From positions 4,305 through 68,304 of the forward strand of contig JAGBAV010000037.1 in assembly GCA_017938795.1 (NCBI GenBank): a DNA stretch of 64,000 bases, read 5' to 3'. Each line of letters starts with the position of its first letter. Position 1 is the stretch's first letter. Shown piece after piece: positions 1-64,000 of this stretch. A program made the translations under genes and the position numbers. Source of the DNA: Clostridia bacterium (GTDB lineage Bacteria; Bacillota; Clostridia; Christensenellales; Aristaeellaceae). The notes below the pieces were generated by a model. That model did no database searches and was not told the DNA's origin. It saw nothing but the letters and a program-made list of their open reading frames with translations.

Positions 1-1308
1 CGGAAGGCGGCGGCGGGCCTGTGCGCGCTGCTGGTCGCCGGGTTCTTTGCGGCGGCGCTGGCGCTCTGCTCCGCGATGGAGGGCGCCGTGGTGATCGCGC
101 TGTGCGGCGCGGCGGGGCTTGCGATTCTGCTGGCGGCCGCGTATGGCCCGCTGATGCGGGAGAAGGCGCCGGTCATCCTCTGGCTGTGCGTCGGGCTGGT
201 GGCGATGATGGCTGTCGCTGCGCATCTGGCGATGCTGGACGTCAAGCCCGGGCGCTATGGGAAGCTGATCGCGCCGCTGCTTGAGAATATGTGGAACTAT
301 GGGCTCACGACCGCCATGGCGTGGGACGAGCATGCATGGTCGGGCGGCTATCTGATTGTCTGCGGCCTGCTCTCCCGGGTGGAGAATTTCTCTGCGCTGT
401 ATGCGGTGAAGCTCTTTGACATGATCTGCCAGTGCGCCTGTGCGGCGGCTGTCGCGCGGATCGCGCAGATGCGCGGGGCGAAGACCCCGGGGATCATCGC
501 CGGGATGCTGGCCTGCGTGCTCGCCCCGACGATGCTCTTCAATGCCGGCTGCTGGGCGCAGTGCGATGCGACCTTCGCCGCGCTGACGCTGTGGGGGCTG
601 GCGCTGGCGCTTGACGATCATCCGCTGGCGGGCAGCGTGCTGCTGGGCATGGCGCTGGCGACGAAGCTGCAGAGCGCGTTCGTCTTCCCCGTGCTGCTCG
701 TGCTGTTCATGCTCAGGCGATTCCAGCTGCGCCACTTTGCGGTAATCGCCGCGGCCTTTGTGGCGGCGCAGGTGTCGATTCTGCTGGACGGATACACGCT
801 GGCGGAGCTCTTTGGCCGCTATAATCTGCAGATTGAGATGGCGGCGGAGGAGTATGGCCTCGCCGATCACGCGGCGGGCGTGTATGGCCTGATGAAGACG
901 GCGTCTGTGCGCGAGTTCAGCGGCCTTGGCCTGTACATCGGCATTGCCTGCGCGCTGCTGGTTGTGCTGGCGCTGCTGCGCTGCCGCACGGAGATGACCA
1001 ACGACACCCTGCTGCTGGGCGCGCTGCTGCTTGCTGCCGGCCTGCCGCTGGTGCTGCCGCAGATGAATGCGCGCTGCCTGTATCTGGCGGGCATGCTGGC
1101 CTTCGCAATGGCGGGCACGCCGCGCAGGATGATCGCCGCTGCGCTGCTGGAGCTGGTCTCCTTCTGCTGCTATATGGCTGCGATCTTCAATTTCGCTGTG
1201 CTGGATATCACGGTGCTGAGCCTGCTGGCGATCGCTGCGGCCTGCCTGATTGCGCTGGAGCTGATCGATGCGATCCGCGGCGCGGGGGATAAGGAGGCTT
1301 GCGCATGA
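1..1308 (+). CDS. polytopic integral membrane protein, GT-C-like glycosyltransferase fold (5' end probably outside window)
   Basis: ORF 76..1308, but the frame stays open back to nt 1 (RKAAAGLCALLVAGFF...). Many hydrophobic helices. Shares the block QCDATFAALTLWGLALAL...ATKLQSAFVFPVLLVL with the next gene. Confidence 0.55.
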   Translation, partial: RKAAAGLCALLVAGFFAAALALCSAMEGAVVIALCGAAGLAILLAAAYGPLMREKAPVILWLCVGLVAMMAVAAHLAMLDVKPGRYGKLIAPLLENMWNYGLTTAMAWDEHAWSGGYLIVCGLLSRVENFSALYAVKLFDMICQCACAAAVARIAQMRGAKTPGIIAGMLACVLAPTMLFNAGCWAQCDATFAALTLWGLALALDDHPLAGSVLLGMALATKLQSAFVFPVLLVLFMLRRFQLRHFAVIAAAFVAAQVSILLDGYTLAELFGRYNLQIEMAAEEYGLADHAAGVYGLMKTASVREFSGLGLYIGIACALLVVLALLRCRTEMTNDTLLLGALLLAAGLPLVLPQMNARCLYLAGMLAFAMAGTPRRMIAAALLELVSFCCYMAAIFNFAVLDITVLSLLAIAAACLIALELIDAIRGAGDKEACA

Positions 1309-2657
1309 GCGGACGGCGGCTGACGCCCCATGCTGATGCGCTGGATGAACGGCTGCGCGCGCTGCTGCTTTCCCCCGTCGGTCGGCTGTGCGGGTATGGC
1401 GCGGCGGCGATGACGGCTGCGGCCTTCCTGCTGCTGATGATGATGCGCACGTTTGTGCGGCTTCAGGGCGCGGGCATGGCGCTGCGCCTTGGCAGCGTGC
1501 TGCTGCTCTCGCTGCCTGCTCTGCTTTCGGCGCTTGCCGCCGTGCAGATCGTGCGTGCGCGGGGCGGCAGTCTGCTGGATGCGCTGCTTGGCTGCGCGCT
1601 GTGCGGCGCTGCGCTGCTGGCGCGGGTCAGCTTCATCGAGCGCTCCGCGGGCGACTATGACATCTACCTCGCCAAATGGATCGAGCTGCTGGCAGGGCAG
1701 AGCTTCGCCGGCAGTATGCGCGGGAGCGTGGGCGAATACAATGTGCTCTACCAGTATATCCTTTATCTGATTACCCGGCTGCCGGTCGTGCCGCTGTATG
1801 CGGTGAAGGCGGTCTCCTTCATGGGGGATGCGATGCTCGCCGCCGGCATGGCGCGCCTTTGCGCAAGGGACGGGAAGCCGTCGATGGCTGCGTTTGCCGC
1901 GGCGCTGCTGCTGCCCGCCGCCGTGCTCAATGGCGGCATGTTCGCCCAGTGCGACAGCCTGTATGCGGGCTGCGCCGTCTGGGCGCTTGCGCTTTCGCTG
2001 GAGGGGCGGCATACGCGCAGCGCGGTCTGTTTTGCGCTGTCGCTCTGCTTCAAGCTGCAGGCGGTGTTCCTGCTGCCGATGGTCGTGGTGCTCTGGGCAG
2101 GACGCAGGCTGAGGCTTGCGGACGCCGGTGTATTCCTCCTGACGATTCTTGCCGTCATGCTGCCCGCGCTGCTGGCGGGCAAGAGCCCCGCTGCGATCCT
2201 TCAGATCTATACGGCGCAGACCGGGCTGTATACCGGGCTGACCTACAGCGCGCCGAGCCTGTTCGGGCTGATTGCCACGGAAGGACTGGACGTCTATGCC
2301 TACGGCAACTTCGGCATGGCGCTGGCCTTTGGCGCGTGCCTTGCGCTGCTGGCATATGGCGCGGCGCATGCGCAGCAGATGAATGAGGATGATCATGTTC
2401 GCCTTGGCTTTCTGCTGGTGACGGCGATTGTCTTCCTGCTCCCGCGGATGCACGATCGCTACTTCTACCTTGCGGATATGCTGGCCGCCGCGCTGGCCTG
2501 CAGGGACAGGCGGTATGCGCCGGCTGCCGTGATGATGGCGCTTGCCTCGCTCTCGACGCTCTGGCTGACGCCGGTTCCGCTGTGGGGCGCTGCGCTTCTG
2601 GTGCTCGCTGGATGGACGTGGGTCTGCGCAGCTGGCACACGCCGGGAGGAAAATTGA
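1305..2657 (+). CDS. polytopic integral membrane protein, paralog of the upstream gene (GT-C-like)
   Basis: AAGGAGG at 1291-1297, then ATG 1305 overlapping the upstream stop (ATGA). Block QCDSLYAGCAVWALALSL...CFKLQAVFLLPMVVVL parallels gene 1. Multi-TM protein. Confidence 0.6.
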   Translation: MSGRRLTPHADALDERLRALLLSPVGRLCGYGAAAMTAAAFLLLMMMRTFVRLQGAGMALRLGSVLLLSLPALLSALAAVQIVRARGGSLLDALLGCALCGAALLARVSFIERSAGDYDIYLAKWIELLAGQSFAGSMRGSVGEYNVLYQYILYLITRLPVVPLYAVKAVSFMGDAMLAAGMARLCARDGKPSMAAFAAALLLPAAVLNGGMFAQCDSLYAGCAVWALALSLEGRHTRSAVCFALSLCFKLQAVFLLPMVVVLWAGRRLRLADAGVFLLTILAVMLPALLAGKSPAAILQIYTAQTGLYTGLTYSAPSLFGLIATEGLDVYAYGNFGMALAFGACLALLAYGAAHAQQMNEDDHVRLGFLLVTAIVFLLPRMHDRYFYLADMLAAALACRDRRYAPAAVMMALASLSTLWLTPVPLWGAALLVLAGWTWVCAAGTRREEN

Positions 2658-2746
2658 CGGCGGACAGGTATTCCCTTGACAGTTTGTTTATGATATACTG
2701 ATAACAGAAGAGAAACTTTCGTCATGCACGGATCGGAGGATGCGAT

Positions 2747-3403
2747 ATGAACAGAGATCAGATGCTCACGTTTCTGAAGAACGAAGCGAAGGGCATTGCT
2801 GCGATGTTTGGACCGAACTGCGAAACCCTGGTACATGACATGACCCGGCACGGGCATCCGATCCTTGCGATCTACAACGGCTCCGTCACCGGGCGGGATG
2901 TGGGCTCGACAGCCGATATCTTCGGCGACATCGGCGACTATGACGAGACCGTCTATGAGAAGAAGGATTATGTCAATCAGCTCGTCCTCTCCCGGGACGG
3001 GCGCACGTTCAAGAGCTCAACCTTCAATATCGTCGGGCCGGATTATCATTTTGCGCTGGGCATCAACATGGATATCACGCATATGGTGCGCGCCACGCAG
3101 ATGCTCAGCGAGATGACTGCCACCAGCGGCGATCTGCAGCAGACGCTCATGCAGGATGCGAGGAGCCAGCTGGAGGAGATGCTGCGCGAATGCGTCAGCG
3201 CCGTGGGCAAGGAGCCCGCCGCGATGAAGAAGACCGACCGTATGCGCGTGATCCGCATGCTCTACAAGCGCCGCGCCTTCACCTACCAGAAGTCCGTGGC
3301 GATCGTCTCCGAGCAGCTGGGCGTCTCGCGCTATACGATCTATAAGTACATGCATGAGCTGGAGGAGGCCGAGGCCGCCGGCAGCATCGTGGATGACAAC
3401 TGA
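2747..3403 (+). CDS. YheO-like PAS domain / C-terminal HTH transcriptional regulator
   Basis: 218 aa. The N-terminal part (ETLVHD...PILAIYNGSVTGR) is typical of the YheO-like sensor. C-terminal HTH: VAIVSEQLGVSRYTIYKYM. Confidence 0.7.
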   Translation: MNRDQMLTFLKNEAKGIAAMFGPNCETLVHDMTRHGHPILAIYNGSVTGRDVGSTADIFGDIGDYDETVYEKKDYVNQLVLSRDGRTFKSSTFNIVGPDYHFALGINMDITHMVRATQMLSEMTATSGDLQQTLMQDARSQLEEMLRECVSAVGKEPAAMKKTDRMRVIRMLYKRRAFTYQKSVAIVSEQLGVSRYTIYKYMHELEEAEAAGSIVDDN

Positions 3404-3421
3404 CCGCAGATTGACAAAATG

Positions 3422-3466
3422 AAAAAAACAGCAGCCTGCTCTCCGGGATGGAGGGCGGGCTGCTGT
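3422..3466 (-). terminator. intrinsic terminator downstream of the DUF1273 gene
   Basis: Arms acagcagcc (3428-3436) and ggctgctgt (3458-3466). A7 run on + gives a T7 run on the - strand. Confidence 0.7.
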
Positions 3467-3480
3467 TGTATGTGAGCAGA

Positions 3481-3969
3481 TCAATCAGGCTGCAAATTGG
3501 ACTCTTCCCACCAATACAGTGAGGCTGTTGGCTGATAGCAGCCCAGATTGATGATCGGGATGTTCAGCCGCAGTGCATGATCCAGCGGTTCATGGATGGT
3601 GCTTTCGGCATGGCAGACATAGGCGATGATCAGGCGGCTCTGCTCCGCCATCCAGATATTGCGCCGCGGGATGCGCGCCCTGTCTGCATACTGATCAAGG
3701 CAATCCGGACAGAAGGCCTGATCGAATAGTGTGCCTTCATACGGATGCTCCGGAGGATAAGCATAGACACGGCGATGCTGTATATCCGGATATTCCAGCC
3801 GCAGTTCTTTGATTGTATCAGCCGCAAGCGCGTCGAAGGCGCCGTAGCCGCCGTTCCAGAATTCGGTGATGCCGTACTGCTCAATTGCTCTGCGCGCCTG
3901 CTCAAGAAGCGCGGGACGAAGATCCTCCGGGATTTCCCGATGGCCGAAGAAGGTGCATATTTTTTCCAT
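3481..3969 (-). CDS. DUF1273 / SLOG-superfamily (YpsA-like) protein
   Basis: 162 aa. N-terminal MEKICTFFGHREIP... and ...GGYGAFDALAA are characteristic of the DUF1273/YpsA family. GC is lower than the flanks. Confidence 0.7.
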   Translation of the reverse strand: MEKICTFFGHREIPEDLRPALLEQARRAIEQYGITEFWNGGYGAFDALAADTIKELRLEYPDIQHRRVYAYPPEHPYEGTLFDQAFCPDCLDQYADRARIPRRNIWMAEQSRLIIAYVCHAESTIHEPLDHALRLNIPIINLGCYQPTASLYWWEESNLQPD

Positions 3970-4124
3970 GGGAGGCGTATCCTTTCTGACACCGTGTCAT
4001 TGCCTGGTATGATGGGGGATAACGATATTGTAAGGTGCTATACAGCAAATGACAATATAGAAAATTATGAAATCGGGAATGATTCTATATAATCATCTTA
4101 GCAATGCTGAGAGAGGGTATATGG

Positions 4125-4364
4125 ATGATGAGCGAGCAGGAGAGGGACTATGGCTCTGTGGTGATGCGGATCGACGAGATTCTGCAGGAGAGGGGCATCT
4201 CCAAGAACAAGGTCTGCAAGGATCTGGATATTCCAAGACCGAATTTTAACCGGTACTGCAGGGGCGAGTTTCAGCGGATCGATACGGGCCTGCTGAGCAA
4301 GCTCTGCTGGTATCTGAATATCACTCCCGGCGAACTGATTGTGTACCGCAGGCCGGAGGAATGA
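4125..4364 (+). CDS. XRE/Cro-C1 family helix-turn-helix transcriptional regulator
   Basis: GAGAGGG RBS, then ATG 4125. HTH segment ERGISKNKVCKDLDIPRPNFNRYCRGE. Divergent from the DUF1273 gene across an AT-rich spacer. Confidence 0.7.
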   Translation: MMSEQERDYGSVVMRIDEILQERGISKNKVCKDLDIPRPNFNRYCRGEFQRIDTGLLSKLCWYLNITPGELIVYRRPEE

Positions 4365-4373
4365 TTGCATCGT

Positions 4374-4407
4374 GACAGGCTGCCAAAGGATTGGCGGTCT
4401 GTTTTTT
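4374..4407 (+). terminator. intrinsic terminator after the XRE gene
   Basis: 10-bp stem acaggctgcc / ggcggtctgt (two G-U pairs), 8-nt loop, T6 run. Confidence 0.7.
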
Positions 4408-4469
4408 GTTGATAGGATATGCGCAAACAGCAAAAATGAGAACGGTGCGGGTGTGGTAAGCGCGGCTAA

Positions 4470-4716
4470 GGAGTTAGTAGAAGGTGAGGAGAGTCTCTTC
4501 TCGCGGCAGGGGGCGAGGGTTGGGCAGCTGTGAGGCTGCGGCGCTGCCGGGGCAGGGCGGTATATGCGGGTATGGAGTTAGTGGGAGGTGAGGGGAATCT
4601 CCTCTCGCGGCAGGGCGGCGCGAGAGTTGGGCATCTCTGAGGCTGCGGTACTGCCGGTGTGTTGGCGGTATACGCGGGTATGGAATTGGTGGGAGGTGAG
4701 GGGAATCTCCTCTCGC
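4470..4716. repeat. tandem 104-108-bp direct repeats (2 full + 1 partial), each starting with a copy of the ssrA 3' end
   Basis: Units start at 4470, 4574 and 4682. Units 2 and 3 begin ggaRttRgtgggaggtgaggggaatctcctctcgc. This matches ttggtgg-aggtgaggggaatc at the real ssrA 3' end (4848-4868). Confidence 0.8.
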
Positions 4717-4780
4717 ACCTCGACGGTGCTCGGTCAGCCCGGCTCTGAGGCCCCACAGGGGCCTCATTCACTACCGGGCT

Positions 4781-4800
4781 AGGTTCGATTCCCCTCACCT
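4781..4800. repeat. inverted copy of the ssrA T-arm/acceptor 3' segment
   Basis: aggttcgattcccctcacct is the reverse complement (19/20) of aggtgaggggaatcgaaccc at 4854-4873. Confidence 0.8.
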
Positions 4801-4807
4801 TTCAATA

Positions 4808-4850
4808 CCAAATGAAAAAGGATACCCTGAAGGGTATCCTTTTCATTTGG
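4808..4850. terminator. bidirectional hairpin terminator abutting the ssrA 3' end
   Basis: aaatgaaaaaggataccc / tgaa / gggtatccttttcattt (one bulge), with T runs readable on both strands. Confidence 0.75.
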
Positions 4851-5194
4851 TGGAGGTGAGGGGAATCGAACCCCTGTCCGAAAAAGCGACTGCCGGGCTT
4901 TCTCCGAGCGCAGTCTGTGTTTTAACATTCCCTCTCCCAGGCGCCCGCAGACAGGCTCAAGGGTTCAGTAGCTTCATAATGTGACCATACGGCAAAGCTT
5001 AGGCATGGTCATGGCCCGCTAATTGACGCCGGGATCCAGCGCAGCGGGATCGCTGGGCCGACGCGCAGCCTGATTAGGCCGCGAAAGCGTATTCGCTATT
5101 GTCAGTTAATATTTAATTCCCGCTTTTAACGTGGCGCGGGGCCACGGCTCGCTTACCCGACCGCCCACGATCCCGTCGAAACCAGTACACCCCC
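4848..5194 (-). ncRNA. ssrA: tmRNA (transfer-messenger RNA)
   Basis: Minus-strand 5' end GGGGGTGTACTGGTTTCGACGGG. 3' end GGGGTTCGATTCCCCTCACCTCCACCA. Internal tag frame ...GAC AAT AGC GAA TAC GCT TTC GCG GCC TAA (..DNSEYAFAA*). Located immediately downstream of smpB. Confidence 0.93.
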
Positions 5195-5253
5195 GCGAAA
5201 AGCGGATTGCGCACAGGGCCGAAGCGCTGCAGACAACCGGATGAAAAAGATAT

Positions 5254-5724
5254 TTACTTGTTCCTCTCGCGCAGTGCGCGCTGGATCTCGCGCTTGGTAT
5301 CGCGCTCGGCGATGCTGTCGCGCTTGTCATGGAGCTTCTTGCCCTTGCAGACGCCCAGCTCCAGCTTGAACCGGCCATCCTTGAGGTAGACCTGAAGCGG
5401 GATGAGCGAATAGCCCATCTTGCCGGCCTCCTGTGCGAGATGGCGGATCTGGCTCCTGTGCAGCAGCAGACGCTTCTGCCGCAGCGGATCGGTGTTGAAG
5501 ATGTTGCCCTGCTCGTAGGGGCTGATGTGCATACCCACGACGAAGACCTCGCCGTCCTTGACGATGGCGAAGGACTCCTTGAGGTTCATCCTCCCCTGAC
5601 GCATGCTCTTGACCTCGGTGCCCTTGAGCTCCATGCCGCACTCGATGCGCTCCTCGACGAAGTAATCGTGAAACGCCTTTTTGTTCTGCGCCATGGGCTT
5701 GATGCCCTTTGCCCGCGCCATCAC
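5254..5724 (-). CDS. smpB: SsrA-binding protein SmpB
   Basis: 156 aa with NKKAFHDYFVEERIECGMELKGTEVKS...LLLHRSQI...KGKKLHDKR. Canonical SmpB adjacent to ssrA. Confidence 0.95.
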   Translation of the reverse strand: MMARAKGIKPMAQNKKAFHDYFVEERIECGMELKGTEVKSMRQGRMNLKESFAIVKDGEVFVVGMHISPYEQGNIFNTDPLRQKRLLLHRSQIRHLAQEAGKMGYSLIPLQVYLKDGRFKLELGVCKGKKLHDKRDSIAERDTKREIQRALRERNK

Positions 5725-6407
5725 GATCCCTCCTTCGCTTGCTGTACACTATAGTATATCATATTCCGGCCGCTGAATGCAAGCCGTGATCACAGGGAAT
5801 GCGCCCGCAGCGCGTGCATGCGGGCAAGGCGGCAGGAGGACGGCCCTGCCTGCGCAGGCTGCAGAAGGATCGGCTCTGCACCCCGGCGGGATGCATCCGC
5901 ACTCTGATCCCCGTTCTGTTGACCAAAGGGCGGTTCGCATTGCCTTATGCAGGCTGCGCGGACAGGTACGCCGCGTCCGTCATGGAGGGACGCCATGGCA
6001 GGCCGGCACCGACCCCATACAGAGCATCTGACGGTGTAACTCGACGCGGGGTATGTTTGATGAAAACAAATCGTAAATGGGATATCCTCAGATCAGACTA
6101 CCCGGTGGCGACCGCACCTCCATTCCGGAACGGTTGGGGTCGTGAGTAGCAGCGTCACATGGCTGCGGGGCTTGCACCCGGTCCTCGTTTTCGCTTATCT
6201 GTCCTGCTGGATGCGTCGTATCAGATGATGGATGGGGAAGCAGATGACGGCTTGCTGAAGTCTGTTTCCTGCCTGACTTCTGGCGACAGTATACCAGAGC
6301 GGCGGGCGGCGGTCACGGAAAAAAAGATGCGAACCCTGCGCTGATGAAAGGATAGCGCACGCAGGCGCGGGGCAGGGAGGAAAGAGGGATTTCAGGCGTA
6401 TTGCCCG

Positions 6408-6438
6408 CAAAAAAGAGCGCCGGACGATGCCGGCGCTC
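6408..6438 (-). terminator. intrinsic terminator of the phosphoglucomutase gene
   Basis: gagcgccgg / acgatg / ccggcgctc, with an A6 run on + giving a T run on the - strand. Confidence 0.75.
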
Positions 6439-6453
6439 CCGCGGGATATGAGA

Positions 6454-8181
6454 TTACTGCATGATGGCCTTGCAGGCGTCCACAAGCTCGGCGTTCTCCT
6501 TCGCAGAGGCCTCGGCGGAGGCGGCGTTGGTGTTGACGTAGAGCTTGATCTTCGGCTCGGTGCCGGACGGGCGGATGCAGACCCACGCGTCGTTCTCCAG
6601 CTCGAAGTAGAGGACGTCGGATTTGGGCAGACCGGCCGGGGTGACGTCGCCGGTCGCGGCGTCGGTGCGGGTGCCGGCGAGGTAGTCGCGCACGGCGAGG
6701 ACCTTCTTGCCCGCGAGGGCCTTGGGCGCGTCGGCGCGCAGGTTCTTCATGATGGCCTGCATCTTCGCAACGCCGTCCTTGCCCGGCAGGGTGACGGAGA
6801 CGACCTTCTCGACATAGTAGCCATAGGTCTTGTAGATCTCCTGCAGGATGTCGTAGAGGGTCTTGCCCTGGGTCTTGGCCCACGCGGCGGCCTCGGCGAT
6901 GAGCAGGGAGGCGTTGACGCCGTCCTTATCGCGCACGAAGGTGGAGGACAGGAAGCCGTAGCTCTCCTCGAAGCCGAACACGAAGGTGTGATCGCCCTTG
7001 TCCTGGAACTGCTGGATCTTCTCGGCGATCCACTTGAAGCCGGTCAGGGTGTCGAAGCACACCAGACCGAAGCCCGCGGCGATCTTGCGCGCCAGCTCGG
7101 TGGAGACGACGGACTTGACCACGGCGCCGTCGGCGGGCACGGTGCCCAGCGCCTCGCGGCTCTTGAGGATGTAATACAGCAGCACGCAGCCGATCTGGTT
7201 GCCGCTCATCAGGTAATACTTGCCCTCGGTGTCCTTGACGGCGATGCCCACGCGGTCGCAGTCCGGGTCGGTGCCGAAGATGCAGTCCGCGCCGACCTTA
7301 TCGGCGAGCTCCATCGCCATGGCAAAGGCAGCCGGATCCTCCGGATTCGGGACCTTGATGGTGGAGAAGTTCGGGTCCGGGAGCTCCTGCTCCTTGACGA
7401 TGAACACGTTCTCGATGCCGATCTCCGCGAGGATGCGGCGGACGGGCTTGTTGCCGGAGCCGTGCAGCGGGGTGTAGACGATCTTGAGCTCCTTGCCGGC
7501 GGTCTTCATCAGCTCCGGCTGGACGGACAGGGTCTTGACGTCGGCGATGTAGTCGTCGTCGATCTCGGCCTTGCCGATGATCTTGAGCAGGCCGGAGGCG
7601 AGCGCCTTCTCCTCGTCCATCTCCACAGCGTCCTGATAGGAGCACTTGCGGATCGCGGCGAGCACCTGATCGGCGTACTCGGGCGGCATCTGCGCGCCGT
7701 CCTCCCAGTAGACCTTATAGCCGTTGTACTGCGGCGGGTTATGGCTGGCGGTGATGACGATGCCGGCGATGGCATGCAGATGGCGCACCGCATAGGACAG
7801 CACCGGAACCGGGCGCAGCTCGTCAAAGAGGCAGACGTTGATGCCCTCGTTGCACAGGACCAGTGCGGCGGCCTTGGCAAACTCGGGGCTCATGCGGCGG
7901 GAGTCGTACGCGATGACAACGCCGCGCTTGGCATACTCGGGATCCTGGCTGTTGATGTAGTCGGCGAAGCCCTTGGTCGCGCGGCGGACGTTATACAGGT
8001 TCATCCTGTTGGTGCCGGCGCCCAGCACGCCGCGCATGCCGGCGGTGCCGAAGGAAAGCTCGGTATAGAAGCGGTCCTCAATCTCTTTCTCATTGCCTTC
8101 GAGCGCTCGCAGCTCGTCGACCGTCGCCTGATCGTCGGCGAAGTCGCGCAGCCACGCCTCGTACTGCTCACGATACGTCAT
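6454..8181 (-). CDS. phosphoglucomutase / alpha-D-phosphohexomutase family
   Basis: 575 aa. Active-site loop GIVITASHNPPQYNGYKVY. GGAGG RBS upstream. Confidence 0.9.
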   Translation of the reverse strand: MTYREQYEAWLRDFADDQATVDELRALEGNEKEIEDRFYTELSFGTAGMRGVLGAGTNRMNLYNVRRATKGFADYINSQDPEYAKRGVVIAYDSRRMSPEFAKAAALVLCNEGINVCLFDELRPVPVLSYAVRHLHAIAGIVITASHNPPQYNGYKVYWEDGAQMPPEYADQVLAAIRKCSYQDAVEMDEEKALASGLLKIIGKAEIDDDYIADVKTLSVQPELMKTAGKELKIVYTPLHGSGNKPVRRILAEIGIENVFIVKEQELPDPNFSTIKVPNPEDPAAFAMAMELADKVGADCIFGTDPDCDRVGIAVKDTEGKYYLMSGNQIGCVLLYYILKSREALGTVPADGAVVKSVVSTELARKIAAGFGLVCFDTLTGFKWIAEKIQQFQDKGDHTFVFGFEESYGFLSSTFVRDKDGVNASLLIAEAAAWAKTQGKTLYDILQEIYKTYGYYVEKVVSVTLPGKDGVAKMQAIMKNLRADAPKALAGKKVLAVRDYLAGTRTDAATGDVTPAGLPKSDVLYFELENDAWVCIRPSGTEPKIKLYVNTNAASAEASAKENAELVDACKAIMQ

Positions 8182-8377
8182 GGTACATCATCCTCCGTCA
8201 ATAAATGGCTTGTTGACACAAGTCCTATGACTACCATTATAATGCAGATGGCGTGGATTTGAAAAGGGATTTTGTGCGAATTCTTCATATTATCCATCCT
8301 GCGCCCCTTGTTTGCCGGGGAAAAGCTGTGTATAATGGGCGTTGACATGACATCATGTATCCAAGGAGGAAACGGAT

Positions 8378-10135
8378 ATGAAGACCAATTGGGACCTTTC
8401 TGTGTTCTATAACGGCTTTGACGACCCGGCCTATGCCCGCGACATGCAGGCGCTGCCCGAGCGCATTGAGGCGCTGCGCGCCCTGATCGCCGGGGAGAAC
8501 CCCGATGCCGCGGCGAAGACCCGCCAGATCGTCGACGCCATTGAGAGCCTGACGCTGCTGATGGAGCGCCTGGCGATGATGATGATGCTGACCCAGTCCA
8601 CCGACGCGGAGCATCCGCAGGCCAACGCCGCCCAGACCCCGATGAACCGTGCGTTCATGGCGGTCTCCCAGTGCGAGAGTGCGTTCTCCCGCTATCTGGC
8701 GTCCCTTGAGGATCTCGACGCGGTCATCGCAGCGGACGAGGAGCTGACCCGCCGCGCCTTCGTGCTGCGCGAGTATGCGGAGAATGCGCGCCACAACCTG
8801 CCCGAGGCCATCGAGAGCCCCGTGCTGAAGATGCAGCTCTCCGGCGGCAAGGCGCTCTCCCAGCTGCGCGGCAAGCTCGAGGCCACGCTCACCGCAAACT
8901 TCCGCGGTGAGGAGATCCCGCTCTCCGCCGTGCGCGGCAAGGCGTATGACCCCGACCCCGCTGTGCGCAAGGATGCGTATGAGGCGGAGATCGCCTGCTA
9001 CAAGAAGATCGAGATTCCGATGAGCGTCTGCCTGAACTCCATCAAGGCCGAGGGCGAAACCATGGCCGAGCTGAAGGGCTATAACGGCATCCTTGATATG
9101 ACGCTGGCTTCCTCCCGCCTGACGGCGCAGACGCTGGAGGCGATGTGGACCGCGATCCGCGAGGCCCTGCCGGAGCTGCGCGCCTACTTCCGCGCGAAGG
9201 GCCGCCTGCTCGGCCATGCGAACGGCCTTCCGTTCTACGATCTGTTCGCGCCCATCGGCGAGAGCACCAAGACCTACACCATCGAAGAGGCCCGCGATAT
9301 GCTGGTGGACGTCTTCACCCGCTTCTCCCCGGAGATGGGCGAGATGATGGCGACCGCCTTTGACGAGGGCTGGATCGACGTCTACCCGAAGGAGGGCAAG
9401 CGCGGCGGCGCCTTCTGCTCGGGCAACTATGAGATGAACATCAGCCGCATCATGACCAACTACTCCGGCAGCCTCTCCGACGTGAGCACGCTGGCGCATG
9501 AGCTGGGCCATGCCTTCAACAACAAGCAGCTCAACCGCGTGCCGGTGATGATGACCGACACCCCGATGCCGCTTGCGGAGACCGCCTCCACCTTCAACGA
9601 GACGGTGCTGTCCGACTTCGTCCGCGCCGCCGCCACCCCGGAGGAGGAGCTCACCCTGCTGGACGCCAGCCTCACCGAGAACACGCAGGTGATGGTGGAT
9701 ATCTACTCCCGCTTCCTCTTTGAGCAGAAGGTCGTCGCCGCGCAGGCCGACCATGCCATGAGCGTCGCGGAGCTGAAGGAGACCATGCTCTGGGCTCAGG
9801 AGCAGTCCTACGGCGACGGCCTTGACCCCGAGGTGCGCCATCCGTACATGTGGGCCTGCAAGAGCCACTATTACTCCACCGGCCGTCACTTCTACAACTT
9901 CCCGTATGCCTTCGGCGGTCTCTTCGGCCGCGGCCTCTACGCCCGCTACAAGGCGGAGGGCGCGTCCTTCGTGCCGGTGTACTGCGATCTGCTCAGCCGC
10001 TTCGGCAGCGACACCATCGAGAACGTCACCGCCTCCGTGGGCATCGACGTGACCACCCCCGCCTTCTGGCGCGAGGCCGTCGGCACCGTCGTGGAGGAGG
10101 CCCGCCGCTTTGTCGAGCTGGCTGATGCGAAGTAA
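8378..10135 (+). CDS. M3-family oligoendopeptidase (PepF-like)
   Basis: 585 aa. Zn motif STLAHELGHAF (HExxH). AAGGAGG RBS. Confidence 0.9.
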   Translation: MKTNWDLSVFYNGFDDPAYARDMQALPERIEALRALIAGENPDAAAKTRQIVDAIESLTLLMERLAMMMMLTQSTDAEHPQANAAQTPMNRAFMAVSQCESAFSRYLASLEDLDAVIAADEELTRRAFVLREYAENARHNLPEAIESPVLKMQLSGGKALSQLRGKLEATLTANFRGEEIPLSAVRGKAYDPDPAVRKDAYEAEIACYKKIEIPMSVCLNSIKAEGETMAELKGYNGILDMTLASSRLTAQTLEAMWTAIREALPELRAYFRAKGRLLGHANGLPFYDLFAPIGESTKTYTIEEARDMLVDVFTRFSPEMGEMMATAFDEGWIDVYPKEGKRGGAFCSGNYEMNISRIMTNYSGSLSDVSTLAHELGHAFNNKQLNRVPVMMTDTPMPLAETASTFNETVLSDFVRAAATPEEELTLLDASLTENTQVMVDIYSRFLFEQKVVAAQADHAMSVAELKETMLWAQEQSYGDGLDPEVRHPYMWACKSHYYSTGRHFYNFPYAFGGLFGRGLYARYKAEGASFVPVYCDLLSRFGSDTIENVTASVGIDVTTPAFWREAVGTVVEEARRFVELADAK

Positions 10136-10148
10136 ACCCGATATATAC

Positions 10149-10186
10149 AGCAGCAGGCTGCCCGGATGGGCGGCCTGCTGTTTTGC
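10149..10186 (+). terminator. intrinsic terminator after the pepF-like gene
   Basis: cagcaggc...gcctgctg stem followed by tttt. Confidence 0.6.
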
Positions 10187-10257
10187 GCTGCAGATCAACG
10201 CGCCCGCTGCATGCCGAAGTGCAGCGGGCTTTTTGGGTTTGCCGGATTGCAAAAGGC

Positions 10258-11205
10258 TCACGCCATCTCCCTGCACACCAGCGTTTCCCCGTCCGGCTCC
10301 GCGTCCCGCAGCGAGAGCGCGAGGCCGTTGCCGTCATACGGGGAGACGTGGAGCACGCCCTGCGCGGCGTCGATGCAGGAGGCGTAGCAGGTGTATTCGT
10401 ACTGCCCGTCGTCCATGAGCGTCGCGCCGCGAGGCTGGGCAACGCAGCCCAGCACATGCTGCAGCTGGCGTATGCAGGCGGAGGGTGCATCCCCGCAGAC
10501 GGAGTGGTGCAGCAGGAACGCCGCGCGGACGAAGCGGCTGTGCGAGCTGAGGTCGCCCGGCAGGCCGAGCGCGCCCATGCCCAGCGAATACAGCCCCAGC
10601 GGCATGCCGGGGCGGAAACGGGGCTGCGGCTGTGCGGGGGAGAGGGCGGTATACATGCGCAGCCCCTGCAGATGAAAGGGCAGGGCGGGGCTGTTGGTCA
10701 TTACGCGGACGGGGTTGTCCGTGAGGAGAAGACCATCCTGCGTGCTCTCGGCGGCGAAGGCTTCGTGTGCATCCGCGATAATCCAGTGCAGCGGCATATT
10801 GGGCATATCTGCGCTGAAGGGCTTGTCCATCACGGAGACGCGGGCGAGCATCGCGCGCGCCTGCGCGGCGCTCACACACTGGGAGAGCACCCATGGCATC
10901 AGCTCGTGCGGGGCAAAATTATCCTTGTCCGGCACGGCGGGAAAGTAGCGGGCGCAGCCCGGGAAGGCGAGCGCAGCCATGCACAGACCGTGCTCATTGG
11001 CGGCGTCAAAAAGGAGCGGACGGCCGTCCTCGACGGCGGCCATACCGATGACGGCGTAATGGCGATCCACCGCGCCCATCTCAGAGAAGCGCAGCGGAAA
11101 GCGGCGGGGCATGACGACGGCCTGCGCGCCGTAGGGATGCGGGGTATCCAGCGTGCGCCCGAAATAATGGCGCCCGCCGCGGACGAGGGAGACGGCTGTG
11201 CACAT
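10258..11205 (-). CDS. linear amide C-N hydrolase, choloylglycine hydrolase (bile salt hydrolase / penicillin V acylase) family
   Basis: The start is taken at MCTAVSL..., giving Cys2 as the Ntn nucleophile, as in BSH/PVA enzymes. About 316 aa. Substrate was not determined. Confidence 0.8.
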   Translation of the reverse strand: MCTAVSLVRGGRHYFGRTLDTPHPYGAQAVVMPRRFPLRFSEMGAVDRHYAVIGMAAVEDGRPLLFDAANEHGLCMAALAFPGCARYFPAVPDKDNFAPHELMPWVLSQCVSAAQARAMLARVSVMDKPFSADMPNMPLHWIIADAHEAFAAESTQDGLLLTDNPVRVMTNSPALPFHLQGLRMYTALSPAQPQPRFRPGMPLGLYSLGMGALGLPGDLSSHSRFVRAAFLLHHSVCGDAPSACIRQLQHVLGCVAQPRGATLMDDGQYEYTCYASCIDAAQGVLHVSPYDGNGLALSLRDAEPDGETLVCREMA

Positions 11206-11371
11206 AGGCATGACCTCCTGAGGGTGATATCGCTCAGTATGCGCGCTCGGACGCTGCCGTAATCATGGGGAATCACGCGCAAATGCTTGCGAAAGAGAGC
11301 GCGGCGTTGTACAATATAAGGTAGATGATTTTGCGCATGAGCCAAAAAGGCGGCGCAGAGGGAGGACGACC

Positions 11372-11746
11372 ATGATCGATTTCAAGAATGCCGAATATCT
11401 CAAGCTCGCGCCCATCGACGCGAGGAAGGCTGCACGCTCCGTGGATGACATCCTTGTGCGCGGCGAGGAGGTGGCTGCGGCGTTCCGCAGCGTGCGCGAC
11501 ACGGTCATCTTCACCAACAAGCGCGCGATTGCCATCAATGTGCAGGGCGTCACCGGCAGCAAGGCGGACATGACCTCCCTGCCCTACAGCAAGGTGCAGG
11601 CATTCTCCGTGGAGACGCCGGGTGTGGTGGATCTGGACTGCGAGCTGCAGCTGTGGTTCTCCACGCTGGGGCTGGTGCGCTTTGAGTTCACCCGCAGCGC
11701 AGACCTGCATCTGATTGGCAGGCTGATCGGCGAGGCCGTGCTCTGA
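11372..11746 (+). CDS. bacterial PH-domain (YokE-like) protein
   Basis: 124 aa. Pattern ...VIFTNKRAIAINVQG....SLPYSKVQAFSVET is typical of bPH/YokE-like domains. Good RBS. Confidence 0.6.
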   Translation: MIDFKNAEYLKLAPIDARKAARSVDDILVRGEEVAAAFRSVRDTVIFTNKRAIAINVQGVTGSKADMTSLPYSKVQAFSVETPGVVDLDCELQLWFSTLGLVRFEFTRSADLHLIGRLIGEAVL

Positions 11747-11855
11747 GCCCGAAAGAAACGCTGATTGATAGGAAACAGAAGGAATCCGGCAGCGGATGAC
11801 GAATATTTACTAGGTTACTATTCTTTGCATCACATACAGGAAGGGAGGGGTACGG

Positions 11856-13484
11856 ATGAGCGAGACGGACGGGCTGAGGCGTCGCCGCAGGGCGGCACAG
11901 GGCGATACGCCTGACGGCGGGCATGCGTATCCCCCGGCGGAGCAGCCGCAGGCGGCGCACGATGAGCAGCCGATGCACACCGGGCAGCCGCAGGATGGCG
12001 CGCGGCGCAGGCGCAGGAGCGCCGCCGCAGACGGCGCGCAGCCCCCGCAGGATGTGACCCCGCATGCGCAGAAGCCGGCGGAGCAGTCGTCACCCGTCGT
12101 GCGCACGCAGAGCGAGAACCGCGGCGCGGCGGCGAGGAGGAAGGTCCGCAGCACAGGCAAGGACAAAGCAAAGGAATACGCAGGCAAGGCGCTGCGCACC
12201 GCGAAGGAGACAGCGCTGGGCATCGGCGCGATCACGCAGATCGCCTATCAGGAATATATCCGCCCGGCTGCGGATGCGCTGGCCGGGAAGATCGGCGAGC
12301 AGGCGGCGCAGTACAGGGCGAAGCATGGCGCAGCCGGCAAGCGCAGCAGCACAGCCGGAAGGCGCAGCAGCGCAGCCGGAAGGCGCACGAAGACTGTCCG
12401 CAGCGCGGCCGGGAGCGCCGTCGGCAGGGGCGCAGGGAGCAGCCGGACGGACGTCGGCGGGTTCTCGATTGAGTCCCGCCATCCGCATGCGCAGCGCAGC
12501 CGGCAGGCGGCGCGCGAGGAATGGATCCGCAGGGGACTGGCGGCCGTGCTTTGCTGCGTGGCGTGCTACAGCCTCTTCATGATCGGCAGCATCCTCTGGC
12601 GCACCATCCGCACCAACCGGCTGACGGACGAGCTGTCCCAGCTGCGCCGCGGCGCGCAGCAGACCGCGGAGCCGGAGCTGACGCCAGAGGCGGTTGTGCA
12701 GATCGCCGTCGAGGACGATGCGCAGGCGGGCGGTCAGGACGGGCTGCAGCCTGCCGCCACACCGGAGCCACCCCAGCCCTCGCCCACCCCGCAGCTGACC
12801 TATACCCCCGTGCCGCGCAGGCAGGATACCGTCAAGAGCACGTCCTTCCATGTTGTGGGCGGCGATGCGCTGCCCGAGATGGAGGAGCTGTATAATAAGA
12901 ACCGCGACCTCATTGCATGGATCAACATCGAGGAAGTGCTCGATCTGCCCATCGTCTATAAGAACAATAGCTACTACCTGACGCATGATTTCTACAAGAA
13001 CAAGTCTGCGGCGGGAACGCTCTTCCTTGACGAGAATCATCCCTTCAAGGAGAAGACGCAGAATCTGCTGCTGCACGGCCATAACATGAAGGACGGCACG
13101 ATGTTCGGCAGACTCGCGCAGTATGAGCATGACATCAATTACCTGAAGAATCACGCGTTCATCAGCTTCGACACGCTCTGGCGCAAGGAGAAATACGTCA
13201 TCTTTGCTGTGCTGCGCGTGTCGCTGGATGTGAAGAGCGATCAGTTCTTCAATTACTACTCCTACCCGACGTTCTCCAGCGACGCTGCCTTCAGCTCCTT
13301 TGTGCGCCAGCTGCAGCTGCGCTCGATGTACGCCGTCCCGGTGGATGTGGAGCCCAGCGACGCGCTGCTGATGCTCTCCACCTGCCTTGACGAGGACAGG
13401 CTGGTGATCGTCGCGCGCCGCATCCGCGAGGATGAGACGCGGCATGACCTGCGGCAGATGATCAACATCGCCACAAAGCAGTAA
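11856..13484 (+). CDS. class B sortase with a long basic/low-complexity N-terminal extension and a TM anchor
   Basis: C-terminal about 210 aa carry LLHGHNMKDGTMFG (His), LMLSTCLDE (Cys) and VIVARR (Arg). The N-terminal roughly 220 aa are R/A/G/Q-rich, followed by the TM segment GLAAVLCCVACYSLFMIGSILW. Confidence 0.75.
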   Translation: MSETDGLRRRRRAAQGDTPDGGHAYPPAEQPQAAHDEQPMHTGQPQDGARRRRRSAAADGAQPPQDVTPHAQKPAEQSSPVVRTQSENRGAAARRKVRSTGKDKAKEYAGKALRTAKETALGIGAITQIAYQEYIRPAADALAGKIGEQAAQYRAKHGAAGKRSSTAGRRSSAAGRRTKTVRSAAGSAVGRGAGSSRTDVGGFSIESRHPHAQRSRQAAREEWIRRGLAAVLCCVACYSLFMIGSILWRTIRTNRLTDELSQLRRGAQQTAEPELTPEAVVQIAVEDDAQAGGQDGLQPAATPEPPQPSPTPQLTYTPVPRRQDTVKSTSFHVVGGDALPEMEELYNKNRDLIAWINIEEVLDLPIVYKNNSYYLTHDFYKNKSAAGTLFLDENHPFKEKTQNLLLHGHNMKDGTMFGRLAQYEHDINYLKNHAFISFDTLWRKEKYVIFAVLRVSLDVKSDQFFNYYSYPTFSSDAAFSSFVRQLQLRSMYAVPVDVEPSDALLMLSTCLDEDRLVIVARRIREDETRHDLRQMINIATKQ

Positions 13485-13501
13485 CGGAGGAGGCTGCGCC
13501 C

Positions 13502-14146
13502 ATGGAAAAGGGCATCCGGTTCGATCTTGCCTACGACACAATGCCGTGGGATGAGGTGGATACGGTCGTATTTGACATCGGCAATGTGCTTATCCGCTTT
13601 GCGCCGGAGGAGTTTGTGAAGCGGCTCTTCCCCGGCGACGAGCAGACGCAGAAGCTGATGCTCGAGCGCGTATACTTCGGGAAATACTGGCCGGAGTTTG
13701 ACCGCGGGACGATGAGCTATGAGCAGGCGGCGAAGCTGCTTGACGAGGAATTCGGCGGGGGCGAGGCACTGTATCTGCGCACGCTGTACGGCTGGATTGC
13801 GCTGAAGACCCCGCTTGAGGAGGGCTGGCGCGCCGCCCGTTTGTGCAAGGCGAAGGGCAAGCGCATCTGCCTGCTGTCCAATTACCCGGCGGAGGGCTAT
13901 GCCGCGCTGCGCGAGCAGTACGCAGAGAGGTTTGATCTGTTCGACGGGGCGTGCATCTCCTGCCAGATCCATCAGGTCAAGCCCAATGCGGATATCTATC
14001 AGACGCTGAAGGAGACCTGCGGCGTGCAGAGTGGGCGCGCGGTGTTCATCGACGACCTGCTGGCGAACGTCGAGGGCGCGATGCAGGCGGGCATCCACGG
14101 CTTTCATATGCATGAAATCGGCATGATGGATCGTTTCTTTAGGTAA
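13502..14146 (+). CDS. HAD-superfamily hydrolase (subfamily IA-like)
   Basis: Motif I VVFDIGNVLIRF. Late motif VFIDDLLANVEGA. Confidence 0.75.
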   Translation: MEKGIRFDLAYDTMPWDEVDTVVFDIGNVLIRFAPEEFVKRLFPGDEQTQKLMLERVYFGKYWPEFDRGTMSYEQAAKLLDEEFGGGEALYLRTLYGWIALKTPLEEGWRAARLCKAKGKRICLLSNYPAEGYAALREQYAERFDLFDGACISCQIHQVKPNADIYQTLKETCGVQSGRAVFIDDLLANVEGAMQAGIHGFHMHEIGMMDRFFR

Positions 14147-14201
14147 GATGAAACGGCGCACGCCGAAGAGCCTGCGCGTAAATCCAATGCTGGAGGAGAT
14201 C

Positions 14202-15146
14202 ATGATGATACGGACCATTGCCGCGCTGCTGCTCGCCGCGCTGCTGCTGCCCGCAGGCGCCGCAGCCGACGGAGCGATGCTCGGCGTACAGATCAAGGAT
14301 ACCCCTGCGCCGACCGCAGAGCCCACGCCGGCCGCGGCTGACGAGGCGACGGCGGAGCCTGTATGGGAGATCCCCGCATATTACAGCGACGAGGCATGGC
14401 TGACGGAGGAGATCACCCCCGAGGCGCGCGAGGCTGCCGGCCTTGGCGGACGCATTCTCATGCGCGGCATGGAGGGCGAGGACGTCGCCCTGATGCAGAA
14501 GCGCCTGTATCAGCTGGGATATTACCTGCAGGATGTTGACGGCGTATTCGGCCTGCGCACGCGCACGGCGGTGTATGGCTTCCAGCGGGAGAATAAGCTG
14601 GAGAAGATCGACGGCAAGGTCGGCCCGGAGACGATCCGGCGGATGTTCGACAAGGATGCTGTGATCCGGCCCACGCCCACACCCAGCCCGACCCCGACGC
14701 CCACCCCGACGCCCGCGCCCACCGCAACGCCGGAGCCCACGCCCGCCCCCACGCCCGTGCCGGATATGATGTCCGCGCCGTTTGCTCTGGCGGCGCAGTC
14801 ACTGAAGCTGGGCGATATGGAGGTGCAGCTGGCCGTCGGCACGGATGAGAGCGGCGAGCGGCTCTATCCGCTCTGCGGCGTGATGCGCCATCTGGGCTAT
14901 GCGCATGCGTATGAGGACGGATGCTGGCAGCTCACGCGCCGCGACGGCAGCGAGATCGCGCTGATGACCGCCGGCGAAGAGGGCCTGTGCGAGGGGGCGA
15001 TGGGCTCCTATGACGGCACCATCTTCCTCGCCGATGATCAGGCGAGGGTGTATGCCTATGCGGGCGAGGCGTATGTGACCGCCGCGATGCTTGAGCGGCT
15101 GGGGCTGCAGGTGGAGACCGTGGACGGCAGGAGCGCCATCAAGTGA
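14202..15146 (+). CDS. secreted peptidoglycan-binding-domain protein with a Pro/Thr linker
   Basis: GGAGGAG RBS before ATG 14202. Signal peptide MMIRTIAALLLAALLLPAGAAA. PG_binding_1-like segment LMQKRLYQLGYY...DGVFGLRTRTAVYGFQ. PTPTPSPTPTPTPTP linker. Confidence 0.7.
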   Translation: MMIRTIAALLLAALLLPAGAAADGAMLGVQIKDTPAPTAEPTPAAADEATAEPVWEIPAYYSDEAWLTEEITPEAREAAGLGGRILMRGMEGEDVALMQKRLYQLGYYLQDVDGVFGLRTRTAVYGFQRENKLEKIDGKVGPETIRRMFDKDAVIRPTPTPSPTPTPTPTPAPTATPEPTPAPTPVPDMMSAPFALAAQSLKLGDMEVQLAVGTDESGERLYPLCGVMRHLGYAHAYEDGCWQLTRRDGSEIALMTAGEEGLCEGAMGSYDGTIFLADDQARVYAYAGEAYVTAAMLERLGLQVETVDGRSAIK

Positions 15147-15292
15147 ATAACGCGCCGGGCGGGGAACTGTCCGGCGTTTATCTTTTCCCTGTGAGCAGGC
15201 TTCCTGACGAAAAAACGCGAAACAGGGTATAGCTTAATCCGGCGCAATGGGCTATAATAGCAATAACCCCAACTACGACAGGAGGTCTGCCC

Positions 15293-16222
15293 ATGATCGC
15301 GCCTGAGACATTCGCCCGGGAGCTGGGCCTGACCGTCATCGGCGAGAACGGCTGCGGGCGGCGCATGCGTATCAGCGAGGCAGATATCTGCCGCCCGGGT
15401 CTGCAGTTCGCCGGGTATTTCGACGTGTTCGCCAACGAGCGCCCGCAGGTCATCGGCAAGACGGAGATGGCGTATCTGTGCAGCCTCGACGACGGCGTAC
15501 GGGACGCGCGGCTGCAGCGCTACTTCAGCTATGAGATGCCGTGCATCGTGATAGCGCGCGGCATGACCTGCCCGCCTGCGCTGCTAGAGCAAGCGGCTTC
15601 GCACGGCGTGCCGGTATACGGCACGGCGGAGGAGACCAGCGCCTTCACCGGCCGCGCCATGGCCTATCTGAGCGAGGCACTCGCCCCGAGGCAGACCTGC
15701 CACGGCGGTCTGCTGGATGTGTTCGGCGTGGGCGTGCTGATCACAGGCGAGAGCGGCGTGGGCAAGAGCGAGTGCGCGCTGGAGCTGATCAAGCGCGGGC
15801 ACCAGCTCGTGGCGGACGACGTGGTGGATATCAGCCGCGTGGGCAGCGTGCTGGTGGGTGAATCGCCGGAGATGGTGCGCGACTTCATGGAGCTGCGCGG
15901 TATCGGCATCGTGGATATCAAGTCGATCTTCGGCATCGGCGCGATTATCCGCAAAAAGCCCATTGATATCGCCATCCATCTGGAGCTGTGGAGCCCGGAG
16001 AAGGACTATGACCGCCTCGGCACCGCCGAGCGGACGAAGGAAATCCTTGGCGTGCAGCTGCCGCTGATCGATATCCCCGTGCGCTCAGGGCGCAATCTGG
16101 CGATCATCGTGGAGATCGCCGCGCGCAACTGGCGGCTCAAGAGCGAGGGCTATGACGTTGTGTCCGAGCTGGACAGGCGGCTTCGCAGCCATTACGGCAG
16201 ACGGGAGGACGGCGAGGACTGA
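15293..16222 (+). CDS. hprK: HPr kinase/phosphorylase
   Basis: GVLITGESGVGKSECALELIKRGHQLVADD P-loop signature. 309 aa. Confidence 0.92.
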   Translation: MIAPETFARELGLTVIGENGCGRRMRISEADICRPGLQFAGYFDVFANERPQVIGKTEMAYLCSLDDGVRDARLQRYFSYEMPCIVIARGMTCPPALLEQAASHGVPVYGTAEETSAFTGRAMAYLSEALAPRQTCHGGLLDVFGVGVLITGESGVGKSECALELIKRGHQLVADDVVDISRVGSVLVGESPEMVRDFMELRGIGIVDIKSIFGIGAIIRKKPIDIAIHLELWSPEKDYDRLGTAERTKEILGVQLPLIDIPVRSGRNLAIIVEIAARNWRLKSEGYDVVSELDRRLRSHYGRREDGED

Positions 16223-16271
16223 GCACCGCCCGCAGAATCATCAATACTACTTCAAAGAGAGGTATCACGAT

Positions 16272-17219
16272 ATGATGTACATTGGCGTGGATCTTGGCGG
16301 CACCGGCATCAAGGCCGGCGTGGTCACGGAGCAGGGCGAAATCCTTTCCAAGGGCTCGACCCCGACGATGAAGGAGCGCCCCTATCAGGAGGTCATCGCG
16401 GATATCGCTTCGCTGTGCCGCAGCGTGGTGAAGGATGCGGGCCTGACAATGGAGGATATCGGTGCGATCGGCGTGGGCGTCCCCGGCGTGTGCGATCCGC
16501 GGACCGGCGTCATCCCGATGTGTACCAACCTTGGCTGGCACGGCGTTCCCTTCGTCGCGGAGCTGCGCAGCCATATCGATCTGCCGGTCATCGTGGATAA
16601 CGATGCGACCGTCGCGGGCTTTGCGGAGTCCATCGCGGGCGTGAGTGCCGGCACGCACTCCAGCGTATTCGTTACGCTGGGCACGGGCGTCGGCGGCGGT
16701 ATCATCATCAACGGCCGCCCGTACTCCGGCGCGCATGGCGTCGGCTCCGAGATCGGCCATATGATCCTGAAGATGGACGGCGAGCTCTGCTCCTGCGGCA
16801 ACAGGGGCTGCTTCGAGCGCTATGCCTCCGCCACCGCGATCATCCGCGAGGGCAGGAAGGCCGTGGCCGAGCACCCGGAGAGCATGATCATGAAGCGCTG
16901 CGGCGGCAATCCGGAGCGCATCAACGCCAAGACGGTCATCGACTGCGCGAAGGAAGGCGACCCGACCGCGAAGGCTGTCTTTGATGAGTATGTGCGCGGC
17001 CTTGCGCTGGGCATCATCAACCTGATCAACGCCATCGACCCGGAGGTCATCGTCCTTGGCGGCGGCGTCTCCAATGCGGGCGACTTCCTGCTGGATGCGC
17101 TGCGCGAGACCATGAAGCCCTATATCTTCTTCAAGACCCTGCCGTACGCCCGCATCGAGCTGGCGAGGCTGGGCGCGGACGCCGGCATCATCGGCGCTGC
17201 GCTGCTGGGCAAGCAGTAA
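16272..17219 (+). CDS. ROK-family glucokinase
   Basis: Start at MMYIGVDLGGTGIKAGVV after the AGAGAGG RBS. ROK zinc motif CSCGNRGCFERYAS. Confidence 0.85.
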   Translation: MMYIGVDLGGTGIKAGVVTEQGEILSKGSTPTMKERPYQEVIADIASLCRSVVKDAGLTMEDIGAIGVGVPGVCDPRTGVIPMCTNLGWHGVPFVAELRSHIDLPVIVDNDATVAGFAESIAGVSAGTHSSVFVTLGTGVGGGIIINGRPYSGAHGVGSEIGHMILKMDGELCSCGNRGCFERYASATAIIREGRKAVAEHPESMIMKRCGGNPERINAKTVIDCAKEGDPTAKAVFDEYVRGLALGIINLINAIDPEVIVLGGGVSNAGDFLLDALRETMKPYIFFKTLPYARIELARLGADAGIIGAALLGKQ

Positions 17220-17376
17220 CCGTATATTTCCGGGCGCGCCGCAAGGCGCGCTCTTCTCTTTCTGCCGAGACGGGGGAGATATTGCGAATAGCAAGAATCC
17301 TTCACAGCGGCAGGGAAATGAGAAGCGCGCGGAGAATATATATCTTGCAAGTAATGTGCATTTGGAGGGATTTCCC

Positions 17377-18225
17377 ATGGGCTATACGTATGATATTCCT
17401 TTTCATGTTGATCTGAGCGGCCGCGTAGCCGTTGTCACAGGCGGCAACGGCGGCATCGGCGGCATGTTCTGCCGCGCTCTGGCTGCCTGCGGCGCGACCA
17501 TCGTGGTGCTGGGCCGCAATCTGGAGCGCTGCCAGCTCGTCGTGGACGAGATCGTGCAGGGCGGCGGCAATGCGTTCGCGATCTCTGCGGACGTCACGGT
17601 CGAGGCCGCGATGCTGCGCGTGAAGAGCGAGATTGAGGAGCGCTTTGGCAAGATCAATATCCTCATCAATGCGGCGGGCGGCAATGTGAAGACCGCCATC
17701 ATTCCGCAGGAGCAGATGGCCGACGGCGGCGAGAAGACCTTCTTCGATATCCCCGTCAGCGAGATGCAGAAGGAGCTGGATCTCAACCTGCGCGGCACCT
17801 GGCTGCCCTGCAAGATCCTCACCCCGCTGATGCTCAATCAGGAGGGCGCCTGCGTGCTGAACGTCTCCTCGATGAGTGCCTTCAGCCCGCTGACCAAGAT
17901 CCCCGGCTACTCCAGCGCGAAGGCCGGCGTGTCCAACTTCACCCAGTGGCTGGCGACCTATATGGCCCGCTCCGGCGTGCGCGTCAATGCGCTGGCTCCG
18001 GGCTTCTTCATGACGGAGCAGAACCATGCCCTGCAGTTCAACCCGGACGGCACCCCGAACGCGCGCCAGAAGAAGATCATTGCCGGCACGCCCATGGGCC
18101 GCTATGGCGAGCTCAATGAGCTCATCGGCGCGATGCTCTTCCTCGTCAGCGAGAAGGCCAGCGGCTTTGTCACCGGCGTTGTGCTGCCCGTTGACGGCGG
18201 CTATAACTGCTACTCCGGCGTGTAA
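17377..18225 (+). CDS. SDR-family oxidoreductase
   Basis: VAVVTGGNGGIGG cofactor motif and catalytic YSSAKAG. RBS GGAGGGA before ATG 17377. Confidence 0.85.
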   Translation: MGYTYDIPFHVDLSGRVAVVTGGNGGIGGMFCRALAACGATIVVLGRNLERCQLVVDEIVQGGGNAFAISADVTVEAAMLRVKSEIEERFGKINILINAAGGNVKTAIIPQEQMADGGEKTFFDIPVSEMQKELDLNLRGTWLPCKILTPLMLNQEGACVLNVSSMSAFSPLTKIPGYSSAKAGVSNFTQWLATYMARSGVRVNALAPGFFMTEQNHALQFNPDGTPNARQKKIIAGTPMGRYGELNELIGAMLFLVSEKASGFVTGVVLPVDGGYNCYSGV

Positions 18226-18254
18226 TGCGCACGGGGGAGCAAAGGAGTACAAGA

Positions 18255-18283
18255 AAAGACGTCCCGGAAGGGACGTCTTTTTG
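18255..18283. terminator. intrinsic (bidirectional-looking) terminator after the SDR gene
   Basis: aaagacgtccc / ggaa / gggacgtcttt, then tt. Confidence 0.75.
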
Positions 18284-18491
18284 CTTTGCAGGAGATCGCA
18301 CAGATATTGTTGCTGCAAACACTGGTTTCTCGAAGATTGCAGATTGTTCTGGAAGGGGAGCTCCCGCTGATGGTATTCCGTATAGAGATTTCTTGCTGGA
18401 GGCCTGATTCGGTGAGCACTGCCGGTACTGGTGCTGCGCCGGTTGTGGCTGGATACAGATTGTCAGGGCTGGCTTTCAGCTGCTAGAATCT

Positions 18492-21400
18492 TTAATTGCT
18501 GCTGTGTTCGTTCAATGCAAGTATTTCATGGATCGTTTCTTCCAGCAGATCTTTGACGTCGCTCCGTCCCCTACCCTGCGTCTGTCCGATATCTTGTGCG
18601 ATGTGGTATCTCGCCAGCGCGTTTTCATATCTGCCGCACGCTGCCTGTGCCCTGCCTGCACCGAGGTAGGAACGCATCCTTGCGCAGACGTCCTGCCTGC
18701 GCCCTTCGGCCTCGCATACCTCTCTGACATTGACGGCACGCTCCCACCAGCTGCAGCTTGCTTCCTTCTCGTCTTTCGAGCTGCAGATGTACGCCATCTG
18801 CTCGCAGGCTGTTGCAATGGCAACAGGATGGTTGAGTATCTTGCGTGTGGCGTAGTCTTCAAGCATTTTGATACTCTTTTGGCATACAGCTGAAGCCTCG
18901 TCCATACGGTTAAGTTTCACCAGCACAGACGACAGATCGGCATACTCTGCGGCGTGAAAACGCGCCAGCATGAACGGCGTATCTTCAAGCTGCTCCAGGA
19001 GGTCAATGGTTGCTTTCCGAAGTTCAATAGCTTTTTCAAACTGTCCTTGCATTTCGGCAATTCTTGCCATCCGGTCATAGCAGTCTGCAGCGTGCTGTGC
19101 AGACTGTACATCCTTGTCATGATAGCGCTGGATGTAGTAGTCGCAGCAGGCGGAGAGGATATCCCGGGCTTCATCCAGCCTTTTAAGTTGGACCAAGGCG
19201 CGCGCACGGCTTCTGTTGAGCCCCATGATTCTGCCTGCGTCTGCACAGGATGCGAGCAGATTCAGCGACTTGTCAAGCATCGTAAGCGCCCGATCATTCT
19301 GCCCGTATTCAAAGGCCAGGAAAGCCATGTTTTCGTAGAGCGCGGCTTTTTCGCTGGGCGTCATTCTGCTGCCAGCCATCTCATCCAGAAGAAGCATCTG
19401 TTCATGGCTGCTGCCGATCCTGTTGTATGTCAGCGCGTGATCAGCACCCCTGAAGCACCATGTCAGATAGGTGTTCATAGCGGTCCATTTTCCGTCGAGC
19501 AGCTGCGAGGTATCTGCTTCCATGCCGCCGCATCGGAGCATATCTGCCATGCATTCGGTGATCAGCAGCGGCTCTTCGCTGATCCCTTTCTTCTTTTTTT
19601 CCGCCTCTTCGCAGATCGTATCAAGGGCCTCTTCGATCACCCTGCGAATAGCCTGATCGCCGTTGGGAAGCTGCCGGAACACTGCCGCAGCCAGATCGTC
19701 GTTGACGATACGCAGACGTGTTTCGCCTGTCCGCATGTATCCATCTGCCTCATAGCCGCGCTCTGCCTTAAGCAAAGGTGCAAGGTCGTTGATCATTCCC
19801 AGCATCTGGAAGGTTACCTGCCCGCTGCCGCAAAGCCGCGCCAGCTCTTTCAGCGTAAAACCTCCTGCTGCGCCTTTGGCGCTGATTACGGCCAGCATAT
19901 CCATCATCTGGACGCCATTTCTCTCGTTGTAGCTTTGCACCAACTGGCTGATATATGCTTTTACGATGGATTCACCGGAGGGAAGCTGATCGCTGCGCAG
20001 TCCTTCGTTCAGCAGCGCGGCATACATGCTCAGATACAGGACGCGGTATCCGCTCATCCGGGCGAGCGTTTCAGCCGAACAAGGCAGCTTGACTTTGCAG
20101 TTTTTCGTCAGGAATTCCCGGAGGAACTGCATATTCTCTTCGCCGTCCAGGCGGATGGACAGCTTTGCATTGATTTTGAGACTGATAAGTTTCTGCGTGA
20201 ATGCGGGAGGGAGATCTTCCTGATCCGGGTCGCGGGAGACAAGAAGGATATGCACGCCATCGCTGAGCTGGCTTTCGTCGGGGAGCATTTTCCACAGGCT
20301 GTCATTGACAATCTCGTCAAGGCCGTCAATGATCATCAGCAGTTTGCTTCGCCCTCTGCGGAGTTCAGTGAACCGGCGGGTATCCCCCAGGAAAGCAGCG
20401 AAGGCCTGTGCGGGCGTATGCCCTTTGGCAATATATTCGTCAATCCGCGTGTAGTCGGCTCTGGGCTCACCATCCCCCTGATGACACATCTGCCACATCA
20501 GCTCCGTGGCCCGGACAAAATCCCGGTCGCTGCGCAGCTGCGTTCTGCTGATGTGGTATGTACGTACATCGATGTCAGGAGTGAGTTCAATGGGTCTTGC
20601 ATAGCGGCGATTCAGCATTTCTGTGAATGTGCTTTTTCCTGTTCCGCGGGGCATTCTGATAGCGTAGATACCCCTTGGGTGTGAGTCGATCTGTGCGCGT
20701 ACCCAGTTTATAAGATGCGTGGGCGTAACGAGGCTGTCGTCGTCATGGATCCGGTTCAACAGCAGCTCTTCATTCAGTGTCATATCATCGGCGTCAACAG
20801 CAAGATCGGTGGCCATCCTGTTGCTTTGCCGGATTCTATGGAGCTCTGCAAAGAAGGGGTTTCTTTCGTCCCTGATCCGCCCATCGGTATAGCACAGACG
20901 ACGCGTCTTGCGGGAGGAACGCAGACTATCATAGAAGAATTGACCATTCTTTATGGGAACTATATATGGGTCAAGAACGAATGTATAGCCGTCGCTGCCG
21001 CCGGTGCAAGTGATTGCTTTATCACTGATACGGCGTGCAGCAGAATGCCCCATAAGGATATGGCTGTCCTGTTTAATGATATGCTGCTGCATATCCGGTG
21101 CGATTTGAGCAAACAGCGATGCGATTTGCATAAGCTTTTCCTGCAGATTGCTTCTGAAAGCAGGATCATCTGAGAATCCCAAAGCACCGTGTCCGATCAT
21201 CTGATTTCGCCATGCAACAATTCCCATGTCGTGATAGGCTGTGATAATCTTGCCAAGTGTATTAACCAGATAGGCAGGCTTGCTGTTGTTGTGCTGAATG
21301 TAATATCGATGGATCAATTGAGCGAATCTTTCCCAACTGCTTAGTGATGGATTGGCGTCGGTTATGCTGCAGGCGACCTGATCCGTAAAGGCGGGCAAAG

Positions 21401-21743
21401 ATGCGTGATGCGCATAGGCGCAGCAGACAAGGGATTCGAACTTGATGACAGTCTCCAGGGTATCCTTGATTTCCAGCAGGACGCAATACGGCTTGCGCCT
21501 GCTGCATGCATCGTAAAGCCGTTTGTACTCATGTGCAATGACGGCGGGAAAGCTATCGAATGCTTCCCAATACCACAATGATTGGTCGTCGCACAGTCTT
21601 TGCCAGAAAGCCTCTCCGTCCTCTGCTTCCTGCGTATAGGGTGTGCCGCAGAAAGGACACATTGTTATGCTGTCAACGAAGCGGTTGATTCTGGCAAACT
21701 GCGGGCATTGTATGTTCTGGCAGATTCTTTCAATAAGAGCCAT
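18492..21743 (-). CDS. STAND-type P-loop NTPase with N-terminal Zn-ribbon + unassigned (possibly HEPN-like) domain and C-terminal TPR-like repeats
   Basis: Start chosen at MALIERIC (AGGAGGTG RBS), not the track start at 21968. Zn ribbon CQNIQC...CPFCG. Walker A MPRGTGKSTF and Walker B KLLMIIDGLDE. The C-terminal roughly 350 aa form a helical-repeat (TPR-like) region. GC is far below the flanks. Confidence 0.85.
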   Translation of the reverse strand: MALIERICQNIQCPQFARINRFVDSITMCPFCGTPYTQEAEDGEAFWQRLCDDQSLWYWEAFDSFPAVIAHEYKRLYDACSRRKPYCVLLEIKDTLETVIKFESLVCCAYAHHASLPAFTDQVACSITDANPSLSSWERFAQLIHRYYIQHNNSKPAYLVNTLGKIITAYHDMGIVAWRNQMIGHGALGFSDDPAFRSNLQEKLMQIASLFAQIAPDMQQHIIKQDSHILMGHSAARRISDKAITCTGGSDGYTFVLDPYIVPIKNGQFFYDSLRSSRKTRRLCYTDGRIRDERNPFFAELHRIRQSNRMATDLAVDADDMTLNEELLLNRIHDDDSLVTPTHLINWVRAQIDSHPRGIYAIRMPRGTGKSTFTEMLNRRYARPIELTPDIDVRTYHISRTQLRSDRDFVRATELMWQMCHQGDGEPRADYTRIDEYIAKGHTPAQAFAAFLGDTRRFTELRRGRSKLLMIIDGLDEIVNDSLWKMLPDESQLSDGVHILLVSRDPDQEDLPPAFTQKLISLKINAKLSIRLDGEENMQFLREFLTKNCKVKLPCSAETLARMSGYRVLYLSMYAALLNEGLRSDQLPSGESIVKAYISQLVQSYNERNGVQMMDMLAVISAKGAAGGFTLKELARLCGSGQVTFQMLGMINDLAPLLKAERGYEADGYMRTGETRLRIVNDDLAAAVFRQLPNGDQAIRRVIEEALDTICEEAEKKKKGISEEPLLITECMADMLRCGGMEADTSQLLDGKWTAMNTYLTWCFRGADHALTYNRIGSSHEQMLLLDEMAGSRMTPSEKAALYENMAFLAFEYGQNDRALTMLDKSLNLLASCADAGRIMGLNRSRARALVQLKRLDEARDILSACCDYYIQRYHDKDVQSAQHAADCYDRMARIAEMQGQFEKAIELRKATIDLLEQLEDTPFMLARFHAAEYADLSSVLVKLNRMDEASAVCQKSIKMLEDYATRKILNHPVAIATACEQMAYICSSKDEKEASCSWWERAVNVREVCEAEGRRQDVCARMRSYLGAGRAQAACGRYENALARYHIAQDIGQTQGRGRSDVKDLLEETIHEILALNEHSSN

Positions 21744-21969
21744 ATCTGACACCTCCTGTAATAAATGGTTCGTTGTGTTTCTGGTGTTTCCTTCCGGATC
21801 GTTGATATCGAGCGAGGAGGTGAATGATTTGTTGAGATGATTATGCTGGTGAATGGCGGGGATGATTGAAAGGAGTATCCCTATTCTGATACAGATGATT
21901 TCGCTGTCTGATTTCTGGATCGATGAGCGTTCAGGCGCGTGCGTGAACACGGCTTGCTTTGCCCGCATA

Positions 21970-21998
21970 TTGACAGAATCTCAAAACCCGGCTACAAT
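21970..21998 (+). promoter_or_regulatory. sigma70-like promoter of the ABC-importer operon
   Basis: TTGACA (21970-75), 17-nt spacer, TACAAT (21993-98). Confidence 0.6.
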
Positions 21999-22004
21999 AA
22001 TTCT

Positions 22005-22252
22005 GTATACAACTGAAGAGTATTTCCGATGTCCGGCGGCCTAAGGCGCAGGCTATGGCTGCCCGACCGGGACGCTTTGTCCCCATACCGCATGTGCCGG
22101 AAACGACGCGGTACTCCGCATTTGAGAAAGGAAATCGACCGGCATGACGCATGCGCGCCGTGCTTTTGATGCGACGATCTGCCTTTTTCGTGCAGATCGT
22201 TTTGCTTTTATATCCATTCGGGCGTAACGCCCGAAGTCAGGAGGGATCCTCG
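22005..22252 (+). promoter_or_regulatory. about 250-nt structured leader, riboswitch-like transcription attenuator (class unassigned)
   Basis: Long 5' UTR between the promoter and ATG 22253. Nested helices tgccgg(22095)/ccggca(22139) enclose the hairpin gcgg-tact-ccgc. An intrinsic terminator sits at 22172-22210, and a second hairpin ttcgggcg-taa-cgcccgaa lies next to the RBS. Confidence 0.5.
22172..22210 (+). terminator. leader (attenuator) terminator upstream of the permease gene
   Basis: acgatctgc (22174-82) / 9-nt loop / gcagatcgt (22192-200), then tttgctttta. Confidence 0.7.
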
Positions 22253-23287
22253 ATGAACTGCAGTATTCCGGCGGACAGATCCGCGCGGCGCGGTGCGCTC
22301 TGCCTTCCTGCGATGGTCGGCGTGCTTGCCGCGCTGTTCCTTGCGTCGTTCACGCTGGGGCGTTATGATGTGCCTGTGGGGCAGGTCGTGCGCATCCTGC
22401 TGGCGGAGGTCTTCCCGATGGAGCAGACATGGGCGGACAGCATGCGCGCCGCCGTCGTGAATATCCGCCTGCCGCGCATCCTGCTGGCCTGCATGGTGGG
22501 CGGCAGCCTGTCGCTTGCGGGCGCGGCATATCAGAGCGTCTTTCAGAACCCGATGGCTGCGCCGGATATCCTCGGCGCCTCCTCCGGCGCGTGCTTCGGC
22601 GCAGCGCTGGCGATCCTGCTCGGCCTGCCGCGCGGCGGCGTGACGGGCATGGCGTTTGTCTTCAGTCTCGCGACGATCGCGCTGGTCTATCTCATCAGCA
22701 TCAGGACGCGGGGCAGCCGCGTGGTCGGCATACTGCTGGCGGGCGTGATGGTGTCCTCGCTGTTCTCCGCCGGAACATCGTATATCAAGCTGGTCGCCGA
22801 CCCGGGCAACGAGCTGCCGGCGATCACCTACTGGCTGATGGGCAGCCTCTCCGGCGCGCGCCTTGGCGATGCGGCGTTTGCCCTCGTGCCGATGGCGATC
22901 GGCGCCGTTCCGCTGCTGCTGCTGCGCTGGCGGATCAATCTGCTGACCCTCGGCGAGGAGGAGGCCTCCTCCCTCGGCGTGCATACCGGTGCGCTGCGGC
23001 TGATCGCGGTCGTGAGCGCAACCTTCCTGACGGCGGCGAGCGTCGCGGCGAGCGGCATGATCGGCTGGGTGGGTCTCGTCATTCCGCATCTCTCCCGCAA
23101 GATGGCGGGCAACGACTGCCGTTGGCTCTTCCCTGTGTCGATGGTGACGGGCGCGGCCTTCCTGCTGCTGGTGGATAACGTCTCCCGCAGCCTCGCTGCA
23201 ACGGAGATCCCCATCGGCATCCTGACGGCGTTCATCGGCGCGCCGTTCTTCATCCTCCTCATGACCAGAAAGGAGAGCATGCTGTGA
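22253..23287 (+). CDS. FecCD/BtuC-family ABC importer permease
   Basis: Start at MNCSIPADRS after AGGAGGG. About 10 TM helices. C-terminal ...IGILTAFIGAPFFILLM is typical of the FecCD family. Confidence 0.85.
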   Translation: MNCSIPADRSARRGALCLPAMVGVLAALFLASFTLGRYDVPVGQVVRILLAEVFPMEQTWADSMRAAVVNIRLPRILLACMVGGSLSLAGAAYQSVFQNPMAAPDILGASSGACFGAALAILLGLPRGGVTGMAFVFSLATIALVYLISIRTRGSRVVGILLAGVMVSSLFSAGTSYIKLVADPGNELPAITYWLMGSLSGARLGDAAFALVPMAIGAVPLLLLRWRINLLTLGEEEASSLGVHTGALRLIAVVSATFLTAASVAASGMIGWVGLVIPHLSRKMAGNDCRWLFPVSMVTGAAFLLLVDNVSRSLAATEIPIGILTAFIGAPFFILLMTRKESML

Positions 23288-24063
23288 GCCTGAGCGTATC
23301 CCATCTCTCCTTTTCCTATGGTAGCAGGCAGGTGCTCAGCGACGTCTCGTTCGACCTGCAGGAGGGGGAGTTCCTCTCCGTCCTCGGGCCCAACGGCGTG
23401 GGCAAGAGCACGCTCTTCCGCTGCATCCTCGGCCTGCTTGACGGCTATAAGGGCAGCATCACCTCCGGCGGGGATGACGTCCGCACGCTGCCGCGCAGAG
23501 AGCTCGCCCGCAGGATCGCCTATATCCCGCAGATCCATGCGCCAGCCTTTGGCTACACGGCGCTGGCGATGGTGCTCATGGGCACGGCGAGACAGATCTC
23601 CGCCTTCTCCCGCCCGGGGCGCGAGCAGATCGCGGCGGCGATGGCTGCGCTTGAGCGGGTCGGCGCGGCGCATCTGGCGGAGAGGGACTTTACCCGCCTC
23701 TCCGGCGGCGAGCAGCAGCTGGTGCTCATCGCCCGGGCGCTTGCCCAGCAGGCCGGCGTGCTTGTGATGGACGAGCCGACCTCCGCGCTCGATTACGGCA
23801 ATCAGCTGCGCGTGCTGCAGCTGGTGCGCGAGCTGGCGGGGGAGGGCTATGCCGTGCTGCTCTCCACGCATCATCCGCAGCATGCGCTGTCGTTTGCCAC
23901 GCGGATCCTTGCGCTCTCCGGCGGCAGGGTGGCCGCAATGGGCGAGCCGGAGGCTGTGCTCACGGAGGAGCTGATGGCGCAGCTCTACGGGGTGCGTACA
24001 GAGTTCGCCGATACCGCAGGCGGCCGCGTGCTCGTGCCGGTGACGGCGGAGGCGCGCGGATGA
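23284..24063 (+). CDS. ABC transporter ATP-binding protein (FepC/BtuD-like)
   Basis: GPNGVGKSTL, LSGGEQQLV, LVMDEPTSALD. Start overlaps the permease stop. Confidence 0.9.
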   Translation: MSLSVSHLSFSYGSRQVLSDVSFDLQEGEFLSVLGPNGVGKSTLFRCILGLLDGYKGSITSGGDDVRTLPRRELARRIAYIPQIHAPAFGYTALAMVLMGTARQISAFSRPGREQIAAAMAALERVGAAHLAERDFTRLSGGEQQLVLIARALAQQAGVLVMDEPTSALDYGNQLRVLQLVRELAGEGYAVLLSTHHPQHALSFATRILALSGGRVAAMGEPEAVLTEELMAQLYGVRTEFADTAGGRVLVPVTAEARG

Positions 24064-24785
24064 AGGGCTTCTGGGATGCGGACGCCCTCCGCTTCATGAC
24101 GGATGCGGCGGAGCATACGCCCTATTACCGCGAGCTGGCGGCGATCATCGGCGGGCAGCTCGCGCCCGGCGGCCATGTCTGCGACGCGGGCTGCGGACCG
24201 GGGTATCTGGCGCTGGAGCTCGCGCGGTATGCGCGGCGCGTTACGGCGGTGGATATCAGCCCGGAGGCGGCGGACGTCCTGCGGCGCAGCTGCGGCCTGC
24301 GCGGCGCCCGGAATATCGACGTGCGCTGCGGGGATATCGCGTCGATCCCGCCGCAGGAGCCGTATGACGCGATGGTCTTCTGCTTCTTTGCCGGCGGGGA
24401 GGACGGCCTGCGCATCGCAAGGGCGCAGTGCCGGGGCGATGTATTCATCGTCACGCGCAATTACCCGGCGCACAGGTTCTCCGTCCGTCATCATGCGATG
24501 GAGCGGCGCGGCTATGCCGATAGCTGCCGCCTGCTGGACGGGTTGGGCGTGCCCTATGAGGGGAAAACATATGCGCTTGACTTCAGCCAGCCGCTGCGCA
24601 GCATGGAGGACGCGCGCCGCTTCTTTGCGCGCTACAGCGTGGACGATGCATCGGAGATCACCGATGCCTTCCTGCGCGGCAGGCTGAGCCCGTATGACAA
24701 GGATGGCTTTGCGTATATCGCGGAGCATGTGCGCGGGATCGGCGTGATCCGCTTGCGCGCAGAGGATATCCCGGAGGGAATCTGA
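24060..24785 (+). CDS. class I SAM-dependent methyltransferase
   Basis: Motif I VCDAGCGPGYLALELA. Start overlaps the ATPase stop (translational coupling). Confidence 0.75.
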   Translation: MKGFWDADALRFMTDAAEHTPYYRELAAIIGGQLAPGGHVCDAGCGPGYLALELARYARRVTAVDISPEAADVLRRSCGLRGARNIDVRCGDIASIPPQEPYDAMVFCFFAGGEDGLRIARAQCRGDVFIVTRNYPAHRFSVRHHAMERRGYADSCRLLDGLGVPYEGKTYALDFSQPLRSMEDARRFFARYSVDDASEITDAFLRGRLSPYDKDGFAYIAEHVRGIGVIRLRAEDIPEGI

Positions 24786-24799
24786 AAGGGGGAAGAGGT

Positions 24800-25570
24800 A
24801 TGGACGCAGACCGCGCCGCAGTATACCATCTTGAGGGCGGGCGGCTGATCGAAAGCGCGCCGGATGCGTACTTCTCCTTCCTTGGCGAATGCGGGCATGT
24901 GATTTCGCTGGTCGGCGGCGGGGGGAAGACGACGATCATGCATGATCTGGCGCGTCGGTATGCGGCGCGGGGAAAGAAGACCGCCGTAACGACCACGACG
25001 AAGATCGGACAGCCTGCGTCCTTCTGCCGGAATATGGAGGACTGCCGCGCATGCTGGCGCGAGGGGCGGTTTGCCGTGTGCGGCGAGCCTCTGGGGAACG
25101 GCAAGCTGACCGCCCCGGCATACCTTGAGCAGATCCTTGATGAGGCGGACGCGGTGCTCATCGAGGCGGACGGCGCAAGGAAGCTGCCCTGCAAGGCGCC
25201 CGCCGTGCATGAGCCGGTGATCATCCCGCGGACGGATATCGTGATCGCGGTGATGGGGCTGGACGCGCTGGGGCAGGCCATAGACGACTGCTGCCTGCGC
25301 AGCGATCATGTGCAGCGCATCCTTGGCTGCGGGGGCGGTCATGCCCTGACCTGCGAGGATATGGCGGCGCTGCTGCTCAGCGAGCAGGGATCGCGCAAGG
25401 ATGTGGGCGGCAGGATGTACTATACGCTGCTCAACAAGTGCGACGATGCGCAGCGGATGGAGGCCGGTCGGCGGATTCTTACGCTGCTGCGGGAGGCCGG
25501 GCATACGCGCGCGGCGCTGACGGCCGGCATGCGCAGGAGCGAGGAATTCGAGTTTGCCGCCGGGCGATAA
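24800..25570 (+). CDS. yqeC: selenium-dependent hydroxylase accessory protein YqeC family
   Basis: VISLVGGGGKTTIMHDLA glycine-rich loop, about 256 aa, with selD/yqeB/yedF as neighbours. Confidence 0.75.
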   Translation: MDADRAAVYHLEGGRLIESAPDAYFSFLGECGHVISLVGGGGKTTIMHDLARRYAARGKKTAVTTTTKIGQPASFCRNMEDCRACWREGRFAVCGEPLGNGKLTAPAYLEQILDEADAVLIEADGARKLPCKAPAVHEPVIIPRTDIVIAVMGLDALGQAIDDCCLRSDHVQRILGCGGGHALTCEDMAALLLSEQGSRKDVGGRMYYTLLNKCDDAQRMEAGRRILTLLREAGHTRAALTAGMRRSEEFEFAAGR

Positions 25571-25669
25571 GGCGGAAGAATGGCCCTTCCGGCAGGACTG
25601 CCCGAAGGGTCTTTGCTATTTTGGCGGAGGTCAGCACGGCGGATAGCGGGCGTTCTTTTTGCCTGCGAG

Positions 25670-25698
25670 TTTACAGCCGTTTTTTGCGGTGCTATACT
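25670..25698 (+). promoter_or_regulatory. sigma70-like promoter of the DUF3343-selD operon
   Basis: TTTACA, 17-nt spacer, TATACT. Confidence 0.55.
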
Positions 25699-25745
25699 GG
25701 GGAAAGGGCATGCCGCAGCGCATGCGGAATGATCGGAGAGGCGAT

Positions 25746-25982
25746 ATGATCAGGAGGACGATGAGGCTGGTCATCACCTTCCGCACGACGGCGGAGGCGA
25801 TGGCGATGGAGCGCGTCTGCAGGGAACAGCAGGCGGACGGGCGGCTGATTCCCGTGCCGAGGAGCATCAGCGCGGGCTGCGGGCTGGCGTGGTGCGCCGC
25901 GCCGCAGAGCGAGGAGGCGCTTATGCAGCTCATGCGTGAGCACGGCGTCGCCTGCGAGGCGGTATACAGCTGTCTTGTGTGA
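25746..25982 (+). CDS. DUF3343 (putative Se/S carrier-like) protein
   Basis: 78 aa. LVITFRTTAEAMAMERVC...IPVPRSISAGCGLAW pattern. Start is uncertain (25746 or 25761). Confidence 0.65.
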   Translation: MIRRTMRLVITFRTTAEAMAMERVCREQQADGRLIPVPRSISAGCGLAWCAAPQSEEALMQLMREHGVACEAVYSCLV

Positions 25983-25994
25983 GGGGGATGAACG

Positions 25995-27131
25995 GTGATC
26001 TATCTGGACAACGCGGCGACGACCCTGCGCAAGCCGGAGGGCGTGGCTGCCGCCGTGGCGCAGGCGCTGACGTCGATGGGCAATTCCGGGCGCGGGGCGC
26101 ATGACGCCGCGCTGGATGCATCCCGCGTGATCTATGAGGCGCGGGAACGGCTTGATCGCCTGTTCCATGCGGGCGGCGCGCAGCGCATCGCCTTCACAGC
26201 GAACGCCACGCAGAGCCTCAACACCGCGATCAAGGGGACGCTGCGCAGCGGCGACCATGTGATCACGACCGCGCTGGAGCATAATTCCGTGCTGCGCCCG
26301 CTGTACGAAATGCAGGCGCGCGGCGTGGAGCTGACGGTCATCCCGGCGGACACAAAGGGGCGGATCCGGTACGAGGCGTTTGAGGAGGCTGTCCGCGGGA
26401 ACACGCGGGCGATTGTCTGCACGCACGGATCGAACCTCACGGGCAACGTAACGGACATCGCGCGGGTCGGCTCGATTGCGGGGGCGCACGGCCTGCTGCT
26501 GATCGCGGATGCGTCGCAGACGGCGGGCGTGTTTGATATTGACATGCAGCGCATGGGGATTGATATCCTCTGCTTCACGGGGCACAAGGGGCTGATGGGT
26601 CCGCAGGGCACGGGCGGCATCGCCGTGCGCGAGGGCGTTCATGTGCGGCCGCTGCTCACGGGCGGCAGCGGAATCATGACCTACAGCCGCGAGCACCCCG
26701 ACCGGATGCCGACTGCGCTGGAGGCCGGCACGCTCAACGGGCACGGTATCGCTGGGCTGAACGCCGCGCTGGCCTTCCTTGAAGAGACGGGGCTTGACGT
26801 GATCCGCCGCTATGAGCAGGCGCTGATGCACGCATTCCATGACGCGGTGACGGCGATCCCCGGGATCACGGTCTACGGGGATTTTGAGGAGGAGGAGCGC
26901 TGCGCGATTGTGTCGCTCAATGTGCGCGATTACGACTCCGCCGAGGTCAGCGACGCGCTGTACACGCAGTACGGGATCGCGACGCGGCCCGGGGCGCACT
27001 GCGCGCCGCTGATGCATCAGGCGCTGGGAACGGTGGAGCAGGGCGCGGTGCGCTTCAGCTTCTCATACTTCAACACGATGGACGAGGTGCATGCCGCCGC
27101 TGCCGCGCTGCGGGAGCTGGCGATGGAATAA
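25995..27131 (+). CDS. class V aminotransferase-fold cysteine desulfurase / selenocysteine lyase family
   Basis: GTG start. IYLDNAATT N-terminus. PLP lysine region FTGHKGLMGPQGTGG. Confidence 0.85.
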   Translation: MIYLDNAATTLRKPEGVAAAVAQALTSMGNSGRGAHDAALDASRVIYEARERLDRLFHAGGAQRIAFTANATQSLNTAIKGTLRSGDHVITTALEHNSVLRPLYEMQARGVELTVIPADTKGRIRYEAFEEAVRGNTRAIVCTHGSNLTGNVTDIARVGSIAGAHGLLLIADASQTAGVFDIDMQRMGIDILCFTGHKGLMGPQGTGGIAVREGVHVRPLLTGGSGIMTYSREHPDRMPTALEAGTLNGHGIAGLNAALAFLEETGLDVIRRYEQALMHAFHDAVTAIPGITVYGDFEEEERCAIVSLNVRDYDSAEVSDALYTQYGIATRPGAHCAPLMHQALGTVEQGAVRFSFSYFNTMDEVHAAAAALRELAME

Positions 27132-27144
27132 ACAGGAGGATACC

Positions 27145-27765
27145 ATGATGAACAGAACTGTGGATGCGCGCGGGCTGGCCTGCCCGCTGCCGGTCGTCAA
27201 CGCGAAGAAGGCTGCGGAGGAAATGACGGACGGCGGCGTGCTGACCGTGCTGGTGGATAACGCGATTGCCGTGCAGAATCTGCAGCGCTTCGCCGCGCAC
27301 AAGGGATATGAGGCCGCGGCGGAAAAGCGCGCGGAGAAGGAATATGCCGTGGTGATGACGGTCGGCGCTGCGGCTGACGCGCAGCCCGCGCCGCCGCAGG
27401 AGGAGGCCTGCGCGCCGGACAGCCGCCGCAGGGGCATGCTCGTCGCGCTGACGGCCAACGTCATGGGCACGGGCGATGAGAAGCTGGGCCGCGCGCTGAT
27501 GAAGGCCTTTGTCTTTGCGCTGACCAAGCAGGATCAGCTGCCGGAGACCATCCTCTGCTACAACAGCGGCGCATACCTGACCTGCGAGGGCGCGGACACG
27601 CTGGAGGACCTCAGGGCGCTGGAGGCGGAGGGCGTGACCGTGCTCACCTGCGGCACCTGCCTGGATTTCTATGGGCTCAAGGATAAGCTCGCCGTCGGCG
27701 GCGTGACCAATATGTACGACATCGTGGAGCGCATGGAGGCGGCGTCCTCCATCGTCCGCCCGTGA
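27145..27765 (+). CDS. yedF: sulfurtransferase-like selenium metabolism protein YedF
   Basis: TusA-like ARGLACPLPVV (CPxP) N-terminal domain plus a DsrE-like C-terminal half. AGGAGGA RBS before ATG 27145. Confidence 0.75.
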   Translation: MMNRTVDARGLACPLPVVNAKKAAEEMTDGGVLTVLVDNAIAVQNLQRFAAHKGYEAAAEKRAEKEYAVVMTVGAAADAQPAPPQEEACAPDSRRRGMLVALTANVMGTGDEKLGRALMKAFVFALTKQDQLPETILCYNSGAYLTCEGADTLEDLRALEAEGVTVLTCGTCLDFYGLKDKLAVGGVTNMYDIVERMEAASSIVRP

Positions 27766-27772
27766 GGCTGCT

Positions 27773-28810
27773 ATGGAGACGGAAGTCAGACTGACGAAGC
27801 TCGCCTCCTGCGCGGGCTGCGGCGCGAAGCTGGGCGCGGGCACGCTCGCGCAGATGCTCGAGGGGTTCAGGGCGCACAGCGACCCGCGGCTGATCGTGGG
27901 CTATGACAAGAGCGACGACGCGAGCGTCTATGTGATCAATGAAGATACGGCGCTCATCCAGACGACGGATTTCTTCCCGCCGATTGTGGACGACCCGTAT
28001 CTCTACGGCAGGATCGCGGCGGTGAATGCGCTCAGCGATATCTATGCGATGGGCGGCGAGCCCCGGCTGGCGCTCAATATCCTGTGCGTCGCCGAGGGGA
28101 TGGCGGACGAGACCGTCCGCGAGATCCTGCGCGGCGGGTATGACGCGGCGTACGAGGCGGGCGCGATCATCACCGGCGGGCATACGATCCGGGGCGCGGA
28201 GCCAATCTACGGGCTGGCGGTGTCGGGCTTTGCCCATCCGGATAGAGTGCTGACCAACAGCGGCGCAAAGCCGGGGGATGCGCTCATCCTCACCAAGCCG
28301 CTGGGCGTGGGCATCATGACCACCGCCGCGAAGGCGGATATGCTGGAGGGCGAGGCGCTCACGCGCATCCATCGGCAGATGGCGACGCTCAACAAGGCGG
28401 CGCGCGATATCATGATCCGCTATCCGGTGAACAGCTGCACGGACGTGACGGGCTTTGCGCTGCTGGGGCACAGCTATGAGATGGCGCAGGGCAGCGGCTG
28501 CAGTATCCACCTGACCGTGGGCAGCATCCCGTACCATGAGGAGGCGCTGGAGCTGGCGTCGATGGGGCTCGTCCCGGAGGGGGCGTACCGCAACCGCGCC
28601 TATGCGCAGGCGGCTGTGCAGGTCTGCGGCGATATTCCGCTGGCGATGCAGGATATCCTCTATGACCCGCAGACCAGCGGCGGCCTGCTGATCGCGCTGC
28701 CGCAGGAGGCGGCGCAGGACTGCCTGCGCGAGATCCGGGCGGCTTGCCCGGGCGCAGGGATCGTGGGCTATGTGACAAAGAAGCAGGAGCATGACATCTA
28801 TCTGGAGTGA
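27773..28810 (+). CDS. selD: selenide, water dikinase (Cys-type)
   Basis: LTKLASCAGCGAKLG N-terminal glycine-rich loop with Cys (no in-frame TGA). AIR-synthase-like fold length of 345 aa. Confidence 0.88.
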   Translation: METEVRLTKLASCAGCGAKLGAGTLAQMLEGFRAHSDPRLIVGYDKSDDASVYVINEDTALIQTTDFFPPIVDDPYLYGRIAAVNALSDIYAMGGEPRLALNILCVAEGMADETVREILRGGYDAAYEAGAIITGGHTIRGAEPIYGLAVSGFAHPDRVLTNSGAKPGDALILTKPLGVGIMTTAAKADMLEGEALTRIHRQMATLNKAARDIMIRYPVNSCTDVTGFALLGHSYEMAQGSGCSIHLTVGSIPYHEEALELASMGLVPEGAYRNRAYAQAAVQVCGDIPLAMQDILYDPQTSGGLLIALPQEAAQDCLREIRAACPGAGIVGYVTKKQEHDIYLE

Positions 28811-29628
28811 CGCACATGGAGAATCTGATTATCGTCCGCGGCGGCGGCGATCTGGCGACGGGCACGATCATGAAGCTGCACCGCTGCGGCTTTCCCGTGC
28901 TGGTGCTGGAATCGTCCGCGCCGTCGGCGATCCGCAGGAACGTCGCCTTCAGCGAGACCGTCTACGCGGGCGCGCAGACGGTGGAGGGCGTGACCTGCAG
29001 GCTCGCGGCGGACATCAAAGAGGCTCTGCGGCTGCTGGAGGCGGAGCGGCTTGCGATGCTTGTGGACCCGGAGGGGGCGAGCATCGCGCAGCTGCGGCCG
29101 ATGGCGGTGGTGGACGCGATCCTCGCCAAGCGCAACCTCGGCACGCACAGGGGCATGGCCCCGGTGACGGTCGCGCTGGGGCCGGGCTTTGAGGCCGGGA
29201 AGGACGTCGATGCCGTGATCGAGACGAAGCGAGGGCATTCGCTGGGCAGGGTGATCCTCGACGGCGGGGCTGCGCCCAATACCGGCGTGCCCGGCATGAT
29301 CGGGGGCTATGGCAGGGAGCGCGTCATCCACAGCCCGGCGGACGGCGTGCTGCGCTGCGTCAGGCAGATCACGGATACCGTCCGGCGGGGCGAGGTCATC
29401 GCGGTCGTGGAGGACGGGGCGCGCAGCGTGCCGGTCACGGCGACCATTGACGGCCTGCTGCGTGGGCTGATCCGCGACGGCTACCCGGTGACGAAGGGCT
29501 TCAAGATCGCGGATATCGATCCGCGCACGGAGGAATACAGCAACTGCTTTACGATCTCGGACAAGGCGCGCTGCATCGCGGGCGGCGTCGTGGAGGCGAT
29601 CCTGTATCTGAAAGGACGGAGGGTATGA
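28807..29628 (+). CDS. yqeB: selenium-dependent molybdenum hydroxylase system protein, YqeB/EF2563 family
   Basis: MENLIIVRGGGDLATGTIMKL... About 273 aa. Overlaps the selD stop. Confidence 0.7.
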   Translation: MTHMENLIIVRGGGDLATGTIMKLHRCGFPVLVLESSAPSAIRRNVAFSETVYAGAQTVEGVTCRLAADIKEALRLLEAERLAMLVDPEGASIAQLRPMAVVDAILAKRNLGTHRGMAPVTVALGPGFEAGKDVDAVIETKRGHSLGRVILDGGAAPNTGVPGMIGGYGRERVIHSPADGVLRCVRQITDTVRRGEVIAVVEDGARSVPVTATIDGLLRGLIRDGYPVTKGFKIADIDPRTEEYSNCFTISDKARCIAGGVVEAILYLKGRRV

Positions 29629-30464
29629 CGGACGCATATGACGCGCTGTATCAGCGCGCGCTTGGCGGGCTGCGCAGCGCGGGCATGGATGAAGGGCTGA
29701 TCCGCCGGGAGTGGTTTGCACCGCAGCCCTTGCTGATCATCTGCGGCGCGGGGCATGTCGCGCGGGAGCTGGCGCAGATGGCTGCGCTGCTGGAAATGCG
29801 GGTGAAGGTCATCGACGACAGGCCGGAGTTCGCCAATGAGGCGCGCTTCCCGGCGGCGAAGGTCGTCTGCGCACCGTTTGAGCGCATCGGGGAGCAGCTG
29901 GAGGGCGGCGCGTATTACGTCGTCGCCACGCGCGGGCATCAGGAGGATTACCGCTGCGCGAAGGCAATCCTCGCCTCGCCGCACAGCTATCTGGGGATCA
30001 TCGGCAGCCGGGGCAAGGCGGCGGCGACGCTTGCGCGCCTGCAGGAGGACGGCTTCACAAAAGAGCAGACAGACGGGATCTGCACGCCCATCGGCCTTGA
30101 CATCGGCGCACAGACCCCGGCGGAGATCGCCGTGAGCATCCTCGCGCAGATCATCGGGGTGAAGAATGCGCGAGGAGCGTCGTTCGTCCCGAGGGAGATG
30201 GCCGAGGCGCAGGAGCCCGGCATGCTCGTCATCATCATCGGCAAGCATGGCTCTGCGCCGAGGGGCGTGGGCAGCATGATGCTGGTGAGCGGCGGGCGGG
30301 TGGTCGGCACCATCGGCGGCGGCGCGGTTGAGCACGCGGCGATCCGCGATGCGCGCGCTGCATCTGGCGCGATGATCCGCGAATACGCGCTGAGCAGCGC
30401 GCAGGGCGCAGCGCTTGGCATGATCTGCGGCGGGCGCTGCACGGTGCTGTTCATTCCCGTGTAA
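29625..30464 (+). CDS. XdhC/CoxI-family molybdenum hydroxylase maturation factor
   Basis: Rossmann-like LLIICGAGHVARELA and a C-terminal XdhC_CoxI-like segment. Overlaps the yqeB stop. Confidence 0.8.
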   Translation: MTDAYDALYQRALGGLRSAGMDEGLIRREWFAPQPLLIICGAGHVARELAQMAALLEMRVKVIDDRPEFANEARFPAAKVVCAPFERIGEQLEGGAYYVVATRGHQEDYRCAKAILASPHSYLGIIGSRGKAAATLARLQEDGFTKEQTDGICTPIGLDIGAQTPAEIAVSILAQIIGVKNARGASFVPREMAEAQEPGMLVIIIGKHGSAPRGVGSMMLVSGGRVVGTIGGGAVEHAAIRDARAASGAMIREYALSSAQGAALGMICGGRCTVLFIPV

Positions 30465-30469
30465 GCATA

Positions 30470-30517
30470 CAAAAAAGGAGAGACGCCATGAATACGGCGT
30501 CTCTCCGCTGTTGTTTT
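30470..30517. terminator. bidirectional terminator between xdhC-like and mntP
   Basis: ggagagacgcc (30477-87) / ggcgtctctcc (30496-506), flanked by an A run and a T-rich tail. Confidence 0.65.
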
Positions 30518-30521
30518 GGGA

Positions 30522-31106
30522 TTACAGGAAGCTGGTGATGAAGATCTCCAGCCCGATGAGAATCAGGATCACGCCGCCGAGGATGCCGGCCTTGCAGGCC
30601 AGCCTCGTGCCGGCGCGCCTGCCGATGACCAGCCCGCCCATGCAGATCGCGAAGGTGACCGCGCCGATGAGCAGGCAGGCGAGCAGCGCCTCCGGGAAGG
30701 TGTAGTGGGCGATGGTGAAGCCGACGGACAGCGCGTCAATCGAGGTTGCGACGCCCTGCAGCAGCAGCGCGGACAGCCCCACGGCGGGCTTCTCGATCCC
30801 GCAGGAGGGGCAGCGGATGCCCTCGATGAGCATCTTGCCGCCGATGAAGCACAGCAGGATCAGCGCAATCCACGGGATGCACACCTCAAACGCGCTGAAC
30901 GCCTGCGCAATCGTGGACACGCAGATATAGCCGATCAGCGGCATGGCGAACTGGAACGCGGCGAAGACGCCGGCGATGCCGCACATCCGCTTGCGGCGCA
31001 TGCCGGGCTCATTCAGGCCATTGGCCAGAGAGACGGAGAAGGCGTCCATCGCAAGGCCTGCGCCGAGCATGACGCTCTGAAAGAAGAAACCAAAACCGAG
31101 CTGCAT
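30522..31106 (-). CDS. mntP: manganese efflux pump MntP
   Basis: Start at MQLGFGFFFQSVMLGAGLAMDAFSVSLANG (DUF204 repeat signature). Sits immediately downstream of a Mn riboswitch. Confidence 0.88.
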   Translation of the reverse strand: MQLGFGFFFQSVMLGAGLAMDAFSVSLANGLNEPGMRRKRMCGIAGVFAAFQFAMPLIGYICVSTIAQAFSAFEVCIPWIALILLCFIGGKMLIEGIRCPSCGIEKPAVGLSALLLQGVATSIDALSVGFTIAHYTFPEALLACLLIGAVTFAICMGGLVIGRRAGTRLACKAGILGGVILILIGLEIFITSFL

Positions 31107-31199
31107 ACCGATACCTCCCAAAATGAATAAACGGATATGGCGTAAGCCATACCCGGACGTCGTATTGCCTGTGAAAGGGCAGACTCCATGCATAGCTCC

Positions 31200-31303
31200 G
31201 CTGCTGTGCATGAGTCTCGCGAATGAAAGCAAGCCAGGCCGGAGGCCAGTATGTTGACTTGCTGCGCATGGGTATGCGCCCGCTACTCCCTCATTGCTGT
31301 GTA
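31200..31303 (-). promoter_or_regulatory. yybP-ykoY Mn2+ riboswitch aptamer
   Basis: The minus strand reads ..caatgaGGGAGTAGCgggcgcatacc..caAGTCAACATACTGGCCTCCGGCC..cgcGAGACTCATgc. These are the conserved GGGAGUAG, UUGACAUA-like and GAGAC blocks, with P1 pairing atgag/ctcat. Confidence 0.85.
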
Positions 31304-31434
31304 TGATAACAAACCGGAAGCGTGTTAGTCAATGCAAACTTTGCTGCCCGTCATGCTGGATTTGTGCTTGTCTGTTCAGGCGGTAATGTGATACAGTAAA
31401 CCTATACGGCAATCCTGCGAAAGGGGCGAATCTC

Positions 31435-32805
31435 ATGAACGACAGGCTGATCTTTCCTGCGGAGCGATATACGGACGAGCAGACCGGCGGCTGCGCCTTC
31501 CGCGCATGGCGGGATATCCCGTACTGCGCTGCGCCGGCGGATGCGATCCAGCGGCTGCATCTGTTTGCGCCGGCGTGCTATGCATGCGGCGGCAGCGTGA
31601 ACGGATACACGGCGGAGACGGCGCCGATCTTCATGCCCAATTGGGTCGGCGGATACAAGCCCGGCGAGCCGCCGGAGCCTGCTGTTGACGCGCAGGGCCG
31701 GCCCAACGCCGTGCTCGCCGCGCTGATGCACGGCTATGTCGTCGCCTGCGCGGGCATCCGCGGGCGCGGCACGCCGGGGAACGCCGGAAAGGCCCCGGCG
31801 CTGATCGTGGATATGAAGGCGGCGGTGCGCTATCTGCGCCATAACCGCGCGCGTATCCCCGGCGACACGGAGAGGATCGTCACCAGCGGCACGAGCGCGG
31901 GCGGCGCGCTCTCCGCGCTGACGGGCGCATCGGGCAATGCGGCGGCATACGCGCCATATCTGGCGGCGATCGGCGCGGCGCAGGAGCGGGACGATATCTT
32001 CGCCGCGAACTGCTACTGCCCGATCATCAATCTGGAGAACGCCGACATGGCGTATGAATGGCAGTTCGCCGACGAAGCGCATTACCGCGGCTGGCACGGC
32101 GAGGGGGAGCTGAACGATGGGCAGATGCAGACCGCGAGTGAGCTGAAGGCGCTCTTCCCTGCGTATGTCAATGGGCTTGCGCTCACGGATGAGGACGGCG
32201 CGCCGCTGACGCTGGAGGCGAACGGGACGGGCAGCCTCCTTGCGCACATGGCGGGGCTGGTCATGCGCTCTGCGCAGATGGAGCTTGACACGCATGATTC
32301 CGCCGCGCGGCTTGGCGAGCTGGCTGTGCCCGGCAGCGCGGTGGAGGAGCAGCTCTTCCTGACGATCGAAAAGGGGAAGGTATGCGGCATCGACTGGCCC
32401 GGCTTTGTCCATGCAATCACGCGCATGAAGCGGCCCCCGGCCTTTGACGCGCTCGATCTTGGCAGCGTGGAGAACGACGAGTTCGCCGGGGCGGACGGCA
32501 CGCCGCGCCACTTCTCCGCCTACAGCCGCGCGCATTCCATGGCGGGCGTCGCGATGGCGGAGGAGGATGTGATCCGCCTGATGAACCCGATGGCACAGCT
32601 GGACGCGCCCGGCCTCGCGCGGCATTGGCGCATCCGCCACGGCGCATATGACCGGGATACCTCGCTGGCGATCCCCGCGCTCTTCGCTGCTGCGCTGCGC
32701 ATGCGCGGCTGCAGCGTCGATTTCCATCTGCCGTGGGGGCTGCCGCACAGCGGGGACTATGACCTTAAGGCGCTGTTTGCGTGGATCGACGGGCTGTGCC
32801 GGTGA
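31435..32805 (+). CDS. tanB: subtype B tannase (tannin acyl hydrolase / gallate-ester hydrolase)
   Basis: 456 aa. MNDRLIF N-terminus, nucleophile elbow IVTSGTSAGGALSAL, and C-terminal HWRIRHGAYDRDTS...LPWGLPHSGDYD...WIDGLC. From memory, these track Lactiplantibacillus TanB closely. Confidence 0.85.
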   Translation: MNDRLIFPAERYTDEQTGGCAFRAWRDIPYCAAPADAIQRLHLFAPACYACGGSVNGYTAETAPIFMPNWVGGYKPGEPPEPAVDAQGRPNAVLAALMHGYVVACAGIRGRGTPGNAGKAPALIVDMKAAVRYLRHNRARIPGDTERIVTSGTSAGGALSALTGASGNAAAYAPYLAAIGAAQERDDIFAANCYCPIINLENADMAYEWQFADEAHYRGWHGEGELNDGQMQTASELKALFPAYVNGLALTDEDGAPLTLEANGTGSLLAHMAGLVMRSAQMELDTHDSAARLGELAVPGSAVEEQLFLTIEKGKVCGIDWPGFVHAITRMKRPPAFDALDLGSVENDEFAGADGTPRHFSAYSRAHSMAGVAMAEEDVIRLMNPMAQLDAPGLARHWRIRHGAYDRDTSLAIPALFAAALRMRGCSVDFHLPWGLPHSGDYDLKALFAWIDGLCR

Positions 32806-32885
32806 GGGAGAATCGCGTTATAGCTTGACGCATCGGGCCGGGCAGTCTATAATGCAGCATAGATTACATGCAAGGAGAGTCCGAT

Positions 32886-33467
32886 ATGCCGTCGTTAACC
32901 CGCAGCGAAATCATCCGACACACCATCCTGCTGTTCAATCAGTATGGGCCGATGGTGCCCATGAGCAGGATCAGCGAGGCGGCCGGCGTGGCGGCGGGCA
33001 CCCCCTTCCGTTACTTCAGCACGAAGGAGGAGCTGCTGGCGGCGGCCTATCGCGAGGCGTTTGACAATACGCTGCGCTGCTCGCCGGAGGAGAATCTGGA
33101 GGGACTGGATGCGGAACATACAGTCAAACGCATTGTGTATACGATCATGAAGTGGTCTGCGCTCTGCCCGCAGGAGCTGGAGTACATGCGCAAGTATGAG
33201 GACATGATCTGCTATGACTGCTTCAGCGAGAAATTCTCGCAGACGCTGTACGAGGGCATCATTGAGCAGAAGAACCTTTGGCCCCTGCTCAGGGACGCGG
33301 TGCGCCCGGATCTGCCCAAGGAGCTGATCAACCGCCTGATTTCCATCAACTGCTCCGTCTACTCCCGCTATATCACGCACATGGGCATTGAGGCGGACAC
33401 GCCGGAGTTTGAGCAGCTGGCGCGGGCGAGCGCCGACTCCATCTGGAACAGCATCTGCGCAGGCTGA
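32886..33467 (+). CDS. TetR/AcrR-family transcriptional regulator
   Basis: AAGGAGAG RBS before ATG 32886. HTH MSRISEAAGVAAGTPFRYFSTKEELL. Confidence 0.8.
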   Translation: MPSLTRSEIIRHTILLFNQYGPMVPMSRISEAAGVAAGTPFRYFSTKEELLAAAYREAFDNTLRCSPEENLEGLDAEHTVKRIVYTIMKWSALCPQELEYMRKYEDMICYDCFSEKFSQTLYEGIIEQKNLWPLLRDAVRPDLPKELINRLISINCSVYSRYITHMGIEADTPEFEQLARASADSIWNSICAG

Positions 33468-33552
33468 CAGACGGTATATTTACAGGATAATAACAAAAAT
33501 ATTTTCATGGATGGATTGCAATATGCAGCCATCCATGTTATTATATTGACAA

Positions 33553-33576
33553 AAGTGAGTGAATGCTCACTCACTT
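33553..33576. promoter_or_regulatory. 24-bp palindromic candidate operator in front of the flavoprotein gene
   Basis: AAGTGAGTGA-atgc-TCACTCACTT has perfect 10-bp arms. It lies directly after a TTGACA hexamer (33547-52), 25 nt upstream of ATG 33601. Confidence 0.5.
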
Positions 33577-33600
33577 CGAAATCAGAAGGAGGAAGATACC

Positions 33601-35901
33601 ATGAAGAAACTGCTTTCTCTCGTGCTTGTCTGCCTGCTGGCGATCCCCGCGCTGGCCGGCGCGGAGACCTTCGAGTCTGCGGCTGCCGGCTTCGGCGGCG
33701 AGGTGAAGGTCACCCTGACCGTCGAGGACGGCAAGATTGTTGACGCCGCGATCGTCGCTGACGGCGAGACCCCGGCGATCGGCGGCGCCGCGCTCGAGAC
33801 GCTGGCTGCCCAGCTGATCGAGGCGGGCAGCGCCGAGATTGACGGCGTTGCCGGCGCGACCGTGACCTCCGATGCCGTGAAGGCGGCGGCTGCCGCTGCG
33901 CTGGCGCAGGCCAATGGCGAGGCGGCTGCGGAGGCCGTGCTGGCCGACGGCGTGTACAACGCCGAGGCCTATGGCTTTGAGATGGCCGTGAGCAACAAGC
34001 TCACCGTGACCATCGAGGGCGGCAAGATCGCGTCCATCGCCTATGGCGAGGGCTGCGGCGACACCCCGCCGATGCTCGACACCGTCGAGAAGAGCCTCTT
34101 CCCGCGCATCATCGAGGCGCAGTCCGTGGGCGTTGACGTCGCCTCCGGCGCGACCGTGACGAGCAATGCGGTGAAGAAGGCCGTTGAGGACTGCCTTGCT
34201 CAGGCGCTGGCGGCTGCGGGCTGCGACGCCTCTGCGATTGCGCAGTTCAAGACCATGCCCGAGAAGAAGGGCGGCAGCGAGGAGATCACCACGCAGGTGC
34301 TGGTCATCGGCATGGGCGGCTCCGGCACCTACACTGCGCTGCGCGCGCAGGAGTGCGGCGCTCAGGTTCTGGCGATCGATAAGCAGGCCCGCTACGGCGG
34401 CACCACCGCGCTGACCTCTGAGATCGAGTCCATCAACCCGCCGCGCATCAAGGAGCTCTACAACAACGGCGAGGACTTCTGCGACGCCGACGCGATGTAT
34501 CAGGCGTGGCTTGACTACGTCGACGGCGATGCGAAGGTTGAGCTGATCGACCTGTTCTTTGAGAACTGCGGCCCGGCGCTTGACTGGCTCGCGCTGGATC
34601 ACGGCGCTCAGTTCGACATGAAGCCGCAGGCCGGCTTCACCGAGGTCGACGTGTACAAGGTCAAGTTCCAGTGGCTCCCGAACTTCGACGAGCGCAACCC
34701 GATGGCCCCGACCTACGGCTACAACAAGGCCGAGATCGCGACCTACTTCGATCGCCTCGTGAATGACTTCACCGCGCTGGGCGGCCAGTACATGCTGGAG
34801 ACCGAGGCGTACGACCTGATCACCGAGGATGGTAAGATCGTCGGCGCGAAGGCGAAGAACCTCGTCACCGGCACCGAGTACACCATCAAGGCCGACGCCG
34901 TCGTGATCGCGACCGGCGGCTTCCTGGGCAACCCGGAGATGACCGAGAAGTATCTGTCCAACGACTACTTCCCGATGAAGGGTACGTGGAAGATCTACGG
35001 CACCTACGGCAACGACGGCAAGATGCTGCAGGCTGCCATCGACGACGGCGCTGCGACCTACAACATGGGCATGCCGCCTGAGGTTCACCTCTCCGGCACC
35101 ACCGACTTCCTCCCGGCGCACGAGTACGGCTACCCGATCAACGTGATCGAGGGCACGCTCGACTTCAACACCGGCCTTGAGTGCCGCTGGACTGTTGCGG
35201 ACCTGCCGCTGATCATGGGCGTCTCCGCGGACAGCCTCGCCGTCGCCCCGACCGGCAAGCGCTTCACCTCTGAGACCGGCATCGCCATGCTGGATCCGTG
35301 GATCGCCGGCCCGACCTACTACAGCATCTGGTCCACCGAGCAGCTCAACGGCATCGTGGAGTCCGGCGTGAAGACCGACGTCATCGGCCCGGCCGTCGGC
35401 TTCCTCGGCCATCGCGGCTCCATCCCGTCCGGCATCGCTCTGCCGGAGGCGTTTGAGGTCATGGATCACGCCATCGAGCGCGGCTATGTCCACAAGGCTG
35501 ACACCATCGAGGAGCTGGCCGGCATGATCGGCGTTGACGCTGCTGCGCTGGCCGCGACCGTCGCGGACTACAACGGCTACTGCGAGACCGGCGTGGACGC
35601 CGAGTTCGGCAAGCCGGCTGAGCTGCTGACCAAGATCGGCGAAGGCCCGTACTACGCCATCGAAATGGCCAGCTACAGCTACAACACCTGCGCGGGCCTC
35701 GACGTGAACGAGAACATGCAGGTGCTCGACGTGAACGGCAATGTCATGGAAGGCCTGTTCTGCGTGGGCAGCGACAGCGCCGGCGTGCTTTTCACCGAGA
35801 AGAAGCCGTACGTCACCTTCGGCGGCGCGAACAACGGCTGGGCGCTGACCTCTGCGTATGTCGGCGGCCAGGTGATCGCCGAGATGCTCAACGGCAAGTA
35901 A
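33601..35901 (+). CDS. exported flavoprotein reductase: 2 x FMN-binding domain + FAD-binding (fumarate/urocanate-reductase-like) domain
   Basis: Signal peptide MKKLLSLVLVCLLAIPALAGA. FMN_bind flavinylation-type motifs DGVAGATVTS and DVASGATVTS. FAD dinucleotide motif VLVIGMGGSGTYTALRA. Confidence 0.85.
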   Translation: MKKLLSLVLVCLLAIPALAGAETFESAAAGFGGEVKVTLTVEDGKIVDAAIVADGETPAIGGAALETLAAQLIEAGSAEIDGVAGATVTSDAVKAAAAAALAQANGEAAAEAVLADGVYNAEAYGFEMAVSNKLTVTIEGGKIASIAYGEGCGDTPPMLDTVEKSLFPRIIEAQSVGVDVASGATVTSNAVKKAVEDCLAQALAAAGCDASAIAQFKTMPEKKGGSEEITTQVLVIGMGGSGTYTALRAQECGAQVLAIDKQARYGGTTALTSEIESINPPRIKELYNNGEDFCDADAMYQAWLDYVDGDAKVELIDLFFENCGPALDWLALDHGAQFDMKPQAGFTEVDVYKVKFQWLPNFDERNPMAPTYGYNKAEIATYFDRLVNDFTALGGQYMLETEAYDLITEDGKIVGAKAKNLVTGTEYTIKADAVVIATGGFLGNPEMTEKYLSNDYFPMKGTWKIYGTYGNDGKMLQAAIDDGAATYNMGMPPEVHLSGTTDFLPAHEYGYPINVIEGTLDFNTGLECRWTVADLPLIMGVSADSLAVAPTGKRFTSETGIAMLDPWIAGPTYYSIWSTEQLNGIVESGVKTDVIGPAVGFLGHRGSIPSGIALPEAFEVMDHAIERGYVHKADTIEELAGMIGVDAAALAATVADYNGYCETGVDAEFGKPAELLTKIGEGPYYAIEMASYSYNTCAGLDVNENMQVLDVNGNVMEGLFCVGSDSAGVLFTEKKPYVTFGGANNGWALTSAYVGGQVIAEMLNGK

Positions 35902-35913
35902 TCCGCATCATCA

Positions 35914-35951
35914 GCCCGGGACGGCAGACGCCGTCCCGGGCGTTTCTTTTT
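35914..35951 (+). terminator. strong intrinsic terminator
   Basis: gcccgggacggc / agac / gccgtcccgggc, then gtttcttttt. Confidence 0.85.
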
Positions 35952-36011
35952 CATGAGGGATGCGCAGGAAGGGAAACGGCCCGCTTTTGCGGTCTATGAG
36001 ATAAATAATTC

Positions 36012-36040
36012 TTGACAGAAACTCGGATGATATGCATAAT
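36012..36040 (+). promoter_or_regulatory. sigma70-like promoter
   Basis: TTGACA, 17-nt spacer, CATAAT. Confidence 0.6.
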
Positions 36041-36096
36041 GAAATTATGAAATCTTTATGCAGACCTGCCGATGTCTGCTGACAGGAGTGAATGCG

Positions 36097-36735
36097 ATGG
36101 CCATCAATCTGATCCAGTATCCCCCGAAGTCGGGCAATGTCCCGCTCCGCGTGGCGAAGGGGCACTTTGCGACCAGCCACAGTCACCTCAACTACTATAT
36201 CGACATGACGATGACCAAGCACCGCCTCTCCGAGGCGAGGGACGCCGCGGCGGAGCTGTGCCGTCAGTTCAAAGTGTCCACGATCATCGACACCATCCTC
36301 TGCCTTGACGGCACGGAGGTGATCGGCGCATGCATGGCCAGCGAGCTGACACGCGCCGGCTACATGAACATGAACGCGCACCGCACCATCTACGTCGCCA
36401 CGCCCGAGCATACCTCCGGCAGCCAGCTGATCTTCCGCGACAACACCGCGCCGATGATCGTGGGCAAGCATGTGCTGGTGCTGGCGGCGTCCGTGGCGAC
36501 GGGCTACACCGCGCAGGCCGCCGTGGAGGCGATCCGCTATTACAGCGGCATCCCGGTGGGCATCTGCTCGATCTTCGCCTGCATCGAGGAGTGCGAGGGC
36601 TTCCCGGTGGTGAGCATCTACAAGAAGGAGGATCTGGACGATTACCAGAGCCATGCCTCCCGCGAGTGCCCGATGTGCAGGGCTGGCGTGAAGCTGGATG
36701 CGCTGGTCAACAGCCACGGCATCTCCAGCTTCTGA
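36097..36735 (+). CDS. phosphoribosyltransferase-fold protein with degenerate PRPP loop
   Basis: PRTase-like hydrophobic strand plus loop VLVLAASVATGYT, where the acidic pair of canonical VLIVDDxxxTGGT is absent. C-terminal CPMCRAG. Confidence 0.6.
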   Translation: MAINLIQYPPKSGNVPLRVAKGHFATSHSHLNYYIDMTMTKHRLSEARDAAAELCRQFKVSTIIDTILCLDGTEVIGACMASELTRAGYMNMNAHRTIYVATPEHTSGSQLIFRDNTAPMIVGKHVLVLAASVATGYTAQAAVEAIRYYSGIPVGICSIFACIEECEGFPVVSIYKKEDLDDYQSHASRECPMCRAGVKLDALVNSHGISSF

Positions 36736-36752
36736 TTCTCTTCAGCGTCATC

Positions 36753-36792
36753 AAAAAAGGCTGCGCCGTTATTTCCGGCGCAGCCTTTCTTG
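36753..36792. terminator. bidirectional terminator between convergent genes
   Basis: ggctgcgcc (36759-67) / ggcgcagcc (36777-85), flanked by A6 and tttctt. Confidence 0.75.
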
Positions 36793-36820
36793 TATCGCTG
36801 TGCGTATCATCCCGCTGGCC

Positions 36821-37612
36821 TTACAGGCCCTTCCTGCGCAGGATCAGCTTGATATGAGTGTAGTCCTTGATGGTGACGTCCGTATCCTGCTTGACGACGC
36901 GGGCGAGGAAAGGCAGCACGTAGTGATCGAAGTAGATCAGCTCGTAGCCGGAGGAGAGCCGGCTGATGAGCTGCTCCATGGTCAGCGGGAGATAATTCTC
37001 CGCGCACTCGCGCGACCAGTTTGCCTCATAGCGGTACTTGAGCAGGAAGTGGATGAGGTTGTAGTTGTCGCTCAGGCTGCCGTGGCAGGCCTCGAACTGC
37101 TCGATCATCCGCGCGGAGCAGGCGCGGCGCACCTTGAGCACATCCTCCTTGAGCGCGGGGCGATGGGCGCTCTGGTCGCAGCACATATCGCGGATGGTGA
37201 TGTAGCGGAAGCCGGTCTCGTTGATATCCCGCCAGAAGGCGTCCACGCTCTGCGTGTCGCCGTAGCTGTAGACTTCGTGAATCAGGGAGGAGAGATTGAC
37301 GCACATATGGTCGGGCGTGACGCCGTGCCGGGCGAGGGCCTGCAGCGCCTCCTGCAGGTCGGCATGGAAGGAGGCGTTGGGCGCGGCGCAGCGCTCCTTT
37401 GCCGCGGCGATCATCTGCCCGGACATATCGTAGCCGACCATGCGGATCTCCGGGAAGATGGACGCGAGGAAATCCACCAGCGCGCCGTCCGCGCAGCCAT
37501 AGTCCAGCACCGCTGAGACCTGCTCGTCGAGCTTGTCCATGAAGAAGATCTTGTCGATCAGGCTCTTGCGCATTTCCGTGGTGTAGTGGGAGAAGTCCGG
37601 AATGCTTTCCAT
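36821..37612 (-). CDS. class I SAM-dependent methyltransferase
   Basis: Start at MESIPDF (GGAGG RBS). Motif I VLDYGCADGALVDFLA. Confidence 0.75.
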   Translation of the reverse strand: MESIPDFSHYTTEMRKSLIDKIFFMDKLDEQVSAVLDYGCADGALVDFLASIFPEIRMVGYDMSGQMIAAAKERCAAPNASFHADLQEALQALARHGVTPDHMCVNLSSLIHEVYSYGDTQSVDAFWRDINETGFRYITIRDMCCDQSAHRPALKEDVLKVRRACSARMIEQFEACHGSLSDNYNLIHFLLKYRYEANWSRECAENYLPLTMEQLISRLSSGYELIYFDHYVLPFLARVVKQDTDVTIKDYTHIKLILRRKGL

Positions 37613-37719
37613 CGTATCTGCCTCCGCTGTATCAATATACAGCAGTATATCACGCAGGGCATGGCGCGGGCAATCCCCGCAGGAGAACGGGATGATCGGT
37701 ATTTTTTTCACGATCCCGC

Positions 37720-37748
37720 TTGACAGGGGAGCAAAGCAGAATTATACT
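37720..37748 (+). promoter_or_regulatory. sigma70-like promoter of the TetR-led operon
   Basis: TTGACA, 17-nt spacer, TATACT. A short palindrome TGAAC-gt-GTTCA (37756-67) lies just downstream. Confidence 0.6.
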
Positions 37749-37781
37749 GTTTATGTGAACGTGTTCATTTAAGGAGAATGT

Positions 37782-38288
37782 ATGCCCAAGATCATTGAGA
37801 ACCTCGCCGGCAGGCTGATGCAGGAGGCGAGACGGCAGATCGGGGAGAACGGATACGCCGCCACGACCATCCGCTCCGTGGCGAAGGCCTGCGGCGTCGG
37901 CGTGGGGACGGTGTATAACTACTTCCCCTCCAAGGATGCCATGATTGCCTCGTACATGCTGGAGGACTGGCGCGCCTGCGTCGCCGCCATTGAGGCTGCC
38001 GCTGCCTGTGCGGATACGCCGGGGCCCGTCCTGCGCTGCATCTGCGCGCAGCTGCGCCTGTTCATCGGGCGGCATGAGGCGGTCATCCGGGATAAAACGG
38101 CCGCCGCCGGCTTTTCCGGCGCGCTGGGGCGGTATCATCCTGTGCTGCGCACGCAGCTGGCGGCTCCGCTGCGCCGCTTCTGTGAGGACGATTTCACGGC
38201 GGAGTTCGCCGCGCAGGCGCTGCTGACATGGACAATGGAGGGGCGCGACGGCGAGGAACTGTATACCCTGATGCAAAAACTGTTCTGA
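37782..38288 (+). CDS. TetR/AcrR-family transcriptional regulator
   Basis: HTH TIRSVAKACGVGVGTVYNYFPSKDAMI. Confidence 0.85.
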   Translation: MPKIIENLAGRLMQEARRQIGENGYAATTIRSVAKACGVGVGTVYNYFPSKDAMIASYMLEDWRACVAAIEAAAACADTPGPVLRCICAQLRLFIGRHEAVIRDKTAAAGFSGALGRYHPVLRTQLAAPLRRFCEDDFTAEFAAQALLTWTMEGRDGEELYTLMQKLF

Positions 38289-38301
38289 GGAGAGAGACGA
38301 T

Positions 38302-39228
38302 ATGTCCAGCTTTGAGAATCTGCGCGTGGTCGATAATTTCTACCAGACCTCGCTGTTTTTCCCGATGCCCACGGTGGTCATCAGCACGCTGTGCGAGGAC
38401 GGCACCACGACGCTTGGCCCCTACTCGCTGGTGCAGCCCTATTATGTGGCGGGCAAGGATTTCTACGCGATGCTGTTGTCCTGCCGCAATTCCTCCAACA
38501 CCGCGCAGAACATCCTGCGCAACGGCAAGTGCGCGATCAGCTTCGTGGACGACAAGCCGAAGACCTTCAAGGAATGCGTGAAGCTCTCCTGGCCCGGCGA
38601 TAAGCCGGAGGACAAAATGCCCGGCTGCGCCTTCCGCCTGGAGAAGAGCCAGATCGAGGAGGAGACCGGCGAGGCCCGCCCCATGGTGCTGACCGACGCG
38701 ATTCAGGCGATCGAATGCACATGGGTGCGCACGCTGGACAACGCGCAGGACGATAAGCCCGGCGAGCTCAGCGGCTACGAGCCGCCGTATCACGACTTCA
38801 ACGGCATCACCAGCAAGTTCGGCGCTCACTTCATCCTGCGCATCGACCGCATCCTGATGAAGAAGAAGTACCATGATGCGATCATCAATGGTGTGCGCGC
38901 GCAGGACTTCCCCCCGCTGCCGGTCGACTACGGCTACCGCGACAGCAAGAACTTCTGGTTCCACCGCAAGCGCTGGATGCGCGCGGAGCTGCTGCCCATG
39001 CGCAAGCAGTCGCTGGACTCCGTCCGCTACGCCGCCGACCGCGCGGACGACAAGATCAGGTTCACCGATGACGCGCTGGAGACCATCCTCAATGTGCCGC
39101 GCGTGTTCCTCCCCGTGGTGCTCAAGGGCTGCGTGGAATGGGCGCGGGAGAACGGCGTGGAGCTCGTCACCGCCGAGCATATGAAGATCATCAACGACAA
39201 GCGATCCAAGGAAAAGAAGAGAAAGTAA
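38302..39228 (+). CDS. flavin-reductase-like (FMN-binding split-barrel) domain protein with extra C-terminal region
   Basis: The N-terminal FPMPTVVISTLCEDGTTTLGPYSLVQPYY pattern is typical of Flavin_Reduct domains. 308 aa. Confidence 0.6.
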   Translation: MSSFENLRVVDNFYQTSLFFPMPTVVISTLCEDGTTTLGPYSLVQPYYVAGKDFYAMLLSCRNSSNTAQNILRNGKCAISFVDDKPKTFKECVKLSWPGDKPEDKMPGCAFRLEKSQIEEETGEARPMVLTDAIQAIECTWVRTLDNAQDDKPGELSGYEPPYHDFNGITSKFGAHFILRIDRILMKKKYHDAIINGVRAQDFPPLPVDYGYRDSKNFWFHRKRWMRAELLPMRKQSLDSVRYAADRADDKIRFTDDALETILNVPRVFLPVVLKGCVEWARENGVELVTAEHMKIINDKRSKEKKRK

Positions 39229-39244
39229 ACCGGGAGGTATATGT

Positions 39245-40105
39245 ATGAAGATCGTACTGGCAGGCGCGTTCGGCAATCTGGGCGCGGAGATTCTCAGGCA
39301 GCTGGTTGCGGCGGGGCACGAGGTTGTCGCCGCCGACCTGAAGGAGGTCCCGGTCAAGGGGCTTGAGGGGAAGTACACCTTTGCCGCTATCGACGCGACG
39401 AAGCCGGAGACCCTCAAGGGCCTTTGCGAGGGCGCGGAGATCGTCATCACCACCATGGGCCTGACCGGCGCGTCCACGCGCTTCACGTCCTATGACATCG
39501 ACTATCAGGGCAATATGAACCTGTACGCCGAGTGCGTGCGCGCGGGTGTGAAGAAGTTCAACTACATCTCCGTCATCTCCTGCGATGAGCCGGGCGCGGA
39601 GAAGGTGCCGATGCTGCACGCGAAGTACATGGTTGAGCAGGAGATCAAGAAGCAGCCGATGGAGTATGTGATCTACCGTCCGACCGGCTACTTCTACGAT
39701 ATCGCGAAGGTCTTCAAGCCCTATATCGACAAGGGTGAGATGCAGCTGCTCAAGGGCTATGGCGGCGTGAAGGCGAACGTGGTGGACTGCCCGGACTTTG
39801 CGGCGTTCATCGTGAAGCACATGTGCGACACCAACGTCACCTACAACGTCGGCGGCAGGGAGACCTACACCTACGAGCAGATGGCGAAGATGTGCTTTGA
39901 CGCGGCGGGCAAGCCGATGAAGATCAAGTGGGCGCCGATCTGGCTGTTCGGCATCCTTGCCAACCTGCCCAAGATCAAGAAGGCCGGCAAGCATGACATC
40001 ATCCTCTTCTCCAAGTGGACGCTGAGCCATGACCTTGTGGGCGACACCGAGGTGGGCGAGGGCAGCTTCGCCGCCTACATCAGGCAGTACTTCGGGAAGA
40101 AGTAA
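39245..40105 (+). CDS. NAD(P)H-binding NmrA-like / atypical SDR protein
   Basis: MKIVLAGAFGNLGAEILRQLVAAGHEV Rossmann N-terminus. Confidence 0.75.
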   Translation: MKIVLAGAFGNLGAEILRQLVAAGHEVVAADLKEVPVKGLEGKYTFAAIDATKPETLKGLCEGAEIVITTMGLTGASTRFTSYDIDYQGNMNLYAECVRAGVKKFNYISVISCDEPGAEKVPMLHAKYMVEQEIKKQPMEYVIYRPTGYFYDIAKVFKPYIDKGEMQLLKGYGGVKANVVDCPDFAAFIVKHMCDTNVTYNVGGRETYTYEQMAKMCFDAAGKPMKIKWAPIWLFGILANLPKIKKAGKHDIILFSKWTLSHDLVGDTEVGEGSFAAYIRQYFGKK

Positions 40106-40174
40106 GGCCATGCTGCCCGCCGACGGGCGGGGCAGCTTTCTGTGGGAAAACTGACATCACAAAAGGGGTATATT

Positions 40175-40972
40175 ATGGGCTTCAATTATCTGGGCATCTT
40201 CTTTGTTCTGAGCCTGCTGGTCTGCCTGTGCGGCTTTAAGAAGTATGTGTATTTCATGTCCATCGGCTATGGCTTCTCCGTGGCGGTGATCGGCGCGGCG
40301 ATGATCGTGATGAGCCTGATGGGGATCTTCCCGGCGCAGCTTGCGCATTACATTCAGTTCGTGCTGTTCATCGTCTATGGCTTCCGCCTCTCCGGCTTCC
40401 TGCTGATCCGCGAGATCCGCAACGCCTCCTACCGCAAGACGCTTAAGGAGGCGACCGGCGACGAGAGCAAGATGCCCTTGTTTGTCAAGGTGATCATGTG
40501 GCTGACCATGGGCGTGCTCTATGTGGCGCAGACCTCCGGCGTGGCCTTCCGCCTGTTTAATGGCTGTGCGACCTCCGCGCTGCAGTGGGCCGGCATTGCG
40601 GTGTCCGTCTTCGGCATCGTGCTGGAGGCCATCGCCGACCAGCAGAAGAGCGAGCAGAAGAAGGAGCGCCCCGATATGGTCGCCACCAAGCAGCTGTACA
40701 GGATCGTGCGCTGCCCGAATTACTTCGGCGAGATCCTCTTCTGGACGGGTGTGACCCTCTCCGCGCTGGACGTGCTGCAGGGCGCGAGCCAGTGGGCGAC
40801 GGTCATCATTGCCTATATCCTGATCGTGTTCATCATGTTCAACGGCGCACAGCGTCTTGAGAAGCGACAGATGGCCCGCTACGGCAACAACCCGGAGTAT
40901 AAGGCTTATGCCGATAAGACGCCCATCATCATCCCTCTGCTGCCCGTCTATCATCTCAATAAGCAGAAGTAA
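40175..40972 (+). CDS. DUF1295 membrane protein (steroid 5-alpha-reductase / ICMT-like superfamily)
   Basis: Multi-TM protein. C-terminal signature LYRIVRCPNYFGEILFWTG. Confidence 0.75.
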   Translation: MGFNYLGIFFVLSLLVCLCGFKKYVYFMSIGYGFSVAVIGAAMIVMSLMGIFPAQLAHYIQFVLFIVYGFRLSGFLLIREIRNASYRKTLKEATGDESKMPLFVKVIMWLTMGVLYVAQTSGVAFRLFNGCATSALQWAGIAVSVFGIVLEAIADQQKSEQKKERPDMVATKQLYRIVRCPNYFGEILFWTGVTLSALDVLQGASQWATVIIAYILIVFIMFNGAQRLEKRQMARYGNNPEYKAYADKTPIIIPLLPVYHLNKQK

Positions 40973-41083
40973 GCGGGCGGAGGATACAAAGGACACAGCA
41001 GAAATACCAAAGATGCGCACAGCGCACAGATACCAATGCGCCGGGCCGCTGCAGAGGCGGCCCGGCAGAAACGAGAGGCAGAT

Positions 41084-41701
41084 ATGTACAATTTCTCCAT
41101 CCCGATGGCGCTGATGGATTATGTTCCCGTGCTGTTCTTCGGCGCTGCGGCGGTGATTCTGCTGCGCGATCTGCATGGGCAGGCACGTGCGGGCGCATAT
41201 GCGCTCCTTGCAGCCGGCATGATCAATGTCTTCGCCGCGGGCTTTCTGAAGGCGACGTGGAAGCTGCTCTACGCGGCGGGCGTGTGTGACTTTGCCGCGC
41301 TCAATGCGCTTTTCCTGCCGCTGCAGTCGCTGGGCTTCCTGCTGGCTGGCGCTGGCCTGATCGGCGTGGTCGCCGGGATGCGCCGGAGTGCTGCGCTTGC
41401 CGTCGCGCCGCCGGTGTTCGGCGGCAGCATGGTCTTCATCCTGATGATGGTGGCGGGCCTTGGCGCGGTGTGCGCCTGCCTGAGCGTGCTCGCGGCGCGG
41501 CTGAAGAAGCGCCGCATCATCGTCTTCTTTGCGCTGTCCTTCTTTGCGTCGCTGTGCATGGGCTACATGTCCAGCAGGGACAGCACCTCCGCACTGGTCA
41601 ACTGGATCGAGCAGGGGATCAACTGCGTGGGTCAGGGGCTGCTGCTTGGCGGCGTGCTCGCGCTGCATAAGGCCGGGCTGGCGGACATGCAGGCGAAATA
41701 A
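41084..41701 (+). CDS. hypothetical polytopic membrane protein
   Basis: Start at MYNFSIPMALMDYVPVLFF. About 6 hydrophobic helices. No recognisable motif. Confidence 0.55.
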   Translation: MYNFSIPMALMDYVPVLFFGAAAVILLRDLHGQARAGAYALLAAGMINVFAAGFLKATWKLLYAAGVCDFAALNALFLPLQSLGFLLAGAGLIGVVAGMRRSAALAVAPPVFGGSMVFILMMVAGLGAVCACLSVLAARLKKRRIIVFFALSFFASLCMGYMSSRDSTSALVNWIEQGINCVGQGLLLGGVLALHKAGLADMQAK

Positions 41702-41891
41702 CGGATCTGTGATCATGCGCTGGAAACAGCGCAGAGAAGCCGGGGGCCGGACGTCGGCTCCCGGCTGAATTGTTTTGGCCCGGATGGGCGTGCATGCGGA
41801 CAGCGGCGCAGCTTTTTCTCCGATAGGTCATATTCCTTTACAAGCGGCGCGGGGCGATGCTATACTGATCCTGTAGGGGAGGCGATGACCG

Positions 41892-42929
41892 ATGCTCATG
41901 CTCCGGGAGGCGAATCTGCGGGATGTCGAAAAGGAGTATGCCTTCATGGCGGCGCTGCCTGCGGATGAGAACGGATTCACCAATCCGTGGCACGGCGTGA
42001 CGCGCGGGGCCTTTGCCGATACGGCGCTTGGCGATATGATCGCATGGAGCCGGGGCGAGCGGCTGCCGGAGGGCTATGTGCCCGAGACGTTTTACTTCCT
42101 CTGGGACGGGGAGGAGATCGTGGGCCAGTTCCGCCTGCGGCATTGGCTGTGCGATTCGCTGCGTGAGGGCGCGGGGCATGTCGGCTACAGCATTGCGCCG
42201 GCGTACCGCAGGCGCGGCTATGCGACGCAGGGCCTTCGCCTGCTGCTGCGCATCGCGCATGGCGTCGTCCCGGAGGAGGAGATTTACCTCCGGGTGAACA
42301 GGGATAACCCTGCATCCCTGCGCGTGATGCTCCGGTGCGGGGGCGTCATCCATCATGAGGACGAAGAGAAGATCTATGTGAGGATACCGCTTATGAAGAC
42401 AATGGATACCATCATGGCCAGGCACAGCTACCGCGGGAAGTACCTGAGTGAACCTGTGCCGCGTGAGCATCTGACGAAGATCATGGAGGCCGGACTCGCC
42501 GCGCCCTCCGGCTGCAACAAGCAGACGACCAGCCTGATCGCCGTGGACGACCCGCAGGTGCTTGAAAGGCTCCATGCGGTGATTGACCCGCCGATCGGCA
42601 CGACCGCCCCGGCGATGATCTGCGTGCTGACAAAGCGCATCATCGCCTACCGCGACCGCTGCTACAGCGTGCAGGACTACGCCGCGGCGATCCAGAACAT
42701 GCTGCTGGCGATTGTGGCGCTGGGCTATGAGAGCTGCTGGATTGAGGGGCATATCACGGACGAGGACCGCATCGGGCGGAAGATGGCCGATATCCTCGGC
42801 GTGCCGCAGGATATGGAGCTGGTGTGCTTCCTGCCCGTGGGCCGTGCGGCGGAGGCGGTCAAGGCCCCGGTGAAGAAGCCCTTTGATCAGCGCGCATGGT
42901 ATAACGGATACGCGGGCGGCGAGGCCTGA
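41892..42929 (+). CDS. GNAT N-acetyltransferase - nitroreductase fusion protein
   Basis: The N-terminal half has GHVGYSIAPAYRRRGYATQGLRLLL (GNAT motif A). The C-terminal half has MARHSYRGKYLSEPVPREHLTKIMEAGLAAPSGCNKQ (nitroreductase N-terminus). There is no stop codon between the halves. Confidence 0.7.
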   Translation: MLMLREANLRDVEKEYAFMAALPADENGFTNPWHGVTRGAFADTALGDMIAWSRGERLPEGYVPETFYFLWDGEEIVGQFRLRHWLCDSLREGAGHVGYSIAPAYRRRGYATQGLRLLLRIAHGVVPEEEIYLRVNRDNPASLRVMLRCGGVIHHEDEEKIYVRIPLMKTMDTIMARHSYRGKYLSEPVPREHLTKIMEAGLAAPSGCNKQTTSLIAVDDPQVLERLHAVIDPPIGTTAPAMICVLTKRIIAYRDRCYSVQDYAAAIQNMLLAIVALGYESCWIEGHITDEDRIGRKMADILGVPQDMELVCFLPVGRAAEAVKAPVKKPFDQRAWYNGYAGGEA

Positions 42930-43096
42930 GCACCCCGCTCCCTGCAGACAGAGACGGACGAAGGGGGATTGGCATGATTCTTTGCATTGTCACAGCTCCA
43001 TGCAGAGCCTGATCGGGCCAGCCTGTATGGAGACGGCATGACTGCCTGACGGCTTTGCTTTGATGGATCATCAGAATGATAAAGGAGCAAAGACCG

Positions 43097-44398
43097 ATGA
43101 AACACTATCTGACAAAAGACAACCTGAGGGAGCTTCGCAGCTTCCTGATTCTCTGGGCGACGCAGGCGCTCTCTTCGCTGGGCAGCGCGATGACGTCCTT
43201 TGCGCTGATCGTCTGGTCCTATGACCAGCAGGGCAGCGCGCTGAGCACGGCGCTGCTGTCCGTCTGCTCATATCTGCCGTATGTGGCGATGAGCATCTTT
43301 GCCGGCGCGCTGAGCGACCGATGGAACAAGAAGCGCACGATGCTTGTCTGCGACTGCATCGCCGCGGCGACGACGCTGTGCGTGCTGCTGCTGCTTGTGA
43401 CGGACCGGCTGACCATCGGGCATCTGTATGCGATCAACGCGGTCAACGGCCTGATGAACACCGTGCAGCGGCCTGCGGCCGACGTGACGGTTACCCTGCT
43501 CACGCCGAAGCATCTGTATCAGCAGACGGCTGCGCTGCAGTCCTTCTCCGGCTCGCTGATCAATATCATCACCCCTGCGCTGGCGTCCGCGCTGCTGGCC
43601 TTCACCGGCCTGCGCGGGGTGATCCTCGTGGATCTTCTGACGTTTGCCGCGGCATTCCTTTCGCTCCTGCTCCTTGTGGAGATCCCGGAGGCGGAGGATA
43701 AGGCGGTGAAGGGCGAGCCGCTGCTGCGGGCGGCGGGCGAGGGCCTTGCCTACCTGCGCAGGAACAGGGGCGTGCTGCACATGATCCTTTCCTTTGCGGC
43801 GATCAATCTGGTCGCGTCGATGTATGAGGCGGCGCTCCCGGCGATGATTCTCTCCGTGCCGGGCGGCGGTCAGGCTGCGCTGGGCACGGTCAACGCAGCC
43901 AAGGGCATCGCGATGCTGGCAGGCAGCTCGCTGGCGCTGCTGCTGCCCAAACCCAGATCCCGCGTGACGATGGTCGTGCTGTGTATGGCGGTCTCCATGT
44001 CCACGGATAACTTCCTGCTCGCCTTCGGGCGGTCGCTGCCGTGGTGGTGCCTCGGCGCGGTGCTGGGCTGGCTGCCGATCCCCCTGATGAACGCGAACCT
44101 CACCGCCCTGATGCGCGGGTATATCCCGGTGGGCATGCAGGGGCGCGTGTTCTCCGCGCGCAATACGCTGCAGTTCTTCACCATCCCCGTGGGCTATGCG
44201 CTGGGAGGATGGCTGGTGGACCGTGTGTTCGAGCCGGCGATGGCCGCTGTGCAGGCGGGGAGCCTGCCCGCGCTGCTCTTTGGCACGGGCAAGGGATCGG
44301 GCGCTGCGGCGCTGTTTGCGGTACTGGGCGCATGCGGCGTGGCGGTGTGCATGGCGATGGCGACGGATCAGCGGATACGGGAGATGGAGCGCACCTGA
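43097..44398 (+). CDS. MFS transporter
   Basis: AAAGGAG RBS before ATG 43097. 12-TM-like profile. GALSDRWNKKRTM loop (MFS motif A-like). Confidence 0.85.
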   Translation: MKHYLTKDNLRELRSFLILWATQALSSLGSAMTSFALIVWSYDQQGSALSTALLSVCSYLPYVAMSIFAGALSDRWNKKRTMLVCDCIAAATTLCVLLLLVTDRLTIGHLYAINAVNGLMNTVQRPAADVTVTLLTPKHLYQQTAALQSFSGSLINIITPALASALLAFTGLRGVILVDLLTFAAAFLSLLLLVEIPEAEDKAVKGEPLLRAAGEGLAYLRRNRGVLHMILSFAAINLVASMYEAALPAMILSVPGGGQAALGTVNAAKGIAMLAGSSLALLLPKPRSRVTMVVLCMAVSMSTDNFLLAFGRSLPWWCLGAVLGWLPIPLMNANLTALMRGYIPVGMQGRVFSARNTLQFFTIPVGYALGGWLVDRVFEPAMAAVQAGSLPALLFGTGKGSGAAALFAVLGACGVAVCMAMATDQRIREMERT

Positions 44399-44417
44399 AC
44401 GGATATATCGGATAAGG

Positions 44418-44448
44418 AAGCCGGGCTGATGAGCAGCCCGGCTTTTCT
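44418..44448 (+). terminator. intrinsic terminator after the MFS gene
   Basis: aagccgggctg / atgag / cagcccggctt, then ttct. Confidence 0.8.
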
Positions 44449-44524
44449 GATTGGCTGGGCTTATGACAGAGAGCCAGGCTTTCAGGTATACAGCTGTATG
44501 ACGGGTTGTATGGGCCGCCGCAGT

Positions 44525-44553
44525 TTGACAGCGCATGTAAATGGTGATATCAT
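44525..44553 (+). promoter_or_regulatory. sigma70-like promoter of the glycosyltransferase island
   Basis: TTGACA, 17-nt spacer, TATCAT. Confidence 0.55.
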
Positions 44554-44625
44554 ATAGTAAATTGCGTGTATTATGCCAATTTGATTGCTGAAATACAGAA
44601 GGATACGGAAAGGCTGGTGTACAAC

Positions 44626-47070
44626 ATGCCGCGCATTTCAATTATTATGCCGGTATACAATATGGAGGCGTACCTGCCCGGTACGCTGGGATCCTGGGCG
44701 GCGCAGACGCTTGAGGATATCGAAGTGATCTGCGTTGACGACTGCAGCACGGATGGTTCTTACGCGCTGCTGCAGGCGTGGGCGCAGAAGGATCCGAGGT
44801 TTATCGTTCGCCGGTTTGAGCAGAATCAGTCTGCATGGATGGCGCGCAAGCTCGGCATCCAGCTTGCTCGCGGCGAATACATCATGTTCGCCGACGCTGA
44901 TGACGAGATCGCGCCGCAGGCCTGCGAGGAGCTCTATGCCCAGATGCAGGAGCAGCCGGTGGATATTCTCCAGTTCAATACGGAGATTATCAATGTGAAT
45001 GGCCTGCCCGAGAAGCGGATTGAGGCTATGCAGGCGTTTGTTACGCCGTATGATGGCACGCTGAATGGCAGCGAAGTGTTTGATGGCTGCTTCCGCGAGA
45101 AGAAGTACATGTTTTCCTTGTGGAACAAGATTTACAGCGCGGAGCTGTGCCGTAAGGCAGCGCGGGATATGGAGGATGCCATTCTGCCAAAGGCGCAGGA
45201 CAAGCTGGCATATCTGATTCTGGCGTATCATGCCCGCAGCTACCGTGGATTGCCGGACAAGTGCTACTACAAGTACTACTTTGGCCGCGGCGGTACGGGC
45301 TTTAACCGCATGACCATGAAGCAGTTCGAACGTTACTGCACCATGGCGCGCATTGTGGACGGCGCGAAGCGCTTCTTCGAGAGTAAGGGCGAGCTGGAGG
45401 CGTATGCGGATGTCGAGGAGACGAACCGCAGGCAGTTGATGAATGATTGTCTTTCACGATGGCTGACCGAAGTGCCGGAAAGCGATTCGGTGCGTGCGTT
45501 CGATCTGATGTTTGATTACTGGCGTGCAGATGATATCATCAGTGTTCTGGCAGAGAAAATGTACTTTGACCGATATGCGGTGATGAAAAAAATCTTGGGC
45601 GCCAACATGCTGACATACGATAGGCGGCCGGTTAAAACGGTTGCGGCGTATTATCACTCTTGTGTGAATGGCGGTGTGCAGCGTGTGCTATGCCAGCTGT
45701 GTGAGCTGTGGGTGAAGATGGGACTCAACGTTGTCGTACTGACAGATGAACAGCCAGAGGAGAATGATTATCCGCTACCAACATGCGTGAAGCGTGTTAT
45801 GTTGCCACACTACATGGAGACAAACCGACATAATTATGGAGATAGGTGCCGTGCATGGCAAAGCATTATCCGCGAATACGACATTGATGCTGTGGTCTAT
45901 CATGCATGGACGTTGAACATGATGCTCTGGGATGAGATGGCAATCAAGTCCGGCAGTGCAGCACTGATTGCGCACTGTCATAATGTGTTTTCGCTCAGCA
46001 TTCTCAGAGGATGGGATTCTGTGCGCAATATGATGGCGGCTTATCCGCTTGCCGATGGTGTTGTCACGCTCAGCGGTACGGACCGCGAATTCTGGAGCCA
46101 CTATAATGCCAATACCTATCAGACCATCAATCCTTTTACCGAGGAACCCGGTGTTTGGACGCCATCTGCCTGTGATACGCATGATATTCTCTGGCTGGCG
46201 CGGATCTCGTATGAGAAGCATCCCTTCGACGCGCTGCATATTATTCGCCGCGTCGCGGAGGCTGTGCCGGACGTGAAGCTGCATATCGTCGGAGATGCCA
46301 AAGAGGATAAAATCAGGGAAGATTTCCATAACGAGATTGAACGGATGGAATTGGAAGAGCATGTCGTACTGCATGGCTTTCAGCGGGATGTCAAGCCGTA
46401 TTACAGCAATGCTAGCGTGTTTTTAATGACCTCAGAGTATGAGGGATATCCGTTGACGCTGCAAGAGAGCAAGATGGCTGGCCTCCCCTGTGTCATGTAT
46501 GAATTGCCGTATCTGACGCTTGCAGAGGATGGGAGAGGCATCATCTCCGTGCCGCAAGGCAATATCAGCATGGCGGCACAGGCGCTGATTGAACTGCTGA
46601 CAAATGATGAAATGCGCAAGGAGTACGGGAGAGCTGCAAGGCGGCACGTAGAGGAACTGTTTGGTTTTGATTTTGATAAACTGTGGACAGAAATCTTCGA
46701 AAGCCTTACGCGGGAGAGAGTGCCCATTTCCTATGGATGCAGTTATCGCATGCTTGAGACGCTGATTGACCATCATGAAATGAACCATAAGCGCGAGAAG
46801 AAGAAGATCAGTTTGCTTGAGAAGCGGATCGACGAACGACAGAAAAAGTATGATGATGAGCGTGAAAAGAGTACTTATCTGAGGAAGAAGGTTGCCTACC
46901 TGCGTAATAAAGCAGAAAAACAGGAAAAGACTGCTATAGTAAATCCCGGTAAACTTGTCCGGGCGGCTGTGCTTGTGGAAAAGGGATTCCATGTGTTCAG
47001 AGAAAAAGGGGCTGTCTATGCAATTAGGCGTGCTATGTCCAGAATCAGACGCTGTATTATTCGGAAATAA
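44626..47070 (+). CDS. bifunctional glycosyltransferase (GT2 domain + GT4/GT1 domain) with C-terminal coiled coil
   Basis: GT2: ISIIMPVYNMEAYL...VICVDDCSTDGS. GT4: SEYEGYPLTLQESKMAGLPCV. K/E-rich tail. Start is uncertain (GTG 44566 vs ATG 44626). Low GC. Confidence 0.8.
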   Translation: MPRISIIMPVYNMEAYLPGTLGSWAAQTLEDIEVICVDDCSTDGSYALLQAWAQKDPRFIVRRFEQNQSAWMARKLGIQLARGEYIMFADADDEIAPQACEELYAQMQEQPVDILQFNTEIINVNGLPEKRIEAMQAFVTPYDGTLNGSEVFDGCFREKKYMFSLWNKIYSAELCRKAARDMEDAILPKAQDKLAYLILAYHARSYRGLPDKCYYKYYFGRGGTGFNRMTMKQFERYCTMARIVDGAKRFFESKGELEAYADVEETNRRQLMNDCLSRWLTEVPESDSVRAFDLMFDYWRADDIISVLAEKMYFDRYAVMKKILGANMLTYDRRPVKTVAAYYHSCVNGGVQRVLCQLCELWVKMGLNVVVLTDEQPEENDYPLPTCVKRVMLPHYMETNRHNYGDRCRAWQSIIREYDIDAVVYHAWTLNMMLWDEMAIKSGSAALIAHCHNVFSLSILRGWDSVRNMMAAYPLADGVVTLSGTDREFWSHYNANTYQTINPFTEEPGVWTPSACDTHDILWLARISYEKHPFDALHIIRRVAEAVPDVKLHIVGDAKEDKIREDFHNEIERMELEEHVVLHGFQRDVKPYYSNASVFLMTSEYEGYPLTLQESKMAGLPCVMYELPYLTLAEDGRGIISVPQGNISMAAQALIELLTNDEMRKEYGRAARRHVEELFGFDFDKLWTEIFESLTRERVPISYGCSYRMLETLIDHHEMNHKREKKKISLLEKRIDERQKKYDDEREKSTYLRKKVAYLRNKAEKQEKTAIVNPGKLVRAAVLVEKGFHVFREKGAVYAIRRAMSRIRRCIIRK

Positions 47071-47105
47071 TTTTGCGCTGCCTGAAAAGACAAGAATGAA
47101 AGGGA

Positions 47106-49109
47106 ATGGATATGGGAAATCAATTGTATGACAAGATTTACGGCAAGCCGACGCCTGAACAGCCATATTATGATTGCCTGTATGCGAGGGGATTTCTGAT
47201 TGCTGACCGGGAATACACCGTTCTGGATCATTGGAAGCGGATGTATTTCGGCTGTGGTCTGTATATTACCTATGACCCGGATAATCCATGTGTATACGTT
47301 GAACAGAATGATGCGTGGACGCTGATTCTGGGCACAGTGATGGACATGATCGACTGGCATATGGACAGCGGAATTGTGGCACGCAAGGTGGTACAGCTGT
47401 ATCAGAAAGGTGAGAATGCTCTGTATGACTATCTGGATGAGCTGGGCGGCAGACATTTGATTGTATATGGCGATAAGGAGCATGCGTATCTGGTGCAGGA
47501 TGCGACCGGTATGCGATCCTTGTGTTATTACCGCCATGAACTGCTGGCAGCGTCGCATTACCAGATTATTGCGGGGATCACGGGTGCGGAGCGACTTGAG
47601 TTTGTCAGGGAATATGTGGAGCGGAAGCCCCTGCCGTGGCTGCTTCCGGGCAACTGCACGCCATTCGTTGATGTTATGGCCATGATGCCCAATCACAGAC
47701 TGGAACTTCACGGCATGAGACTTAAGCGAATCTTCCCGCGCGGACCGAGGCTGAACGCCGACGTCAACGAAGTGATGGATTATATCGCTGACTGCTGTAA
47801 AAAGCAGATGGATGTTCTGACGGCTGACAGAAAACTGATCTTTTCCCTCACAAGAGGCAACGATGCCCGTATAACACTGGCTGCTTTGGGCGGCAAGACC
47901 GATGGACATATCTTCTATACATATCATGCACGTGGCGATCAGGCGCAGGAGGTTGACTATATATTCACCAAAGCGTTCTGCAAGGAACATCAGATGGAAT
48001 TTGTCGAGATTCCGATGGATGGAAAAGCTGTGCAGGATGAGTTTGATAAACTAAGTCCGGTTTGTTATCACAATCACTATCACCAGCATGTATTCCGAGC
48101 AATTCCCGGCGTCAGGGCGCATCTGCCGAAGGGAAGACTGGCTGTGCGGTCGAATCTGGTGGAGATTATCCGTTCGGACTTCTATTCGGATCTCCCGCAG
48201 TATTGTGATTGGGAAAAGGTTGCGCGCAGATTGTCATACCCGGATAAGATGGATGACGAATGGTATCGCTCGACAATGAAGCGCTTCTATGATGAGCATG
48301 AATTTGGGAACATCTACGATTATCATACGGGAGATCTGATCTATTGGGAATACAGAATGGGATTGTGGATGAACAGCGCTGTGTTGCTCAAGGATGATAC
48401 CTGTTTTGACACTTATATGCTGTTTAACCAGCGGAAGCTGCTTCAATACGGTCTGGGCATCCCACGGTATTTCAAAAAGATGGATACCGTCGTTCATGAA
48501 GTGATCCGGCGTCTTCAGCCTAAGCTGCTGTATGATATTCCCAACACAGAGTATACGCTGATGGATTATTATCTCCCGGATAGCAGGACGATGATTGAAC
48601 TGGGCGGCGGGACGATGACGGGAATGTCGGCTCAGAAAGAGGCGATCCCCGTTTACCTGTCGGCAGGGCGTTTTCAGGCGGTGTGCAGCTTTGGCAGCAG
48701 CAAGATCCGGAAGGGAGACCTGTATAAGTACCGCATTCCTTTCAGGATTGAACACAGTGGTGTATATGCTGTTCAGATCACGGTATTTGTGCCGAGCATT
48801 CTGCAGAAAGCTTCAAGTTTTGCGTGGTTTGAAGTTCTGCTGTGCGGAAAGCTTTGCTATAAACAGAATCTGTTGGATTATGCGAATAAGGATAATCAGA
48901 TCAATATCGTAACAAAACTTGATCCGGGAGAGAAAAGCATCACATTTGTTATGCACTCGAAGACTGACTATGACGCCGGCAGTCACGAACCGGGTGTTCT
49001 TCTGATCCGCAGCATAACAGCATCCAGACAGTTCAACTACGAAGAACCCGAAGAGCCGATTGTAATGACAACCAGCCAGATGTATGCACAGAAAGTGAAA
49101 AAGAAATAA
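47106..49109 (+). CDS. hypothetical protein (distant asparagine-synthetase-B-like layout, motifs degenerate)
   Basis: 667 aa with clean coding periodicity and a GAAAGGGA RBS. Segments DATGMRSLCYYRHELLAASHYQII and LIFSLTRGNDARITLAAL recall the AsnB Ntn and PP-loop regions, but without the catalytic consensus. Confidence 0.7.
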   Translation: MDMGNQLYDKIYGKPTPEQPYYDCLYARGFLIADREYTVLDHWKRMYFGCGLYITYDPDNPCVYVEQNDAWTLILGTVMDMIDWHMDSGIVARKVVQLYQKGENALYDYLDELGGRHLIVYGDKEHAYLVQDATGMRSLCYYRHELLAASHYQIIAGITGAERLEFVREYVERKPLPWLLPGNCTPFVDVMAMMPNHRLELHGMRLKRIFPRGPRLNADVNEVMDYIADCCKKQMDVLTADRKLIFSLTRGNDARITLAALGGKTDGHIFYTYHARGDQAQEVDYIFTKAFCKEHQMEFVEIPMDGKAVQDEFDKLSPVCYHNHYHQHVFRAIPGVRAHLPKGRLAVRSNLVEIIRSDFYSDLPQYCDWEKVARRLSYPDKMDDEWYRSTMKRFYDEHEFGNIYDYHTGDLIYWEYRMGLWMNSAVLLKDDTCFDTYMLFNQRKLLQYGLGIPRYFKKMDTVVHEVIRRLQPKLLYDIPNTEYTLMDYYLPDSRTMIELGGGTMTGMSAQKEAIPVYLSAGRFQAVCSFGSSKIRKGDLYKYRIPFRIEHSGVYAVQITVFVPSILQKASSFAWFEVLLCGKLCYKQNLLDYANKDNQINIVTKLDPGEKSITFVMHSKTDYDAGSHEPGVLLIRSITASRQFNYEEPEEPIVMTTSQMYAQKVKKK

Positions 49110-49174
49110 ACAACTCATTCCGGGGCCGCATTGCGGCGCGGACATAACACATTGATATCAAGGAGGAAGTACAT

Positions 49175-50569
49175 ATGGAAAGAAAGAACGCATGGACGAC
49201 CTATGACGCAGCGGCGATGGAGAAGGTCGAGGCCTTCGCCAAGGCGTACTGCGCCTATATCAACGAGGGAAAGACCGAGCGCGAGTGCGTGACAGCCTCC
49301 GTCCGCGAGGCTCAGGCCGCCGGCTTTGAGGATCTGTTCGCGCTGGTGAAGGCGGGGAAGAAGCTCGCCGCCGGCGACAAGGTCTATGTCAACTGGATGA
49401 ACAAGTGCTTTATCTGCTTCGTCATCGGCGAGAAGCCGCTGAGCGAGGGCATGAACATCGTCGGCGCGCACATCGACTCCCCGCGCATCGACGTCAAGCA
49501 GAACCCGCTGTATGAGGATTCTGACTTCGCGTATCTGGATACGCACTACTACGGCGGTATCAAGAAGTATCAGTGGGTCGCGACCCCGCTGGCGCTGCAC
49601 GGCGTGATCTGCAGGAAGGACGGCACGATCGTTACCGTCGCCATCGGCGAGGATGAGGCGGACCCGGTCTTCTATATCTCCGATCTGCTGCCGCATCTGG
49701 CGCAGGATCAGATGGCGAAGAATGCCCGCGAGATCATCCCGGGCGAGGATCTCAACCTGATCATCGGCGGCAGGCCGATGCCCGAGTGCGAGAAGGAAGC
49801 CGTCAAGAGCGGCGTGCTCGCGCTGCTCGCCGAGAAGTACGGCGTGGAGGAAGAGGACTTCCTCTCTGCGGAGCTGGAGATCGTGCCCGCCGGCAAGGCG
49901 CGCGACGTCGGCTTTGACCGCAGTATGATCCTCGCCTACGGCCATGACGACCGCGTCTGCGCGTATCCGTCGATGATGGCGGTGCTCGATTACGAGGGCG
50001 TCCCGGCGTATACGATCTGCGCCGTACTGACCGACAAGGAGGAGATCGGTTCCGTTGGCGCGACCGGCATGGACTCCCGCTACTTCGAGAACATCGTCGC
50101 CGAGCTGTGTGAGCTCGCGGGCGAGAGCGGCAATCTCGCCGTCCGCCGTACGCTGAGCAACAGCCGCATGCTCTCCAGCGACGTCAGCGCGGGCTACGAC
50201 CCGAACTTCGCCTCTGCGTTTGAGAAGAAGAATTCTGCGTTCCTCGGCCGCGGCGTGTGCTTCAATAAGTTCACCGGCCGCGCCGGCAAGGGCGGCTCCA
50301 GCGACGCGAACGCCGAGTACATCGCCGTGCTGCGCCGCATCATGGACGACGCGGGCGTCAACTTCCAGACGGCGGAGCTGGGCCGCGTGGATCTGGGCGG
50401 CGGCGGAACGATCGCCTACATGTGCGCCAAGTACGGCATGAACGTGATCGACTCCGGCGTGGCGGTGCTCTCCATGCATGCGCTCTACGAGCTCATCAGC
50501 AAGGCCGACCTGTACGAGGCTTACAAGTGCTACTGCGCGTTCCTGAAGAACGCGGGCCCGGTGGCGTAA
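49175..50569 (+). CDS. M18-family aminopeptidase
   Basis: 464 aa with VGAHIDSPRIDVK and ...DKEEIGS.GATG metal-site blocks. AAGGAGGAAG RBS. Confidence 0.85.
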   Translation: MERKNAWTTYDAAAMEKVEAFAKAYCAYINEGKTERECVTASVREAQAAGFEDLFALVKAGKKLAAGDKVYVNWMNKCFICFVIGEKPLSEGMNIVGAHIDSPRIDVKQNPLYEDSDFAYLDTHYYGGIKKYQWVATPLALHGVICRKDGTIVTVAIGEDEADPVFYISDLLPHLAQDQMAKNAREIIPGEDLNLIIGGRPMPECEKEAVKSGVLALLAEKYGVEEEDFLSAELEIVPAGKARDVGFDRSMILAYGHDDRVCAYPSMMAVLDYEGVPAYTICAVLTDKEEIGSVGATGMDSRYFENIVAELCELAGESGNLAVRRTLSNSRMLSSDVSAGYDPNFASAFEKKNSAFLGRGVCFNKFTGRAGKGGSSDANAEYIAVLRRIMDDAGVNFQTAELGRVDLGGGGTIAYMCAKYGMNVIDSGVAVLSMHALYELISKADLYEAYKCYCAFLKNAGPVA

Positions 50570-50584
50570 CCGCAGACCAAAAAC

Positions 50585-50616
50585 AAGCGCCTTCCCTGTA
50601 TGGGAAGGCGCTTTCT
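50585..50616 (+). terminator. intrinsic terminator after the aminopeptidase gene
   Basis: agcgccttccc / tgtat / gggaaggcgct, then ttct. Confidence 0.75.
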
Positions 50617-50684
50617 GCATGCCGAAAACCTTTCGGCGTACGAACCGGCACAGCGCTGTATTCACCGGATGATTCACATAACAG

Positions 50685-50716
50685 AGAAAGCCCCGTCCTT
50701 TCGGACGGGGCTTTGA
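50685..50716 (-). terminator. intrinsic terminator after the pfk gene
   Basis: aaagccccgtcc / tttc / ggacggggcttt. Confidence 0.75.
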
Positions 50717-50719
50717 AGA

Positions 50720-51964
50720 TTACTTCGCGAAAACCTTCTTGAGCTGCACGAAGCGCGGCAGGCCGTCTTCCTTGACCATGCCGGTCTCGCCCTGAATCAG
50801 CGGCAGGCAGTAGTCGATGAAGCCCTGAGTGACGCCGTTGTGCTCGGCATTGATCCACTCGAGCGGAACCTTCTTCTCGGTGTTGGCGACGAGGCTGAGG
50901 TCGAAGAGCTTCGCCTCGCACTTGTAGCCGCTCTCGTCACGGGTGCAGGCGAAGCCGACCATCTTGTCGGTCTCGCCGGCGACAGCGGCCTCAACCGCGA
51001 CCTTGCCGGACATGAAGGACTCGGCGATGTCGGTGCCGGAGGCGCAGTGCGCGGCGCAGCGCTGGAGCAGGCTCAGCTCGATCGGGCGGACCTTTGCGCC
51101 GGTCGCAGCCTTGACGACATCGGCCAGACGGGCAGCCAGACCGCCCAGCTGGGCATGGCCGAAGCCGTCGGTGCCGGAGGTCTTCGCCTCGGAGACGAAG
51201 GTGCCGTCGGCATAGTGCACGCCCTCGGAGACCGCGACGATGCAGTTCTTCTTGGCGCCGTAGACGCGCTTGATGTCGGCGATGAACTGATCCATGTCGA
51301 AGTCGACCTCCGGCAGGTAGATCAGGTCGGGGCCGTCGCCCTTGACGCCCGCGAGCGCAGCGGCGGCGGTCAGCCAGCCGGCGTGACGGCCCATGCACTC
51401 GATGATGGTGATCATGCCGGTGTCGTAGACCTGGCTGTCACGGGAGACTTCCATGACGGAGGTGGCGATGTACTTCGCGGCGGAGGCGAAGCCCGGGCAG
51501 TGGTCGGTGCCGGCCAGATCGTTATCGATGGTCTTCGGCACGCCCATGACGCGGCACTCATAGCCAACGCGGCTCATGTACTTGGAGATCTTGTTGCAGG
51601 TATCCATGGAGTCGTTGCCGCCGTTGTAGAAGAAATAGCGGACATCGTACTTCTTGAAGATCTCAAGGATGCGCTTGTAGTCGGTGTCGTCGACGTCCGG
51701 GTCGGCGATCTTATAGCGGCAGGAGCCCAGCGCAGAGGACGGGGTGTGGAGCATATTCTCCAGCTCGGCGGCGTCCTCCTCGTCCATGATCATCAGCTCG
51801 TCGTTCAGGACGCCCTTGATGCCATGATGCGCGCCGTAAACGCGGGTGATATTCGGATTCTCCAGGCCGGCCTTGATGACGCCGTAGGCGGAGCAGTTGA
51901 TGACGGCAGACGGGCCGCCGGACTGGCCGACGATCAGGGAGCCGACGAGAGTCTTCTCGGACAT
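50720..51964 (-). CDS. 6-phosphofructokinase family, long PPi-dependent-like clade
   Basis: IVGQSGGPSAVINCS, GGNDS and GVPKTIDNDL. 414 aa. Phosphoryl-donor specificity cannot be proven from the sequence alone. Confidence 0.88.
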   Translation of the reverse strand: MSEKTLVGSLIVGQSGGPSAVINCSAYGVIKAGLENPNITRVYGAHHGIKGVLNDELMIMDEEDAAELENMLHTPSSALGSCRYKIADPDVDDTDYKRILEIFKKYDVRYFFYNGGNDSMDTCNKISKYMSRVGYECRVMGVPKTIDNDLAGTDHCPGFASAAKYIATSVMEVSRDSQVYDTGMITIIECMGRHAGWLTAAAALAGVKGDGPDLIYLPEVDFDMDQFIADIKRVYGAKKNCIVAVSEGVHYADGTFVSEAKTSGTDGFGHAQLGGLAARLADVVKAATGAKVRPIELSLLQRCAAHCASGTDIAESFMSGKVAVEAAVAGETDKMVGFACTRDESGYKCEAKLFDLSLVANTEKKVPLEWINAEHNGVTQGFIDYCLPLIQGETGMVKEDGLPRFVQLKKVFAK

Positions 51965-52267
51965 GGTGATTTCCTCCTATAGTAAATGTTGTGAGTTGGA
52001 ATGATGAATTCACAGGAATCCCAAAACAAATATAATATAGCATAAAGGGAAAGGAATGGCAAATCTTTTTTGACAATTCTCCGGCGTTGCACAAACTTCA
52101 TGGGTGTGGTAAAATGGCGGCCTGTTTTCCTGTGGATATTGCTGAATTGCGGGAAATGGAAAATTATTATTGTCAGGCGGGATGCTTTTCCCGGGGGCGC
52201 TCGTCTATATAGTGTCGGGCGCACCGGCCCTGACAGAATAACAAACAGAAACATGGAGGAAACTCAT

Positions 52268-52807
52268 ATGAACAAGAAGATGATTCTGATCGCGGGGACG
52301 ATCCTCGCGCTGATTCTTGCCGCGGGCGTCTGCGCCCTTGCGATGGGCGGCACGGTGGTGGAGTCCGTGCCGGAGGAGATCCACGGCCTGAGCGGCGTGA
52401 TCGTGGACGTCGGCAGCGGCGCGGTGGTCTTTGAGGATGCGCAGCACGGCATGGTGCAGGCGAACCTGACGGACAGCACGGTCTTTGAGGGTGTTGACGC
52501 GGGCGAGCTGGAGGTCGGCGGCTACATCTTCGTTGACTATGACGGCAAGATGACCCGCTCCCTCCCGGCGCAGGTGACCGCCCTGCGCGTGTATGTCCAC
52601 ATGATCGCCGGCGAGGTGACGCAGGTTGACGGCGGCTCCGTTACCATCGTGAAGGATGAGACCGGCGAGGAGATCGTCGTCCACCTGCCGGAGGATGCGG
52701 GCATGATCGCCGTGGGCGACCATGTCACCGCCGCCACCAACGGCGCGATGACCATGTCCCTGCCGCCGCAGGTCTCCGCCGTGCAGATCGCGGTGGACGC
52801 GCAGTAA
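52268..52807 (+). CDS. hypothetical membrane-anchored/secreted protein with two internal repeats
   Basis: GGAGGAAAC RBS. N-terminal anchor MNKKMILIAGTILALILAAGVCALA. Repeated module endings ...DYDGKMTRSLPAQVTALRV and ...ATNGAMTMSLPPQVSAVQI. Confidence 0.6.
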   Translation: MNKKMILIAGTILALILAAGVCALAMGGTVVESVPEEIHGLSGVIVDVGSGAVVFEDAQHGMVQANLTDSTVFEGVDAGELEVGGYIFVDYDGKMTRSLPAQVTALRVYVHMIAGEVTQVDGGSVTIVKDETGEEIVVHLPEDAGMIAVGDHVTAATNGAMTMSLPPQVSAVQIAVDAQ

Positions 52808-52817
52808 CCGAAGCGAC

Positions 52818-52848
52818 AAAAAGCCAGAGCAGAACGCTCTGGCTTTTG
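52818..52848. terminator. bidirectional terminator
   Basis: aaaagccagagc / agaac / gctctggctttt. Confidence 0.75.
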
Positions 52849-52874
52849 CTGTTTTTTGGATATGCATGATGGAA

Positions 52875-55526
52875 TCACAGCCTCGTGATCAGGCGGCTGC
52901 CGTGCGGGCCCTTGACGGCCTCCAGCTTGGCGGGGATCGTCTCTGCCAGCTGCTCGACATGCGAGATCACGCCCACGACGCCGTTTGTGCGCTGGATGCC
53001 CTGCAGCACCTCCAGCGCATCGCCCACGGACTCGCGGTCCAGCGAGCCGAAGCCCTCGTCGATGAACATCGCTTCCAGCCGGATGCCGCTGCCCTGCGCC
53101 TGCACGACCGTGGACAGGCCGATGGCAAGGCTCAGCGCGACGAGGAACTTCTCGCCGCCGGACAGCGTTGTGACGCTCCTGCGCTCGTTGTTCTGCGCGT
53201 CGTAGACCTCCAGCTCAAGGCCGCCCTTGCGCCCGGCGCCGGCGATGGCGTCCGTCCTGTGCAGCTGGTAGCGACCGCCGTACACGCCGGCAAGCAGCCT
53301 GTTGGCCTGCACGGTGATCGACGTGAGCATCACGCCCAGCACATAGCGCTGCAGGCTGCTGCCTTTGGTTCCTCGCAGCCTGTTGGCGAACTCCAGATCC
53401 TCGTCCGCCTGCAGGCGGGCGGCCTCATTTGCCTCTGTGCGCCTGGTCAGCGCGGCGTGGTCCTTCTCCATTCTCGCAGCGAGCTGGGCGGCGGTTGCGT
53501 GGTCGGCGACCGCCTTTTTATGCGCCTGATCGGCCTGACGGATCGCTGCGTTCAGGGCAGCCATGTCCGGCTCGGTCTGTCCGGCGAGCTTTTCCTGCTG
53601 CGCGGCGAGCTGGGCGGCGGCGTCCTGCACGCGCGTCCTGTACTCGACGAGGCGGCTCTGGCACTTATTGCGCTCCTCCGGCGTGAGGCATGCGCCGGCG
53701 AACTGCTTTTCGCTCTCAAAGCCTGCGGCGGCAAGCGCGTCGGCGAAGGCGCTCTGCTTCTCCTGCGCGTCGCTCTGCGCGGCGGCGAGCTCTGCATGGG
53801 CGGCGGCCTGCGCCGTCTGCGCAGCGGCGTATGCGGCCTGTGCGCTCGTGATGGCGGCTGCGCTCTCCTGATCAGCCTTATCGTAGTTGGCGACGGACGT
53901 CGTATACTTTCGGATGGCGGCCTCCAGATCTTTCAGCGTCTCCACGCCGCTGATGCGGCCGGAGAGCGTATTCTCAAGGTCGCGCTGCGCCGCGATCTCG
54001 TCCTGCGTGGCCTGCTGGTGCAGCCGGCGGGCGGTATCGGCGCCCTGCTGCGCGTCGGCGTGACGCTTGTGGGCGAGCTCATACTGCTTGTCGCTTTGCT
54101 TGGTTTCGCGGCTGCTGGTATCCAGCTGCTCGTCGGTGACGGGCGACGCGGCGGGCTGCGCCGGAGCGGGATGATGCGTGCTGCCGCAGACGGGGCAGGG
54201 CATGCCGGCCTTCAGCTCTGCGGCGAGCTTTCCGCCGATGCCGAGGATATACTGCTCCTGCATGCGCTCATACTGCGCCCGCGCCTCCCGCTGCGCCCTG
54301 AACGCGCGCTCAAGGCTCTTTTCGCAGGAGGCCAGCGTCAGCTCGGCCTGCTCCTGCTCTTTACGGCGCTCCTCCTTGAGGCTTGCTGCCTTCTGCCATG
54401 CGCTCTGCCGCTCGGCGAGGGATTCGTACGTCCCGCGCGCGTTCTCCAGCAGGGTGATATGGCGGCGGAACTGATCGTATTTCTCCCGGTTCTGCCCGAC
54501 CTTCTCGCGCGTGGCCTGCACGGCGGCAAGGTCATTCTGTGCGCGGGTGAGGTTGTCCTGCGCGGTTTCTGCCGCTGTACGGCGCGCTGCAGTCAGGCGG
54601 GCGGCTTCCTTCGCCGCGGTCTGCAGGGGGATGATGGCCTCCGTGCGGGCGGCGAGGGCAAGCTGCCGCTCTGTCTGCTGATATGCTTCCGCCTGGGATT
54701 TCAGACTGCGCAGCTCCGCCTCGCGCTTTCTCAGCGCGTCGTACTCCGCGCTGACGAGCAGCGCGGCTTCGTTCTCCTTGCGCAGGGCGGCGAGGGCAGC
54801 CTCCTGCTGCCGGCTCTGCTGTGCGAGGGCGTCCGCCTGCGTGCGCTGCCCCTCCAGCCTGACGGCGAGCAGGGGGAGCGACGTGCAGCCGTATTCCTGC
54901 AGCTTCCCCTTGATGGCGATTCCCTCGGCCTTGATCTCCTCGCTGCGCGCATGGACCCGGCGGTAGAGCTCCTCGGCGATGCGCTGCCAGCGGTCGGCAT
55001 GGAAGAGGCTGACGAGGATCTTCTCCTTCTCGACAGAGTCGGAGACGAGCAGCTTCTCGAACTGGCCCTGAGGCAGGATGATGACCTGACGGAACTGCTC
55101 GTATGTCAGGCCGATGAGCTCCTGCGCCTTCTGGTTGACGAAGGTGGCCTTCGGGTTTTCCAGCAGAGGGACGAACACGCCGTCCGTGAGCACCTGACAG
55201 TCGTGGCTGTCGTTGAGGTTCTTGCGCGCGATCTTCAGGCTGCGCAGGAAACGATAGCGCTTGCCGCTGCAGTCAAAGATGAACTCGATGCGCGTCTCGT
55301 CGTCCTTGCCGGCGAGCTTGCAGCGCATGACCGACAGGTCGCCGCGCAGCCCGCCGCTGGATTTGCCATAGAGCGCATAGCAGATGGCATCGAGGATGGT
55401 CGACTTGCCCGCGCCGGTCTCGCCGCAGATGAGGAACAGGCCGCTCTGCTGCAGTGCCTCAAAGTCGATCTCCTGCCGCTCCATATACGGGCCGAAGCAT
55501 TGGAAGCTCAGATATACAGGCCTCAT
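52875..55526 (-). CDS. sbcC: exonuclease SbcC (Rad50-like SMC ATPase)
   Basis: Walker A LICGETGAGKSTILDAI, zinc hook CPVCGSTHHP, signature LSGGEKFLVALSLA, Walker B MFIDEGFGSLD. Confidence 0.9.
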   Translation of the reverse strand: MRPVYLSFQCFGPYMERQEIDFEALQQSGLFLICGETGAGKSTILDAICYALYGKSSGGLRGDLSVMRCKLAGKDDETRIEFIFDCSGKRYRFLRSLKIARKNLNDSHDCQVLTDGVFVPLLENPKATFVNQKAQELIGLTYEQFRQVIILPQGQFEKLLVSDSVEKEKILVSLFHADRWQRIAEELYRRVHARSEEIKAEGIAIKGKLQEYGCTSLPLLAVRLEGQRTQADALAQQSRQQEAALAALRKENEAALLVSAEYDALRKREAELRSLKSQAEAYQQTERQLALAARTEAIIPLQTAAKEAARLTAARRTAAETAQDNLTRAQNDLAAVQATREKVGQNREKYDQFRRHITLLENARGTYESLAERQSAWQKAASLKEERRKEQEQAELTLASCEKSLERAFRAQREARAQYERMQEQYILGIGGKLAAELKAGMPCPVCGSTHHPAPAQPAASPVTDEQLDTSSRETKQSDKQYELAHKRHADAQQGADTARRLHQQATQDEIAAQRDLENTLSGRISGVETLKDLEAAIRKYTTSVANYDKADQESAAAITSAQAAYAAAQTAQAAAHAELAAAQSDAQEKQSAFADALAAAGFESEKQFAGACLTPEERNKCQSRLVEYRTRVQDAAAQLAAQQEKLAGQTEPDMAALNAAIRQADQAHKKAVADHATAAQLAARMEKDHAALTRRTEANEAARLQADEDLEFANRLRGTKGSSLQRYVLGVMLTSITVQANRLLAGVYGGRYQLHRTDAIAGAGRKGGLELEVYDAQNNERRSVTTLSGGEKFLVALSLAIGLSTVVQAQGSGIRLEAMFIDEGFGSLDRESVGDALEVLQGIQRTNGVVGVISHVEQLAETIPAKLEAVKGPHGSRLITRL

Positions 55527-56656
55527 GACAGCTCACCCTCCTCCTCGCTCCATGCGAGCACATCCTGAAACAGCGCAAGCTGTGCGTCGGTCGGCTCGCA
55601 GCCAAAGTTCTCCGCCATGAATTTCTGCATGATGTCCGTTTCGTCCATGGACTCCAGCTCCTCCACGGACAGCGCGGAGAGCGCATCCCCGGCCTCGACA
55701 CTCTTGCCGCAGACCTCCAGCACATTCGGGAAGCGATCGCGAAGCTGCGCCAACAGCTCCAGCCCGGCATACCTGTCCGTGACCGTCAGGCGCAGGTACT
55801 GATCGCTGAGATCCTCCCGCGCAAGCAGCTCGTCAAGCGTGCCCGCTGCGCTCGCTCTGTCGCGCAGCGGCGGCAGCGGGATGAACCGCTGGCTCATATC
55901 GTCGGTGTCGATGAGCACGACGCCCTTCTCCTGCGTCTCCTCGCTGCCGAAGGAATACTTGAGCGGGCTGCCGCTGTAGCGCACATGCGGCGCGATGACC
56001 TGCGGCTTATGGATATGCCCGAGGGCGACATAGTCAAAGCCATCAAAGACGTCCTTGGACACCGCTGTGGCGAAGCCCACGCGCGCAGAGCGGTCGGAAT
56101 CGGACAGCTCCGACCCGACGATCAGCGCATGGGAGAGAATGATGTTGCGCCGTGCGGGATCCATCTGGCTGCGGATGTGATCGCAGAGCACCTGATATGC
56201 CGTCTCCGTGGAGCGGATGGCCTCCTGCTTCTCCGGGAAGAGCGCGCTCACCGCATCGCGCGTGAAGAAGGGCAGGGGATAGACCGCCGTGCGCCCGCCG
56301 TCCAGCAGCACGGGCTCCACATCGCGCGTGAGCCGCCCGCGCACATGCAGGCCGGAGGCGGCGAGCAGCTCCCTGCAGGAAGCAAGGCGAGGCGCGCTGT
56401 CGTGGTTGCCGGCGATGACGATCATCGTCACGCCCAGCTGCACGCAGAGCATGGACGCCGCGTCGTTGTAGATCCCGATGGCGTCCGCGCTGACGACGCC
56501 CGCGTCGTACACATCGCCCGCCAGCAGCACCGCGCCCACGCCCTCGCGGACGATGAGCTCCCGCAGCTGCGCGAGGAAATGACGCTGGCAGCCCTCGTAG
56601 CTGCCCGTGCCCACGGGCATGCCCAGATGCCAGTCGGAGGTATGCAGTATCTTCAA
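55523..56656 (-). CDS. sbcD: exonuclease SbcD (Mre11-like phosphoesterase)
   Basis: TTG start after AAGGAGG. MKILHTSDWHLG, LLAGDVYD, IAGNHDS. Stop overlaps the sbcC start. Confidence 0.9.
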   Translation of the reverse strand: MKILHTSDWHLGMPVGTGSYEGCQRHFLAQLRELIVREGVGAVLLAGDVYDAGVVSADAIGIYNDAASMLCVQLGVTMIVIAGNHDSAPRLASCRELLAASGLHVRGRLTRDVEPVLLDGGRTAVYPLPFFTRDAVSALFPEKQEAIRSTETAYQVLCDHIRSQMDPARRNIILSHALIVGSELSDSDRSARVGFATAVSKDVFDGFDYVALGHIHKPQVIAPHVRYSGSPLKYSFGSEETQEKGVVLIDTDDMSQRFIPLPPLRDRASAAGTLDELLAREDLSDQYLRLTVTDRYAGLELLAQLRDRFPNVLEVCGKSVEAGDALSALSVEELESMDETDIMQKFMAENFGCEPTDAQLALFQDVLAWSEEEGELS

Positions 56657-56756
56657 GAGGATGGCCTCCTTTGATCGTGTGATACAGACATTATACCATG
56701 AACGGGCTGAAGAGAAAAGCTGGCGTCTTCGCGCGCATGCATCAGTACGATTCCAA

Positions 56757-56785
56757 ACAAAAAAGCGGCAGGCTGCCCTGCCGCT
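56757..56785 (-). terminator. intrinsic terminator after the ybjN-like gene
   Basis: gcggcagg / ctgc / cctgccgc, with an A7 run on + giving a T run on the - strand. Confidence 0.7.
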
Positions 56786-56797
56786 CTTGCGGTGTGA

Positions 56798-57265
56798 TTA
56801 CTTGTTCTCGATGGCCTTGATGTCGTTCTCCGGATCGCCGAAGCCCATGAGGCTCTTGACCAGGCCGTCGCCGTACATCTGCATCATCAGGATCGGGATG
56901 TCGACCACGCGCTCGATGTCCTTCAGACCCGGATCGGTGTCCTTGCACGGGAGGTAGGCCTGATAGCGGATCTCGCCGTCGGAGTAGTCGAACTCGAACT
57001 TGCCGACCTTGAGGTTGTAGTTGGCGCGGGTGATGAACTCGACGACCTGCGCGTACACGTCGGCGGAGGCGTTCATCGGGCAGATGCCGAAGCTCTGGAT
57101 GCCGGCCTCCTCAACGACGATCAGCATGCGGATGCTCTTGAGCTTGGACTTGACGCCCATGCTCATCTCGATCACGTTGCTGCGCTTCTCGTTGAGCTTA
57201 TAGTGCCAGTTCTGGGAATCGAGGTATTCGATCGTCTTGCGGATCAGATGCTCCTGATGGGTCAT
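56798..57265 (-). CDS. YbjN-domain (T3SS-chaperone-like) protein
   Basis: 155 aa. The pattern ...SIRMLIVVEEAGIQSFGICP...VVEFITRANYNLKVGKFEFDYSDGEIRY is typical of the YbjN family. Confidence 0.65.
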   Translation of the reverse strand: MTHQEHLIRKTIEYLDSQNWHYKLNEKRSNVIEMSMGVKSKLKSIRMLIVVEEAGIQSFGICPMNASADVYAQVVEFITRANYNLKVGKFEFDYSDGEIRYQAYLPCKDTDPGLKDIERVVDIPILMMQMYGDGLVKSLMGFGDPENDIKAIENK

Positions 57266-57785
57266 GATGAAACACTCCTTTTCTGTGTTGGTATGGTTGT
57301 TTGCTTGCTGTGATCACAGGATACCACAGGTTGGAAGAATAACATATACTACCGATACATATCCGCAGGGACGGCATCATGTATGGCTGTCTTAAGCTAT
57401 TTTACCACCAATTGCACGAAATGTCCATAGTGGCCGGGGTTCTTCGCGCGTACGGCTCTCCTGCCTGAACCTATGATCGCACGGTATGCGGGGCGGCAGG
57501 GAGAAAGCGCGGATCCGGAGCGTTTTCTGGAGAAAAAAGAATCAGGATTCTGCGCTGTGCGGCGCTGTATGCTCTGGCGGACGATGGGGGCTGGATGTGA
57601 TTTCGTCCCGCTGCGGGGAAGCTGCATAGCGAACCGGCAAAGACTTTACTGCGGGGCGGGATTCTTTGGGTCAGGAGGGAGGAATCCGGGCCGAACCCGG
57701 ACGGGCGGCCCCGGCAGTGAGGCGTGAATGGGAGGCGAATAAAGAAAAAGCCCCGATTTCTTCAACAAAATCAAGGCTTTTTTCA

Positions 57786-57862
57786 TGGCGTACCTGATAG
57801 GATTCGAACCTACGGCCTTCAGAGTCGGAGTCTGACGCTCTATCCAACTGAGCTACAGGTAC
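57786..57862 (-). tRNA. tRNA-Arg (anticodon CCG)
   Basis: Minus strand: GTACCTG-TA-GCTC-AGTTGGATA-GAGC-G-TCAGA-CTCCGAC-TCTGA-AGGCC-GTAGG-TTCGAAT-CCTAT-CAGGTAC-G-CCA. This gives a full cloverleaf of 77 nt with an encoded CCA. Confidence 0.93.
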
Positions 57863-57875
57863 ATGCGCATCTGAC

Positions 57876-57904
57876 ATTATACTATGCGCAAATGGGAATG
57901 TCAA
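57876..57904 (-). promoter_or_regulatory. consensus sigma70 promoter of the tRNA-Arg gene
   Basis: Minus strand: TTGACA (57904-57899), 17-nt spacer, TATAAT (57881-57876). The -10 element ends 13 nt upstream of the tRNA 5' end. Confidence 0.7.
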
Positions 57905-58028
57905 CCACAACGCCGGGTGGTAAAACTCGGAAAAATTTCCGCCGGCTGCGATTAGGGCTTGATTTGCGGCAAATTGCAGGTATAATAAAAATGTTGTGAA
58001 CCACTTGATAACGGAGGGAAACACAGTT

Positions 58029-59339
58029 ATGGAAAGAACATATGCGGCTAACGTCCGCGGCGCGGAGCAGATCAAGGTCTGCGGCTTCGTGGATACCATT
58101 CGCAATAAGAGCAAGATGGCCTTCATCGTGCTCAAGGATATCACCGGCAGGGTGCAGATCACCGTGGAGAAGAACGAGGATCCGGAGCTGGACGCTGCGG
58201 TCAACTCCCTGACCCCGGACTCTGTCATCACCGTCATCGGTAAGGCTGTGGAGAGCGAGTATGTCAAGCTCGGCGGCGTGGAGATCTATCCCAAGCAGAT
58301 CATCGTCGAGTCCATCGCGGCGCCGCTGCCGATCGACCGCGAGGCGCGTAAGGGCCACGAGCGCTCCTCCATCGACCAGCGCATTGACTACCGCTGGGTC
58401 GACCTGCGTACCGATAAGAACCAGATGCTCTTCAAGGTGCAGACGCTGCTCGTCGCCTCCATGCGCGAGTACCTGCTGGAGAAGAAGTTCATCGAGATCC
58501 ATACCCCGAAGCTGATTGGCGCGGCCAGCGAGTCCGGCGCGGATGTGTTCGAGGTCAAGTACTTCGACCGCAACGCCTACCTTGCCCAGAGCCCGCAGTT
58601 CTATAAGCAGATGGCCATGGCCTCCGGCTTTGAGCGCATCTTTGAGGTGGGCCCGGTCTTCCGCGCGGAGAAGAGCTTCACCAGCAAGCACACCACTGAG
58701 TTCTCCGGCTTCGATCTGGAGTTCAGCTTCATCGAGTCCTTCCATGACGTGATGCAGCTGGAGGCCGAGCTGCTGACCTATGCCCTTGGCAAGGTCAAGG
58801 AGACCTACGGCAAGGAGCTGGAGGAGATGTTCGGCGCGCCGCTGGAGGTGCCGACCCTGCCGTTCCCGGTGATGAAGCTCGCCGACCTGTATGAGGAACT
58901 GGAGAAGGAATTCGGCTACAAGGTGCCGGAGGTGGAGAAGGGCGACCTGACCACCGAGGCGGAGCACCTGTCCTATGATCTGGTCAAGAAGAAGTTCGGC
59001 CACGAGTTCCTCTTCGTCACCGACTTCAGCGCGGAAAAGCGCGCCTTCTACCACATGCGCGACGAGCAGGGCATCCCGCAGGGCTACGACCTGATCTGGC
59101 GCGGTGTGGAGATCACCACCGGCGCCCAGCGCGAGCACCGCTATGACGTGCTCTGCGCGCAGGCGAAGGAGAAGGGCCTTGACGAGGACGTCAAGTTCTA
59201 CACCGAGTTCTTCAAGTACGGCTGCCCGCCGCACGGCGGCTTCGGCCTGGGCATCGACCGCTTGACCATGCTCCTGTTGGGCATGGCGATCAAGGAGGCC
59301 ATGTTCATCTTCCGCGGCCCGACCCGCCTCACCCCGTAA
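58029..59339 (+). CDS. aspS: aspartate--tRNA ligase, archaeal/short type (class IIb)
   Basis: Start at MERTYAANV after GGAGGGA. Motif 2 FRAEKSFTSKHTTEF. Motif 3 GGFGLGIDRLTM. C-terminal ...FRGPTRLTP. Discriminating vs non-discriminating specificity cannot be decided. Confidence 0.88.
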   Translation: MERTYAANVRGAEQIKVCGFVDTIRNKSKMAFIVLKDITGRVQITVEKNEDPELDAAVNSLTPDSVITVIGKAVESEYVKLGGVEIYPKQIIVESIAAPLPIDREARKGHERSSIDQRIDYRWVDLRTDKNQMLFKVQTLLVASMREYLLEKKFIEIHTPKLIGAASESGADVFEVKYFDRNAYLAQSPQFYKQMAMASGFERIFEVGPVFRAEKSFTSKHTTEFSGFDLEFSFIESFHDVMQLEAELLTYALGKVKETYGKELEEMFGAPLEVPTLPFPVMKLADLYEELEKEFGYKVPEVEKGDLTTEAEHLSYDLVKKKFGHEFLFVTDFSAEKRAFYHMRDEQGIPQGYDLIWRGVEITTGAQREHRYDVLCAQAKEKGLDEDVKFYTEFFKYGCPPHGGFGLGIDRLTMLLLGMAIKEAMFIFRGPTRLTP

Positions 59340-59354
59340 TCATCATGCAGCACA

Positions 59355-59393
59355 GGGGGCTGTCAGGATCCAACCTGACGGCCTCCTTTTTTT
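59355..59393 (+). terminator. intrinsic terminator after aspS
   Basis: 13-bp stem gggggctgtcagg / cctgacggcctcc, 6-nt loop, T7 run. Confidence 0.85.
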
Positions 59394-59394
59394 G

Positions 59395-59423
59395 TTGACA
59401 ATCTGAAAATGGTGTGCTATAAT
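59395..59423 (+). promoter_or_regulatory. consensus sigma70 promoter of the sdpR-like operon
   Basis: TTGACA, 17-nt spacer, TATAAT. Confidence 0.7.
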
Positions 59424-59460
59424 ACAGTTAACGATTAGGTTAAATGTTAAATGAAAGGGG

Positions 59461-59742
59461 ATGCCTATGGCTCTGCAGGAGACCATGCGTGCGCTGGCTG
59501 ATCCGATCCGGCGGGAGATCCTCAATCTCCTCAAGGGCGGCAGGCTGTCCGCCGGGGAGATTTCGGAGCGCTTTCCGGTGACGGCGGCGTCTATTTCGCG
59601 CCATTTGTCCGTGCTGCGGGAGGCGGATCTCATCCGCGACAAGCGGGAGGGGAAGTATATCTATTACGAGCTGAACGCCTCGGTGCTCGAGGAGATCATG
59701 CTCTTTATCAGCGATCTGAGGGGGGAAAAGGAAAATGCGTGA
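59461..59742 (+). CDS. ArsR/SdpR-family autorepressor
   Basis: LADPIRREILNLL...ISERFPVTAASISRHLSVLREADLI winged HTH. 93 aa. Confidence 0.8.
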   Translation: MPMALQETMRALADPIRREILNLLKGGRLSAGEISERFPVTAASISRHLSVLREADLIRDKREGKYIYYELNASVLEEIMLFISDLRGEKENA

Positions 59743-60394
59743 ATACATCCGGAAGAATAAATGGCGGCTGCTGGCGCATGCCGTCGTCGCGGCGGTGACG
59801 CTGCTGCCGATGCTGGCGGGCGTCCTCCTGTGGGACAGGCTGCCCGAGCAGGTGGCGACGCACTGGGGCATGGACGGCGAGCCCAACGGCTGGTCAAGCC
59901 GCGGCTTTGCGGTGTTCGGGCTGCCGCTGATCCTGCTGGGGCTGCACTTTGTGTGCGTGGCGGTGAGCGAGCGCGGCGGCACGGCGGTTGGCAGCAACCC
60001 GAAGATGATGCGCATCATGCATGGGATCTGCCCGATGATTTCGCTGTTTGGGTCCGCTGCGGTCTATGCCCATGCGCTGGGCGTCTCCTTCGATATCCAT
60101 ACGCCTGCGCTGCTGCTGCTGGGCGCGCTGCTCATGGCGGTGGGCAATTATCTGCCCAAGTGCACGAGGAACCGCTGGCTCGGCATCCGCATCAAGTGGA
60201 CGCTGGAGGATGACGACAACTGGCGCGTGACGCATCGCTTCGGCGGCATGGTCTTTATGGCGGCGGGCGTGCTGCTGCTTGTCTGCCTGCTGCTGCCGGC
60301 CACGGCTGCGGCATCAGCGGCGCTGGTCATTCTGGCGCTGGCTGTGCTGCTGCCCATCCTGTATTCGTATCTGTATCACAGAAGGCATGGCTGA
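59735..60394 (+). CDS. SdpI-family membrane protein (DUF1648 + SdpI immunity/signal-transduction domain)
   Basis: LPEQVATHWGMDGEPNGWSSR (DUF1648 signature), then 4-5 TM helices with a ...WLGIRIKWTLEDDDNWRVTHRF SdpI-type loop. Start overlaps the repressor gene. Confidence 0.75.
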   Translation: MREYIRKNKWRLLAHAVVAAVTLLPMLAGVLLWDRLPEQVATHWGMDGEPNGWSSRGFAVFGLPLILLGLHFVCVAVSERGGTAVGSNPKMMRIMHGICPMISLFGSAAVYAHALGVSFDIHTPALLLLGALLMAVGNYLPKCTRNRWLGIRIKWTLEDDDNWRVTHRFGGMVFMAAGVLLLVCLLLPATAAASAALVILALAVLLPILYSYLYHRRHG

Positions 60395-60407
60395 GAGGAG
60401 AATGCAT

Positions 60408-61127
60408 ATGGAAGTGCTTCGCATTGAGAACCTGACCAAGGTCTATCCCGGCGGAAAGCGCGCTGTGGACGGCCTGTCCCTGAGCGTGCGCGAGGGGGAA
60501 ATCTGCGCGTTCATCGGCCACAACGGAGCCGGCAAGTCGACCACCATCCGCGCGGTCTGCGGCGTGATGGGCTTTGACGAGGGCGAGATCCGGGTCGACG
60601 GCATTTCGGTCCGGGAGGATCCGCTTGCCTGCAAGCGGCGCATCGCTTATCTGCCGGATCATCCCGCGCTGTATCCGTTCATGACGGGCGATCAGTTCAT
60701 CGCGCTGACGGCGGATCTGTACGGCGTGGGGGCGAAGGAGCGCGCCGAGCGCACGGAACGCTACGCCGCGATGCTCGGCATGACGGACCGGCTTGGCGAT
60801 CTGATCGATTCCTATTCCCACGGCATGCGCCAGAAGACGGCGGTTATCGCTGCGCTGGTGCATCAGCCGCGGCTGATGGTGCTGGACGAGCCGTTCGTCG
60901 GGCTGGACCCGGAGGCGGCGTATCACCTCAAGCGCGTGATGCGCGAGCTCTGCGATCAGGGCAGCGCGATCTTCTTTTCCACCCATGTGCTGGAGGTCGC
61001 GCAGAAGCTGTGCGACCGCGTGGTCATGATCCGCGGCGGCAGGCTTGTCGCGCAGGGCACGATGGAAGAGATTGCCGGCGATCGTTCGCTGGAGGACGTC
61101 TTTATGGAGGAGGCGCTTCATGACTGA
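60408..61127 (+). CDS. ABC transporter ATP-binding protein (ABC-2 exporter type)
   Basis: GHNGAGKSTT, signature-like YSHGMRQKTAV, Walker B MVLDEPFVGLD. Confidence 0.88.
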   Translation: MEVLRIENLTKVYPGGKRAVDGLSLSVREGEICAFIGHNGAGKSTTIRAVCGVMGFDEGEIRVDGISVREDPLACKRRIAYLPDHPALYPFMTGDQFIALTADLYGVGAKERAERTERYAAMLGMTDRLGDLIDSYSHGMRQKTAVIAALVHQPRLMVLDEPFVGLDPEAAYHLKRVMRELCDQGSAIFFSTHVLEVAQKLCDRVVMIRGGRLVAQGTMEEIAGDRSLEDVFMEEALHD

Positions 61128-62718
61128 TTGGATCCGGGGAACGGGGCTGCTGCTGCGCATCCGCCTGCTCCGGCTGGCCGGGGTGAACAGCCTGATTCAC
61201 GGGCATGACAGGCGGCAGCGCCTGCGCGCGCTGGGGACGCTTGCGCTGTGTCTGCTGGTGTGCGCGATGGCTGTGGGATATTCGGCGGTATATATGATTG
61301 CGCTCAGCGAGATGGGGGCGCTGGATGCGGCTGCGCATGTGTATGCGATTGTGATCGCGATGCTGGCGTTCGGCGCGGTCGGGCTCAAGGGCCCGGCGCT
61401 GATCTTCGGCGGCGATGATGTGGAGATGCTGCGCGCGATGCCCGTGCCGACAGCGGCCATCGCGGCGAGCCGGCTCCTGTCCGTGCTCCTGCCGGAATTG
61501 CTGTTCGCGCTGCTGATCGCCGTGCCTGCGGCGGTATCGGGGGTATGCCTGGGCATGGAGCCGGGTAAGGCGCTGCGCTTTGCGGCGGCGATGCTGCTCA
61601 TCCCTGCGCTGCCCACGGCAGCTGCGCTGATGGTGGGCGTGCTGGTGTCGTGGGTGACGCGGCGCATGCGCCACCGTGCGCTGGTGTCCGGTGTGCTGAG
61701 CATGGCGCTGATGGCGCTGGTGCTCTCCGGCGTGATGGCGCTGGGCGCCGCCTCCGGTACGGGCAGCATCACCGAGCAGCTGCTGATGGTGAAGCTTGGC
61801 CGCGCGGCCGAGCTGGTCAGGGGGCTGTATCCCCCGGCGGACTGGGCGTATCAGGCGATGAACGGGCATGCGGCCGGCTTTGCGTGGCTGCTGCTGTCCG
61901 CCGCTGCGGCGCTTGCTGCGGTGTGCCTGTTTGTCACGCTGGGCTTTACGCGCGTATGCGATGCGCTGGCCTCCGCCTCTGCCCGGAGCGGCGTGCGGCG
62001 TGTGCGCGTGCGCTGCCTGTCGCCGGTGCTCGCGCTGCTTGGCAAGGAATGGCAGCGGCTCGTCTCCTGCGGCGTGTATATGATGAATACCATGATGGGC
62101 GCCGTGCTGATCGTCCTCATGGCGGCGGCGGTCTGCGTGATGAACCTGCGCCCGTATGTGGGGATGCTCCGCTTTGTGCCGGTGATCGGCGGGCAGGCGC
62201 TTGCGCTGCTGCCGCTGATCCCGGCGTTCGCTGCGGGGGTCATGCAGCCCACGGCCTGCGCTGTCTCGCTGGAGGGGCAGCAGATGGTGCTGCTGCGCGC
62301 GATGCCTGTGCGCATGCGCGACTGGCTCGGGGCGAAGGTGCTGCTGGCGCTGTGCCTGTATGTGCCCGCGCTGCTCGCGGGAGGCGCGGTCGCCGTCTGG
62401 CGGCTGGGGCTCTCCGGCGCGCCCGCTGCGCTGATGATGATCTATCCGACGTGCGCTGCGGCGTTTGCTGCGGTATGCTCGCTTGCGATGAATCTGCTCT
62501 TCCCGCGCTTTGACTGGGAGCAGGAGGTGCAGGCCGTCAAGCAGGGCGCGGCGGTGCTGCTGGCGATGCTCATCGGGCTGCTCACGCAGATCGCCGTCGC
62601 CGCGCTGGCGATCGTCACGGGGCGCGCTGTGCTGGTCATGGGTGCCGCTGCAGGTGTACAGCTTGTGGGTGCGGCGGCGCTGTTTGCGCTGCTGTGCAGA
62701 CGGCCGATGCCGGAGTGA
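61120..62718 (+). CDS. large polytopic ABC-exporter permease-like membrane protein
   Basis: ATG 61120 overlaps the ATPase stop. 532 aa with at least 10 hydrophobic helices and no soluble domain. Confidence 0.65.
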   Translation: MTDWIRGTGLLLRIRLLRLAGVNSLIHGHDRRQRLRALGTLALCLLVCAMAVGYSAVYMIALSEMGALDAAAHVYAIVIAMLAFGAVGLKGPALIFGGDDVEMLRAMPVPTAAIAASRLLSVLLPELLFALLIAVPAAVSGVCLGMEPGKALRFAAAMLLIPALPTAAALMVGVLVSWVTRRMRHRALVSGVLSMALMALVLSGVMALGAASGTGSITEQLLMVKLGRAAELVRGLYPPADWAYQAMNGHAAGFAWLLLSAAAALAAVCLFVTLGFTRVCDALASASARSGVRRVRVRCLSPVLALLGKEWQRLVSCGVYMMNTMMGAVLIVLMAAAVCVMNLRPYVGMLRFVPVIGGQALALLPLIPAFAAGVMQPTACAVSLEGQQMVLLRAMPVRMRDWLGAKVLLALCLYVPALLAGGAVAVWRLGLSGAPAALMMIYPTCAAAFAAVCSLAMNLLFPRFDWEQEVQAVKQGAAVLLAMLIGLLTQIAVAALAIVTGRAVLVMGAAAGVQLVGAAALFALLCRRPMPE

Positions 62719-62795
62719 GGATCCGGCGCAGCGGGAAGGAACGGGTCACCGGAGATGTAAGGGATGCCAGTTCCTTCCCCGCCCTGCTGTTTGGC

Positions 62796-62824
62796 TTGAC
62801 AAGCCCAGTGTTTTTCCGTATAAT
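62796..62824 (+). promoter_or_regulatory. consensus sigma70 promoter of the alaS leader
   Basis: TTGACA (62796-801), 17-nt spacer, TATAAT (62819-24). Confidence 0.7.
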
Positions 62825-62829
62825 AGCGG

Positions 62830-63068
62830 AGATATCAAAAGCATTGATGCGGAAAGAGCCGGGGTCAGTGACTCATGCCAAGCGAGCCGGGGGCGGTGCG
62901 AGCCCGGCGCATGGGGGAGCCGGGCAGCCCTCCGCGTAGCCGCCGGCGAGGAGCCGGCCGTATGCCCGCGTTAAGGGTGAGAGAGGGCGTCCCCCTGCGG
63001 GGGCGTCAACCGGAGTGGTACCGCGAATTGCGTCTGTTCGTCCCCGGGCGGCAGGCGTTTTATTTTTT
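62830..63068 (+). promoter_or_regulatory. T-box leader (tRNA-sensing riboswitch) of alaS
   Basis: AGTGA box at 62867-71. T-box core caaccggaGTGGTACCGCGaa at 63008-63027. Terminator cgtctgttcgtcc-ccg-ggcggcaggcg plus ttttatttttt (63031-63068). Located upstream of an aminoacyl-tRNA synthetase. Confidence 0.8.
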
Positions 63069-63169
63069 GGATTATGCCTGATGAGAGCGCCTTCCTGTGA
63101 AGGAAGCAGCCCCCTGCGGCTGCGCCCGCAGGCGCGGGGCGCATCAGGCGGAGAAAAGGAGAGACAACC

Positions 63170-64000
63170 ATGAAGAAGATGACCTCTGGCGAGCTGCGTG
63201 CGATGTGGCTCAATTTCTTCAAGAGCAAGGGCCATGCTGTGATCCCCAGCGCCTCCGTCATCCCGGAGAATGACCCGACCGTTCTGTTCACCACCGCGGG
63301 CATGCATCCGCTGGTCCCGTATCTGCTGGGCAGCAAGCACCCGGCCGGCACCCGCCTGACCGACGTGCAGAAGTGCATCCGCACCGGCGATATCGAGGAG
63401 GTCGGCGATGCTTCCCACCTGACCTTCTTTGAGATGCTGGGCAACTGGTCCCTCGGCGATTACTTCAAGAAGGAAATGATCGCCTGGAGCTGGGAGTTCC
63501 TCACCAGCCCGGAGTATCTCGGCCTTGATAAGGACAAGCTGGCCTTCACCGTCTTTGAGGGCGAGGGCGATATCCCGCGCGACGAAGAGGCCGCCGGCTA
63601 CTGGATGGAGCAGGGCGTGAAGAAGGAGAACATCTACTTCCTCCCGCGCAAGCACAACTGGTGGGGCCCCGCCGGCCAGACCGGCCCCTGCGGCCCGGAT
63701 ACCGAGATGTTCATCATCAAGGATCAGGCGCCCTGCGGCCCGGATTGCTCCCCGGCCTGCTCCTGCGGCCGCTTCCTTGAGATCTGGAACGACGTCTTCA
63801 TGCAGTACAACAAGACTGCCGACGGCCAGTATGTGCCGATGGAGAAGAAGAACGTCGATACCGGCATGGGCCTGGAGCGCACCATCTGCACGCTGAACGG
63901 CTGCAAGACCGTCTACGAGACCGACGCCTTCGCCGGCATCCTTGCCAAGATCTCCGAGCTGTCCGGCAAGGGCTACGAGGATGACGCGGAGACCACCAAG
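63170..64000 (+). CDS. alaS: alanine--tRNA ligase (N-terminal 277 codons; runs off the window)
   Basis: Not in the ORF track because there is no stop in the window. Hand translation: [54 protein letters not shown]. This is the canonical AlaRS N-terminus. AAAAGGAGAG RBS. Confidence 0.92.

Follow-up and report, generated by a model that had tools for sequence, protein, structure and literature searches.

Bacterial NACHT proteins (bNACHT) with antiphage activity consist of an N-terminal effector, a central NACHT module, a winged helix, and repeats at the C-terminus that form the sensor. The study that sorted them into 25 clades lists HEPN RNases as one class of N-terminal effector and Zn-ribbons among the fused domains (Kibby et al., bioRxiv 10.1101/2022.07.19.500537). 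In the Avs/AVAST proteins (Avs1-24), one large polypeptide carries the N-terminal effector, the STAND NTPase, and a sensor that is mostly TPR-like; they were part of a study that catalogued 589 clades (Lee et al., Nature 2026, PMC13581612). Fusions of HEPN, STAND-ATPase, and TPR domains were described already in 2013 for the Swt1/Abi2 HEPN family (Npun_F6454, MED222_16016, Desac_1927), and LA2681-HEPN+TPR fusions were reported by Anantharaman et al. in the same year; both were predicted to be RNase effectors of conflict systems (PMC3710099). AbiU2 (PF18734) and MAE_28990 (PF18737) are stand-alone, Abi- or R-M-associated proteins whose helical domain (about 190 aa) contains an Rx4-6H motif of the R-N type. 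PH0952-type archaeal STAND-TPR proteins (6MFV) combine an NTPase, a winged helix, and a TPR body.

The DNA analyzed here (the window) is a stretch of 64,000 nucleotides from a Clostridia bacterium. An ORF on its minus strand at 18492-21743 (ATG at 21743-21741, stop codon at 18492-18494) encodes a protein of 1083 aa. With moderate confidence, we favor the reading that it is a bacterial NLR-like receptor from the NACHT clade with a HEPN-like RNase effector, encoded by a solitary gene that was acquired horizontally. The features of the locus are the following:

22012-22150, no strand assigned: host Moco riboswitch, outside the insert and forming one bound of the low-GC segment
18290..22011, no strand assigned: approximate low-GC inserted segment (gene and its own flanks; from GC/GC3, bounded by Moco riboswitch and terminator)
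21752..21757, minus strand: AGGAGG as Shine-Dalgarno sequence, preceding the start codon at 21743 by 8 nt (seen in the sequence itself)
18492..21743, minus strand: complete CDS, 1083 aa plus stop, predicted NACHT-clade STAND (NLR-like) protein (ORF read from the sequence; identical public protein)
21624..21743, minus strand: Zn-ribbon Cx4C...CxxC, optional accessory of the family, aa 1-40 (AlphaFold strands; weak ribbon matches)
21090..21617, minus strand: all-helical HEPN-like putative effector domain, aa 43-218 (AlphaFold, mostly pLDDT >90; sub-threshold HEPN Pfam matches)
21441..21467, minus strand: KDTLETVIK, aa 93-101, conserved acidic motif D94/E97-x3-K101 (HEPN 'Ex3[KR]'; conservation)
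21183..21212, minus strand: WRNQMIGHGA, aa 178-187, with R179-N180-x4-H185, Rx4-6H-type motif (Rx5H; conservation)
20859..21083, minus strand: beta-rich subdomain with conserved PYI, FFFDNQ, and Y285, aa 221-295 (strands at 221-294 in both AlphaFold models)
20682..20858, minus strand: helical linker to the NTPase, partly of low confidence, aa 296-354 (both AlphaFold models)
20154..20681, minus strand: predicted NACHT-type P-loop NTPase core, aa 355-530 (NPHP3_N; invariant residues; AlphaFold)
20628-20654, minus strand: Walker A GTGKS, aa 367-371, within the NTPase core
20313-20342, minus strand: Walker B DGLDE, aa 473-477, within the NTPase core
20232-20246, minus strand: LLVSR, aa 500-504, within the NTPase core
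19668..20153, minus strand: helical domain and winged-helix domain (beta-hairpin 658-679), aa 531-692 (AlphaFold; Foldseek STAND matches)
18495..19667, minus strand: TPR-like helical repeat array, putative ligand sensor, aa 693-1083 (sub-threshold Pfam; Foldseek; low homologue identity)
18254..18282, no strand assigned: hairpin of a bidirectional intrinsic terminator, located where the STAND and SDR genes converge (-20.5 kcal/mol, z = -5.65; flanking A-/U-runs)

The longest mechanical ORF reaches position 21968 and corresponds to 1158 aa, and this start was taken in GenBank record MBP3655717.1, named 'hypothetical protein [Clostridia bacterium]'. We favor the start at 21743 because of the Shine-Dalgarno sequence and because the N-termini of the homologues agree with it; the additional 75 aa of the longer model have no counterpart among the homologues. 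An identical protein is present in a public collection (P0001). An earlier note on this DNA had read a Zn-ribbon, the motif WRNQMIGH, and Walker A and B motifs from the 1083-aa ORF, and all of them are present: CQNIQC at aa 8-13, CPFCG at aa 29-33, WRNQMIGH at aa 178-185, RGTGKST at aa 366-372, and LLMIIDGLDE at aa 468-477.

By its predicted structure, the protein is a STAND NTPase with a P-loop core, a helical domain, a winged helix, and a fold similar to known STAND proteins. The Pfam model NPHP3_N matches aa 355-504 with 25.5 bits, barely above the cut-off of 24.8; a search with the full protein gave just E 0.17 for PF05729 (NACHT), and the TPR_MalT and TPR_12 matches at ~790-1010 are all sub-threshold (TPR_MalT 25.8 bits versus a cut-off of 45). 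A profile of the NTPase showed no sequence-level match to any solved STAND/NACHT protein. In the full-length AlphaFold model (pLDDT 80.8), aa 355-530 form a P-loop alpha/beta core, aa 531-692 the helical and winged-helix domains (helices at 535-623, then the winged helix at ~645-690), and aa 693-1083 helical repeats with at least 14 paired helices across aa 695-1081. The top Foldseek match was the STAND-TPR protein 6MFV (E 1e-10); the two differ in how their domains are arranged, which keeps the overall TM-score low, at 0.23-0.32. 6MFV lacks the N-terminal effector module of the present protein and shows no sequence-level similarity to it. Further matches were Apaf-1 (3J2T), CED-4 (8JO0), and the Avs5 filament (9NC9), and for the TPR domain LGN, KLC, and NprR with TM-scores of 0.5-0.8 when normalized to the target. 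Pfam, AlphaFold, and Foldseek thus agree on the layout of effector, STAND P-loop NTPase, winged helix, and TPR array that had been proposed before.

In an alignment of 20 homologues, the NTPase residues G367, G369, K370, D473, G474, D476, E477, and R504 are invariant, and among the 129 full-length representatives D[GAS]xDE occurs in 125 and Walker A in 128. Since the Walker B motif DGLDE is invariant and D[GAS]hDE is the signature of the NACHT clade (Koonin & Aravind, quoted by Kibby et al., bioRxiv 10.1101/2022.07.19.500537), this motif places the NTPase presumptively in the NACHT clade of STAND, in line with the bNACHT proteins. The mean pairwise identity among homologues is 0.34 for the effector, 0.37 for the NTPase, and 0.15 for the TPR region. 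The latter is hypervariable, as would be expected for receptor-like evolution; bNACHT proteins likewise diversify more quickly at the C-terminus than in the NTPase. The bNACHT study reportedly appeared later in Cell (2023).

The N-terminal 345 aa form a conserved module in which a Zn-ribbon, optional in the family, precedes an all-helical domain of 175 aa, a beta-rich subdomain, and linker helices. The AlphaFold model of this part (pLDDT 84.5, pTM 0.77) corrects the earlier description as a mostly helical region of about 400 aa: a Zn-ribbon (1-40) is followed by a helical domain of 6-7 helices (43-218), a beta-rich part (221-295), and linker helices (296-354). The ribbon, with beta-strands at 3-8 and 16-20, weakly resembles Rpo12/eS27 ribbons, gives weak matches to DZR/Zn_ribbon Pfam models in family members, and is present in ~90 of 151 representatives. 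The invariant residues of the module include the polar E72, Y73, D94, E97, R179, N180, and H185 as well as W57, P66, and W137; within the beta-rich subdomain, Y285 is invariant and P259, D272, and G288 are at least 90% conserved (20-homologue alignment). The module had no significant match in Pfam, PADLOC, NCBIfam, or the PDB, and the view that it belongs to no assignable family was borne out in that no existing profile or solved structure recognizes it. An exhaustive profile search retrieved 853 protein clusters with the module at E ≤ 1e-3, of which 368 reached E ≤ 1e-30. Nearly all carriers are NACHT proteins of 1000-1700 aa with the module at the N-terminus; it is strictly coupled to NACHT NTPases across hundreds of protein clusters.

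The HEPN superfamily is marked by two hallmarks, an Rx4-6H motif whose arginine is directly followed by a polar residue (N/D/H), and a second, upstream conserved acidic residue, typically in the context Ex3[KR] (PMC3710099). Judged by sequence, both are present near-universally in the domain of aa 43-218. W178, R179, N180, H185, G186, and A187 are invariant among the 20 homologues, and WRNxx[IVL][GA]HG was found in 151 of 156 cluster representatives; conservation of this R/H motif had been named beforehand as a point on which the proposal could fail. The acidic motif has invariant D94 and E97 in the same alignment, with K101 conserved to at least 90%, and [KR]DxxExxh[KR] was found in 147/151 representatives. 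The recurrent Pfam signals for the N-terminal module are limited to HEPN_AbiU2 (5/47) and HEPN_MAE_28990 (4/47), both sub-threshold: the scores are 11-15 bits, with a best of 15.5 bits (E 0.012; cut-off 26.8) for HEPN_AbiU2 and a best E of 0.035 for HEPN_MAE_28990. The four HEPN_AbiU2 matches with coordinates are co-linear and all cover the R-N-x4-H motif, and positions ~90-170 of the AbiU2/MAE_28990 profiles align co-linearly to the two helices flanking WRNxxIGHG. Consensus-sequence queries did not give better HEPN scores, and no significant HEPN profile match was obtained. The model is all-helical over 43-218, yet Foldseek gave neither a HEPN nor another significant analogue in the PDB or BFVD. 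AlphaFold and Foldseek matched the STAND/TPR body but not the N-terminal module, for which the earlier note had proposed this check, and the note's suggestion of a HEPN-type effector is supported by both motifs and weakened by homology of just 11-15 bits. The N-terminal part, so far without annotation, resembles a divergent HEPN RNase, and divergent HEPN families are notoriously missed except by motif and profile-profile methods (PMC3710099).

By the Pfam criterion (11-15 bits versus a cut-off of 26.8) the present module is not a member of AbiU2/MAE_28990, whose Rx4-6H motif type and helical domain size it shares, and it is part of a NACHT fusion, whereas these are stand-alone proteins. The Swt1/Abi2 and LA2681 fusions have the identical domain combination; their HEPN domains are recognized by their own profiles, whereas the present module, which adds a Zn-ribbon and a beta-rich subdomain, gives just sub-threshold matches to AbiU2/MAE_28990. 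In contrast to bNACHT proteins, no PADLOC model matches the full protein or the N-terminal domain above noise, and no current Pfam HEPN model recognizes the effector. The PADLOC check that had been recommended for the locus (PADLOC-DB v2.0.0) yielded no defence model, with a weak TPR match alone (E 5e-4) for the full protein and singletons only for the N-terminal domain. Among Avs proteins, the Avs5 filament matches at the level of fold, but no named Avs family matches by sequence, and the present family occurs mainly in Bacillota, unlike Avs (Enterobacteriaceae).

Many homologues have large, conserved, co-oriented neighbor genes. The partner proteins are a DUF3800-like+helical protein and a partner B with two C-terminal TM helices. 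The designation 'single-gene' is true within the window, but autonomy as a single protein is uncertain because of these partners. A further-reaching reading has two parts. The N-terminal module could represent a deep undescribed HEPN clade or a new effector fold, defining ~850 unannotated NACHT-receptor clusters spread on conjugative elements of Bacillota; and many genomes could pair the receptor with the DUF3800-like+helical and two-C-terminal-TM proteins, the window gene then being the minimal stand-alone form of such a multi-gene NLR system. Both parts together we consider a tentative proposal that is less likely than not.

It is rather unlikely that the protein is an NLR-like receptor whose N-terminal module is not a HEPN RNase but an undescribed enzyme effector or a non-catalytic adaptor recruiting a partner, the R-N-x4-H motif being convergent or coincidental. 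That no HEPN is matched significantly, by sequence or by fold, would fit this explanation, as would the 6-7 helices versus a minimal four-helix bundle, the extra invariant residues W57, P66, E72, Y73, W137, and Y285 together with a beta-rich subdomain, which are atypical of HEPN, and the conserved partner genes, which could encode the real effectors, partner B with its TM helices included. However, RN-x4-H and Ex3K are independent HEPN hallmarks and near-universal, the repeated Pfam matches are all to HEPN families and lie over the motif region, the difficulty of detecting divergent HEPN families applies here as well, and the window copy retains all motifs without a partner gene.

The gene has a GC content of 0.529 and a GC3 of 0.607, while its neighbors have 0.63-0.69 and 0.84-0.86, respectively. 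The window copy is solitary, sits between housekeeping operons, and no defence or mobile-element genes were found near it. By its composition, the gene appears to be a solitary low-GC insert that was horizontally acquired. The family was found at 51 loci in 185,579 species genomes, mainly of Bacillota, with a patchy, HGT-like spread, and Psychrobacter and Ureibacillus have paralogues in tandem or in several copies; it was not found in 2.9 million viral contigs or in PLSDB plasmids. The five closest annotated homologues adjoin TraG/VirD4 (T4SS coupling-protein) genes at a distance of a few kb, and three of these five loci also have Mob_Pre, NikA (relaxase-type), or TnpV genes; the close homologues ride on conjugative elements. 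Other homologues have as neighbors AbiEii, RT, and integrases, DndB and HATPase_c_3, Cas1-Cas2, or a DUF4145 HEPN protein, and among 16 genome loci JetC/JetD (Wadjet), mad2/mad3 (MADS), DpdF, and PDC-S01/S02 were present. The pooled neighbor content of these 16 loci is mostly housekeeping, with no conserved metabolic neighborhood. Lee et al. (2026, PMC13581612) regarded as defence clades those with DefenseFinder systems within 5 kb above a null of 0.0153 or with an annotated effector domain in at least 50% of the members. Judged by single neighbor genes, the defence-type neighbors at several loci look to be well above this 1.5% null; the effector is no annotated domain. Overall, the defence-island association of the family is mixed: AbiE, Wadjet, MADS, or Cas genes lie beside some homologues, and the window copy lies among housekeeping genes.

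That the gene is cargo of a conjugative or mobilizable element, serving the element by competitor exclusion, addiction, or transfer sensing rather than host antiphage immunity, with the window copy as a stranded remnant, is distinctly improbable. The coupling-protein, relaxase, and TnpV genes near the closest homologues, the isolated low-GC insert in the window without element genes, and the absence of the family from phages are consistent with this idea. Defence systems are also typical ICE cargo, so that this context fits both readings; other homologues, however, lie beside defence genes, no catalytic motif is missing from the intact gene, which also has a Shine-Dalgarno site and a terminator, and the PLSDB plasmids lack the family. 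A STAND protein with a housekeeping or regulatory role, of the MalT/AfsR/LuxR type (a signal-transducing transcription regulator or scaffold), is very improbable: the weak TPR_MalT match, the missing immune annotation of the best fold match 6MFV, the housekeeping flanks, and the fact that many clades of STAND proteins lie outside defence (Lee et al., 2026, PMC13581612) are outweighed by a Walker B motif of NACHT and not MalT-clade type, the patchy spread, aberrant GC3, and lack of a conserved metabolic neighborhood, a hypervariable sensor with invariant enzyme-like N-terminal residues that point elsewhere, and the lack of any HTH or other DNA-binding output domain (Pfam, NCBIfam, E ≤ 1), including the LuxR/MalT-type domain that the earlier note had listed as a sign of a housekeeping or regulatory protein.

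We therefore return to the NLR-like receptor with a HEPN-like RNase effector. Most likely it adds one more member to the known family of single-protein sensors directed against phages or plasmids and is not a new kind of system, because HEPN+NACHT/STAND+TPR architectures have already been published. The architecture had initially been considered undescribed, which does not hold for it as a class in view of the HEPN+STAND-ATPase+TPR fusions listed in 2013 (PMC3710099) and the HEPN and Zn-ribbon NACHT fusions in Kibby et al. We infer a defence role and RNase activity for the protein. In the resting state, the TPR array and an ADP-bound NTPase would keep it as an inactive monomer. Once the TPR sensor has bound a foreign protein, encoded by a phage or some other mobile element, autoinhibition would be relieved and ATP-dependent oligomerization via the NACHT module would follow; by analogy with Avs/AVAST, oligomerization upon binding of a conserved phage protein would be expected (PMC13581612). 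As in other HEPN enzymes, oligomerization might then pair the N-terminal HEPN-like domains, so that two R-N-x4-H motifs form a composite metal-independent RNase site, and cleavage of RNA would cause growth arrest or aborted infection. More speculatively, the Zn-ribbon and the beta-rich subdomain may aid RNA binding or positioning of the effector.

The coding region of the NACHT/STAND gene and its flanking signals were assigned as follows:

18492–21743, minus strand: ORF of 1083 aa, with the start codon ATG at 21743 and the stop codon at 18492–18494
21752–21757, minus strand: Shine-Dalgarno sequence AGGAGG, located 8 nt upstream of the start codon
18254–18282, bidirectional: terminator hairpin with a perfect 12-bp stem, a 4-nt loop, and A- and U-runs on its flanks

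The longest mechanical ORF extends to position 21968 and encodes 1158 aa, and this start was used in the GenBank entry MBP3655717.1 ("hypothetical protein [Clostridia bacterium]"). Because the additional 75 aa (21744–21968, minus strand) have no counterpart among the homologs and the longer form bypasses the Shine-Dalgarno sequence, the start of MBP3655717.1 is, judged from sequence, probably mis-annotated. The N-termini of all homologs match the position of the ATG at 21743. Since this position is also preceded by a canonical Shine-Dalgarno sequence, the coordinates 18492–21743 proposed in the earlier note were right and the 1158-aa start was rejected. The motifs it had quoted were likewise all found, namely CQNIQC/CPFCG, WRNQMIGH (aa 178–185), RGTGKST (aa 366–372), and LLMIIDGLDE (aa 468–477). 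A promoter scan revealed no convincing minus-strand promoter for the gene. The strong terminator hairpin (−20.5 kcal/mol, z = −5.65), which is common to the STAND gene and the convergent SDR gene, was not picked up by a consensus terminator scan.

Pfam recognized just two parts of the protein, the P-loop region, which matched NPHP3_N at aa 355–504 (25.5 bits, cut-off 24.8), and TPR-type repeats at about aa 790–1010, which were sub-threshold. Scans with NCBIfam and PADLOC gave nothing meaningful. Confident AlphaFold2 models of the N-terminal 345 aa (pLDDT 84.5, pTM 0.77) and of the full-length protein (pLDDT 80.8) predicted the following domains:

aa 1–40: Zn-ribbon
aa 43–218: all-helical domain
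aa 221–295: beta-rich subdomain
aa 296–354: linker helices
aa 355–530: alpha/beta NTPase core
aa 531–692: helical and winged-helix domains
aa 693–1083: paired helices, about 390 aa

The beta-rich subdomain at aa 221–295 had not been foreseen in the earlier note. When the full-length model was searched with Foldseek, the top match was the archaeal STAND-TPR protein 6MFV (E 1e-10), and further matches included Apaf-1, CED-4, the Avs5 filament, and many TPR domains.

A word-indexed homolog search retrieved just 20 relatives, and an exhaustive HMM search with an alignment of the N-terminal module identified 853 cluster representatives with E ≤ 1e-3, of which 368 reached E ≤ 1e-30 (clusters at 50% identity). 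Nearly all of these proteins are 1000–1700 aa long and begin with the module; the window protein is short for the family (1083 aa versus a median of 1302 aa). Fourteen residues of the module are invariant (W57, P66, E72, Y73, D94, E97, W137, W178, R179, N180, H185, G186, A187, and Y285). The motif WRNxx[IVL][GA]HG was present in 151 of 156 representatives and [KR]DxxExxh[KR] in 147 of 151, the Zn-ribbon in just ~60%. Mean pairwise identity across the family was 0.34 in the helical, putative effector domain, 0.37 in the NTPase, and 0.15 in the TPR region, the latter being essentially unalignable. This conservation pattern follows that described for bacterial NLR-like receptors.

HEPN domains are characterized by an Rx4-6H motif with N, D, or H immediately after the R, by a second conserved acidic residue, usually within Ex3[KR], and by an all-alpha domain (PMC3710099). 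Both sequence hallmarks occur in the module, as R179-N-x4-H185 and E97-x3-K101, and an all-alpha domain was seen in the predicted model. When 47 family members were scanned singly, the only recurrent Pfam families were HEPN_AbiU2 (five members) and HEPN_MAE_28990 (four). Within a set of ten members, the four AbiU2 matches all lay on the pair of helices on either side of the WRN motif and aligned to positions ~98–172 of the 193-position profile; the same match was obtained with five out of seven consensus sequences built for the family and its sub-families. The scores of all HEPN matches were 11–15 bits and thus far below the cut-off of 26.8 bits, and use of the consensus sequences to boost the signal brought no gain (11–15 bits). 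Foldseek searches of PDB and BFVD with the N-terminal model gave noise alone (best E 0.12–0.24, TM < 0.25), and two sequence profiles of the module, A2 and A3, yielded among PDB chains nothing other than weak Zn-ribbon matches and one chance match. Taken as a whole, we regard a divergent HEPN-like RNase domain as the most probable identity of the N-terminal helical domain, with a confidence slightly better than even.

A less likely alternative is that the module represents a new effector or belongs to a multi-gene NLR system. Many homologs have a large, co-oriented, closely spaced neighbor gene, and two such families recur. Partner A (~710–810 aa) was found at eight loci (L012, L017, L037, L044, L045, L046, L047, and L054) directly upstream of the family gene and co-oriented with it, the gap usually being <100 bp. 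Its N-terminus is DUF3800-like, with the motif MITIxLDExG (MITIxLDExGxF), and precedes a helical/TPR region; neither a TM segment nor a P-loop was found in it. Partner B (~460–590 aa) was found at nine loci (L014, L022, L025, L026, L028, L031, L039, L044, and L050) and mostly abuts the family gene, with the copy at L039 located ~2.2 kb upstream. Most copies consist of a soluble N-terminal part and two predicted C-terminal TM helices; partner B could be a membrane effector. Neither partner matched a Pfam family at threshold, and neither is present in the window. The idea of a single-gene system thus fits the window copy, but does not hold family-wide.

The Walker B motif of the NTPase reads D-G-L-D-E and represents the D[GAS]hDE signature, which distinguishes NACHT among the STAND clades (Kibby et al., bioRxiv 10.1101/2022.07.19.500537). 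It is invariant in the 20 homologs and was found in 125 of 129 full-length representatives. Searches of PDB sequences with the NTPase region, both as single sequence and as family profile, matched no solved STAND protein, and by this measure the NTPase is very divergent. A MalT-type regulator was rejected, since Pfam and NCBIfam scans found no HTH in the protein and its Walker B motif is of the NACHT type.

In a one-genome-per-species sampling, 51 family loci were found, mostly in Bacillota (Lachnospiraceae, Clostridium, Paenibacillus, Neobacillus, Ureibacillus, Natroniella, Veillonella), with stray members in Campylobacterota, Desulfobacterota, Planctomycetota, and Psychrobacter. Tandem paralogs of 1488 and 1425 aa are present in Psychrobacter sp. 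(L050, 9800–18555), and several paralogs per genome in Ureibacillus xyleni (L004 and L018, same contig) and Clostridium sp. CS001 (L006 and L016). At L020, L033, and L035 the N-terminal and NACHT-TPR parts are encoded by separate ORFs, either through frameshifts or as naturally split forms. The five closest annotated homologs in a public protein collection, P0002 (locus L059), P0013 (L060), P0009 (L061), P0010 (L062), and P0015 (L063), all have TraG/VirD4 coupling-protein genes within a few kb, accompanied by Mob_Pre at the P0013 locus and by NikA-like and TnpV genes at the P0010 locus. Because of these neighbors, the five are cargo of integrative conjugative or mobilizable elements of gut Clostridia. 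No family relatives were found in IMG/VR viral contigs or PLSDB plasmids.

Defence-type neighbors among the homologs included AbiEii, a reverse transcriptase, and integrases; DndB and a HATPase_c_3 protein were found next to others. The P0015 locus contains Cas1-Cas2 beyond a 946-aa gene, and the P0009 locus a second TPR protein of 1172 aa. A DUF4145 (HEPN-type) protein of 345 aa (L059, 8886–9923, plus strand; 26.9 bits, cut-off 23.1) is encoded 78 bp upstream of P0002 and co-oriented with it; its motif is KWGNMGSH, with K replacing R, and a word-indexed search with it gave no relatives. Among 133 neighbors from 16 genome loci, strong matches to JetC/JetD, mad2/mad3, DpdF, a Cas3-like protein, and PDC-S01/S02 were obtained, and the pooled Pfam content of these neighbors was mostly housekeeping. 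No defence neighbors were found beside P0008, another homolog, or the window copy. Compared with the null frequency of 1.5% (0.0153; Lee et al. 2026, PMC13581612), the defence-neighbor frequency of the family, judged from individual neighbor genes, looks elevated, which is suggestive.

Fusions of HEPN, STAND ATPase, and TPR were catalogued in 2013 (PMC3710099), HEPN RNases and Zn-ribbons are among the domains fused to bacterial NACHT proteins (Kibby et al., bioRxiv 10.1101/2022.07.19.500537), and a 2026 census lists 589 STAND clades, 198 of them defence-associated (Lee et al. 2026, PMC13581612). Because of these published fusions the kind of system is already known, and the earlier view of an unrecognized architecture holds for the named Avs types but not beyond. 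Our reading would leave existing concepts as they are; effector-NTPase-sensor logic and HEPN-NACHT fusions are both in the literature. The novelty is at the family level: the effector module is undetected by Pfam, NCBIfam, and PADLOC, and no solved structure resembles it. Therefore, its carriers are named "hypothetical" or "tetratricopeptide repeat protein" in public records and are invisible to defence-finding pipelines. The motifs WRNxxIGHG and KDxxExxLK provide a domain definition for this module. If our reading is true, a sizeable family of 853 clusters would be added to the known NLR-like immune receptors of prokaryotes. These clusters are mostly from Bacillota of gut and environmental origin, a group that Enterobacteriaceae-centered functional screens under-represent.

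Architecture, motif conservation, and evolutionary pattern are direct results of the analysis. For trigger, oligomerization, RNase chemistry, and phenotype, we infer a mechanism modeled on Avs and bNACHT proteins and on HEPN enzymes, in which the active site is built jointly by the two subunits of a dimer. Binding of a foreign protein by the TPR array would release autoinhibition, and the NACHT module would then oligomerize with ATP. With a HEPN-like RNase as the preferred identity of the helical domain, oligomerization would pair the N-terminal domains and create composite R-N-x4-H RNase sites, and RNA cleavage might lead to cell arrest or aborted infection. RNase L and Ire1 are dimerization-activated HEPN RNases; a HEPN effector switched on by NACHT oligomerization would, if true, be a bacterial parallel to them.

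The window gene is a solitary low-GC insert, with a GC3 of 0.607 compared to 0.84–0.86 in all neighbors. It is flanked by an SDR/ROK/HPr-kinase cluster on one side and by a Moco-riboswitch-controlled ABC/selenium-molybdenum operon on the other. A search for att-like direct repeats, tRNA, or integrase around the insert found none. The Moco (molybdenum/tungsten cofactor) riboswitch (22012–22150, plus strand; 46.3 bits, gathering threshold 36) is preceded by a strong sigma-70-like promoter (TTGACA-17-TACAAT, 21970–21998, plus strand). Immediately downstream is a FecCD-type ABC transporter operon, which continues with genes for a methyltransferase, YqeC, Se_S_carrier, a cysteine-desulfurase-like protein, TusA, a SelD-like protein (AIRS), and XdhC and looks like a maturation cluster for selenium-dependent molybdenum hydroxylases. 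A second low-GC stretch (0.49–0.56; 44566–49109, plus strand) has an MFS transporter gene on one side and an M18 aminopeptidase gene on the other and was probably acquired as well. Its first gene encodes a fused GT2+GT4 glycosyltransferase of 834 aa, for which the GT4-conflict match was borderline (25.9 bits, cut-off 26), and its second a 667-aa protein without a Pfam match. Away from the insert, the window contains a tmRNA gene (4848–5194, minus strand) with the tag peptide DNSEYAFAA and a tRNA-Arg(CCG) gene (57786–57862, minus strand).
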